A stretch of 62,994 nt of DNA, counting the filler, from Atractiella rhizophila (taxonomy: Eukaryota): NCBI GenBank assembly GCA_021432655.1. It is 3 parts of 2 records of this genome, joined end to end, with 100 filler letters (N's around TTAATTAATTAA, not from the genome) between each part and the next. Parts side by side here need not be neighbours in the genome. Positions count along the whole stretch, not along the records: positions 1 to 11,982 come from MU271602.1; 2 more parts are not named here. One strand, given 5' to 3'. The position numbers and the translations under genes were made by a program. Below, in pieces: positions 1 through 62,994 of the stretch; position 1 is the stretch's first letter, and the number at the start of each line of letters is the position of its first letter. The notes below the pieces were generated by a model. The model was given only the letters and a program-made list of their open reading frames with translations, was not told where the DNA came from and ran no database searches.

Positions 1-3000
1 ACCCACAGGGGTTAAATGCATCAGGTGTTGACAAAATCCACGACCATCGCCTCAAAGTCTAGTCTTCTCAACCAGACACCACCAACCATGGAGAGACTCA
101 GAGCGCTCTGCTGCCCCTGCCTTCCCTCGAGCAACGCCTACGAGCCACTCTTACTCGACAACGAACGCTCAGCAGTCGCCGACCTCCTCTCCTACCTCGA
201 GAACAGGGCTGAGACCAACTTCTTCGACGGACAGCCCCTCCATGCGCTCTCTACGCTGAGCTATAGCGATAATGTCGACCTGCAGAGGAGTGCTGCCCTC
301 GCTTGGGCTGAGATTACCGAGAAAGGTAAGTGTTTATGGCGTTGTTATTACGGCAGTGGATTCCGTGTAGGCGGACGTTAAAGCACGAGATTGTCATGAG
401 AGGAGTATTTCTTATGAGATTGGGTTGTGTGATCTTATACTCGCCAATGTTAGCGTCAGAAGTGGAGAAGTTTATCTCTTCATTTTGTATAAGAGGAGTC
501 ACAACTGCTACAAACGAGGTTCTCTGCTTTGCTGACTCAATCTGGCCCTGAGATATGCTGGCCTTTGGAGTTGCTCTGCAGTCTGCTTCGAGACGGAAGG
601 TGATTTCGTGATCCATGGATGAACCAACCTTCTTCCTGCATTTTCGATCTGTTGGCTCAGTCATGTCTTGTGTCACGAGGGGATGGCTTGCTAGTCAGAA
701 AAATGGCATCGAGACTTGTAATACAACTCTTCTTTATATTAAGCCTCCCGCATTGCATTAGAACCTTCTGCCGACGAATTGAAGAAGCCTCCTGACTCAT
801 ATTGTAGATGTCCGCCCCGTTACTCATGCGACAATCGAGCCCATCCAATTCCTCCTCCAATCTCATGACGTCGAGGTCCAGCGAGCCGCTTCCGCTGCTC
901 TCGGAAATCTGGCCGTCAATGGTAAGCCGGCCTTACGCTTCTTGCAAACGGGTTCTGACACATGTCGCGACAGCGGACAACAAGCTCTTGATCGTGCGAC
1001 TAGGCGGTCTCGAGCCCCTCATCCGTCAAATGCTCAGTCCAAATACCGAAGTCCAATGCAACGCTGTCGGCTGCATCACCAACCTTGCAACTCACGGTCA
1101 GCCACTCCAATCTGTTTCCGTCCCATACTGACGCCGTTCCAGATGAGAATAAAACCAAGATTGCAAAGTCCGGTGCTCTCGTTCCTCTTACGAGGCTGGC
1201 AAAAAGCAAAGATATGCGCGTCCAGCGGAATGCTACTGGTGCTCTCTTGAACATGACGCACAGCGGTGAGTTATCTCCTTGGCCATTCTAAAGTGATATC
1301 GCTCAAAATCGTTACAGATGAGAATCGCCAACAACTCGTCAATGCAGGAGCAATACCCGTCCTTGTAAACCTGCTCAGCTCTCCCGACACCGACGTCCAG
1401 TATTACTGTACAACGGCTCTTTCCAACATTGCTGTCGATGGTTCGTCCTTTTTGCTTGTCTGAGAACCTTACACTAATCCCTGCGCATCGCAGCCAACAA
1501 CCGAAAGAAGTTATCGAATACAGAGCCGAAGCTTGTTCAGAATCTCATCACCCTCATGGACAGCCCTTCGCTTAAGGTCCAGTGTCAAGCCGCTTTGGCA
1601 CTCCGAAACCTCGCATCTGATGGTCCGTTCCCTCTCTTCTCCGTCAAACAGAGCACACCAGTAACTCTATGATTCTACAACAGAGAAATATCAAATCGAG
1701 ATTGTCAAATCCGGAGGTCTTCCCCCGCTTCTTCGTCTCCTTCGATCATCGTTCCTACCTCTTAAACCCACAGGGGTTAAATGCATCAGGTGTTGACAAA
1801 ATCCACGACCATCGCCTCAAAGTCTAGTCTTCTCAACCAGACACCACCAACCATGGAGAGACTCAGAGCGCTCTGCTGCCCCTGCCTTCCCTCGAGCAAC
1901 GCCTACGAACCGCTCTTACTCGACAACGAACGCTCAGCAGTCGCCGACCTCCTCTCCTACCTCGAGAACAGGGCTGAGACCAACTTCTTCGACGGACAGC
2001 CCCTCCATGCGCTCTCTACGCTGAGCTATAGCGATAATGTCGACCTGCAGAGGAGCGCTGCCCTCGCTTGGGCTGAGATTACCGAGAAAGGTAAGTGTTT
2101 ATGGCGTTGTTATTACGGCAGTGGATTCCGTGTAGACGGACGTTAAAGCACGAAATTGTCATGAGAGGAGTATTTCCTATGAGATTGGGTTGTGTGATCT
2201 TATACTCGCCAATGTTAGCGTCAGAAGTGGAGAAGTTTATCTCTTCATTTTGTGTAAGAGGAGGTCACAACTGCCACAAACGAGGTTCTCTGCTTTGCTG
2301 ACTCAATCTGGCCCTGAGATATGCTGGCCTTTGGAGTTGCTCTGCAGTCTGCTTCGAGACGGAAGGTGATTTCGTGATCCATGGATGAACCAACCTTCTT
2401 CCTGCATTTTCGATCTGTTGGCTCAGTCATGTCTTGTGTCACGAGGGGATGGCTTGCTAGTCAGAAAAATGGCATCGAGACTTGTAATACAACTCTTCTT
2501 TATATTAAGCCTCCCGCATTGCATTAGAACCTTCTGCCGACGAATTGAAGAAGCCTCCTGACTCATATTGTAGATGTCCGCCCCGTTACTCATGCGACAA
2601 TCGAGCCCATCCAATTCCTCCTCCAATCTCATGACGTCGAGGTCCAGCGAGCCGCTTCCGCCGCTCTCGGAAACCTGGCTGTCAATGGTAAGCCAGCCTT
2701 ACGCTTCTTACAAACGGGTTCTGACACATGTCGCGACAGCGGACAACAAGCTCTTGATCGTGCGACTAGGCGGTCTCGAGCCCCTCATCCGTCAAATGCT
2801 CAGTCCAAATACCGAAGTCCAATGCAACGCTGTCGGCTGCATCACCAACCTTGCAACTCACGGTCAGCCACTCCAATCTGTTTCCGTCCCATACTGACGC
2901 CGTTCCAGATGAGAATAAAACCAAGATTGCAAAATCCGGTGCTCTCGTTCCTCTTACGAGGCTGGCAAAAAGCAAAGATATGCGCGTCCAGCGGAATGCT

Positions 3001-3533
3001 ACTGGTGCTCTCTTGAACATGACACACAGCGGTGAGTAACCCCCTGAGCCATTCTAAAGTGATATCGCTCAAAATCGTTACAGATGAGAATCGCCAACAA
3101 CTCGTCAATGCAGGAGCAATACCCGTCCTTGTAAACCTGCTCAGCTCTCCCGACACCGACGTCCAGTATTACTGTACAACGGCTCTTTCCAACATTGCTG
3201 TCGATGGTTCGTCCTTTTTGCTTGTCTGAGAACCTTTACTAATCCTTGTGCATCACAGCCAACAACCGAAAGAAGTTATCGAATACAGAGCCGAAGCTTG
3301 TTCAGAATCTCATCACCCTCATGGACAGCCCTTCGCTCAAGGTCCAGTGTCAAGCCGCTTTGGCGCTCCGAAACCTCGCATCTGATGGTCCGTTCATTCT
3401 CTTCTCCGTCCAACAGAGCACACCAATAACTCCTATGATTCCACAATAGAGAAGTATCAAATCGAGATTGTCAAATCTGGCGGCCTTCCTCCGCTTCTTC
3501 GTCTCCTTCGCTCATCGTTCCTACCTCTTATCC
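1..3533. repeat. Tandem direct duplication, unit ~1765 bp (1-1765 vs 1766-~3533)
   Basis: Position 1 (acccacaggggttaaatgca) recurs at 1766. The copies differ only by scattered SNPs and small indels. Confidence 0.95.
88..1763 (+). pseudogene. VAC8: Truncated 5' duplicate of VAC8 (armadillo-repeat vacuolar protein), probably an allelic/haplotype copy
   Basis: Nearly identical to 1853-3533. The spliced ARM-repeat sequence stops at ...[12 protein letters not shown], where the sequence restarts at the VAC8 upstream region. Confidence 0.75.
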
Positions 3534-4653
3534 TCTCCTCCGCCGCCTGCGTAAGGAATGTCTCCATCCATCCCGCGAACGAGTTCCCCATCATTGAATC
3601 CGGCTTCCTTCATCCCCTCATCGATCTGCTGGCATACGATGAGAACGAAGAGATTCAATGCCATGCCATCTCCACTCTCCGTAATCTCGCGGCTTCGAGT
3701 GAGAAGAACAAGACCGCTATTGTTGAAGCTGGCGCTGTGGATAAAATCAAGGAACTTGTCCTCAACGTGCCGATTAGCGTCCAGTCTGAGATGACGGCTT
3801 GTGCAGCTGTTTTGGGCTTGAGCGGTAAGCTGTGCGGTTTTCCAGTGAGAAGTGCGGCTGCTGATGCACTACACAGATGATATCAAGAGCGATCTTCTAA
3901 ACATGGGCATCCTAGAAGTCTTGATTCCTCTCACAGCAAGCAGCAGCATGGAAGTCCAAGGCAACAGTGCCGCCGCTATAGGTAACCTGTCTTCCAAAGG
4001 TGAGTGCGATTTGTGAACGAATCGGCGCCAGCTGAAGAGTTTCCGTACAGCGGAAGAATACACTGCTTTTAATGCCGTCTGGGACGACCCTGAAGGCGGT
4101 TTACACGGATACCTCACTCGCTTCTTGGAAAACAAAGACACTACCTTCCAACACATCGCCGTTTGGACCATTGTCCAGCTGCTTGAATCAGGCGGTCAGT
4201 GCTTCGTAGCCCAAAGTGCTTATCTCATCCGCTCATCGCTTTGTTATAGACCCAGCACTTGAACAGCACATCCGAAACTCCCCTACCCTCCTCCCTCAGA
4301 TTAATGCTCTTGCAATCGTCTCCGTCCCTCCGAGCGAAACGAATTCACAGAGCGGCGATGGAGAGGGAGACGATAGTACAAGCACTGCTCGTCAAGACAG
4401 TGACGATGACGAAGGTTCGTCCTTTCATTCTGAAAACTGCTCACAGCTCACATCTGTTGCAGTTGAGAGCGGTCCAGGTGAAATCTCAAATTTGGCGAAA
4501 AGGATCCTGTTCCTCCTAGACGATGGAGCGCTCATTCGAACTGCTGACGGAGAGCTCATGATTCAACCTGAAAGCGTCGGCGAATTCCCAACCCATGCTG
4601 CTGATACAAGCGCAGTTTCTAGTCCCAGAGTCGGGGAGGATAACGATCACTAA
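1853..4653 (+). CDS. VAC8: Vacuolar protein 8, armadillo-repeat protein (multi-exon)
   Basis: Motifs [92 protein letters not shown] introns join the ORF pieces; stop at 4651-4653. Confidence 0.95.
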
Positions 4654-4934
4654 TCGAGAAAGGACAGATGTGCTCTTTGTTTTGGACTGGTTCTAGAAAT
4701 ATTTTGTTTGCACTGGGTTCGTTTCTTTAAGTTTGATTTTCAGCCTTATCCATCCCATCCTCCCCAACTGGTCTGCTGTCACGAATTTGTCTCTCTATTT
4801 AACCTCACCCACAACATTGACACGTAATTTAACGAACAATTTTCAGCAATTGTAAGACGTGAAATGTGGATTACATGGGGGTTCGTTTACAGTGCTTTGA
4901 AACTGAATGTTTTGATCTCAACTTAAGACGCACT

Positions 4935-5180
4935 TACATGCCAGAACAGACAGAGTAGCAGAAGTTTTGCTGTCGGATATCGCCATGAAGCACGTCCAAT
5001 TTGTGCACTTTCGATTCCCGATCTGGCGAAGAATCTGGAACCAAGAGCGTAAGGTGATTAGGAGGACTAGATCCTCAGGCACATTCCAGGCATCGGTCTT
5101 GATGATTCGAGAGCCAAAACACTGTATTGGTCGGAATGCAACAAGTAGAATCGACCACATTATTATTACGACTCACTGGA
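4935..5180 (-). pseudogene. Possible protein-kinase-like relic
   Basis: Minus-strand KVHKLDVLHGDIRQQNFC resembles a kinase catalytic loop (HxDxxxxN). It is frameshifted relative to the upstream segment and flanked by intron-like GTGAGT/GTAAGT signals. Confidence 0.3.
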
Positions 5181-5651
5181 AAAAGGTGAACGATGGTCCG
5201 CTAAAAACTAAAAAGGAGCGACCGAGGATAATTATCCTTAGGTTACATAAGCTCAATTCACTTTCGCAAACACTCAACCTACGAAATCACGTTCTGTCAC
5301 CGAATGCTGCCAGCCCAGGCGGTCAAGCGAATAGAGATAAGGGAGGCGGTGTCGTTGACAGAGGATGGAGGTGGGTACCGGGAAGCTGTTTCTGATGCTT
5401 TCTTGTGGCTAGATCGGTATAGGTATGAACTCGAGGATCCTAGGAAGAAATGGTGAAAGAAATGAGCTGTCCTCCAGCATTCTAGCTCAATACACTCCGT
5501 TGACAGCGCCTGAAACGAATAATTTAAAGCTCACCACCGACTGACTGACATTCGGTGGGATTGCATCCTTTTCCATCTTTCCGCATCCGTATCCACATTG
5601 TCCTCTACCCCTTAATGTATCAACATGAAGAATCACACACCAGGAACATGT

Positions 5652-6031
5652 TCAATGCTGCCTCTCCCACACGCCAACTTCAGGCTCTAAAGCATGTTCT
5701 CTCACTTGGGGGTCAACATGAAACTCTGGCGTATCTCGCTTCCTCAAAGCGTCTTCATCACTACCCTCATCCAACATAATGACTGTGGCAAGATCAGGCT
5801 CATTCGTCACAGGATTGACCTTTTCTTCCACCACCGATATAAAGATACGAGTCGCGATCAATGAATTTGTTGACAGTGGTCATAATGGCCCTAAATACCG
5901 CCTGGTCATTTTCATCATCTAGCTTCAGAAGCTTCGCTAGTTTCGGATAGCTGAATTCGTAGCCTTTGATGTACCTGGTACCAACGGGAAGGGGGGCATC
6001 TCTCTAGTCCATTAAGGAGACGTACTTACAT
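5652..6031 (-). pseudogene. Small hypothetical protein (~107 aa) with one apparent frameshift
   Basis: AT(6031-6030), a 55-bp GTAAGT...CAG intron, then G(5974) gives MYIKGYEFSYPKLAKLL...YLYIGGGRK. Removing one base of the T run at 5821-5824 continues into VNPVTNEPDLATVIMLDEG...WERQH*. Confidence 0.45.
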
Positions 6032-6715
6032 GGAATTGAAAGAGCTCCAGGTCAAGTAAAGCTGGGTAAACAGTCAAGGCGACGAGCTAGGGCAGGGCAA
6101 GGTTGGTTGTTGCATTGATGTTTTAACGGTGCAATCCAAGAAAGGACGATTGTGGATCGTAACGCATTACTGTATGCCAATTGCGGCCTGAATCGAAGGC
6201 TGCAAACAGCTTCAAGGCAGTCCACCATTAGTACTTCGAGGCGCGACTGTTCCACCTCTCGCACAGGTACCGCCAAAGCTCAAATGGGCATAACGCTGAA
6301 TCAATAGTGTTGGTTGGCGATACGAGGAAGTTACAATATAAATGTATGGGAGCTGAAGCTCTGAATTTGAGGCTTGCTGAACCAAGGGAGAGCGGATGCG
6401 ACTAGAAGTTGGAATTGCAAGGGAGGGGAGAAATGGGTGGCAGGGATGAATCGATGAATGCTGACAAATAAAAATTAGGCCCAAGATCTACTTTATGCAA
6501 CTAGATACTGCACAAACTTCACAGTCTCAAGCACTCCTCAGAACCCGTTGGCCTCAATTATACAACCTGATGTGCATGGAACGGAAAACGATCGTGTTGA
6601 TGAAAGTTGAAACGGTGAAGAACGAAACTGAGCACAACTCGATCCTTGATCGAAACCAAAACCATCATCCCCTATCAGCCAACTTCTGTCCTCTGTCCCG
6701 ATTTATACCGACTCG

Positions 6716-8350
6716 TCAGGGCCGGAGGAAGCTCTTGCGCTTATCCCTCTTCCCCCCTCCGCCGACCATTAGGTGACTTTTGGGCATCGGGGCTAGATTT
6801 AGACTAGAAAAGGCCCTTTCCTCCTCCGGAGGTTCGCCTAAGCCCTGTTCCGCCCCTCCGACATCCTCCTCTACCTGTCCCTCCGCACCACTCTCAAAGC
6901 TTAAACGAACCCTCGCTTCCTCCCCCACGCCTTCATCGACCTTAATCAAGACGGGTTCTCCCCCTCCTGCTCCGATGAGCATACGCCGCGACGGTCGAAA
7001 AACAATAGGATGGGATGGCTGCCATCCCAAGGCGTACCCTGTAAGACAGTCTTCACAACATTCGAGGAGCGGGACCAGGATCTCATTCGACCGTTGTCTT
7101 CGTAGAAAGGTTGAAGAGGCTTCCTGGGCCCCGTGCCCTGCATTCGACGACGCTGCATCCGGCGTGGCCGCTCCACTCACGCTGCCACTCGAAGTTTCAG
7201 GACGAGGGACGTTCTCTTTCTCGCTCCCATCGTTCTCATCAGAGCCCGCTCCAGCCTTATCTTCACCCTGAGGTTGCGCTAAGCTCGCCTTCCCCACAAT
7301 CTCTCCCTCTATTTCCTTCAACAAAGAGGGTTGAAGGTCGGTATCGGAGGAGGAGGAAGGTAGGGGAGGTGGTGTCGCAGGTGGAGGAGTGGAGGCTGAC
7401 GATCTGGCGGTTGAAGGACGAGATGCGGGTAGGGGTGGGAGGGTGGAGTTCGAGCGCGGATGGTGGACAAGAATGCCTTTCAGCGGTCTAACAGGGAGTT
7501 TAGGATCTGTTGATGGTTTGGGAGGCGGTCGTGGGGGTGGTGGTGGTGGCGCCAATCCGAGCCATTGGACGCTGTGCAAACAGGAGGAAGAGGTTAGTTA
7601 TTGACGCAGTATTGGCCAAAGGAAAGGGCGTGGTGGTGTCTTGTCAAAGACCAACACAAGTACTGAGCGGTGCTATTCGGAAACTGAGCATGTGTGGGTG
7701 TGGATGTGCGCGAGCTGGCTGGCTTGAACTCAAATCTGCACATGGAGCCACCGAAGATCGGTGGCACAGTATTAATGACGCGCGTCCGTTCGATGTCTTT
7801 GTGGAGATGGGGCTTCAAGGAAGGTAGACAGTGAGTTAAGAAAGCAATGTGCCGTAACTGAACGACCTAATCCACCATCTGGCGGCATTTGCAATGGACC
7901 AGAAGGGACTCTTTTCATGTCCATAGACGACGGGATCACTTGAGACAGGATTCTACTCCAACCTATTGTCTATGATCGGATCCTAAACCTCTCTAAAGTC
8001 CTTGCATGCAATCTAAGTTATTCCACAATTCCAACATCCCTTTTTGAGAACTCAAGCAGCGAGTGACATTGTCAGCTCAGATACTGCTCAGCCGCATGCA
8101 GTCGAACGCAATAATGTAAGAGAGTAACAATGGAGCACCTCATGTTCCCCGTCCTCAACAATTCCAAAGAACCGACGAAGCAAAGTGGAGCGAGCCGGAA
8201 AACTCACAGACCCCGTCTCTTGCTCTTGCTATCCTTCTCTTTCTTCCTTGGTCCACCGCCAGCTCCACCTCTGCCACCTCCTGGAGCTATGAAGTCCTTC
8301 TCGTAGGGTATCAGCGTCGCATGGGACAGATAGCGCACTTGTTTCGACAT
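6716..8350 (-). CDS. Hypothetical Pro/Ser-rich protein (multi-exon, boundaries approximate)
   Basis: A 287-codon ORF at 6716-7579 plus upstream exon-like segments (MSKQVRYLSHATLIPYEKDF... ending at a GTGAGT donor; KDIERTRVINTVPPIFGGSMCRFEF). No family recognised. Confidence 0.5.
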
Positions 8351-8665
8351 GTCGGAACTACGCTGGGAGTGTCGCTTGTACACGCCAACGAAAGGTTGGT
8401 AGAAGAGGAATTAGGAGAGATGGCTGTACAATAAAAGGGAAGTATTAAGAAACAGGAAAAGTTGGAAAAAGCGGTGGAAAGGGAATGGAATACTTCGGCC
8501 TTCCAACCAACAATTCAGAAGCTGGATAGATCTTGACTGAACATCTTCTCCCGCTCTCAGGTTTTCGTCTCTGATATGGCACATATCAATATGGGGATTT
8601 GAAATAGACCTGTTTTCCATTCGAACCAGTCACAGGGGCAATACATCAGATTACATCGAGCACCC

Positions 8666-11058
8666 CTAGAGATCCTTCCTTTCTGACCAAATTTCGGTCC
8701 TTGGACTCTCTCCCTTCAACGCCGCTTTCACTTTCTCCACGCCTTCTAGGACACGTATCAAGTTGCCTAATAAGCTTGTAAGTACTCCGAAACAGGTCAA
8801 CCGGGAACGCTCACCTCTGGTAAATCCCTCTATCTCACTCTCAGTCCATCCACGCTTGACCAGTTCCTCAACTAGAGCAGGATATTTCGAGACGTCTTCA
8901 AGTCCAGTTGGTGTCCTATGTCGTTTTGTGAGCTTCGATTTCCCTGCTACTAACGAGAGAGACCAGCGCACGAGTCAATTCCATCGTAGTCACTACCCAC
9001 CCCAACGTGATCCTTGCCTGCAATCAAACCAATTCGATCGACGTGATCTAGCTCCTTCTATTAGAGGCCGAAAGGGGTACTCAGTATCAATAGCCTACCA
9101 GCAACGAGTGAGACGTCGGCATCCGGGCCAACAAAACCTGGCGCGAAGTTGACCATGACGATACCATCTTTCGCTGGAATGTCTTTGGTCTAAATTAGGA
9201 GAAATCAGTGATGCCCGAGCCGCCAAAAAGTAAATCAGACCTCCTCTTCTCCCATACCCCAAGCGTTACCGCCTTTCCTATCGTCACTCGGTTTCTCAAC
9301 TCTGTACTTAGAATATTGCCCTAATCTTGCTAGGATGGAATCGGGGACATTGCGGGGATGATCATTCACGTAGCGGCTCGAGGAGTGGGAGAAAATGGTT
9401 GGCGCTTTGCTCAGCGTTAAAGCTTGTGAAGCAGTTTCAGGAGAAGTGTGCGATCTTGACAAGCATTTTAAGCGTCGAGAAAGGGGTAGAGAAAAAGGTT
9501 CTTACATGTCTATAATCATGCCCAATCTGTTCATCTCCTCGATAAGGGTGCGACCGAACGCGGAGATGCCACCATTGAGTCCAGGGAAGGGATATGTGTA
9601 GCCGCAGGAATCAGCAAACGCGTTATGGCATCCTATTTGTTCATTCATAAGCTGAACCCACACTAAAGGGAGATGATAAAGAACCATGAGTGAGTGTAAC
9701 ATATCGCACGCCGAGGGTATAGAACGTCCGCAGTGTGGCCAAGGAGTTCCCGAGTTGATGACCGCCTTCGATTCCTAGCAGTGAAGCGATCTTTCCCTCT
9801 TTCTGTGACTTTTTAATGTCTGAAGAGGTAAGAGCGAGAGAGAAGCTGTCAGGATATTGAGCGATGAGTTGAAGGGCCACGTCAATCTGTTCCAGGGTAT
9901 CCCGCACACGATCATTCGGTAATAACAGGTCAGAGTTCGTGACTGAGGAGTTTCCAGCTTGATCGGGAGGGCAGTCGGCGTAGACGCTCCAAAAGAACCC
10001 TCCCACGCCCCCTGTGGATAATCAGATCAGCGACTGAAATCTACTCTTTCTTGTCGTGCGGATGCAATAAGGATGGGAGCTGGCGAAAACGGGCTATAAT
10101 ATTGATTCTTCGTTAACACTCCATTGATTCAAAAATAGAGCCTGAAAAAGTGCGTATTCGCATGGTAAGCTGCCCCTACATTATGATTGATACAGTTAAT
10201 AAGGTCGCAACGCACGTCCGCAACATCAACCGGGTTACTGTTGACTTGAAAAAGGATCATGTGGACCACATTGGACTGTGTGAAGCTGACATGAATAACG
10301 AGCAGAAATAAGTGCTATTCGCAACTCAGCCAACCACACAACTTGAGACGTGCCAGAACCTCTGAAAACCAGCCGGGACTCAAAATGTGTCCCATCTTCC
10401 GCCTCTAGTTCAAGTCCAAACTTTTGTACATAAATGCACAGTTCAGACCTAGGTCATACCTGTGGCTGATGGTCAAGGGCAAGTGAAGACGCTAGTTAAA
10501 CTAAACTACGCTGAAGCCTGGATACCGCTTTTCTAAAGTTTATTCACCCCTCGAACAGGACTCCAAATAGCTCAGACGGCTGACAAATGACGAAAAAGTA
10601 CGCCATTCGTGCTCTCAGCCACCGCTCGCTGTCCCTGTCCCTACAAGACAAGTACATACCTTCTCTCAACTTGGGTATATCGACATGCCCACCCACTCCC
10701 TCCTCTCCCGTCTTCCTCAGATCCATATTTCCAGTTTGCAATCCATACTTCCACCGAGCAAAAATGGGCAAGTCGATATGCCCGTCAATGAGAGGATATT
10801 TGTCTAATAATTCCTTAGCTGTTAACTGCTTTTGACTTCCGGTTAAGAGATGCGGTAGGTAGTGGGGCAGTAAGTAGACCACCACGACTAGGACGGAGAG
10901 GAGCGCGAGGAGACGCGTGCGAGATCGGCGATTCGGAGTGGCAGAAGACGTGGGGGGAGGGAGTGTTGAAGTCAAAAACGTAATAACTTCAACAATGTTG
11001 AAGTCAAAAACGTAATAACTTCAACAGGGAGGAGTGGCGCTTTCTCCTGGTTTGCCAT
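8666..11058 (-). pseudogene. Membrane dipeptidase (peptidase M19), copy frameshifted by a 68-bp insertion after codon ~11
   Basis: Motifs [85 protein letters not shown], plus an N-terminal TM anchor. With the insertion the frame from ATG 11058 reads MANQEKAPLLPVEVITFLTSTLLKLLRF*. Confidence 0.85.
10964..11026. mobile_element. 63-bp insertion: two identical 31-bp TG...CA units separated by one A, with a 5-bp TSD (GGGAG)
   Basis: Unit tgttgaagtcaaaaacgtaataacttcaaca at 10964-10994 and 10996-11026, each with 9-bp inverted ends. GGGAG at 10959-10963 and 11027-11031. The empty site is in the other copy at ~14929-14933. Confidence 0.85.
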
Positions 11059-11599
11059 CTTTGCAACGCAGCTTGAGGTGGAAAGGCAGAGTTCGTTGGA
11101 GGCGTGAAATAAATACGAAATTCAATTTGAAAATGATCGATAAGTACTCTAATCTGAGATGCCTATTCTGGAGCTGATGCAACGAGATTGGCTCCGCTCT
11201 CTGTTTCATTTCGACTGCTTGAATCCAGTCAAACCAAGAATCTAAACATTAGTGGTCAACATCGGTGACAAGGTCCTTGGTTTGTTTTGACGTTGGCTTT
11301 GAGCTATCCTTTCGCACATTCTTTCAACACACTTTGCCCAATGGCTGCTGCTGCCATGTATTTCAAGACAACAAATATGACATGTTTTATCTATCAGCAA
11401 GTAGCTGTGTTCAAGAGGATGAAAATGTGTGGCCATTCAAATGGTTTTCATCTTCTTGCTCACTGTGGCAAGATTTCGGAATCGATCGCGAGCGCCAAGA
11501 GCCACAATCTATGAGACGACTCTCTCGATCTATGATCTCAAAAATATCGTGAGTCTATTTCCCCAAAGATTCCATGATGCCCTTCTGACAAATAGTGAA

Positions 11600-11982
11600 T
11601 CAGCCCTCTCCCCCTTCTCCAGCATTTATGAGTGCGCGTAAGGGGAAACTGGCCGCACTACCCAATACCAGTCCGAGAGTGAGAGCTAGAGTCGTTGTAG
11701 TAGCTGCAATCTATTCCAGCCATGTGACGTCAGCCATTTCCTAAACTTAACAAATGGAGCCAAAGGGAAAAGGTATGTCGGATTTTGAGAGCGAAGCCAG
11801 GATGACCCTGAGAGTCGTCGAACTCACATCGATCTCGTCTTTTTCTAGAATTGGATCTCGGATAGATCGTACAGAAATGAGGGTAGAGAGGTAGCCGTTG
11901 GAGAGAGCGAAGGCGAACAGGATGAGGAGGTACACTTTCCCATTGCAAACATCAGCCACACGCGACGAAATGGAGAATGAAA
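11600..11982 (-). CDS. Partial duplicate (3' exons) of the nucleoside transporter gene, cut by an assembly gap
   Basis: Matches 15502-15884: YLLILFAFALSNGYLSTL ... GSAASFPLRALINAGEGGEG*. Confidence 0.7.
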
Positions 11983-12082
11983 NNNNNNNNNNNNNNNNNN
12001 NNNNNNNNNNNNNNNNNNNNNNNNNNTTAATTAATTAANNNNNNNNNNNNNNNNNNNNNNNNNNNNNNNNNNNNNNNNNNNN
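11983..12082. other. Assembly spacer (N run with six-frame-stop linker TTAATTAATTAA)
   Basis: 100-bp N block with the linker at 12027-12038. Confidence 0.98.
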
Positions 12083-13671
12083 ACTTCTACTCATGTCTGG
12101 TGAAAGTGGACGAATCCTATTCTTATGTTCAACAATAGTCCCTCGAGGAAGCCAGACCATACTCACAGGAATTCCAGGAAGCGGGAAAGAGGTTGCGAAA
12201 GCCTCGACTTCCTCCTTCAATTCCCTAATCACCCTTGCGCCATCTCCGTTCCCTTCAGCGGTCTTCAAGAAGTCCTTTAACAACTTGCTCTTCCCGTTTC
12301 CTTCTGTGCAGTTTCCGCAATCTTGACCACCCGGATCCAGAACGCAGCAACATGCGATTTGGTTGCGAGGATGGAGGTGATTACAGGTGTTACCGTGGCT
12401 GGCTTTCGATGGTAACGGTAGGCGGCAAGGGCGGAAGAAATGGACAAGGACATGGCAGCTGCCACTATGTAATGCTGTGCGAGAATAAGCTGTAAGGCAA
12501 AGGAGGGAGTACGCAGACCGATAGGAAGAGGAATGGTGTCGAACGTAACAAGCCGAGAAGAGAGCGATGTGAAGAAAGAGGCGGAGGCTGTTTCAAAGTA
12601 AACATAAAAATTAGTCAAGGTTACAATAAAAGAATACAGAGAAATTGAGAGCAGTATTCCACCCAGTGCAGTGCCGCTGCTCCTAGGATTGCACTTGAGC
12701 TAGCACTAGAGGAGTTGGCCGTGGATCACCGGTCCATTGCAAACCATTGGCCCATAAGAACGCTGCAATGGCAATGACCCATTGACGTGCAACTAATATT
12801 GCCCATTATCCCTCAATCAAGATGGCATACATACCTTGAACTACAAAGTATACTGCCCCTCGGAAACCTCTCCAAGGTATTCAAGCCGTTTGAAATTCCG
12901 AAGTTGTGGTCGAAGCCGTCGCAAAAAGAGCTGGAGAGGTGCAGCACCGAAGCATGTACCCTTCCAGCAAGCTTTTAACTCCAAATGGAGAGGTGTTGGT
13001 GTAGAGAGGACCACTGAGCTTTCTGTGTCGGTGTAAGCATAGCAGGAACGCTTCTGCCATCAATCTAGGAAGTGCATCTCAATAAAAACTAAGGACAAGC
13101 TTGCATGAACGAAGTGATATCCAGAGAGTCCTTTCATACTTATGAACGACTGCCACCATACAGATCCAAGTCCACAGTAAGTTTAGGACTCTCCTTCAAC
13201 CACCCCATGCAAGCAGATAGCAAAAACTTACCTGATGCCTGCATTCCCTCGTCGACTTCCTCGCTAGTTGACAAACCTGCGAAAGGAGGCGGTCGGAGAT
13301 ATGATGTCACATTCAAACGACGACGAACCGAACAAGGCGGAAACGACAAACTCAACAATTCCTCAGCTATCGCCTTTCCTACGCGTGTCAAACTGCTTCT
13401 GTTGCTTGAGGGATATGGTGAGTAGGTTTACGGACGATTTTTTTCACTTTGAACGCGCTTTTCACTCCGGGTCACTAAATTTTCACTTTTGGGGCCCCTG
13501 ATTTTGCGACGCGTTTTTTCCGACAATTGTGAGCATTTCGACTCCGGTCCGACTTCTATGGGGAGAGGGATAATCCTTATGTTATGTGGGAATGTTTTAT
13601 TTTGGTTATTGGAGGTGGAATTGGGCAGAAAAGTGCGTTTTTCGGTCCTAAATTAGCGTGGCGTGCAGACT
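12083..13671 (-). repeat. Dispersed repeat, inverted diverged copy of 33540-34952; carries an SHMT 3' fragment
   Basis: The reverse complements align from agtctgcacgccacgctaatttaggaccg to catgagtagaagt. This copy has extra internal segments (e.g. ~13063-13200). Both ends run into gaps. Confidence 0.9.
12087..12355 (-). pseudogene. Serine hydroxymethyltransferase C-terminal fragment
   Basis: RVVKIAETAQKETG / LLKDFLKTAEGNGDGARVIRELKEEVEAFATSFPLPGIP resembles the fungal SHMT C-terminus. It has frameshifts and no upstream catalytic domain. Confidence 0.65.
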
Positions 13672-13696
13672 NNNNNNNNNNNNNNNNNNNNNNNNN
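13672..13696. other. Assembly gap (25 N)
   Basis: N run. Confidence 0.98.
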
Positions 13697-14960
13697 AGTG
13701 TGTAGCCAAGGAGTTCCCGAGTTGATGACCGCCTTCGATTCCTAGCAGTGAAGCGATCTTTCCCTCTTTCTGTGACTTTTTAATGTCTGAAGAGGTAAGA
13801 GCGAGAGAGAGAAGCTGTCAGGATATTGAGCGATGAGTTGAAGGGCCACGTCAATCTGTTCCAGGGTATCCCGCACACGATCATTCGGTAATAACAGGTC
13901 AGAGTTCGTGACTGAGGAGTTTCCAGCTTGATCGGGAGGGCAGTCGGCGTAGACGCTCCAAAAGAACCCTCCCACGCCCCCTGTGGATAATCAGATCAGC
14001 GACTGAAATCTACTCTTTCTTGTCGTGCGGATGCAATAAGGATGGGAGCTGGCGAAAACGGGCTATAATATTGATTCTTCGTTAACACTCCATTGATTCA
14101 AAAATAGAGCCTGAAAAAGTGCGTATTCGCATGGTAAGCTGCCCCCTACATTATGATTGATACAGTTAATAAGGTCGCAACGCACGTCCGCAACATCAAC
14201 CGGGTTACTGTTGACTTGAAAAAGGATCATGTGGACCACATTGGACTGTGTGAAGCTGACATGAATAACGAGCAGAAATAAGTGCTATTCGCAACTCAGC
14301 CAACCACACAACTTGAGACGTGCCAGAACCTCTGACAACCAGCCGGGACTCAAAATGTGTCCCATCTTCCGCCTCTAGTTCAAGTCCAAACTTTTGTACA
14401 TAAATGCACAGTTCAGACCTAGGTCATACCTGTGGCTGATGGTCAAGGGCAAGTGAAGACGCTAGTTAAACTAAACTACGCTGAAGCCTGGATACCGCTT
14501 TTCTAAAGTTTATTCACCCCTCGAACAGGACTCCAAATAGCTCAGACGGCTGACAAATGACGAAAAAGTACGCCATTCGTGCTCTCAGCCACCGCTCGCT
14601 GTCCCTGTCCCTACAAGACAAGTACATACCTTCTCTCAACTTGGGTATATCGACATGCCCACCCACTCCCTCCTCTCCCGTCTTCCTCAGATCCATATTT
14701 CCAGTTTGCAATCCATACTTCCACCGAGCAAAAATGGGCAAGTCGATATGCCCGTCAATGAGAGGATATTTGTCTAATAATTCCTTAGCTGTTAACTGCT
14801 TTTGACTTCCGGTTAAGAGATGCGGTAGGTAGTGGGGCAGTAAGTAGACCACCACGACTAGGACGGAGAGGAGCGCGAGGAGACGCGTGCGAGATCGGCG
14901 ATTCGGAGTGGCAGAAGACGTGGGGGGAGGGAGGAGTGGCGCTTTCTCCTGGTTTGCCAT
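13697..14960 (-). CDS. Membrane dipeptidase (M19), 5' half of the insertion-free copy, cut by a gap
   Basis: MANQEKAPLLPPPTSS..., TM segment and PLIDGHIDLP are continuous from ATG 14960. The second exon is [12 protein letters not shown]. Confidence 0.8.
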
Positions 14961-15501
14961 CTTTGCAACGCAGCTTGAGGTGGAAAGGCAGAGTTCGTTG
15001 GAGGCGTGAAATAAATACGAAATTCAATTTGAAAATGATCGATAAGTACTCTAATCTGAGATGCCTATTCTGGAGCTGATGCAACGAGATTGGCTCCGCT
15101 CTCTGTTTCATTTCGACTGCTTGAATCCAGTCAAACCAAGAATCTAAACATTAGTGGTCAACATCGGTGACAAGGTCCTTGGTTTGTTTTGACGTTGGCT
15201 TTGAGCTATCCTTTCGCACATTCTTTCAACACACTTTGCCCAATGGCTGCTGCTGCCATGTATTTCAAGACAACAAATATGACATGTTTTATCTATCAGC
15301 AAGTAGCTGTGTTCAAGAGGATGAAAATGTGTGGCCATTCAAATGGTTTTCATCTTCTTGCTCACTGTGGCAAGATTTCGGAATCGATCGCGAGCGCCAA
15401 GAGCCACAATCTATGAGACGTCTCTCTCGATCTATGATCTCAAAAATATCGTGAGTCTATTTCCCCAAAGATTCCATGATGCCCTTCTGACAAATAGTGA
15501 A

Positions 15502-17662
15502 TCAGCCCTCTCCCCCTTCTCCAGCATTTATGAGTGCGCGTAAGGGGAAACTGGCCGCACTACCCAATACCAGTCCGAGAGTGAGAGCTAGAGTCGTTGT
15601 AGTAGCTGCAATCTATTCCAGCCATGTGACGTCAGCCATTTCCTAAACTTAACAAATGGAGCCAAAGGGAAAAGGTATGTCGGATTTTGAGAGCGAAGCC
15701 AGGATGACCCTGAGAGTCGTCGAACTCACATCGATCTCGTCTTTTTCTAGAATTGGATCTCGGATAGATCGTACAGAAATGAGGGTAGAGAGGTAGCCGT
15801 TGGAGAGAGCGAAGGCGAACAGGATGAGGAGGTACACTTTCCCATTGCAAACATCAGCCACACGCGACGAAATGGAGAATGAAACTGGACGGGGCTAGGT
15901 ACGCACAAGAGTCCGATTTGATAGATCCTTTGCCAGTCACATTGCAAGCGAGAATGAGTGGCTGTGTCATGTCCGTCAATACTTCTACCCATGGGATGAT
16001 AAAAGAATGGGGTATGTGTATGACAAAGACGGACCATGAACAGAGTTCTAGCAGCGCTCCACCATGCTAATTCCGTCTTACTGCCTCGATCAAATCCTTT
16101 CAGTTCCACCAGAGCGCGGCCAATCCTAACCAAAGGAGTATCAGCGTCACCAACAGAAGTCAAACGTATATGGTGAAAAATGAGATACCAAAGGGGAACA
16201 CAGGGAAGGGGAAACGGACCAATCTCCAGCATTGAATACCACGAAACCTACAGCAGGCCACCATCCCTGCTCCTCTCCATCCATATCAATCGCCCAACTC
16301 GAAGATCGTATATCGACCGTGATACTAGGAAACAGGGACAGAGTAACCAAGAAAATGTAGAGGACGGCTCCATTCCAGAGTCTCAATTTGGATGCAACAG
16401 ATCGAATGACCCTCCAATTCGACGCAATGTTCTTTTGTCCGGCTCCGACAACGGCTAGCGCTTCAGAAGAAGCTGACGCTGCTGAACGAAGAACGAGGGC
16501 ATAAGTGGGGTCGGTCGTTAGCAGTCGTAGCGCCAGGAGGGAGAGGAGGATGTAAATGAGGCAAACGACAAAGAACGCAGGTACACCTCCTCCTCCCAAT
16601 CCTTCTTCTGTCGCGCCACCATCTGGAGGATACCGAGTAGCCGGAGTATCGGAAGTGAGAGTGGTGACCAGCTGCACGACGGAAATCCCAAAGCCTAACC
16701 CCCCCATGCCAGAGAGGGTGGATTGGAGGTACGTGGGACCGTACAGGGACGCCAGGGCGGTAATCGCATTCTACCCTCCGAATAAAGAGTGAGCGACGCC
16801 TAAAAGGGGGCGGGCACAAAACCGCATACTTGTAGGTATGAACCGACAGCTGATAATGCCAGAGTTACAACGAGCAGGTAAAAGTAATACCACCTAAGTA
16901 ATTTTAAGCATCAACGCGGAGCATAATGACGCAGAACCCACCATTCACTTAAATGTATCACGCTTGTGAGGACGAGCGTGATAAACAGAAACAGAGAGCT
17001 CCAGAGAGCTCCTCTAGCTCTCGAATCCGCCTTACTCTATTACCATAATCAGTATTGCAATAGCTTGATCCGAGACAAAGGCAAGTGAGACATGACTAGT
17101 CTCCAAAAACGCACAACATCTTGTGTCCAATTTGCAGCGACAAGGAAGCCTAAATCTCCTGCCGTGAAAAGGAGGGAGAGAGTGGAGGAGATGCCACGTC
17201 CATGTCCTCTGTTCACGCATTCACGACAGGTTGATCAGATGAAGCAGCTGTGTGTGGGAACATGCGCACGAGGAAGCAAGTCGCGAGGTAAAGTATGGAA
17301 ACACTACGATTAGAGCTGTCCTCCACCAAGCTATGAGTTATCCATGTTCGACAGGTACGAACGCGCTGACCATTCCACGGTAAACTAAATGCGGCTCCAA
17401 GCACAAAGAAGATCCAATATGTTCTCCCATCTTTTACATCTTTTTCTTCCAAAAGGTCCTGCCCACCTCTACTGCTGCTGCTGAAACTAACACGCGAGGC
17501 CTGTCTAGATGTTTGGCGTGACTGCCAGATGAGTGGCTCTGTTTCTAACTCGTCCTCCTCTGTCGCATACTCGTCATCATTGGCTAGGTTAGGAGGTGGC
17601 GGAGAAGTGGGAGAAGAAAGGGAAAGGGTGGAAAGACGATGGGAAGTGCCTGAGGAAGTCAT
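15502..17662 (-). CDS. Equilibrative nucleoside transporter (ENT/FUN26-like), multi-exon
   Basis: Motifs YWIFFVLGAAFSLPWN, GGLGFGISVVQ, IFLVTLSLFPSIT, GFVVFNAGDWIGR, FALSNGYLST, with many TM segments. The start is taken as MTSSGTS (uncertain). Confidence 0.85.
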
Positions 17663-18065
17663 GAAAGTTAGAAAGCCCCGAACTCTGCCGTTGTTGTTTT
17701 GAGTTTGCCTCCTCTGGACAGATTGGAACTGGGACAAAAGAGAATTGATAGGTGGAAGCGCTTCTGAAGTTTGGCTCAAGTGGGTCCATCCTCATTTCCA
17801 TCTTATTTACCCTGTCTTCAGCAGTGATGAGGAGCTTGTGGCGTCAAATTGGTGTTGTTCATGATAATATACTAGAGAAGCTACAGATGATGAGAAGGAG
17901 GTTGCATGTCGTTCATAGTAACGATTAATCCTCCTCTTTCAGATTCCCGCTTTGGGAACCATTCATTCTTTTTTGAAATATAAACTGGGAAGGCTTCATA
18001 AGCTACATGTAGGTTGCGACAGGAAACTCACTCACTTTTGATGATCGTCATATCGATCTCAGAGA

Positions 18066-18271
18066 TCAACATGTGCAAGAGCCATTGGCGCAACAAGCAG
18101 GAGAATCAGGAGAGCAGCTACTCTCCCCGCAATTCTTTCCCAAATCATAGATAAATATCTCTGGACAACGGCAAGATGGAATAAACCCACGCAATAACTA
18201 CAATAGTCGGCCTTTGCAGTGCCAATGAGCATGACAGCGACAAGGAGAAGCGCAGAGAGCTTGAACTGCAT
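18066..18271 (-). CDS. Small secreted cysteine-rich peptide, 49 aa (exons 18271-18191 and 18134-18066)
   Basis: Signal-peptide-like MQFKLSALLLVAVMLIGTAKA. A 56-bp GTGGGT...AAG intron yields mature DYCSYCNCGESSCSPDSPACCANGSCTC* (8 Cys). A TATA-like TATAAAAG lies ~75 bp upstream. Confidence 0.75.
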
Positions 18272-19571
18272 GCTGTTTTCTTTGATTTTAGCGAGCGGTA
18301 GAATTTTGCGATTGAGATGTTAGCGAATAGTGAGAATGTTGCCACTTTTATATGCTTGCCACATGTGCATTCGAGGAGATAGAGCATGAGAAGTTCCGAC
18401 TTCCCCACTGCTAGTAGCTTCCAGTGCGATGATCATCACTCTGTTGCCTAGACGCGAGTTCGATACCTCCGTAGCGTCTCATCTCAGACCCCAGCTCTTC
18501 TGTGTCCAGTCAACTACAGTAGGTTCACTTGCATGTTCACCTCGCCTCACTTTCACTGATATATATTCCTGTCATACTCGTTTGAAAGACTTTTGCTTTC
18601 TCGTCAAGTTCTCATAGGAACAATGCTAGCACAAGTGGCAAAAAGGCTGTGGATTCGGAACGCTGTTGAAATCACAGTTTTCATACCTGGGTATCCCCCG
18701 TCTGCCTTGTACACATTTGTCCCTCGTGCAGCAGAAGAGGGAGGATATGAAGAGAAATCATCCGTGGCTAAAAATGTCCTAATGTTAAATGTTACGATTG
18801 GTCTTCTGCCGTTCAACCTTCATCACAAAGTTCCTTTCTTGATTCAGGCCTCAAGGAGCCTTTGAACATACGCCTCCTTCAGCTTCACTGCCAGGCACTG
18901 TGCGATTGGGACGGCAAAGCAAAAAAGTGTTTGACGATCCCTCGCCAATTTTCTTACAAGTTGCCCAATGTATCGTTATTGAGTGTCCACCAGTGTGATG
19001 TTCTTGTTGGGAGCCAATGACTACAATGCAAGTTCTCACGTTTAGCTAAAAGCGTCTCCTCTGTCACTCACCGGGCGATTCTTCCAGTTGAGACTTTTAC
19101 TGAAGGTGTGCGAAGCTTTAGGTTGAACTCTCCGCCTTACCAATATCCCGATGGCGAACTTGCAAGCAGAGCATCGCATGAAAGTTTAGTTGCCGCCCAA
19201 CTTCCAGTCCTCAGTAAAAGTGGGGTCCAAATCCCTCTTTACGCTAAACCGTAGGTATTTCAATGGGTTAGAAATTGTACGATCCTTTGCTAGCAAAATG
19301 CGATTCCAGCTCATCATTTGCAACGGGCAAGTCTGGAACGAGCTGCAAAGACCAGCACAGAGGCAGGGACCAAGTTAGACCCTGACTCTCGTAGCCGAAG
19401 GTGCATTCAATTGTGGGAACCCCGTCCCCGATATCTGACGTTGTAATTGCACAGTGACGCGTCTGCGGCCTGCGATGAGAGCGGGGCTCCTGATAAAGGA
19501 CCCCCTTCCTGTTCCTTCGACTTCTCAGGGCTTCTAGGACGCTTCCTCTCGAACTGAGTCAAGGCACAAAA

Positions 19572-21600
19572 ATGAAAATGAAAAGCACTACTGCTTTTCT
19601 CTCGCTCTCGTGGCTTCTGTTCCCTACCAAAGTTGCGACTGCAAGAGGACTCTTTCTCCAGCCTGCCACATTCGAGCAGCTCGACTTTGAAAACTCTCTC
19701 ACACCTGCCGGTCTGGGAACTCTCGAGAATATCATCGAGACTGGGACGGAAGCTTGCAGCCCTTCTAATTCTCTGCAGTCGCGATGTCCGCCACATCAGG
19801 AAATTGATCTGTCTCAGTATACTCTCCGTCAAATCCTCAACTATACGCTTCACCATCCGGAGTCCAAACTCCCCATTCACAAGTTCGCTTCGGCGGCGAA
19901 TAAGACGACGGAGATAGAGAATGATGATGACTCTGTGGTCAAATGGAGGAGCTACTGGGACTACCTCGAGAATGCGGAGAAGAGTGATGCTCGTGCAACT
20001 ATTCTTATTCCTAGCGATCAACATTTGAATCGACGGAAGAAAAGGAAGAGGCATGAAGGAGACTTTTCAGGGTGGGACGTGGATGAAGAAACCAATCCGT
20101 TTGAAGAGGCCTTTGAAGTTTTCAGCGACAATCTCGACAGTGCTTTAGACTTTGATAGTGACAGAACTTCCTCCCTACACTATAACGACGAGTCGGATAC
20201 TGATCTCAAGCAAAGGATCCTGCGACTGGTAGTTGCTGTGCTATCGTATCACACACTTTCAATTGACGCCAATCGAATGCAACTAGCAGACTTATCTACG
20301 GCACCAACATTTCTACCCTCGAGCATTCGAGAAGACGATGGGAAGGAAGTAGTTGGAGTTCCCTACAGAGTCACCCTACCTAAATTCGGCTTGTTGAAGA
20401 GGGTACTGGTGAACTATTACGCCAGCCTGGTTGGCCCAACCATCAAAGCAAAAAATGGTACGAAATCGTGTTCTTGCCTCGCCAAAGTTCAACCAGATGA
20501 AGTACAACGAGTTAGGGTACATTCACGTCCTGGATGCTCCACTGTTCCCTCCCCCCTCCGCACTCAACACTCTCCTTCTCTTCCCCCAGCCATACTCAAC
20601 CGTCACTTCTTCGGCTTTTCAAGTATTAGCTCGAATGCACCGAGAACATGAACACTCATACTTTACAAGCTTAATCGACGATTACACTCAAGAAAGAGTG
20701 GAGAAAGGACGGCCAAAGGTTTACACCGCTTTTCCTCCCACCAATAAGGCATTCGGAAAACTGGGGTATATTTTCCCTACCTTGCTTTAAACGGAGACGT
20801 TGACGTTGAGAGTGAAGGGTCAAGGCCAACATCTTCCTGCACAGTCCACTGGGCATCAAGATCCTCAAGAAGATACTCGCTTATCACGTTGTTCCGCATG
20901 TCATCTTCCACTCGGACTACGTCTACAACGCAAGCTCCGACTTTATTGTTCAACCAACCTCTAGGCATGTCGACATCGACGCGTCCTCCCACTGGTTAAG
21001 GATTTGCTAGAGGCATGCGTTGACGAGGGATCCTGCATTCTTCCAATTCATGCGACGTATGCGCAAAAGGGTTGGCTTGACAAGCTCAGACGCCTGCTGC
21101 CGACTCATACCAGCGCTTTCCCTCCTTTACCTACCATGACAAACTCTCCTCATCCACCGAAGCACAAAGTGAACGTGACGGAGTACACGCTTCCAACCCT
21201 CCTGCATGGTCATGATCTACAAGTCTTTGTTGTTTCTTGGAGAGGACTCTTGGGGCGAGGACCAATCCAAAGATCGATGTTCGTGGTGGGAGCTGAGAAG
21301 GAAAAGGACGATTGGGCTGAGGATGTCGAGCTGGATGGAACGAAGGAACCACATAAACCCGGCAAGCCCAAGAAGCCCAAGAAGCCCAAGCATGGCAAGA
21401 AAAAGGCTCACGCGGCACCCATAATATTTGGTGATGCGGTTGCAAGGGCTGGAGCGATTCAGGTGCGTCATCCAAATCATGGTGATGACAGTTATTGATC
21501 CTGCTGTGTACAGACACTTCCAAGAGTTTTGATTCCCAAGTTCCATCAGCACGTGACGAGGAAGACGACGAGCAGGCTTACGACTGTTTTGAAGCATTGA
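19572..21600 (+). CDS. Fasciclin (FAS1) domain secreted/cell-surface protein
   Basis: Hydrophobic N-terminus. FAS1-type motifs ATILIPSD, VLSYHTL, KNGYIHVLDAPLFPP, YTAFPPTNKAF, KKILAYHVVP, and GAIQ|TLPRVLIP after splicing. Confidence 0.8.
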
Positions 21601-22337
21601 TTGACGAGTTTTGACAGCAGCAGTTTCGACGTGTTTAATGATTGTCCAATTTACCAGCAAAAAGAAGTTGAATGTACCATTTCAAGTTCTGTGACGGGGA
21701 CCTAGATGCCAAGAGATCGCAAGACATGGCATTGAAACATGGCTCTTAAGACAGAAAGTGGAATATCGTGGCGCTTGCAGTCTATCTATTCAACTTGAAT
21801 TTGAATTCCTTGATCACTGATCGCCCAATTTCCTCCCTTCTCGAACCCCTTCTCGTCCTCCACCTCAACCTGCTTGTTTTTCTTAGACTTCTTTGCGTTC
21901 GTGGTCACCATTTCACAATTCCTTTTCTCCATCTACTGTAAATTTAATATTGAAGGCGCCTGGGAAGAATTTGAGTGTTTGCTTCATGCGCCCGCCCAGC
22001 GTTTTCATAGAGAATCCTGTCGCTCATTGGGACTCGGAGAGATTTGGGTTGGAGATGCCGGACGCGCGTGCGACGTGTTTGATAGGTGGTGTGCTGGCCG
22101 GTTTCCTGTGGGCTAGCTTAAAGTGATTGAGAGGGGCATAGTCGATGCTTTAAAGGTTCTATCCTTATATCATTTCTTGACTTTCAAACAAGGCGTGTCT
22201 CGCATATTCAGGTTGTCAATCCAGTATTATTTCCAAGACTTTCTCCGCCCAAGTTTGTATTGCCAATAGGTCTCTGCATTGGCAATTATAGTGTACCGGG
22301 CAGGTCTTTAAAAACTAAGCGTACGTCTGTTTTTTCG

Positions 22338-23372
22338 ATGTTACCGAGTTTCCTGATGGAGATCTTTGTGGAGGAACGATACAGTGCTATTGCTCAAAAC
22401 ACAACTGATAACCAATATGCTCATTCCGTTGCTTCCTCCTTTGGTTACTCCAGTGAGAGCCTCGAGTCACTGCCTGAAGGAGCGAACATGGGTTTGTCAT
22501 GCGGAAATCCCGTGACGCTAGCCAATATTCAACCGGTCCGTTTTCTGGGGGCTTTCTCATATCTCGTATGGATTCGTTCTAATTGGTTTCAAGGGAGAAA
22601 TAATCGTGGATTTGGGAAGCGGTGCTGACATCGATGCCTTCCTCGCTGCAGACAAAGTTGGGTCCAGTGGAAAGGTTATTGGGGTAGATTTCTCACAGGC
22701 AAGGGTTCTTCAATAGTCATTCTTATCGCTTATGTCTCCACAGCATATGATTGACCGTGCTCGACAAAACGCCAGCAAGAGAGGATATCAATCCAATATC
22801 GAATTCAAGCATGCTCCAATCACTAATCTTCCTGTCGATGACAACAGCGTAGACTGCATTCTTAGCAACTGCGTAATTAACCTTGTCACCGACAAAAACA
22901 AAGTTATTCGTGAAATCTACCGTGCCCTGAAGCCTGGTGGTCGTATTAGCATTTCGGACATTGTCGCAAAGAAATTATTGCCTGCGAGGATGCAAGAAGA
23001 ATCTGCATATGTAGCATGCTTAGGTGGTGCGATTCAAGTCAACGAATATCGGAACTTGTTTGTCGCGGCTGGATTTCAAGGTATGTCTAGATTGCGGCCA
23101 ATCATGCCACCTAATTTGTCTAACAGATGTGAAATTCATTGATACCAAGGCAGACCTGAACGTTTTCAAGCCACTAGTAGAGGATGCTAATATCACAGTG
23201 GTAAAAAAAGGTGGTAGGTGTTGTGGCCCAATCAATCTTGGGGCTACGAACGATGAATTCGCGGAAGAAGATTTCAACAATTATCTTGGTGTGTTCACTG
23301 TTTGTTCCTAAAGAGCTCCACTCATCTACAAGGCTGATGTCAGCATCGTTCCAAATTTACGCAAAAAAGTAA
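22338..23372 (+). CDS. arsM: Arsenite S-adenosylmethionine methyltransferase (ArsM/AS3MT family); start uncertain
   Basis: Motifs [86 protein letters not shown], a C-terminal CC and ASFQIYAKK*. Includes a GC-AG intron at ~22699-22743. Confidence 0.88.
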
Positions 23373-23741
23373 CACCGGGTTGTCGAACTTCAAGTACAAA
23401 AGAAACGAAATTCATCTGACTTGTAACACTCAATAAATATGAAAGATCCTTCCTCAGAGCCTTGTTTTGTAGAATTCTAGAGGAAGATGGGACTTTTCTC
23501 CGTCTTCCTCCCGGCAGAGGATAGCACGGGCGCGTCGCCATTGTTGACAGCGCAACCGTCCCATTTCTGTCCAGTGCAAGTTATCCGAAATTAGATCCGG
23601 ACACTCCTCAGCTGGATTTCTCCTCTCTTCGTTTGAGCGACCATTTGCTCTGTCTCCCGCCAATCGTCCGATCGGATCAACACTCCATCGCTATCATCAA
23701 CGGATGGAATGCTGCTACCATTTTGAGAAGACACCATGAGT

Positions 23742-23749
23742 TTACGTAA
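23742..23749. promoter_or_regulatory. Candidate Yap/AP-1-type response element TTACGTAA upstream of ACR3
   Basis: Perfect palindrome ~55 bp upstream of TATAAAA (23804) and ~100 bp upstream of the ACR3 ATG. Confidence 0.45.
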
Positions 23750-23844
23750 TCGCGGATTCTGATTGACAATGTATTGCAAAAGTTGCCAACAGGTATGGGT
23801 ATCTATAAAACCATTGACAGTAAAGCAAACGCTAGGTCACGGTC

Positions 23845-25250
23845 ATGGTCACCCTTCACAACCAAACCTCAGGGGAACTTACTCAGGCTGAGGCTGGAGG
23901 TGCCGGCCTTGAGACATGCGAGACTGATTCTGCAACTCAGCAGCCTCTTGATAAACTGAGCTTTTTTGATCGGTGGCTCGCAGTTTGGGTGGCACTGTCT
24001 ATCGGCGTAGGAATTGTCTTGGGAAACTTTACGTCAACAGGAGATGCCTTAAGGAAAGGGCAATTTGTTGGTGCATTCCATTCTCAGAGGTCTTGGAATA
24101 TGTCTAATTATCCGTTGGCAGGTTCCCCAGTTCCTATAGGCAGGCTTTTAATACTAGTTATCACTTCGGTTGATCAATCTGGCAGCTGTGGGATTGCTCG
24201 TCATGATGTATCCCATTCTGTGCAAAGTTCGATACGAGAACCTCTATACCATCACGAAGCTCAAGAGCTTGTGGATTCAAATTGCGTTCAGTCTTTTCGT
24301 GAACTGGCTTATTGCTCCCTTGTTTATGGTGAATAACTCTCTCACTTACATGACATTTCTGATGTTGTTGATCAGGTCGCACTGGCATGGGCATTTCTCC
24401 CTGATCAACAGGAGCTCAGAGAAGGTTTAATCTTGGTTGGACTCGCAAGATGTATAGCTATGGTAAGCTATTAACGAATTAGATGCAATTTGAGCCTAAC
24501 ATCATTGAACAGGTCTTGGTATGGACGAAACTCACAGGTGGAGACGGTGATTACTGCGCTTTGTTGGTAGCCCTGAATTCTGTCCTTCAGATTATCCTTT
24601 ACGCACCAGTAAGTTTCTCTTAACCGCAACGACGCGTCTCGTGGTTCATTCCTTCGCAGCTCGCTCTCGCGTACATCGACGGGTTTTCCATCCGCGGACA
24701 AACCAGCCATATTTCTTATTCTCTGGTGGCAAAATCTGTTGCGGCATACCTGGGCATTCCTTTTGGTGCAGCAGTTCTCACTCGCTTCATATTGCGTCGA
24801 GGTAGTCTGGTAGACTGGTACGACAATCGGTTCTTGCCTATCATGAGTCCATTCTCCCTCCTTGGGCTTGTCTACACCATTGTCGTCCTCTTCGCCTCTC
24901 AATCATCCTCAGTTACAACCTCAGTCGTCTCCATTGTGCGTGTCGCCAGCCCATTGCTCGTTTATTTTGCCTCCATATTCTTTGCCACACTTGCTGCTTG
25001 TCTCAAGATCATGAAGTGGAACTACGACCTCGCAATAACGCAAAGTTTTACTGCTAGCAGCAATAACTTTGAGCTTGCGATTGCCGTGGCGATTTCGACT
25101 TATGGACCGAGTAGCAAGCAAGCAGTTGCAACTACGGTTGGTGTACTTGTTGAAGTGCCAGTGATGGTGGCTCTAGTGTATGGAGTACGGTTTATTCGAG
25201 GTAGGTTAAAACGTCAAGAGGTATTCCGATCAAAGGAAAGATGGACGTGA
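23845..25250 (+). CDS. ACR3: Arsenite efflux transporter, ACR3 family
   Basis: Motifs LSFFDRWLAVW, VGLLVMMYPILCKVRYE, VNWLIAPLFM, REGLILVGLARCIAMV, VAAYLGIPFGA, QSFTASSNNFELAIAVAI, VGVLVEVPVM. Confidence 0.95.
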
Positions 25251-25604
25251 ATCAGCAATCTAATTCACTCTTTAGACACGCTGGAAGGAAAGGTGTTAGA
25301 GACAGAATGGATTTAGGACTGTAGGCTGCCCTGGAAGTCATTGAGGGAAATCCCATTTTAGTTTCATCATAACCTTCCATGGCTGCTAAAAAATCTGATC
25401 CGCTTTCACCCAACCCTTGATGCCTCCAGCCAACACAGGCTCTCCAAACCTGTCGCGTCTGCAGCAGACTGTAAGTAATCCTTGAACGAAGCCGCACATC
25501 TAGGTGCACGCCGCTTGATGAAGCTGTTTTCCATGATTCGTCGCTTGGGCAAAGTGCAAGTGCACGTGACGACACTTGCCGAACCTCAAACAGTTCAGCT
25601 CAGC

Positions 25605-26565
25605 ATGGACCTGCCAGTAAGTAAGAAGGCGAAGCCGGGTCGAAAAATTGATGAAACGCTACCCCTAACCAACGCGCGGAAAGCACAGCGAGCTTTTAGA
25701 CTTCGCCGTGCGGAAAAAGTCGCCAATCTGGAGCAGCGGATCAAACAGCTTGAGGAAGAGAATAAGGATTTGAAGAAACAACATGTTAATGTTGATGCAG
25801 AGAACTTCAACTTCTCCGCGGACACAGATGTTACCTCGAGCTCACACGGCTGGTTTAAATTGCCTGGTCAGTCTGCTGTGATCACGATGTCTCTCCCTGA
25901 CGCCATGCACAGATCTATATTTTCACAATCCGATAGTTTTCCCACGAGTAGATATCTCACCCATCCGAAGAGTCAAAGAAGAAGCATGCCTTTCGACTTG
26001 CCTTCATGCTTCCATTGGCAACCCAGACGGCCAACGTCTTCGAGACTTTTGCACTGTGAGCATTTTCTACGTCATAAACATCCTGACAATCTATGTACAG
26101 TCCCTAGTGAAGATGCTTACGTTCCCCGATTGTGAATCTACTGCTCGACCCTGTGCGGATGGATTGGCTGCACCAACTTCTACGCCTTGCTGTGGACGCT
26201 CACCTACAATCGGCTGCGATTCGCCCTCTGAATCACAAACCGTGACGATATCGACTCCCTCACCGCTCACCGATATTGCCTGCGATGAGGCATGGGGTTT
26301 ACTAGCTAGGGCGGTGGATGTGTCGTTGATTTTGCCTGCACCGCCGTCCGCTCCTTTTTCCTTTCTCCGTCCAATTTATACTCCAGACGATCTTGCTCGT
26401 CTTGTGGAAGTGGCGTCTGATGCTAACATCGACCCAGCTCCTTACAATAGCCCTGGGGGAGCGATTCGATGCTTCCCTCAACATGGTCTCTTTGTGTCAG
26501 CTGTTGCGGTTTATCGAGTTATTGAATTATTAGCTGTCAATCAGAGCATGGTTTCTCCGACATAG
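25605..26565 (+). CDS. bZIP (Yap/AP-1-like) transcription factor with Cys-rich C-terminus
   Basis: KPGRK...ARKAQRAFRLRRAEKVANLEQRIKQLEEENKDL. Introns 25867-25912 and 26056-26100 give one open frame containing DFC, PCCG and IACDEAWGLL. Confidence 0.8.
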
Positions 26566-26652
26566 ATAAATATCAGGGTTTTGTTCAGCTCAAACAGTTA
26601 CAATCTGATTTAAAAATATGAAAATTCTGCGAGAAGTAAACAGGGTCCCCTC

Positions 26653-29566
26653 TTACAATTGTACGTGGCCAGTACCCTCCGACCATGCCCAGATTTTGAA
26701 CTTGTTCCACTGCCCAACTCGGTCAGCCCACCATTCAACAGTCCTCAAGCTCCACCACCAGCGCTCGTGTTGCCACCAAGCTTTCATCCAATCGATGGTC
26801 AAACTGAAAGACAGGCCGAAACGGTGATACCGATCCGCAATCGAATCTAGTTGCTCTGCGTAAATAGCAGTCGAACAGTATTGTGCGACGATCAGAAATA
26901 TTCGATAAGGCGCATGAGTAGTTTAGAGCGACAAATCGAGATGACGTGTTAAATCGCTGATGTCTTGTCAGTATATTATGCAATAACAGGCGCTGAGGAC
27001 TGACTTGACTTTCAGTACCATGAGGAGCCGTCTAGGTACTCCGCGAAGGAGCTTAAAAATGCTTCCTATTAATCCTCCCTCCACGACGGCGTGTCGCATT
27101 CGTCGCGCTTCAGCTTCGTCCAACCCACCCGCACGAATAAGACTCGACCCTTCTGCATTGACGGAAGAACTCCTTCCAGTTATAGCCCTACAAACGCAGT
27201 GAATACAGGGACGTTTCATGGATGGGACAACATACGATTCGAACACGGGGTACATTTCGTCAGTGATGTTCCCAACCAACTTCGCGTAATGCTTTCGTTC
27301 CTCAGTAACTTTCGGAGAGGATGGAGATATGAGTGAGAGCCAAAGATGTGCATAGTTGAGCCGCAAGTCTTCTGGGAGATCGAAATAGAGTCCTGTCCTC
27401 CCATGATTAGCTCATAGTTGACTTGCTTGAAGAACGCACCGTGGTCTAACAGCACAATCTCAAAATTATGAGGACTTCGACTTCCGCGTTTTGCAGGCCG
27501 GATCAGTAGATTTCCACCATGCTGCTCAGAGTGTTAAGACGGCTTCTTTAGAGTCAGAGGACCCGCGTACAGGATCAGCGTGAAAGAACCCATTGAGATA
27601 AATCATTTGACTGAATATCCTCGTCAGCTCCTTCGCGACTTCATTTCGATCAATCGAGTTCTGTTTCAAGTACGCCAAGTCATCGATTCTCCCACCCTTT
27701 ATGACTGTATCACCAGAGACGTGAGGAACCGTGAGTGTGATCAGATGAGGGGAGGGAGGACTACGTTACATTCCATCAACATGACCCTTTTCTTCGCCCA
27801 TATAACTTCCGGAATGACCAATGAAGTCTTTTGCATCCCAGAAAAGTCCGCTCGACACCTCATCGCATTAGCAGCCTCATGTCGAAAGTCCATCTCTATT
27901 CATTCTCAGACGAAAGCAGGCGGGGAAGCTCGAGGCTTACCCAGCGGCAGGTTCTGCTCCATTTCTTCCCCAAGCCAAGTGAATTCAAAGTCAGGAAAGA
28001 TCCCCTTGACAAACTTCAGCATGACAGTCGTCGTCTTCATGTCCACCTTTGCGAATTCTTCCAAGTTCGGATGCATGATCTTGACGGCCACTTCTCGTCC
28101 TGTCCCGCGCTCCACCGCCTTGTGAACCTGTGCCAAAGAAGCGACACCGAGGGGGATAGGATCAAAGTTGCTGAAGAAGGAGCTCAACGGAGCGCCAACA
28201 TCCGACTGGAAAAGTGCATCGATTTCGTCGACTGGAGTAGGAAAACACTGGTCCTGAACGAACGCTTGTCAGTAAACGTGTAAGTCTTATCCAGGCAGGA
28301 TTTTTGCTTGACAGAGTGAAATTCAATCAATCAGGCGTTTTCGCTTGCTTGCTCTTCCTTGTAATTTCGGGGCTGAGCTTCTCCTAATTGTATGATTGAC
28401 ATAATTGTGCCACACTACAATGTAAGGGACCAAGGAAACAATAAGAAGATCTTCAAATGTAAAACCGTTCTCTGATGTCCTCTTTACAAGAGAGATGGAG
28501 ATGGAGGAAGAGCAACAACACAGACTGAAACAGCCAAATAAACATTTAGTCTTCCGTTCCCCTTAAAATATGACACAGAAAGAGTATATCGTTGTCTTAC
28601 TTTCTCAACAACCTTTTTATGACGGAGGAACAATTGTATACTTTCTTCTCCTTTGGTCAGCTCAGTGTTGTATGAAATTATTCCCATTCAATTACAATAA
28701 ACTTATCATAGTAGAATTTCACCCCTTTCGTGACTGAGCCACCAAAACTGAGTAATGGATGTTAAAGTATTTCAGGCTTTCTATAATGCCAGAGGAAGTC
28801 GCTCGACCGCATGAGAGGCAATGCACGCCAATACCAGGTCACTCCCATCCTGTGAGGATTCTCAACACGAGTAGACTCCATCCTGCAAAATGCAACGTGC
28901 AAACGTTCCAACACTCAAACCAACCAACCAAAGAAACGGCTGTCCCATTCCTCCCCCAACAAAGATAGGAAATAGGAAACGCACCTGGAGCTCTCTCATA
29001 GCCCACCTCCACTCCTCCGGAACAAGTTGTACGGAGCTCAAATGCTGTCCAAGCTTGATATAAATGCCACCATTCCTCTTCAAGGCCTCCCTAATCCTCA
29101 CCGCGCTCCTCGTATGAGTAGTCGTAAAAAGTCTATGCCTCTCCTTCCTCCCCTCCTCGTCCTTCTCCAGCCTCTCTATCCTATAAAACAGCACCTTATA
29201 GTCTACGATCGACATTGCAACGGCCAGACCGACGTTCATCCCTCGAGTGAGGCTGAGTGTGAAGAATCGCACTTCCTCCCAATAGAACAGCACGACGGCT
29301 CCAGCGACGAAGGTAGAAAGCAGTAATCTGGTGCCATCCCTGCGCCTGCCACTTGACAGCTGCCGTACGCGTAGTGAGAGGGAGTCGATGTGTCGCTGGA
29401 GTTCGCTGACGCGTGATTCGAGGCGTTGGGATATCGGTGGGCGTGAAGGCGGACGCGGATGAGTGGGCGGTGGCGGAGGGCGGGAGTGGGAGTGGACGAG
29501 GCGGGATAACAGACGACGTGGGGGACGATGTAGGTGGCTTGTCCACGCGGGGCGGGTGGTAAGCAT
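26653..29566 (-). CDS. ABC1/ADCK (UbiB) atypical kinase, ADCK1/Mcp2-like, with an in-frame TAA in the last exon
   Basis: Motifs NGGIYIKLGQHL, PLGVASLAQVHKA, VAVKIMHP, FHADP, LLDHG, VPRRLLMVLKVNDLTR. The last exon continues for 89 codons after TAA at 26925-26923. Confidence 0.9.
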
Positions 29567-29905
29567 CGTACTGTGAGAGGTGGAATGTTCCTCCGTGACG
29601 TAACCGGAGCCGCCGTAAGAAGTTCCCGTGATTTAGCGGGAAGGAAGGAAGGTATCGTTGTACAGAACCCTTCACTCGATATTATCAATTATACGACTTA
29701 CGAACATTTAAACCTGATTCAATTCATCATACATCATGACAAAAATTTCTGGACAAATTATGGAATATTTATGGCAGGCAAGAGTCTCATGGGGAACGTC
29801 TCTGCGAACGTAACTCATTTATAACCAGACTTTATTCTTCATTTCAGACCAATCAGCATAACAAGCATCGTTCGTTAGTTCAATCAATATTCAACCTTCG
29901 CAATC

Positions 29906-31123
29906 CTAATCGAATCTTGCGCTGTGTTCCTTCACCCATTCCTTCCAGCTCGTCAGCTTCGTGCCATTCATCGCTTCATTCACTTTGGGATGCTTTTGTC
30001 CGAAGTCTGCCCATCGCCTCTCAATCACAGGCTGTCACAATTTCCAGGTACTCACAGCCGTATTCGTCCCATACAGCGAAATTGTCCTCAATCTCCACCA
30101 ACACTGTTTCAGGGAGCGCTTTCATCAACTCAACCTGGCGCACGGTGATAATGGAGTATTCAAGTTTCTTTCCCGTTACTGCAAATCTTTCAGTCTAAAA
30201 TGCGATGGCAAAAGAAAATTACCCACCGTCTCCAATGTCTTTAACCAATTCACCGATGGTCTTCACCTCCGAAAACACCTGAATGGTAATCCCAGCCTTT
30301 TCTCGCTGTTCAATGGCCGCTTGCACGAAGAACCCGTAGTCACGGATGTCGATCATTGGCATCGGGGTATCCTTCTGTAGGGGGAAGCGCAACTTGCCTT
30401 CTTTAAAATCTTGGGGATTGCACATGTCAATGAATGTATTCATGTACCTATTCCATCAAAATTTCACTCAAGTCAGCATTCTGCAATCGAGGAAGAGGGG
30501 AAAGGAGGCTTACCATCCCGCTTGGACCACCGCGTAGGGAATGCCGCTAGCTGCTGATTTCTCAGCGAGGAAGACGGAGACCTCTTCCTTTCCGTCAAAG
30601 TGGTATACGTGCGTATATTTTCCATTGGTGATCTTGTTATAATTCGGAAGACCGGACCAGATGACGAACTTGAGAGTAGGCAGTTCGAAAGCGAGTGTGA
30701 CCATCATTTTTCCTTCTTGGGTTTCCTTTCACACAAAATTATTAGCACGTTTCAAGAACAAGAAAGGAAAGCTCACCTTCTCATAAGACAGGTGTTCCCA
30801 GAAGTTAGTCACGAGCTACATCATCCCTCATTGGTACTTCCTTCCACAGTAGAGCAGAGGGGGAAACGAACGAATACGATCTCAGATCCCTCCAGCGCCT
30901 TCTTTATCGCCTCTTCGTTCCCGACGACCAAGTTAACCTGTCGCATATCCACCCCTTTCTCCACCCACTTCACGCTCGCTTCTTTAGTTGTATCTCGAGA
31001 AAATCCACGGAGACGGTATGGCTTTGGAGAGCTGATGAGAGCTCGCGCTACGGAGGAGCCTTGTTGACCAGTTATGCCGGTTATGGCGACAAGGGGGGCG
31101 GAGGGGTCAGTGGAGAGAACCAT
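29906..31123 (-). CDS. NmrA-like NAD(P)-binding Rossmann-fold protein
   Basis: Motifs LVAITGITGQQGSSVARAL, RGFSRD, VIWSGLP, VYHFDGKEEV, MIDIRDYGFFV. Spliced to ...HSARFD*. Confidence 0.9.
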
Positions 31124-33539
31124 GGCGTTTTAAAGTTATATGCAGAGTTGTTGTTTTGTTGGGAAGACTGTCTTGGGAGACTGACATTGAGGACGAAACG
31201 CGTCGATTTTATACGATACCCACCTCTCCCATCAGCTTTCGGCCTTCCTCCCTCCCCCGAACGTCCGCTCTCACTCTACTGTCTCTCCCTGAGCGAGGGT
31301 GAAGACGCGGTCAGGTACTTCGTAATGAGCCCGCCGCTCGTCAGGAACATTCCCGGTGTCATTCTTCCTGTTGACGCATCACCTAATCAGCGCCGACGGC
31401 TGACAGTCGCACGATAACTATCAATCGCGAGCAGGTTGAAATATGAAGGACGAAGCAATCCTGCTGAGGATTATAGGAGATCTAGGTCAGATTACATGGT
31501 AAAGGGGCCGCAGAAAGATATGCCGTCGGAGCCTGAGCCAAACTGGCAAAATAGGAGATTGGGTGGAGAGTAGGAAGTGGAGTTAGCTGGTAATGCTTAA
31601 TTGGAGAGTGGAGAGTAGAAAGTGGAGCCAGCTGTTAATGCTTTTGCAAAATCGAGCCTTCCATTTTCCATTTTGCTTTTCTTGTTTTGTGGGGTCAACA
31701 CATTCGAGTTCTCCATCTCCAGCGCACGGAAGGCGTGAGTTACACGCATCGCTCAAACAAACCCTTCGCTACAACTGCCTCCGCCTGACAAAGGTCACAA
31801 CTCAGGACGGCAACCGACTCCAATTTTCATTCATCGTACAGAATGCAGCAGATCATCGGCTCAGATGATTGACAAGGCGGATGAAACAGGGACTTCCGGA
31901 ACAAAAAAGGAGGGTATGTGGGCCGGATGTCTCAGTGAGCGAAGCTCCGTTAAGCTATCGGATTTGGAGATGCAAACAACAATTGGCTAAACCAGTGGCA
32001 AAATCAAATTGCTGGCTTGAATACCGGCCGTTACTGGAACAACGAAGAAATTCTCTGACGAATGTAAATGCTCGGTTAAACAGAGTCAGCTTTTGCATGT
32101 TCATGATAGCAGACTCGGCGGAGTGCTTTGACTTTCTAAAGTGGCCTAAACGCAGCCTAGGCTCCAATGAAGCCTTGAAATGCAATGCCGTGCTGAAACC
32201 TTCAAGCCCGGAAGTGCAATCAATCGTAAGATTCCTCCACCAGAAGTAATTGGAAGCTTGAAAGGCTGGTCTATCATGACTAGCAAATACGAGATCGACA
32301 GCGTGAACTTCGAAGAGTAAAGCTGAAACGTCATAGTAGGGACACACCCTAGCCAGACCACCCCCCTTTTTCGGAATCGTCGTGCAAGTATCGGGGACGC
32401 ACAAACCGTCCACAATCCCAACAATGTTCGCACCACGAAAATATGTCCCTGCGATAATGGTTTTGTGGCGTTGGAGGGATATTCGGCGCTCGTTGTTGGA
32501 GCGTCTGAGGGCGATTGCTGGAGGCTTGTGGACGCGTCGGGGAGACGTTGGACGGCCGTGGGAGGAGCGTTTGGGCAGTATCGGAAAACTATTTTGGAAT
32601 GATTTGTGGACGGTTTGGTGGTCGTTTTCGAAGCGTTGCGGAGGCGTTGATTCATGATTGTGTAACGAGCGGTCTGGTGTCTGTTAAGCATTACAGTGTA
32701 ATTGCAGCATCATCTTCAAAGTAGATCCCATGGTTCTTCACATGCAACTCATTGTGCAACCCTCATACTATTGCATACATTATAAGGTACCACAGCCTTC
32801 GAGCCCCATCTCTTCCCCTCCTTCGCCGTCCAGCTTCATTCTTCCCATCCCCTTCCCCTGATCCTGATCGCTGATCGCTCGCTCCTACTCCTCTCCCCAC
32901 TTGTTCGCCTTCGCCTTCACTCCTCACCTTCCCTCGTCCTCGTTCTTCCTCTCCCGTTCAAGTTGCACCATACGAAGTTCCTGTCTTTCGTCGCTTGATC
33001 TCGTATTCCTCATTGCTCATTGCGCTGCCTAAATACAAACATGGTTAGTCGTTCTACAGATCGAGTTTCAGATAATCTTCTCTCAAAGAGTCAAGGCCGG
33101 TTCTCTTTTTGGAAAACCAGGTAACCCATTGAACGAGAAAGAGGCGAGCGAAATTGGTTGAGAAATTTGATCTAGGTCGTCGTGTGGACTGAACCTAAGT
33201 CATTGATAAACAAGATTTTCAAACGGGTACAAGTGGAAAGACTTAGCAGATCTATGAAAGAAAGTTCGTCGGGTGAGCGTGTCGTCCAGACGATCCGTCA
33301 AGATTAAATGAGCATTGAGAAGGACAGTTGACGCGTGTCACTAACCATACAGAATGCAAAGTCAGAAGCTTGAGGAGGTCAGAGAGCTGGAAGTAGTTCG
33401 AAAAAATTGTAAGTCCACAGTTCCGAGCTCTTAACTGGAAAGTGGCACGTTTTTGGCAGCAGAACAGTTCTCCTGGATTCAATGTTGTTCAACGCAGTGA
33501 ATTGACGCGACACTTAGACACAAATCAATGCTCCGTCGA

Positions 33540-34952
33540 AGTCTGCACGCCACGCTAATTTAGGACCGAAAAACGCACTTTTTTTGCCCAATTCCACCTC
33601 CAATAACCAAAACAAAAAATTCCCACATAACATAAGGATTATCCCTCTCCCCATAGAAGTCGGACCGAAGTCGAAATACTCAAAATTGTCGAAAAAACGC
33701 GTCGAAAAAACCAGGGTCCCAAAAGTGAAAATTTGGGTGACACGGAGTGAAAAGCGCGTTCAAAGTGAAAAAAATTGTCCTTAAACCCACTCACTATATC
33801 CCTAAAGCTATAGGTGAGGAATTGTTGAGTTTGTCGTTTCCGCCTTGTTCGGTTCGTCGTCGTTTGAATGTGACATCATATCTCCGACCGCCTCCTTTCT
33901 CACCCTCAGCAACAACTACGCAGGTTTGTCAACTAGCCAGGGAGTCGACGAGGGAATGCAGGCATCAGGTAAGTTTTTGCTATCTGCTTGCATGGAGTGG
34001 CAGAAGCGTTCGTGCTATGCTTACACCGACACAGAAAGCTCAGCGGTCCTCTCTACACCGACAGCTCTCCATTTGGAGTTAAAAGCTTGCTGGAAGGGTA
34101 CACGCTTCGGTGCCGCACCTCTCCAGCTCTTTTTGCGACGGCTTCGACCACAACTCCGGAATTTCAAACGGCTTGAATACCTTGGAGAGGTTTCCGAGGG
34201 TGCAGTATACTTTGTAGTTCAAGGTATGTATGCCATCTTGATTGAGGGATAATGGGCAATATTAGTTGCGCCAATGGGTCATTGCCATTGCAGCGTTCTT
34301 ATGGACCAATGGTTTGCAATGGACCGGTGATCCACGGCCAACTCCTCTGGTGCTAGCTCAAGTGCAATCCTAGGAGCAGCGGCACTGCACTGGGTGGAAT
34401 ACTGCTCTCAGTTTCTCTGTATCCTTTTATTGTAACCTTGACTAATTTTTATGTTTACTTTGGAACAGCCTCCGCCTCTTTCTTCACATCGCTCTCTTCT
34501 CGGCTTGTTACGTTCGACACCATTCCTCTTCCTATCTGTCTGCGTACTCCCTCCCTTGCCTTGCTGCTTATTCTCGCACATCATTGCATAGTGGCAGCTG
34601 CCATGTCCTTGTCCATGTCTTCCGCCTTGCCACCTACCGTTCCAGCCACGGTAACACCTGTGATCACCTCCATCCTCGCAACCACATTGCATATTGCTGA
34701 GTTCTGGATCCGGGTGGTCAAGATTGCGGAAACTTTACAAAAGGAAACTGGAAAGAGCAAGTTGTTAAAGGACTTCTTGAAGACCGCTGAAGATGGCGCA
34801 AGGGTGATTAAGGAATTGAGGAGGAAGTCGAGGCTTTCGCAACCTCTTTCCCGCTTCCTGGAATTCCTGTGAGCATGGTCTGGCTTCCTCGAGGGACTAT
34901 TGTTGAACATAAGAATAGGATTCGTCCACTTTCACCAGACATGAGTAGAAGT
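33540..34952 (+). repeat. Dispersed repeat shared with 12083-13671 (inverted)
   Basis: Direct alignment. An A-tract-rich non-coding ~240 bp at the left end is followed by gene-like fragments. Confidence 0.9.
34690..34948 (+). pseudogene. SHMT C-terminal fragment with retained last intron
   Basis: IAEF..RVVKIAETLQKETGKSKLLKDFLKTAEDGARVIKEL / EVEAFATSFPLPGIP, then a GTGAGC...ATAG intron, then DSSTFTRHE*. Frameshifted. Confidence 0.65.
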
Positions 34953-35313
34953 AGTAGATGTCACCGTGGATTTCGTTCAAATGTAGAAAATTGTGGTTGC
35001 CAGGGTTTCAGTCGGTGTAGGAGTTGGATGAACAATGAAATGTCACCTGTTTGTATAGTAAGAACTTCAACGTTCTGCAAAAAAGTGGCATTTGCGTTCT
35101 TGCCTATTTATTTACTGTGCGACATTCGTGAGCAGAAGTTTCGTTGAAGGGAGAGGATTGATTATTATGTCTGCAACCATTTGCAGCATGAGTAAGGTGT
35201 ATGATACAGCTCCCGGAAGATGGGCGAACTATTAACGAATAAATATCCATCGAACGACGAAGAGCATGCTGCATAAAGACATCTATGAAACGTGCGTGAG
35301 AGTGGGGTTTAAT

Positions 35314-37062
35314 CTATACCGTCAAAGTCAATTCAACGTACGCTGAGAGATAGTCGTGACTTACATCTGACCCATTTTGTTTACTCGAACAGAGACTGAC
35401 CATGCCCTCTCGTCTCCCATATCCACTGCTGCCCAAACCCTGCTCTACCACCGAATCCACCCTGTGCGTATCCTCTTTTCGCTCAATTTCTGTAACCCCC
35501 CCGCGCTGCTGCCCGTCCCTGCTACCGTATCCACTGCGCTGTCCTCCAAAATCGCCTCCACGTCCAAATCCAATATTAGATCGAGACGAGCATCCATTCG
35601 ACGATCTTCCACCACCAGAACCACTCATGCCAAGCTTCTGCAAGAATGCGTGAGATAGCTCAGGTGCTTGCGCAGGTAATCCACGCCTCTAGCTGAAACA
35701 TCTGAAGTGACGAAGACCTTGTACATTCCCTCCACGCTCTCTCTAAACATTCTCGCGACGCGAATCCGATTTTCCTGACTCTTCCTCGTAGACGTGAGTT
35801 GACCTCGAAAACGGAAGATCTCTTCGCAGAGCCGCTGCGATCTGAGCAAATGTCTCTGTATACTTGGTGGTGGTGGTGGGCAAGAAGATGATTGCTTTTC
35901 TGCCTTTTGGGTTCTCGAGTTGATCCTGCGCAATGAGCCTCATGATGTGGGGGATGACATCGGTGGGAGAGTCTACGACGGTGGCGTATTGAGGAACGTG
36001 GGTGTGGGTTTTGTTCTCGTTTGACATAACAGTATTGATGAAGAGGGGTTTCGGGTTAAGAGCGGCACGTGCGACCTCCTTGAACTCGTTCTCAAGGGTG
36101 GCGGAGAACATGAAAGTCTGTCTTTTCTGTTTCGGCGGCATCTTGAGCATGATTCGCTTGATCTCGTCCTTGAAACCCATACCCAACAACGTATCCGCCT
36201 CATCGAGAATCAATCGCTCAGAGACCGCAACCGACGATTCCACCATGGGCTCGGTAATGAGGAGATCATTCATTCGCCCAGGAGTAGCAACGACGATATC
36301 CCTCCTTCCTGAAGTCTTTTGTTTTTACCTCCGACCAAAAGCTATACCAGGAATCCAGGAAGATGAGAGCACAACTTGATAGCCTCGTTCGCAATTTGAG
36401 TCGCCGATTCCGTCGTGGGTGACAAATTGAGAGTGCCGGTGGACTCTGAGGCAAATTTTCGGACGTGGGCATCCACCTCCTTTTGGTTTGCGCCGGGATG
36501 GGCAGCACGATAAGCTTCAGCCTGAAGACTGAGACTCTTGATCCTCGATTCTATGGCAGGGATGAGAAAAGCGACCGTCTTGCCAGTCCCAGTCTTGCTC
36601 TTCACCAGGAGATCCGGAGTGGGAAGCTTGACCAATCCTCCAGTAGCTTTAACTGAGGGTTCGTGGCATATAGATCGAGGCTCGACGTCGATGTAGAAGG
36701 TGCTGAGTCGACAGGGCCGCCCACGGAAGGATTTGCACTTCCGCGCTCGAGGAGAGACATGACGGCCTCCTGAACGGGAGACATATGCTTGAAGGAGAAA
36801 AGAGCGGAGGTGAGAGCTTTGTATAACCCGGGATGGAGGGCAGACTCGACTGTCGACCATTTTCGACCCTGTGGTGCGGCCTCAGTCTCTGGAGCAGAAG
36901 ACTCTTGTGCTTCCGACTCGGCTTCGGGAGCAATGACGTAGGTGCGGTTGAAGGAAGTGAAGGAGAAAGCGAGAAGTTGGTGACGGGTAAGAGAGAAGGC
37001 GCTGGGTACTACATCGGTAGGGTGACAGTTGAGCGAAAGAGGGAGTGAAGGGTCGGTATCAT
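35314..37062 (-). pseudogene. DEAD-box RNA helicase pseudogene, Mss116/CYT-19-like
   Basis: Q motif MSPVQEAV, DLLVKSKTGTGKTVAFLIPA, degenerate SPTTESATQIANEA, VVATPGRMNDL, LILDEADTLL, FSAT, TSDVSARGVDY and a Gly/Arg tail. These are spread over several frames, and later helicase motifs are missing. Confidence 0.85.
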
Positions 37063-38053
37063 CGCGGATTCGAGGTAGAGGTCGGAAAGCGCCACGAAGC
37101 TAAGTTATGCTGTGCCCAATGCAGATTTAATAAAGAACAAACTGCTAGAAACAGAAAAGGGCTTACAGCTACACATGGTGCTATTCTGCTTCATCCGAGG
37201 GGCGCTCATTTGGCTGCGAAAGTCCATCGTCGCCGTTTCAAGTAATTTCGATTAGAATTAAAACTTTGACACCAAATTCAGCGCTTTCAATGAGGCGAAA
37301 GGAGGATGGAGGGTCTGGGTCTGGCCGACCAGGCAACCGTGGAGAGGGAGGAGGAACAGTGCAGTTCCGCCCTGGGCTGCCAAAGAATTAGCAAACTGCA
37401 ATAAATGAAAGGAACGTGAAGAGAACGCGCACAAAATGGGTCTTAATAATAAAAAGTTGATGAACCATGTTGCTTCATGCTGTCCCAGACCCCAAATACG
37501 CCTCAAGCATGGCCTTCCAACCCCCGTCCAACCGTTGCAGCAATCTTGACAGATAGTTGTCCATTATTGAAATGTTTCCACATTTCCCAATGTTCTAGCA
37601 ATAGTTGGGAAATGCGGTCCCAATGCTGTCAAACCAATTGGCAACGCCTCAAAATGGAGGGGCATTCGCAACGATTGCGCAATGCGTCACCCACAGTTTC
37701 AAAATGCGATGCCAATTGCTTCCCAACCACCAGCACTTCAGGTCGAGATTTTTCAGGGTTGCAGGACCATTCTCAAGGTTGGGCTTGGAGACAATCATTG
37801 TGTGAGCGATGACTATGATTGCAGGATGATGCTGGAAAAAGGGGGTGGTCTAGCTAGGAAGTCTTTGTGCTGGAGAGATGCTTATTACTTTCTGCAACAA
37901 ATATTGAAAACATTTTCGACAACAACCTTTCTTTCACTTTCAATTCCTGTGTGTCCATATGCATGAATGACGTGGTTATCTTCGTCAGGAAACAATCAAG
38001 CACACCCACCATCCCGAACGACAACAAGACTATTCGCAGCAGTATGCTCAGTA

Positions 38054-38300
38054 TGACCACCTCCCGAGTCCACATTCTCCCAGATACGCCGCCAGCTGAA
38101 GTGATTGATCTTGACGAAGACGAGCTAGTGCTGGAGAGGTTGCAGAGGCAGCTGCATGGAATTAAAAGGAAACATCGCGAGATATCTCCTCCAACTGCTG
38201 AAGATGTAGGTCGGAAACAAAGAAGCAGAGCGACAGAAATGGGGGCTAGTTTATGGAATGGAGATGGACTGGCGACTACAAGGATGAAGGTGGAAACTGT
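38054..38300 (+). CDS. Hypothetical protein fragment
   Basis: Coding-like segment TPPAEVIDLDEDELVLERLQRQLHGIKRKHREISPP ending at a GTACGT donor, within a 202-codon ORF. Confidence 0.3.
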
Positions 38301-38595
38301 ACGTCGCTCGTTATGTTCTCTTTGGAGTCAGTTTGCACTGTGCGGAAAGGGATTCTACTCGAATGAGGAGGATGTGTTTCACGGTAGTACCTACAACAGA
38401 TGTTTGATTACCAACTTTCTTTTATTGTTTATCTTTAATGATGAGGCATTGCGCTGGCATCACCTGCATTGTTGAAAGTGTGAACACCCCTCCTTCATCG
38501 TGGTTGGGACGTTGCGACGCTAAAGCAACACAAACTAAGGAGCATCTGTTGACAAGTTGTTTATTGGGTTGCTGTTTCTGCGGTGGAAGAAGGGT

Positions 38596-38695
38596 NNNNN
38601 NNNNNNNNNNNNNNNNNNNNNNNNNNNNNNNNNNNNNNNTTAATTAATTAANNNNNNNNNNNNNNNNNNNNNNNNNNNNNNNNNNNNNNNNNNNN
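38596..38695. other. Assembly spacer (N run with TTAATTAATTAA linker)
   Basis: 100-bp N block with the linker at 38640-38651. Confidence 0.98.
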
Positions 38696-40279
38696 GACGA
38701 AGTTCTGGATGGCGAACGGCTCAAGGCTTTGCTTGCTGAAGAAGGACGAGAGATTAGCTTGTACTGGGGTTTGTCATTGCTCTTATTCCTATAGTTAGTA
38801 GGTAAACAAGTCGATGGGATGAAATAGGCACAGCAACAACTGGTCGACCGCATCTTGCTTACTTTGTCCCTCTCGCAAAGCTTGCCGACTTTCTAGCAGC
38901 TGGTGTACGAGTGAAAATCCTCCTAGCGGACGTCCATGCGTTCCTCGATAACCTCAAGGCGCCATTCGAGCTTGTTGAGCTGCGATTAGACTACTATGAA
39001 CGGATTATACGTGCTGTGCTTGCAGTTATGGGTGTACCCGTTGACAGGTTGGAGTTTGTGAAGGGGTCGAGCTACCAATACTCTGAAGCTTACTCGAGAG
39101 ATAAGTTCCGGTACGTCATCTATCTGAAGGATTAGTAGCGTGATGGAATAATGCGTGATGGTCAAAGGATGTGCGCGATCACTACTTCACACGATGCCTT
39201 GAGGGCTGGAGCAGAGGTCGTCAAGCAGGTTCAGAGCCCACTTCTCAGTGGATTATTGTACCCTCTACTACAAGCCCTAGATGAAGAGTATTTAAAAGTT
39301 GATATTCAGTTTGGTGGTGTGGATCAGGTACGTTATTGAGCAATTTATTTTGTCGCTCTCCTTTGTTGTCAGGGAAGACATGCAAAAGTGCAGGTCATAA
39401 TCACATCTGTCTGATCAAGAGAGATGCGCACTGTATGCATGATCTATCGTAGATCAGAGCACAGAGTTGGCACTTTCTCAACGCCTGCAATCGAAGGAAA
39501 CAGATCCTGCCTTTTTGCAACATGATTATTGACAATACGACACGAATTGTAATCTGATCATCTTCTTCCAGCGTAAAATCTTTACTTTCGCCATGGACGC
39601 TCTCCCCAAAATCGGTTATCAGCGCCGCATACACCTGATGAACGCAATGGTTCCTTCCATGACGGCCGGTGGCAAGATGTCATCCTCCGATCCAAATTCC
39701 AAGATCGACTTCCTAGATTCCCCAGCGGCAGTCAAGAAGAAGATCAAGAGTGCCTACGCCGCACCTGGCGAAGTGGAGGGTAACGGCGTCCTCGCTTTCT
39801 GCAAAGCAGTCATCTTCCCCATCGGCGAGCTTAAGGTACACGGAATCAAGGGCGTGATGGAGAAGAAGGGAACGTGGGAAGCTGTCGCTGACGGTGCGCC
39901 GGAAGGAACGATTTTCTCTATCCGTAGAGAGGAGAAGTACGGAGGGAACGTTCATTACTCGAAATATGAAGATCTGGAGGCCGACTATGCCTCTCAAAAA
40001 GTTTTCCCTGCCGATCTCAAGGCTGGAGTTCTAGATGTTATCCTCGCTCTTATAAAACCGATACAGGAAGCATTTGAAGCTGACGAGGCGTGGAAGAAGG
40101 TGGAGAGGGCGGCGTATGGAGGAGGAGAGGAGGAGAAGCAAGTGAAGAAGAAGGAGAAGAAGTACGCACCAAAGCCGGAGTGGGTGTTGGAGAAGGAGAA
40201 GAAGGAGAAAGAGGAGCAGTTGAAGAAGGAGACGGAACAGAAGGGGGACGGTCAGGTGCCTCAACCCCCAGAGTCTTAA
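38696..40279 (+). CDS. TYS1: Cytosolic tyrosyl-tRNA synthetase (5' end lost in the gap)
   Basis: Motifs [80 protein letters not shown]. Confidence 0.95.
39410..39525 (+). ncRNA. Possible intronic H/ACA-like structured RNA
   Basis: Two hairpin-closing stems (TCTGATC/GATCAGA and GGCA/TGCC), an ANANNA between them and ACA after the second, all inside an enlarged intron. Confidence 0.2.
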
Positions 40280-40498
40280 ACGTTTTCTTCCTATTTCGGT
40301 CGTGGAGGTGGTGTGATGGGATGGGTGAGAAGAATGAGTGTTGTACACTTTAATAAAAGTTCCATATTACAGGGAATAGAATATCCATCAACCATGTATA
40401 TGTATAACTTGAACGAATCTAGAACGAGAAACACTTCTCAAAGCAAGAACAAATCAAGAAGCAAGCCATGCTCAGCCCTTGGGCTGACAACTGTAAGC

Positions 40499-42251
40499 CT
40501 ACCGATGCTGTGTTGGATCTACCTTGACATAGTCTGCCTGTATATCACCCTCCTTCTTCACACTCTCATACACACCACCAAGTATACCCAACGCAACAGC
40601 CTTCATTGTCCTCTTCTCCTGATCTCCAGTAGCAAGAATGCGATCGCACACCTCCCTCACCACGCTCTCCACTTCAAGTTTAGCACCTTTGAAAAGCGCC
40701 TGCATCCCCTTCGTCGCCGCCTTCTCCTCCAGTTCTCTCTTCTTCTCCTCAGTCAAGTTTCCCTCCTTCTCTGCTTTCTCGAGCTCCGTGAATATGTCTT
40801 TCAGCTCGTAAGCTGATCGTAAGGTGGAGACCGTCTCGCTGAAGACGTGTGCTGTTGATTTGGCCGAATGGAACCAGCCGGCTGCGAATCCGAAGACTGG
40901 GCCGGCAGATGCGAGATAGTGCCTTCAACGATATACATCTTATCAGCACATGGTGGAGAAGGAGGGGGTGATCAGATAGTAGTGAGGAGGAAGCGTACCG
41001 CGATTTACTGCTATAAACAAAGCCGACAGTCTGCAAAAGCTCCACTCCATAACTCTCCGTCTTCAACTCCTCCGTCTCAATCGTCCAAATAGCTCTCACA
41101 CTCTTCGCCACATCCGGATCCTCAACCTCAACGTAATCGGCTTGCTCAGTATAAAGCTCCAACTTCCTCTCCAACTTCTCCGCCAGTTTATCCACTCTCT
41201 CCTTCCGAATCTTTGCGCGTTCAGCAGCGACAGCATCTTCCTTCTCCTTCTTCCGCCGCTTCTTTTCCTCAAGTTTCGCTTTCGCGACGTTGAGATCTTC
41301 GGTCGTCTTCGCATCTGAGATAGCTTTGGATACGTCAAAGTCGGGGTCCTCGTCCTCGTCTTGCATCACGGTTTTCATGTCTTGCCCAAGGGAAATCGTG
41401 CCGATTATATCTGCGAAACGCTCGCCACCGAAAAGCCTCACCAATGTCAATCAGCAACTGTAAAGCTTGAAGGAAACAGAGGGAGACACACTGCGAAAAT
41501 AGCGCTTCGGGGTCCACCATACCTTCCTCCAGCTCAGCCCCTTTCGGCCCAAACTCATTGTACTTCTTCCTTAACGTCGGATCTGAAAGCGTTTGGTATG
41601 CGATGGCAAGCTGGATAATTCGATGAGGGACTCCTGTGAGGATGAAGGGAAAGGGGATAAGAAAAACACACCGTCTTGAATTTCTCATCTGCCCCTGGGT
41701 CGCCTAGATTCTTGTCAGGGTGGAGTTTGATCGCCTGCACAGAGTGAGGATGTCACATTGAGACGGCTTGGCGATAGACGCAACCTACCAGCCGCCGATA
41801 AGCAGACTTGATCTCGTCCTGAGTAGCTTGTGGAGAGACGTTCAATATCTCGCTATGCACAGAATAGATTTAGCTTTACTCTATGCCAAAGGAGGCATCA
41901 AAGGCATACTAATATGTTGTGTCTAATGGCTTTTCCGCTACGGCCCACGCTATCATTCTCCAACCTTCAGGTTGAAGAAATAGAGAACGTACAAGTGCCA
42001 ATTCTCCCCTTCTTCTTTTCTCCGCCCAGTCCTCCATTTGAGGTCGCTGTCTTCTTCTTCTCTCCGAATGGCACACCTTCAAATATCTTTTCACACTTCA
42101 CATTCCCACACTTGATCCTATATTCTGCTCCTTCTCCCAATGTAAGGGGTTTCTGATACTCCAACTCAGTCCTACAGTGGGGACATGACACTGAAACGGG
42201 GTTGGCTAGTCGGATTCGTGACTGATATAAAGGAGAATGTTTCTTGGACAT
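40499..42251 (-). CDS. DnaJ/Hsp40 protein with DNAJ-X domain (Caj1/Djp1-like) and N-terminal Cys4 motif
   Basis: J-domain EIKSAYRRLAIKLHPDKN and AYQTLSDPTLRKKYNEFG, then FGGERFADIIG, LKTESYGVELLQTVG and KLEVESVVREVCDRIL. Confidence 0.9.
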
Positions 42252-42443
42252 TTCCTCTTGCTCAAAGCTGGATGAACTTGGAAAAGAGGACACTGGGAAT
42301 CGTGAGAATGGTCGATTGTGGCTGTGGTGGGGAAGCGAGCGAGAAAGGGTGCGATGGAGTGGTCGTATTCGTGGGCGGATCATCGTGGTAGAAGTTCACC
42401 TGAAAAACGACCACGACACCAACTCTACACCTTCCTAATCAGC

Positions 42444-43307
42444 ATGTTGGGCACAATACTCCTAGCTACCTCAGCTTTCCTCGCTCAGAACGCGATAGTG
42501 GACGCTTCTGCCCTTACGACGACCATTCCGGCCCACGAAAGAACTTGCTTTTATGCCTGGGTTGACAAGCCAGGGGAGAAGGTGGGATTCCCTCCTCGCT
42601 GTTTATGTCGTTTCAATGCTCATGCAACGCAATCTGTAGGTCGGCTTCTACTTCGCTGTCCAGTCTGGCGGCTCCTTCGACATCGACTACGTCGTCACCG
42701 ATCCAAACGACACCATCGTGCTGGAAGGCATAAAGGAGAGGCAGGGAGACTATATCTTCACTGGGCATTCGGTTGGGGAGTATTCCTTCTGCTTTTCAAA
42801 CGACATGTCTTCCTTCTCCGAGAAACTCGTCGACTTCGACATCATGGTCGAATCCGAACCACGGCCTGAGGCACCAGCCAAACCGTCCAGTTTAATCGAT
42901 CACACCAGCAGTCTGGAAGAGAGTATTTATAAATTGAGCGGTAGTCTCAGTAGTATCCAGAGGACGCAAAAGTATTTCAGGTCCGTCTTGCCTCTTTCTT
43001 TCACATTGGGTTGGATGAGAAGTTGACGGTCCTTTGCGTTGTGTTTCCCTTGTCATGCCTACTGCGTATTAATTAGGACTCGAGAAAACCGAAACGTATC
43101 CACAGTGTCAAGCACGCGCAATCGAATATTCTGGTTCTCCGTCTCAGAAATCGCAATGATGGTCGCCATGTCCTCCTTCCAAGTCTGGGTCGTAAGGAAG
43201 TTCTTTAATGCCGTGCGTCTTTCCCTCCCTTCCCTCCCTTCATCCATGTACGAGCAGCATGTTCATATGTATGTGGTCGATAGCCGTCAAAACGGCCAAG
43301 GGTTTGA
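42444..43307 (+). CDS. p24/emp24/gp25L family GOLD-domain cargo receptor (Erp3-like)
   Basis: Signal peptide, ERTCFY, VGFYFAVQSGGSFDIDY, GEYSFCFSNDMS, RENRNVSTVSST..RIFWFS, QVWVVRKFF. Confidence 0.92.
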
Positions 43308-43649
43308 TGTGCCTATTCGTTTCGAGATTGTGCATGGATACGGACTGGTTCCTAATGCATTTATGTTCTTCCATTTCATTACGTCGCTTCCTTGAACATT
43401 AAAGTCGCGCAACATTTGAAAGCAGTTAGGTCATTAAAGGCCAGGGTTACTTTGCAGTCTACAGGGAATGCTTGATTATTCGAGATGGGAAACATGAAGC
43501 GGAGCTAGGAAATTGGCTGCGAAACAATATTGAAGATTGGAAATGAGATGCTAACGGCTGCAAATGAAGATGCTATCTAATCAATGAGACCATGGTTTTG
43601 AAGATATGGGAAAGGAGACAAGACTCAGACACAAATACAACATTCTATC

Positions 43650-44842
43650 TATCAGAGTCGTTTAGTTGGTCATTAGAATTTGGTATTTTGAGTTGCCGTC
43701 AATCGCATGCTATCCTATCGAAAGTCTACATTCTCTTGGGAGCATGCCAAGTCTTTGCAGACAGTGAAAAGGGACTGCGAGACTTGAACGTGGATTTAGA
43801 GTTGGGGTTGGGAGTCAAAGTACTGAGAGATGGAGTTTTGGATTGTAGTTGAGACTGAGGCTGGAGTGTGGCGGTGTGGAGTGCATTGGATGAAAGAGGG
43901 TTGAGTGCATTACTTAACAGGACGGGTCGTGTCTAGCAAACGCGAAGAATGAGCCAAAGCACCATAGACTTTGTCAAACTTACATGGACGGATGACCGTC
44001 TTTCTCTGGCTGGAATTGTTCGAACTTTTGTGGGTTGAGATTCAAAGGCGTCTTGTTCATGTTGTGCCTGCTCAGCTACTGGATCACCTGGATTGTCTCG
44101 TGGCAATGGGGAAACTCGCCTTCATCGACGCATTCCGTTCTCTTGCTGTTGCTGTCTTCAATAGTTCGATTTTTCTTTTCCTATCTGCTGCATCTTTCGC
44201 GATCTTGAGCAGATATGAGCAAGATAAGCTATTGAGAGGCGTAGAAATGTAGCGAACCTGTTGTTCCAGTAGCCTTATATGTTCTTTTCTCTTCGCAATT
44301 TCTATTTCCAGCCTTTCTGTCACATTCTCTTCCTCCTTAGTCACTGTCTCTTCCTCTTCTTCCATTTCCAAACTCTCTGTCACATTCCCTTCCTCCTTGG
44401 TCACTGTCTCTTCCTCTTCTTCCATTTCCAAACTCTCTGTCGCATTCTCTTCCTCATTGATCACTGTCTCGTCCTGTTCTTCCATCCCTTGTGTCCGTCT
44501 CTCCTCCTCGATCTCCTTTCTCAATTGATCCAATATCTCCTCCTGCTCTCGGTGTTGCTCCATCAATTGCAAGAGAATGCTTTCATCCAGTGCCTGTGCT
44601 TGTGCAGCTGTGGAATACCTCCTCTTCAAAATAGATTGTGGCGGCGCCAGATCGCGATGTTGTGGGCTTGAATTGGCCGATGGCAGCGGCGAAAGAGAGT
44701 GAACAACCCGACTTGAAGCAGAGGAAGCAGACGGAGCAGAGGTTGAAATCGCTGGTGAGGAGGGGAAGTTTCGAGGAATTTTGATGTGGAGTGAAAAAGC
44801 ACTTTTTGGTTGACGATGGCGTTGCTGATTGTGCAGTGACAT
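43650..44842 (-). CDS. Hypothetical coiled-coil/acidic-repeat protein (3' end approximate)
   Basis: A 252-codon ORF from ATG 44842 with a Glu-rich coiled coil. Further exon-like segments lie downstream. Confidence 0.55.
44301..44485. repeat. Coding minisatellite, ~3 x 60 bp (ETVTKEEENVTESLEMEEEE)
   Basis: tcactgtctc recurs at 44341, 44401 and 44461. Confidence 0.9.
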
Positions 44843-45500
44843 TTTTGTGCGTTGAAGGAGACGGTGCAGGACAATCCAGTAGTGATTTTCTCTTGAAGCG
44901 ATGGTGGATGGCTAAAGAGGAGCAAGCTTGTTATTTACCCTTGTCGCTCGCATCAAGCCTTCGCGACCGTATGTACCTTGTTGCTGCATTATCAAAGGGA
45001 CAAGCCTTGTCGCTTGCAATTTTAAGATACTGTATCGGTTGTAGGCTCAATCCATAATAGGGGACGCTGCCTTAAGATTTGTGAATGTTGTGGGTACGTT
45101 GACCTCAAAGAAACCCGGCACCTTGAACGTTGAACGTTGAATATGAGCATTTTAGATCTTCTGTTGGTGTAACCAATGTTTTGACATTGAAGTTTATTGA
45201 AGGCAGCTCAGACATGTTCATTGCTACGTGTGCGTGTGATTCGTTGTGTTCATGCTACAAACTAGAGTCACAACTTAAAATCATGGGGTCATGATTAAAA
45301 GGAAAATATGAAAATGAAAGGATGTCGTAAACCAAGAGATCACATCGATGGCATGATACTGTACAATTTGATGGACGATTGAGATTTTGAATCGCAAAGA
45401 CCAAATACAGGAAAGACGAAGCTGAAAGTATTTACTTGAAACTATTGATCAGCGCGTGGTCACACCGAAAGGTCGTAGAAACATGGGTTCGCGTTGGTCG

Positions 45501-46820
45501 TTACCACCGCCTTCCGGGTTTGACTCTCCTTTTCCAAGGGCCTAAAGCGTCCCAGCCAGTTTCCATTCTGGAACCATCTGGCATAGGAGTAATTTCGTGA
45601 AAAGTCAGAGGATCGTCAGGTCCATTCGGGAACCTTCAGTAAAGGGAGCTACAACAATCAGTCGACATCCCTCTTTTGAAAAATCACACGGAAACATACC
45701 TCAATTCTCTCCCTCCAGATAAGTACATCGTTGAATCAAGTCCATATCCTGATATGGAGGGATTATAATGGCTGTAGGGATTTCGCGCTCGATCGAGAAG
45801 CATTGGGTTGTAACGATGTCGAGACCCAAGCAGGCTGTCGTCGTGGTACCGGCTAGATGCGTAGAGGGGATGAAGAACTCCATGTTGGAGGGAAGCTCTA
45901 CGAGCACGATCCAAAGTGTCACCCAAAAGCTCATCCTCCAAATCGTATCTTCGACGCTGTGAATCCATATACGGATCGATTCTCGAGAGATAAGGGTCTC
46001 GTAAACCGAGGTAAGGGTCTCGTCTCAGACCCTAGATGTTTATATTTAATTCTGGTTCTCAAGCTGAAAAATGACTTACAAGTGGTGGGTGAAGCAGCGT
46101 ATCATAGCCAATGGCTCGCGCTTTCATGTTCTATTTCCTATCAGCAAACGGACTTGCAGAATAGTTCCTGAAGTGCTCACCCTGGCAAGAGTTAAACTCT
46201 CCAGAGTATCTGCCAGTCTGTTCATTTCATGTCGATCTGCCCTCTGAGACACCGTCAGATTTTTACTCCACAAAGAAGGAGGATGCTACGCGCACCCGTT
46301 CTCGTCGTCTCTCATAGTACTCTTCGTCCTAATCACAGAAGAGAATTAGAACGTAGATAGCGAGTGAATAGAACAGATTACGTACTCGTTCCATCTCTCT
46401 TCTGTGTCTTTCGCTCAGGTGCCTCTCATGTTGCCTCTCTTCGTGTCGCTCCAGTTGATTAGACAACCTGTGCAAACCATGTTCGAGACGATCCACCTTG
46501 TGATTGAGGTACGGATCGGTACTTCCACCATCGTGAAATGCTGAGCCCCAGGTGCCATATTGAGGAAGGGATTGGGGGAAACCGACTTGTCCACCCAAGC
46601 CAGTGGCAAAGTTCCTTCTACCAGGTAAAGTGTTGAAATTATCGCGGTACGGAGCCAGCTGTCGAGTTGAGTTCAAAGAGTTCAACCCGAGTTGTTGGTT
46701 TCGGAATGGGACCATTGAATTTTCATGGCCTTGGTTGTATCCAAATGCATCATCCTCAAACTCGTCATTATCCAAGTCCCGATCCCGAAAACGAGACTGA
46801 AAACGATTTGCGAAAGCCAT
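45501..46820 (-). CDS. Hypothetical hydrophilic protein (multi-exon)
   Basis: MAFANRFQSRFRDRDLDNDEF... exons with GT-AG boundaries, ending ...METGWDALGPWKRRVKPGRRW*. Confidence 0.65.
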
Positions 46821-47791
46821 GGTTCCCACAGGATCTCAGGATTTGGACAAAAACGGCGTGCTTTCCTCAAGCATTCTCCACTTTCCTCTTACATATTTAT
46901 GGCGAGAAGGCTTTGGACCTACTGTAGCTCCCAGATAACAGAGCTTAGAGTTCGAGGGAACGGAAGCGACAAGGTGTTTGGGCACTTGCACACTTTGAAT
47001 GCGAACCCGATTCAACCATCACCGCCGTCATCGTCATTGCCAATTCAATCCTATTCAGTCCGGCTATCGCCCGGCCTGGGCAGATCGAAGAGAAGCGTCA
47101 TGCTTCACCGTACGCGGTATCATCTCAGTTACACTTGGAACTTGTTCGCCTCGTCTCTCCCCGCCATCGACACATCTGCGGACAAAGTTGACTCTTGTGT
47201 CTGAACCCTGCTCTAATGATCATTATCAGCGGTAAGTTCAACGATAATTCGTCCTTAGGCTGTGAATTGGAACCAATCGATAATCATTTGTCGACCTCGT
47301 GCCTTCATAACTTGCACATTCTCTGTCATTGCGTAGCGAACCTCTTTATTGCAAGACAACATTCTGTCATCATTCGTATCACCCTTTTGTGTATCATTGA
47401 GCTATCTCTCATTAAGCAGAGCGCCGATCAGAGTAAGTGCATGCCGAAAAGCAAGGAGCGCAGTGGCCGAGCTGAGGCATTTCTACGATGAGTGCCTACA
47501 ACACCTTGCGAGGATCGGAATGAGGTAGATCTTTTAAGGAATGTGGACCCTCAATCTGAAATGGAAGGGCACATCAAGCTGCTTCACTAGAATACAATGA
47601 ATGTGGGTGAGATATTTTCGCCCTTTTGCCCTTTTTGACGCGCTGGCCAGCTGTCGAGCTTTTGAATCGAGAGGATGCTGCCCAGATCCTTATCGGAAAA
47701 TTGGCGAACTTGGAAAGGTGCAGTAGGAAGGAGATGTACGACAAACTTGGAATGGATCCCGACGATTGATCGTGGTTCATTTCTGCTAATA

Positions 47792-48798
47792 TCATGACGA
47801 TGGATTACGATCACAACGCGTCAATTTCCATCCATGCACTACTTCTCGGATCTCCTTCTCCTTCCTCCATTTTTCATCATCCTCCGGGAATGCGACTCCC
47901 CTCTTCTCTTCAATCACTCGTGTTACGTTCCATCCCGCTTCTTCGGCTAGTTTAAGGAAATTTAAATCTTGCTGCACAAGATGCGGCCGATGATGGGAGA
48001 AGAAACAGAGAACTCCGCTTTCTGAATGGGACAGGGAATCTAGCGACGCAAGAAGTGCTTGGTGCTGTACACTTTGTTATTCATCCGTCCAGGACGTGAG
48101 AGCGGAAAGACCTGCCTGGCTGTGATTAAAAACCAAGTCCGACAATAACAAGAGATCGAACGAAGTAGCGGGAAAGTCCCGGGGTGGCCGTCCCCAAACA
48201 AACCCCTGCTCATTCCAGTTATCAAGACCGTCGTTTCTAGAGCGGTCTCTGTACCTTAGCTACTATTCTTCGTTTCTCTTCAGCAGAAAGATTTCCTTCA
48301 ATGTTCTCTTCTAAATTCTTGATCAGAGGAGCATCTGGATAATCCGTCACTATGACCTAGTTAAACAGTCCGTATCATGATTAATACCTGCAAAAAGAAC
48401 ACGAACCAACCCTGCCCCTTCTTTACAGGCTATCAGGCTAGGCAAACCACCTCCGGCTCCAAATTCAATGACCTTTTTGTTCCTCACAAGCTCGGGATTG
48501 GCTTCGAGATATCGAGCGAGCGAAATCGATGCAGGATAGAGAACATGACCTATTACGGAATAAGTTGATTTCATCTCTCTGCCTCAAGGGACTCGCCCCA
48601 AAGCGGATGGGCGGATGGAAGAGATATTGTCAACTCTTGGCCATTGGAGCACTGATAGCGCACAGGAGTCGGTCGCGGAGCCTGTAGAACTGCATTAGAG
48701 GTTCCCTGGATTCGTAAGAGCTCAGGTAGATACAGTACCTCTGGTTCAGGGGAAGGAGATCCTCCAAAAATGTTGTGCACTTCGATTTCGTCTTCCAT
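47792..48798 (-). CDS. EFM7: EFM7/NNT1-type SAM-dependent protein methyltransferase (Methyltransf_16), copy 1
   Basis: Motifs HPLWG|HVLYPAS, VIEFGAGGGLPSL, VTDYPD, FDLLLLSDLVFNHSQH, FFSHHRPHL, VVHGWKL. Confidence 0.85.
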
Positions 48799-49108
48799 TT
48801 GTGTTTCCGTGTTTCCGTCTTGTCCAACAAACTTTACAAAGAAGGTTTCTATGTGTGGCGAGAAGAGAAGATAAGCAATCGACGAAGGCATGACGTCCAC
48901 ATCCATTTTGCCATTCAGCCATTCAGCTCTTTTGATGAGACTCGACGTGGTCAGCGATGTAGTGCTTCCAGAAAATTGTCGCACGAGCATCGCACCAAAT
49001 CTCACTCCCCAACTTCCAGTCGTACCTTGTATTACCTCTGTTACCTCTCGAGAGGTTGAATACAGCAAGTCTACTCCCTTTGTCGCGTGATTCTGAACAA
49101 AATGTGAA

Positions 49109-49558
49109 GAACAGATTACGTACTCGTTCCATCTCTCTTCTGTGTCTTTCGCTCAGGTGCCTCTCATGTTGCCTCTCTTCGTGTCGCTCCAGTTGATTAG
49201 ACAACCTGTGCAAACCATGTTCGAGACGATCCACCTTGTGATTGAGGTACGGATCGGTACTTCCACCATCGTGAAATGCTGAGCCCCAGGTGCCATATTG
49301 AGGAAGCGATTGGGGGAAACCGACTTGTCCACCCAAGCCAGTGGCAAAGTTCCTTCTACCAGGTAAAGTGTTGAAATTATCGCGGTACGGAGCCAGCTGT
49401 CGAGTTGAGTTCAAAGAGTTCAACCCGAGTTGTTGGTTTCGGAATGGGACCATTGAATTTTCATGGCCTTGGTTGTATCCAAATGCATCATCCTCAAACT
49501 CGTCATTATCCAAGTCCCGATCCCGAAAACGAGACTGAAAACGATTTGCGAAAGCCAT
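49109..49558 (-). pseudogene. Truncated duplicate of exon 1 of the 45501-46820 gene
   Basis: Same MAFANRF...REMER exon, cut at the duplication junction inside the following intron. Confidence 0.7.
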
Positions 49559-50520
49559 GGTTCCCACAGGATCTCAGGATTTGGACAAGAACGGCGTGCT
49601 TTCCTCAAGCATTCTCCACTTTCCTCTTACATATTTATGGCGAGAAGGCGTTGGACCTACTGTAGCTCCCAGATAACAGAGCTTAGAGTTCGAGGGAACG
49701 GAAGCGACAAGGTGTTTGGGCACTTGCTTTGAATGCGAACCCGATTCAACCATCACCGCCCGCCGTCATCGTCCTTGCCAATTCAATCCAATTCAGTCCG
49801 GCTATCGCCCGGCCTGGGCAGATCGAAGAGAAGCGTCATGCTTCACCGTACGCGGTATCATCTCAGTTACACTTGGAACTTGTTCGCCTCGTCTCTCCCC
49901 GCCATCGACACATCTGCGGACAAAGTTGACTCTTGTGTCTGAACCCTGCTCTAATGATCACTATCAGCGGTAAGTTCAACGATGTCCAGGCAATTCGTCC
50001 TTCGGCTGTGAATTGGAGCCAATCATTTGTCGACCTCGTGCCTTCATAACTTGCACATTCTCTGTCATTGCGTAGCGAACCTCTTTATTGCAAGACAACA
50101 TTCTGTCATCATTCGTATCATCGTTTTGTGTATCATTGAGCTATCAGGCTATCTCTCATTAAGCACAGCGCCAATCAGAAGTAAGTGCATGCCGAAAGCA
50201 AGGTGCGCAGTTTGCTGAGCTGAGGCATTTCTACGATGAGTGCCTACGACACTTGCGAGGATCGGAATGAGGTAGATCTTTTAAGGAACGTGGACCCCCA
50301 ATCTGAAATGGAAGGGCTGCTCCACTAGAATACAATGAATGTGGGTGAGATATTTTCGCCCTTTTTGACGCGCTGGCCAGCTGTCGAGCTTTTGAATCGA
50401 GAGGATCTGCCCTGATCCTTATCGGAAAATTGGCGAACTTGGAAAGGTGCAGCGTGAAAGAGATGTGCGACAAACTTGGAATGGATCCCGACGATTGATC
50501 GTGGTTCATTTCTGCTAATA

Positions 50521-51528
50521 TCATGACGATGGATCACGATCGCAACGCGTCAATTTCCATCCATGCACTACTTCTCGGATCTCCTTCTCCTTCCTCCATT
50601 TTTCATCATCCTCCGGGAATGCGACTCCCCTCTTCTCTTCAATCACTCGTGTTACGTCCCATCCCGCTTCTTCGGCTAGTTTAAGGAAATTTAAATCTTG
50701 CTGCACAAGATGCGGCCGATGATGGGAGAAGAAACAGAGAACTCCGCTTTCTGAATGGGACAGGGAATCTAGCGACGCAAGAAGTGCTTGGTGCTGTACA
50801 CCTTGTTATTCATCCGTCCAGGACGTGAGAGCGGAAAGACCTGCCTGGCTGTGATTAAAAACCAAGTCCGACAATAACAAGAGATCGAACGAAGTAGCGG
50901 GAAAGTCCCGGGGTGGCCGTCCCCAAACAAACCCCTGCTCATTCCAGTTATCAAGACCGTCGTTTCTAAAGCGGTCACCGTACCTTCGCTACTATTCTCC
51001 TTTTCTCTTCAGGAGAAAGATTTCCTTCAATGTTCTCTTCTAAATTCTTGATCAGAGGAGCATCTGGATAATCCGTCACTATGACCTAGTTAAACTGTCC
51101 GTATCATGATTAATACGTGCAAAAAGAACACGAACCAACCCTGCCCCTTCTTTACAAGCGATCAGGCTAGGCAAACCACCTCCGGCTCCAAATTCAATGA
51201 CCTTTTTGTTCCTCACAAGCTCGGGATTTGATTCGAGATATCGAGCAAGCGAAATCGATGCAGGATAGAGAACGTGACCTAATACTGAATAAGTTGAATT
51301 TCATCTCTCTGCTTCAAGGGACTCGCCCCAAAGTGGATGGGCGGATGGAAGAGATATTGTCAACTCTTGGCCGTTGGAGCACTGATAGCGCACGGGCGTC
51401 GGCCGCGGAGCCTGTAGAACTGGATTAGAGGTTTCTTGGATTCGTAAGAGCTCAGGTAGATACAGTACCTCTGGCTCAGGGGAAGGAGATCCTCCAAAAA
51501 TGTTGTGCACTTCGATTTCGTCTTCCAT
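50521..51528 (-). CDS. EFM7: EFM7/NNT1-type methyltransferase, copy 2 (probable allele)
   Basis: Same exon structure and motifs as 47792-48798, with few amino-acid differences. Confidence 0.85.
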
Positions 51529-51838
51529 TTGTGTTTCCGTGTTTCCGTGTCCAACAAAGTTTACAAAGAAGGTTTCTATGTGTGGCGAGAAGAGAAGATA
51601 AGCAATCGACGAAGACATGACGTCCACATCCATTTTCATTTTGCCATTCAGCCATTCAGCTCTTTTGATGAGACTCGACGTGGTCAGCGATGTAGTGCTT
51701 CCAGAAAATCATCGCACGAGCATTGCACCAAATCCCACTCCGCAACTTCCAGCCATACCTTGTGTGTGTGTGACTGCTCGAAAGGTTGAATACACGTAGT
51801 TGAAGCTCTACTCACTGTGTCGCGTGATTCCGAACAAA

Positions 51839-52660
51839 ATGTAAGCCGCACGCCACAATATCAAATCTTTACTGACGCTTTTGTGAGCATATAGGCCTTT
51901 ACTCTCAGCCAGAACTTACGTTGCGGATGCACCAGCTTTACGTCGCCGGTACTCTGCATCTGAACTCTCATCGGCTCCAGCAACATCTTACTACAGGGAC
52001 CACGGAACATCTCATCGAATTAACCAGCTGGAACAACAAAAGGATATCCTTGAGCATGCGATTAAGTTGGAAAAACTTGAAATAGAGAGGAGAGAGGAGC
52101 TTCAGAGGGAGAGGATGAGGCAGTGGGAAAAAGAGAGGAATTTTGAGAGGAAGAGAAATCAGCTTCAAAGGCAAAGAAGCTCATCTCACGGAAGCTACGG
52201 TGCGTACACTTTCTCTGGCCATGCCAATTGGTTTATGTGTTTTCTATCAGGCTCTGGCCTAGACTACCCATATAACTACTACGTGTCGCCTTCTTCGACG
52301 TATTCCCAATCAAGTTCTTCTCGAATGCGGCGTCCTTCTATGCCTTCTCTACCTTCTTCTGAGCTTGTAGCACGCTCGCGCTCGTCAAGGTATTCGTTGT
52401 CCAATCAGCTTTCTGGTTTTCACCTTTCCTCTCGAACCAATGTACCTGCTGGCTATCGTCTTTCCGCCAATCTAGGACAGGTTCGAACGGGCATGGAAGA
52501 TTCATTATACAGCCCGGATGAGGCGAGGCAAATTCTTCTCGAGAAACTCGCGAGAGTCGGAAGGGAGAGAGGAGCAAATGGAATCATTGGAGTTCGCGTT
52601 GGACGTGTCGGACGAGAGATATGGGCGACGGGCGACGCAGTTGTGTTCGGGAGATATTGA
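51839..52660 (+). CDS. Hypothetical protein with C-terminal YbjQ/UPF0145-like segment
   Basis: AT|G across intron 51841-51894 gives MPLLSARTY..., in frame with the 52067-52660 ORF. C-terminus EARQILLEKLARVGRERGANGIIGVRV...WATGDAVVF. Confidence 0.65.
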
Positions 52661-53224
52661 GACGCCATATTTCACTTAATTCAAATCTTTACATTGTTCG
52701 TACTGTTGAGGAAGTCTGAAGTACGCACGGTTGTCCATCGTCATCAGTTTTGGCCGCCACTTTGTAAATATCCTGTTGCATTGTTGTAAATATTAATATT
52801 CGGTTCTCTTTCCATGCACATCCACATGCTGATTGCTTCGTAAATGAGGTTCATTTTTAAGTACCGCGGCTAACCCGTGGTTTCTTACCCTTTGTATTCA
52901 GCTGTTGCAGCAAGTTGAGCCATGAATCAAACCGGAATCAGATTTTCTTCAGACTTTGCCACTTCAGAGTGCTCAAATTTGCTGCCGTCGTTGTTGAATG
53001 AAAACGAGTATTCCGCACTTCCCATTGAATGACTTGGTGTAAGCTTTCTCTGGCTTGAAAGTGAAAGAACTGTCCAAGCCTCGAATAAGGAACGATCAGT
53101 ATAAGTAGGGACGTTCAGTGATAGTCTAGCGAATAAAGAAGACAGTTAAATGCCAGCTCTGGGGCGACGGTGCGCTCCTCCTTTCGCCACCTGCGCACTT
53201 AGTCGCCTGTTTCGTTTTGTGGAA

Positions 53225-53360
53225 TCTGCGATAGGGATCAAAGCGGACAAGGGCAACATCGTCATCAACCCAAACCGAACGATTGCGAATGGACCTATTG
53301 CGAATCAGTATGACCTTCCAGCCTTTATAGTGCCAATGAAAAATGCCTGGAATGTGTGAT
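53225..53360 (+). pseudogene. Relic fragment of the neighbouring C2H2 zinc-finger gene family
   Basis: IKADKGNIVINPNRTI...MKNAWN parallels VEADKKNIVTNPNRKI...NENAWN at 55020-55131. Confidence 0.6.
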
Positions 53361-54351
53361 TTCCGCCGTCTTAAGACCGTGACCGTTTCTTCCCCTCATG
53401 CACAACCACCAGCTTCAGCTTCCAGTAGGCATTGGTACACTTGTGTGTGAGGTGAGTACACAGTATTTCATTCATTTCGGCCCTTTCCTTTCGAGCTCGA
53501 TGTACCTTTTCATTCTAAAACACTCTGCTCTGCTTTGCCCACCATCTTCTCTCTCCGCTTACTAGCCACTTCGCTTTCTTTAGGGCTGCATCAACAGCCT
53601 TCGCTTTCCTTATCCATTCGTGAACTCTTTAATTGTTTTAGGTGCACTTACTTCATTTCCTCCCACTATGATATCTTATACTATGTGAATTATGTTCTAG
53701 AACCCTTATTTCGAGCTGACAATCCAACATGTTAGGCACTTGACCCTGTTTGAGCCAAACACCTAAATGATTTAAGGTTCAATCAACCAACAGCCCCTCC
53801 TAATTAAGCCTTCAATACGACCAAATAAGACGTGAAAGATGAAATAGAACAGGGAAGATGGTCACGAGAAAGGAATTTCCAGCGAAAAGGAGCAACTTGA
53901 AGCCCTGGAGAAGAAGGACGACAGCACAAAAAGTGCTGGCTGTGCTGCAAGAAACGAAGGAGCAGTTTAACCACTTGAAGTATTTTGCTCTTCTGTTTCT
54001 CACGACTCTGCACAAGTTTTCTTCATTGTCATGGTTCTTTGCTCCCTTTCCGCCTGCCTATCCGCTGAACTGCCCTTGTTATCTCTCACTTCAGCATGAT
54101 ATGCTCTTTCTGGTGAGATTGCGCATGCACATGATATGATAAACCGTGGACACGTGGAAGAACGCTGGAGCATTCCTGAGGAAAAATTAGGAGACGGATC
54201 TGCTGACGGAAACCACATCTGTCAGCGGCGATTGATGTGATGGTTCACCATTTGGTCGCAGGCTGATCGTTATTTCTGGGAAAGTCTTCCAACGCCGAAG
54301 TACAGTGAGTGGATTCTTTCGAGACACATTTAACTCAATGGTTTAGCTGCT

Positions 54352-55435
54352 ATGCCCTATTGTTGCCGTCGATTCTTTGTCAGCCATGGCGACCTATGGA
54401 AGCATTTGGCAATGTCTCGCAACCATAATTGGTGTTCTGGTGCGTCTTTCGGCTCAGTTGCGCATTCCCATCACTTGGAAGACGGCCTGACAATGTCTGT
54501 CGGATAGAATGCAATGAGGATTTCAATACCTCATTCGACCTTCGCGAGCACAAGCTGAACTCCAACAGGCATGCACTTTGTGGAATTTGCGATATAGAGT
54601 TCGACAATCACGACGACTTAGAATATCACCAAAATGTGGAACATCCGGTTCATTGCGGCATCATATTCTCTTCTCCAGATGCGTACGATGATCACTGCGA
54701 AAACCAACATGTGTATTGTCGACAGTGCCAAAGGTTTTTCTCGAATCACGACAATCTCAAAAGTGTGAGTAACGATTCTGGCCTAAGACTTAATTGATAT
54801 TTCTGTGCAGCACCTTAGATCATTCATTCATACGAAGAAGACTGTGCGCTGCCTAATGGCTGGTTGTGGTGCCGTTTTCGTTTCCCATGCAGCGCTGGTG
54901 TTGCACCTTGAAGCTGGGGCTTGCGCTAGTGGCATAACAAGGCCAAAGGTTGACCGGTGTAAGGGCTTCCTCTCTCGCGTTCTCACACGAATCTGAATTG
55001 ACGTATCATTTCAAGTCATCGTCGAAGCGGATAAGAAGAACATCGTCACTAACCCAAACCGAAAGATCTCGACGATTGGAAACAAAAAGAGTTCTCTAGC
55101 CTCCTATCTTGCGAACGAAAATGCCTGGAACGGACGGGCATACGAATGTTACCTCTGTTATCGGGAGTTTTACAGGTCCGTCCAGTCTCTGACCATTCTA
55201 TGCATCCTCATCCTGAGTCGATCAACTTGTCCATTAAAGTCTCCAGCCCTTGCGCGCACATCTAGCCTCTCCTCGTCATGCGGACAAGATTTATCGCTGC
55301 TTGGAGTGCAAGAAAGGGTTTACCGCTCTCTCAGGTCTTTGGCAACATGTTGAGAATGGGAATTGTGGCGTCCAGAGTGCCACGAAGCAGGCCATGGCAC
55401 AACTCCTTGATAGTATCCAACGAATGGTCTTATGA
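54352..55435 (+). CDS. Multi-C2H2 zinc-finger protein
   Basis: Spliced MPYCCRRFF..HL, CSECNEDF..LREH, CRQCQRFF..LKSHL, HLEAGAC, WNGRAYECYLC, HLASPRH, LSGLWQHVE. Confidence 0.85.
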
Positions 55436-55908
55436 ATTGCGTATTTTACCACTTCTCCGACATCAATCTTGGAAACAAAATAGTTATGGCGTCTCTCGAC
55501 CACGATCTCCCAACGCTTCCAAGCACAGCATTAGATCTCACTTCTTATTCCGATCGCTGTTCTGCGAAGCATAATGTTGGACTTATAGAGAGCCAGTTAG
55601 TTCAGGTTCTTTCCGTCGTTATCCTGCATTGTAGTTATTTCCACATGAAACGAACAGACACTCCGCCTTGGTGATGTGGCTGTTTCGTGGGCCATTCTTC
55701 CCAGTCTAATTTAACAAGCTAGCATAAATGGGAGTTGTCTTGACAGGACAGCCCAGGTGGTACCGTATTATACCGAGCCGCTCGAGATCGACAAACAAAT
55801 TGGAGTCTCTGTTATTTAACAAGTTGTTTCTCCTTCAGTTGGAACGCGTCGCTCACGTCCGTGGAGCAGACCTTAAATACAGCAGTCCAGACGGATGGCC
55901 TATCAAAC

Positions 55909-56392
55909 ATGGCGTACTGCTCGCAATGCGACCGTTACTTCGTCCACTCCGACGCACTACAACAGCATGTTTCAAACTCTCAAAACCACGTAACATTGTT
56001 CTATTGCAGTGACTGTGATCGGGAATTTAGCTCTCATCATGCATTGCAGCAACATCTGTCTAGTGCTCGTGTTCACAAATGAATACTCGTGGAATGGCGA
56101 CGCGTATGAGTGCTACTTATGCCACTCAGAATTCAGGACGTAAGCTGTTCAGTCAATTAAGAGCGACTGCCCATTCATCTTCACGCACAGTCTTACATCC
56201 CTAAATCAGCATTTGGCATCACCACGCCATGCAGACGAAAATTATTCTTGCCCTGCATGCAAGAAAGACTTCACGACGCTTTCCGGCCTTTGGCAACATT
56301 GCGAAGCCGAGAAATGTGGAGTCCAGAGGTTCAGCAAAGCTAGGAAGATGATGGAGCAGCTACTAGAGGGAACGAGGAGGCTTACGATATAA
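55909..56392 (+). pseudogene. Internally deleted, frameshifted C2H2 zinc-finger paralog
   Basis: MAYCSQCDRYF...HLSSARVHK* abuts, out of frame, NEYSWNGDAYECYLC...HLASPRH...LSGLWQHCE...RRLTI*. The central region present in 54352-55435 is absent. Confidence 0.7.
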
Positions 56393-56587
56393 GACTAAGA
56401 TTTCTGTACTGAGTTACTGAGTTCTCGCTTGTTTGCCACAGGATCCCGATTCAATTTTGGGGTAATTAGGTAATTGCACTGAAATGCAAGAGTTGAGATG
56501 CGTATATACACCACCATGAATAAGTTATATATTAGCTCTAGAGCAAAGGATTAAGTCTTGTACCCGAGACCTTGTCTAAATGTTAGA

Positions 56588-59298
56588 TTACTTTTTCGAT
56601 CCTCCAGCCCTAAACTTCTTGTAGTCTTCCATCATCTCCTTCTGCACTGATGCCATCACAGGATCGTGTTTCAGGTATTCCATTGTGAACTCTCCCTTTC
56701 CTTGCGTCTGTCCCCTCAGAAAAGCGGAATCTAAAATTTAATCGTCAATATGCAATGTAAAAGGCACAGGCAAGGGACGCACAACCAAACATATCGTTCA
56801 AGCTCACTTCAGCAGTTAGAGTGAACTCGTCCTCCCCAATCTCTGTGTCTAAAATGTTTCCTCTTCTGGAGTTGATACCGCCAATTACATCACCTATCAA
56901 TGATGGAAAGTTAATATGTTAAACTTGTGTGAGGGGAAAAAGCACGCACCCTGGAACTCGATTGGCGCGATAACCTCTACGCGCATGATTGGTTCAAGGA
57001 TGACGGGACTGGCCTGATTGTAGACTTCACGGAATGCACCAGCAGCGGCAGCACGGAAAGCCCATTCTGAAGAATCCACGATATGATGGAGACCGTCTTG
57101 CATCACCATTCGACACATCGTCACGGGGTATCCAGCGAGACCTCCGCGGGTAAGGGCGTCTTGGAATCCCTGTTGTCCGCTCATGTTAACCATACCGTTT
57201 CAGACAGGTCTGAAGGAGATATTAACCTTTTCACAACCAGGTATGTATTCGAAGGGAATGTTGCCAGATGTGACATGATTCCAGAACTCGTGGTCCTTAT
57301 CATCCACCCTCTCTTCCAGAGGTTCGATGCGTCCAATGACCCTTGCAAACTGTCCTCTTCCACCAGTCTGCTTCTTATGGGTATAATTGAACTCTGCTGC
57401 CTCCGTGATCGCCTCCTTATAGGCGACCCTGGGACGTCCAGAGACAGTTTCGACGTTATATTCTCGCTTCATCCGCTCGATATAGATCTCAAGATGCAGC
57501 TCACCCATTCCGCTGATAATCGTCTCTTGACTATCGGGATCGACGTGGACGCGGAAAGTTGGGTCTTCGCGCTGGAAGCGTTGAAGGGCTTTGCTGAAAT
57601 GAGGTGTTTCTTGGCCCTTTGGCCGGATGGCTAGGGAAACGACGGGGTCGGGGACAAACATCGAGCTCTGTGGGATACATCCGTCTCTCGTTAACGGGTT
57701 CTGCATGAAAGAAGGAGAAGTAGAGACGAACCATGGTCAGCTCACTCCCGTTGCTAGCTGTTGTAAGGGTATCTCCAGACGCGCACTCAACGCCAAAGAT
57801 TGCCGCAATCTCTCCAGCACCAACCTGATCTACTTCCTCCATCTCTTCACTATGCATTCTCACCAACTTTGGAACCTTGGTCTTTTTCCCAGTCCTCACG
57901 TTTACCACAATCGTTCCCTTGGTCAACACACCCTGATATATCCTCACGTAAGTGAGTTGTCCAAACCGGGACTCTTCCAATTTGAACGCCAATGCAAGAA
58001 GAGGCCCAGTGGCGGTGGGAACGAGAGGGACAGAAACGCTAGTTTGTTGCGGCTTCGGGACTGTGAGTGCGTTTGACGAGACTTCGTAAGGAGCAGGAAG
58101 GTAAGAACAGACTCCGTCAAGGAGCGGTTGGACAGCCAAATTAGAGAGCGCTGATCCCATGAAGACTGGTGTGAACCGACGAGAGATGGTAGCGCGTCGA
58201 ATGGCCGACTGTTCACAACATCAAAACATCACAAATGCTCGCAGACGAAAATGGGAACGAACAGCAAGATCCTCGTTAGTTATTGGTTCTTCGGCAATGA
58301 ATTTATCTCCCAATTCCTCGTCTGCATCAGCAACGCACTCGACGAGCTCCGCTCGATATTTATCCACCGTCTCCTTCAGGTTTTCTGGAATTTCCTCACT
58401 TCTCAGTAGCTCAATCCTATTCGAGAAGCAAATCCAGTCAGCTTAAAGAAATAAAAAGTAACGAGCGACAAACCCCTTGGTCCCTCCGTTTCTGTAACAC
58501 ACGCCCCAAACCAAATCCACCACTCCTTCAAACGTGTCTTCACTCCCAATTGGCACCTGTGCGAGCGCTGCATTCAGCTTAAGTTTGTTCCGTAGCTGTC
58601 CAAGGACTTTGAAGGGATTTGCGCCAGGCCTACATTCCGAAGCAACCGGTGAGTATGGGTTGGAAGTGAAGAAGGGAAAAGGACTCACCGATCCATTTTG
58701 TTGACGAAACATAACCGTGGAATATCATATCGCTTCATTTGGCGGTCAACGGTGATTGTTTGACTTTGAACTCCAGATACGGCGCAGAGCACGAGTACTG
58801 CGCCATCCAAGACTCGAAGAGCTCGTTCGACCTCAATCGTGAAGTCGACGTGGCCTATTCGCGCACTTCGTCAGCACTCAGGTTTTGAACGGAACTCGAA
58901 TGAAATGTACCAGGAGTGTCAATGATATTGAACCAATGTTTGTTACCCTTCACCCCGTCCACTTTTGCGCCATCTCCCTTGATATCCCATTCGCAAAAAG
59001 TCGCCGCCGACTTAATGGTGATACCTTTCTCCCTCTCCAACTCCATGCTATCCATCTTCGCTCCTACTTCATCCTTCCCCCTCACCTCATGAATTGAAGC
59101 TATCCTTCCAGTATAATAAAGTACACGCTCTGTCAAAGTTGTCTTTCCAGAGTCGATATGTGCACTAATACCCAAATTCCGTAAAGGAGCGAGACGCGCA
59201 TAGTCTGCCGTATTTAGACTAAGCGTGGATGGTGCTGAAGTCGAGGCATAGCGCCGAAAGGACTGCCCTAAACGGGGGAGTAGGCGTAGGGGCAGCAT
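56588..59298 (-). CDS. MEF1: Mitochondrial elongation factor G1
   Basis: Mitochondrial-type leader, [96 protein letters not shown]. Confidence 0.96.
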
Positions 59299-60974
59299 GT
59301 ATGGTCGAAAATGTGGTCAAAAAAAGTTTCCCCACAAGGTTTGGGACCTTTGCAAAGAAGGCTCGCATAAAGAAGCACTCGTCGCCAAATAGAAGGCTCG
59401 AATTCGCAACTTTGCCAGTCTGCTTATACGATCACGGCTTGGAACCGTTTTGGTGTGTATTATTGCTTCGAGAGTTGTTGATGGGTGCATAATTGCTAGT
59501 GTTGAGGGGGTCCCCAGTGAGTCCCCGTTTTAGTGAAGTAGGGGATGTGGCCTCGATGAGGGCCGTCATTTGCTCTTTTTTTTTCAAGGTTACATGTTGT
59601 GTTCGTTCTAAAGAACGCTTGGAAAGTCTCCTTATGAGCAAAAGAAGTGGTTCCCACTTCATGTCTGTAGCGTCTCCTCCTGCCTTCGCTTCTGCTATCA
59701 AGGGAGAGGCACTGTGCCCTTTTGTGCATCTACCCCGTTCAGAAATAGTAAGCATCTTCTTCAGCCTCCAAATTTGAAGTGTTCAACCAAGGACTCCTCG
59801 TTGTACCGGAGCCGTGAAGTTGAGCAATCCAGCAGCTCGTGAATAGCTCTGAGTGCGCGCATAAAATGAACCTACGCATTCATGACGATGATCAGACTTT
59901 TGAATGGAGTGTCCAACCCATGAAGCTCAATTTATGCATCCACATCAATAAAGAGAAGGACGTACTCAAAAGATTCAGGCATAAATGCCGCCGGTTTCTT
60001 TCGTGCCAAGTGTCAATCTGGGCTTTTCTCTCTTCCCCTTCGTCTGCGCAAGGCGGACATACGGTCTATCGGACAATTCTCATCCTATTTTGAACACTAA
60101 GTCACGTCGAATTTGTGGTCTTCAAAAGTTCAAAGTTCAAGGGAAATGAATGCAGTCGCATCTTGCATTCCTCCTCCCTCAGCGTCCCGCGCCCACGTCC
60201 CCAGTCAGACGGTGTCATTTGTGGCGGTCTTTCATGCAACTCCCAGGAAAAGGTTGGAAGTCAAAGCACCACGACAGAGTGGCCGTCAATTGATTTCAGT
60301 TGATCACGAGTCGCGATCTGCTGTTGACCTTCTCTGGCTCGCACCTAAAAAAAGGCATGACTTTGCATCAGCGTCTGAGCTTCAGCGGATCCACTTCAGA
60401 ATCAGTATCAGTCAAAGCGTGAGGAGCAAATTAAGAAGAAGCTCCTTGGAGTGATCCCGGTTTGCGAATCATCGCTGCATCAAGAGCAGGAAGACCTGAA
60501 GACCTGCAAGAAAAACCGATCCGCCTCGTGTTTCCAGAGCAATAAAATCCAAACAACCAAACAAAAACTTTATCGGGAGCTCGTTGCACCCCTTTTCGAC
60601 TCTTCCCCTGATTCTATTCGCCCCTCTGTTCACAGGGACGCACTGAAAGGGTGAATGATCATGCAATAACTCCCCTTTGTGCAGAGGATGCAGTGGGCAG
60701 CGATGGGGCTTCCCGCTGGGATGACATTACGAAAAAGGGATCTCGATGCATGAGAAAATTATGAAGGTCAAGCGAACAACGATCAATAAACAGCCGAACT
60801 CAGCTTATGCTTAAATGCTCTAAAATAGCCAATATAACGAGGCCACGCCTCATTCCAAATCTTTCCCCGTTTGCTCCCCTCACATTTTTGCCCGCTTTCC
60901 CTCATCCTCCTACTTTAAAGAAGGGATCAGGACGATTCTCAAGTGATTGAGTGAGATAGGAAAAGAGAAGCATC

Positions 60975-62397
60975 ATGTCCTGTGAGTCCTTTATAGACCT
61001 TTTGCTTCCTCGTGTGTAGAATGCTGCGAAGCTAACGCCTTTGTCTTTTCTTTTCCTTTGTCCCTTCAAAGATCAATCCGATCAGCGTGGCAGACCATCG
61101 GTAGCGAGCAGACAGGAAGGAACCAGAGGCTCAAGAACGTCGATCGAGCTGAAAGGTGAATCCCCTGGTCCATTGCCCCCTCAACAATCGACAAGCTCGG
61201 CGACAAAGAGACGGAGAAATGGATCTGCAAAAGCTCCTCTTCCCACCCCACACACAACTCAATTCTCCCTCCCTCCCAATCCAGCTCGTGCTCAGACATC
61301 TTCTCCTCCTTCAACTGTTCGACCTCGCCGATCAAGTCCTCGAGCTCGACATGGCACCCCATCGTCGTTGGATTCACAGGACGAAGTCCAGCTCCACACT
61401 GGTCGTCCCAAGGGACAGGCTGGAAGGGATGAGAGGGGTAACCTGCTCCCTCCTCTATATCATAAGGACGGTGATGCAAGAATGCGTGGTTACAAACTCG
61501 CTCTATTGGAGATCGATCGTGACGACGTGACGAACTTGTTCAAGATTCGGAAGACGTTGGATTGGGCATGCAGCGTTGCAGAGCAGGCTATCTCTTTGGA
61601 AGAACAGAAGAGGATGGCACGTTATTCGGAAGAGATTGTGAGGGATGGTGATGAGAAGACCTTGCCCTTCTCGTTCTTTGCACAGGAAGTAAGTCTTTTC
61701 TCTTTTCTGACCCGAACTCGCGGACAGCAATGTTAACTGAAGGGTTGGATAGCCGGAGCGCTTCATGAGAACTCCTTACGCTGTCCCCGTCCCTTCTGCC
61801 CCTCCCGTATCGGAAGACACAGCGTTTCGGGAGTTCCGGCGCAAGCGACATATCCTAACTGATCCACAGTCGAACAAGATCGCGCATCAACAACGAAAAA
61901 TCATGGCTTCCTACGCCCAGAAGCTGATCGATCGCGTACGTCGTCTGAAGGACAAAACCGGCGCAGATATGGAACAAGGATCAGTGCTGTCTTTCCCCCG
62001 ATCCCTTATCGATGAGAGTGAACCATCCTACGACGGTGAATACCTGCCAACCTTGAGGAGTTCGCGATACGTTAGAATGCAGAGAAAGCTCCTCGAGTAC
62101 GAACAGGCCCAATCTCCCGGCAGCGCACCGCCAACCCTCATCGACTATCTCAAACCTCACATTCAGGACTACGTGGATATGTGGCTGGGTGGGCCTCAGA
62201 ATCCCGAATTCGATTTAGAAGTCGAGATATCCTATCGTGAAATCGACAAAAAGGTGCAGGAGGACGAAGATCACCAACCGCCACCTGCACCCGAACCGAC
62301 CCCTGTACTCAGTGGTGACGCGAATGCTCCGTTACAACCGCAGTCGGCAGAATCTCTGGCGTCAGCCCGTTTCGAAAGCGAGAGGCTCGTTTTTTAG
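60975..62397 (+). CDS. Hypothetical protein (3' end uncertain)
   Basis: ATGTCCT, intron 60982-61071, then ATCAATCC gives MSYQSDQRGRP. A second GTAAGT...TAG intron (~61690-61752) joins the 231- and 210-codon ORFs in frame. Confidence 0.65.
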
Positions 62398-62994
62398 GGC
62401 TGCTGGGGAGAAAGAAATTGATCGAAGCCTTTCTCCTTTAGTACGGCAAGAGTGTGATTTGCGGACATTGAAGGCTAATCCATCTGTGGAAACACAGTCC
62501 GCTTCAAATGTAGCTGCTCCAAGGGTCCATGCCAACCATTCAAGCACGGGAGAGGGCGAGGAAAGTGGGCGTGAAGCGGGGGCATGACGGTCGCCCGTCG
62601 TCGAAGAAGCGGTGGATGTCAGACGATAGTCTGAAGATTCGTAAGCAAGGCGGAGCTGTCATTACCGTCAACGATCTCGGGATGCAAGTTCTCCCTACGA
62701 CGGTCGTAGTAGACACCAAAAAGAAGAGAAAAGCGAGACGAAGAGGTTTGATGGGGTTTCCAGTAAAAAGAGTAAGACGACCTCCAATATGGCCGTAATT
62801 TTCTAACAGTGGTTTCTCAGGTTCGGACAACACGACACTTCGTTCATCTAGATCCAATACCTCATGCTGAGCGGCCGGAATTTCCGTACGACCTCACTGC
62901 TCACATCATACCTGCTCCTGCTCCACCTCGGAACGAATTGACCAGCGAGAATGTCTTCGAACTGAAAGAGGGCACTTGGGACCATACACCATCA

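Follow-up and report, generated by a model that had tools for sequence, protein, structure and literature searches.

One allele of a dipeptidase gene in Atractiella rhizophila is interrupted by two identical 31-bp units that derive almost entirely from the tip of a long terminal repeat (LTR) of a Ty1/copia family resident in the same genome. We regard the insert, which breaks a single dipeptidase allele, as a real-looking, lone, and recent by-product of this copia family; it probably arose once, through an accident of copying, as opposed to representing a new kind of miniature element. It is also likely to represent a single dead-end insertion of aberrant reverse-transcription products, and the route that we tentatively favor is one in which folded-back copia cDNA tips were inserted by repair at a site resembling the polypurine tract (PPT) of the element.

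Structure of the insert and the dipeptidase locus

The window refers throughout to the whole stretch of DNA that was analyzed (62,994 nucleotides, filler included, from assembly GCA_021432655.1), and all coordinates count along it. The features relevant to the insert, including possible copies of a target-site duplication (TSD) and comparisons with the primer-binding site (PBS) of the element, are as follows.

8666-11058, minus strand: M19 membrane dipeptidase gene; 3' end approximate, taken from the open frame
10659-11058, minus strand: first coding exon of the dipeptidase gene; the insert falls in codon 11
10959-10963, plus strand: left GGGAG, either the left TSD copy or the last five PPT bases
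10964-10994, minus strand: first 31-bp unit, made up of U3 bases 1-26 of the copia LTR followed by CAACA; inverted repeat of 9 bp at its ends, loop of 13 bases
10995, plus strand: single A between the units, different from both the base that opens the PBS and the base that closes the PPT
10996-11026, minus strand: second 31-bp unit, identical to the first; its end at 11026 is an authentic U3 terminus
11027-11031, plus strand: right GGGAG, host sequence
13700-15884, plus strand: second assembly of the dipeptidase locus, overlapping 9733-11982; not a paralog
14929-14933, plus strand: empty site with one GGGAG; 68-base skip in contigs of runs X1, X2, and X4

Re-reading of the window sequence confirmed every base of the GGGAG-unit-A-unit-GGGAG layout described in an earlier note on this DNA, and the perfect 9-bp inverted ends that it had assigned to each unit were recovered on folding as a 9-bp stem (z about -4.5 to -4.9 against shuffles). 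The 31-mer was found twice in the window at up to three mismatches, with an expectation of 0 from 100 shuffles, and no 31-mer of the window besides the two units has a perfect 9-bp terminal inverted repeat. The interior of the insert consists of a single base, in agreement with the claim that it contains neither PBS nor PPT, and this A at 10995 was presumably added without a template.

The Pfam domain PF01244 was detected in three of the four scanned frames of the dipeptidase gene, and its intron joints are visible in the RNA-type contigs of X3 and X4, the introns being mostly 48-56 bases long, a size suggestive of a fungus. Comparison of both copies of the locus confirmed the net 68-bp difference that had been reported to break the dipeptidase: in the filled allele a stop is reached after 28 codons, within the insert, while the first exon of the empty version is open. 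The predicted effect of the insert is a null dipeptidase allele beside intact alleles.

What had been taken for a second gene copy does carry a single GGGAG at this position, but it is the empty allele of the same locus, assembled twice. Apart from the insert, 13700-15884 and 9733-11982 are 99.6-99.9% identical; the former lacks the 3' part of the dipeptidase gene, and both lie on one scaffold, separated by two gaps (2045 N and 25 N) and a misplaced 1.6-kb piece. To the right of the insert, the filled and empty alleles differ at about one site in 950 bp. Read support was drawn from assembled contigs of runs X1-X4, and contig depth inside and outside the overlap is equal (332 versus 347 for X1; 244 versus 221 for X2), indicating one locus with two alleles. 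A true gene duplication is ruled out by this equal depth, and the assembly contains no third copy. A divergent haplotype with roughly one third of the depth is also present in X1 and X2, and the empty site is crossed by two contigs, a pattern that we read as two empty alleles and one filled, contig depth being no copy number. X4, from another sample, carries the empty site, indicating that the insert is the derived state. X1 and X2 come from one sample, perhaps the source of the assembly, and do not count as independent support; X3 has no cover at 11040-11159.

Several other features of the window concern its assembly. Long repeats with 94-98% identity (1-3530, 46370-51845, and 12083-13671 versus 33540-34952) are probably haplotypes assembled side by side, and the read contigs suggest two haplotype classes near the insert at about 2:1. 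The stretches N44-TTAATTAATTAA-N44 at 11983-12082 and 38596-38695 are artificial joins, the first of which replaces the 2045-N scaffold gap.

The parent Ty1/copia family

The proposed link of the insert to LTR retroelements was borne out by the identification of a Ty1/copia family in the same genome. The right 14 bases of the unit match 30 places in the genome, versus 1 in the control, and 27 of the 30 are one end of one LTR family; the genome-wide search for full LTRs with the unit's end that the earlier note had called for thus led to a copia LTR, most commonly 236 bp long, with 27 such ends. A purine tract lies beside the shared end and a PBS-like 12-mer beside the other, implying that the element reads on the minus strand of the window and that the shared end is the start of U3. 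The whole 236-base LTR is covered at 99-100% in 14 of 40 scored matches, indicating that the family is young, and among the 22 LTR rows for which both ends were located, 8 have a 5-bp TSD; in this count, three copies lying in identical context were merged. The parent family displays TG...CA LTRs, a 5-bp TSD, a PBS after the 5' LTR, and a PPT before the 3' LTR.

Coding domains were assigned with Pfam. Retrotran_gag_2, Pol_BBD, gag_pre-integrs, rve, and RVT_2 occur in copia order in two copies (L035 and L036) of a sister subfamily whose LTR is about 91% alike, and a protease-type domain was also placed in copia order (gag, protease-type, integrase, RVT_2) in two sister-subfamily copies. L036 is a 6.07-kb element with GGTAT on both sides. 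At a further locus (L040), RVT_2 adjoins an LTR that is 100% identical to the query LTR, and no complete copy of the exact subfamily was present in the 12 regions fetched. The PBS of the family presumably resembles the anticodon arm of an initiator tRNA. Half-tRNA priming is described for copia and Ty5 in the available text of one study (PMC5371799), and of 38 matching places, the 30 that were fetched contained no tRNA-iMet primer gene.

Other observations on LTRs of this genome were made in the course of the same searches. The identical 12-base PBS follows directly on the LTR in at least four other LTR families (L072-L101). LTR variants of 162-174 bp are represented by L015 (G000:C98, 165 bp), L011, L031, L027, and L009. 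L015 is a solo LTR with a 5-bp TSD that lacks exactly 71 bases beginning with GT and ending with AG when read in the orientation of the element, located between direct repeats, and these were lost either by repeat-mediated deletion or as a spliced intron. For L012/L022 and L011/L017, the same host flank occurs twice, next to a solo LTR in one place and next to a PPT-bearing 3' LTR in the other, and some of the solo LTRs may be either allelic to full elements or produced from them by collapse in the assembly. In L035 (G000:C240), the 3' LTR is broken after about 163 bases by a sequence beginning with TG, which is probably a nested LTR element.

Derivation of the 31-bp unit

Each unit consists of an exact copy of U3 bases 1-26 plus CAACA, the five bases that complete the hairpin. 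Positions 10959-10972 correspond to the last five PPT bases plus U3 1-9, a 14-base exact match to the PPT/U3 junction, and 10969-10994 to U3 26-1 of the opposite strand; the pieces U3 1-9 and U3 26-1 recur at 10996-11004 and 11001-11026, leaving over only the A at 10995. By this parse, a single 31-base stretch of the element (last five PPT bases plus U3 1-26), read on alternating strands, accounts for 67 of the 68 inserted bases.

The unit itself can be read in two ways, either as the product of a 205-bp deletion that joins U3 to the tip of U5 with a 2-base overlap, or as a fold-back of U3 in which ACTT pairs with AAGT (4-base overlap, 13-base loop) and is extended to its own start. All 10 copies with U3 of the unit's type for which both ends were located terminate in GTTTCAACA. 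This U5 end yields only a 7-bp inverted repeat with a 2-base overlap, compared to the 9 bp of the unit, and the fold-back therefore fits better; it predicts 9 bp, whereas by simple arithmetic a deletion would give 9 bp once in 16. For the bare 26-mer, the lowest-energy fold is a 4-bp snap-back, but it is weak (-0.2 kcal/mol), and 80 of 200 shuffles fold equally well. The earlier suggestion of a deletion remnant of an LTR element accordingly holds in that all letters come from an LTR tip, though a plain deletion accounts for them less well than a fold-back. The central junction lies exactly at LTR termini, as free cDNA ends would be expected to give.

Three further origins were considered and rejected. 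Three separate deletions of a full element that happened to leave two identical units would require too many exact coincidences. A fold-back chimera of the sequencing library would invert the flank, and no inverted flank was seen. Slippage duplication of one unit would leave a G or nothing between the units, not an A.

The flanking GGGAG and the polypurine tract

The flanking 5-bp repeat had been interpreted as a TSD made by an integrase. The repeat is present, but GGGAG is also the last five bases of the PPT of the copia family, so that an integrase-made duplication is not established. The host left end matches the PPT exactly over 5 bases and at 8 of its last 10. The chance that a target 5-mer of the family is CTCCC is about 1 in 350, a rough figure derived from 26 distinct flank 5-mers of which a few may stem from miscalled ends, and the chance of CTCCC as the TSD is 1 in 1024 if 5-mers are uniform; since the coincidence with the PPT was noticed post hoc, its weight is reduced a few fold. 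A 5-bp flanking repeat is thus to be treated with caution, as it is no proof of integrase action where it equals the end of a PPT.

Proposed route of insertion

The identity of GGGAG with the PPT end, the fold-back parse of the unit, and precedents from yeast together lead us to prefer insertion by repair. In this scheme, a 26-base plus-strand product begun at the PPT would fold back, with ACTT on AAGT, and be extended to its own 5' end to give a 31-base hairpin unit; where the PPT bases were still attached, copying would run on and leave a 3' CTCCC tail. Where the gene was broken or gapped, the tail could then anneal to GGGAG, and the host end would prime synthesis that copied the unit and added an untemplated A at the free end. 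A second unit would subsequently be copied or ligated on and its end joined to the right flank, which would keep its own GGGAG, so that a 5-bp repeat could arise without integrase at that end. The insert has no promoter, PBS, or internal PPT, predicting that it cannot be copied again.

Published work, as far as the text of the sources cited here was available, offers precedents for such a scheme. In fission yeast, integrase-independent cDNA of Tf1 inserts where the host matches the PPT or PBS, these motifs are copied into single-stranded cDNA tails, untemplated bases occur at cDNA ends, and the process depends on Rad52 (PMC11042837). In budding yeast, pieces of Ty1 cDNA from the 3' LTR are a hotspot for capture at breaks, and inserts of multiple fragments are common (PMC11372161). 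Inverted two-piece inserts in yeast show 2-11 bases of microhomology with junctions 2-20 bp apart, and short fold-back inversions arise in free single-stranded DNA (PMC11724301). With a 4-base overlap and a 13-base gap, the insert lies within these ranges, and the letters at its junctions (a 1-base overlap at 11026 and one added base) are compatible with non-homologous end joining.

Other evidence counts against insertion by repair. A repeat of exactly 5 bp together with exact TG/CA ends on both sides favors an integrase, and nothing in a repair mechanism requires exactly 5 bp. Moreover, pairs of pieces from one locus in the same orientation are very rare in the yeast data, as reported in the available text (PMC11724301). 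The reading also rests on one example, with no second case of the match to the PPT.

Read contigs and the possibility of an assembly artifact

The contigs of X1 and X2 start exactly at 11026, the position of the first 31-mer that is again common to the filled and empty alleles, and this break implies that a second path enters at the right junction. Among the pieces listed for X1 and X2, no contig spans the interior of the insert, and none has a loose end near 10970, where the left junction of a full LTR would appear.

We consider it unlikely that the doubled unit is a product of assembly or gap filling and that the true allele contains a full LTR, an entire element, or just one 31-bp unit. Assembly of the region is poor (gaps of 2045 N and 25 N and a 2.25-kb unmerged overlap), the misplaced 1.6-kb piece is 94% like another part of the window, and the lack of a contig across the interior among the pieces listed points the same way. 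The share of sampled words recovered (0.96 for X1 and 0.95 for X2) likewise fits 31-60 missing 31-mers better than none; under a lossless index, the X1 value has P of 0.018 for a real dimer, 0.26 for a single unit, and 0.38 for a full LTR, although this is a weak test, since words on short contigs may be missing from the index. Both the missing words and the absent loose end would be compatible with a single unit. In contrast, a full LTR should yield a contig at the junction in which about 19 letters hang loose behind 10970, and no such contig occurs among the pieces listed, even though the loose ends of two other unassembled insertions are visible (11034 and 11250 in both runs; 11251 in X1). 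The collapse of a full-length insertion in the assembly, as raised in the earlier note, is accordingly disfavored, and an artifact of any of these kinds is doubtful. Additionally, other young copies were assembled as whole LTRs or contig ends, and the 7 N runs in the window together with 170 overlapping loci (518,706 bases) include no single-N gap, nor is any further exact repeat of at least 20 bases split there by one base. The insert-bearing stretch agrees with the read contigs where these are listed, and overlaps of 4-7 bases would probably be too short for an assembler to join.

The contigs also revealed insertions elsewhere. The loose end at 11034 leads to G000:C49:101696 and 105570 (L174 and L175), neither of whose assembled copies has an LTR, and the reads probably contain one more insertion of this copia family, at a GGAGG site on C49, that is missing from the assembly. 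C49 was rejected as a donor locus for the right junction, the site being unrelated and without an LTR in the assembly. An extra insertion that is absent from the assembly occurs in contigs of X1, X2, and X3 at 11250-11251, some 190 bp upstream of the start codon of the dipeptidase gene. It has inverted-repeat ends, one end motif of which occurs 11 times in the genome (control, 0), once in the window near 37856, and a DNA transposon of more than 1.5 kb is its likely identity.

Alternative origins and the question of an element class

If the interior is taken as assembled, the 5-bp repeat and the exact outer ends could be explained by a full element with a true GGGAG TSD that later collapsed in the chromosome to the doubled hairpin, an account that we judge quite improbable. 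By this route, a chance 12-bp inverted repeat around one LTR would allow template switching to delete 205 bp, the rest would be lost by LTR-LTR recombination, and the hairpin would be doubled by staggered nicking, fill-in, and end joining. The match to the PPT would then become a cause, since GGGAG and the 7-bp inverted repeat of the LTR make up the 12 bp, and solo LTRs as well as internally shortened LTRs (162-174 bp) do occur in the family. On the other hand, three or four more events would be needed in an allele that differs at only about 1 site per 950 bp, no single unit or other intermediate exists in the genome, and a 9-bp stem makes a weak cruciform. A somewhat more doubtful proposal is that copia integrase used two separate 31-bp fold-back duplexes in one concerted reaction, leaving a true 5-bp TSD, after which host end joining sealed both free ends with one added base. 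This accounts for the 5-bp repeat and the exact TG/CA at the outer ends, features that the family shows as well, and both ends of a unit begin with the same 9 U3 bases. According to the available part of an in vitro study, recombinant Ty1 integrase performs efficient concerted integration with blunt LTR-end duplexes of 22-30 bp, prefers U3, and generates a linearized target with a donor at each end (PMC8487063). Two donors would also be simpler to invoke than one 63-bp duplex, which is probably too stiff to join its own ends. The proposal nevertheless leaves the identity of TSD and PPT end as a coincidence of 1 in 350-1000, no in vivo case was found in the literature searched, and the insert is a single example.

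Least probable by far, to the point of being remote, is membership in a replicating family of ultra-small non-autonomous elements. In form the insert resembles an LTR-interior-LTR element, having TG...CA ends and a flanking 5-bp repeat, and it is recent and polymorphic, but with no PBS, PPT, or R region inside it has no route through RNA. The undescribed micro-element class contemplated in the earlier note thus finds no support in an insert that exists as a single copy, has no internal PBS or PPT, and has no second dimer as a counterpart. The genome-wide check for other monomers or dimers of the 31-mer with different TSDs found none: the 51-Mb assembly contains no further copy of the unit or of its left 16 bases, the spaced inverted repeat of the unit occurs nowhere else in the genome, and all 23 other TGTTGAA...TTCAACA stretches (up to 47 bp) lack a flanking repeat of 3-9 bp. 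A loose dimer pattern covering TGTTG...CAACA families gave 33 matches (control, 22), and among the 30 fetched a tandem was present at the dipeptidase locus only. End-to-end LTR junctions were sought as well (18 places versus 4 in the control), and none of the 14 viewed among the 17 others is LTR-related. In JGI metagenomes the 31-mer had 0 matches, and the 9 metagenome matches of the 20-base unit end were all limited to 20-21 bases. One candidate second mini-unit (C62, C587) proved to be a single intron-end stretch in two haplotypes. Within the largely open-access literature searched, there was no report of an LTR dimer made of tips only.

Implications

One copy in one draft assembly defines no system. 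If the interior is real, the insert would be a natural, gene-disrupting case of stray LTR-retrotransposon cDNA ends written into a chromosome, events that have so far been investigated chiefly with reporter assays in yeast. Annotation of transposable elements passes over inserts this short, which resemble micro-elements flanked by TSDs and are liable to be misnamed. Should the joining of two short donors by integrase be the true origin, active LTR elements could knock out genes via tip-only by-products that annotation misses, and the case would gain greater weight if an integrase were shown to use such short donors in vivo.

Comparison with known systems

The internal domain of a terminal-repeat retrotransposon in miniature (TRIM) requires a PBS and a PPT, and the insert has neither. 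With TRIMs, as characterized in the available text of two studies (10.1101/010850, PMC6934838), it shares two identical TG...CA direct repeats, an origin from LTR retrotransposons, and a genic site; TRIMs, however, keep an internal domain and form families, while the insert has a one-base interior and one copy. The smallest TRIM of a 2014 survey measures 233 bp with 52-bp LTRs, as far as the available text goes (10.1101/010850). Nor does the insert resemble a MITE, its inverted repeat being the start of the copia U3, present in a single copy, and not shared with a DNA transposon. Solo LTRs of the copia family, of which the genome has 8 cases, are similar in consisting of LTR sequence only between 5-bp repeats, but they are single and 163-236 bp long, whereas the insert uses 26 of 236 bases twice and nothing from the middle of the LTR.

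Closer likenesses are found among cDNA insertions that bypass integrase. In the available account of Tf1 and HIV-1 (Li et al. 2022, PMC11042837), integrase-independent insertions share with the insert a host match to the PPT end upstream of an intact U3, and the Tf1 system additionally shares the loss of the distal part of the element and untemplated bases at cDNA 3' ends. Tf1 is of the Ty3/gypsy type, while the parent of the insert is a copia element. Unlike Tf1 insertions, the insert uses only 26 U3 bases, twice and from both strands, and is flanked by a 5-bp repeat, one copy of which is perhaps derived from the element. Capture at breaks in yeast (PMC11372161, PMC11724301), as described in the available portions of these papers, has in common with the insert an LTR-end cDNA donor and, at the junctions elsewhere, 0-1 base of overlap, but the yeast cases arose at induced laboratory breaks, partly in mutants, and the insert is a natural allele. 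The direct repeat of an inverted pair that it forms is very rare in the accessible yeast data (PMC11724301). The fold-back inserts described in the available text of the same study (PMC11724301) nonetheless share with each unit the inverted pieces of one locus, a 4-base microhomology, and a 13-base gap.
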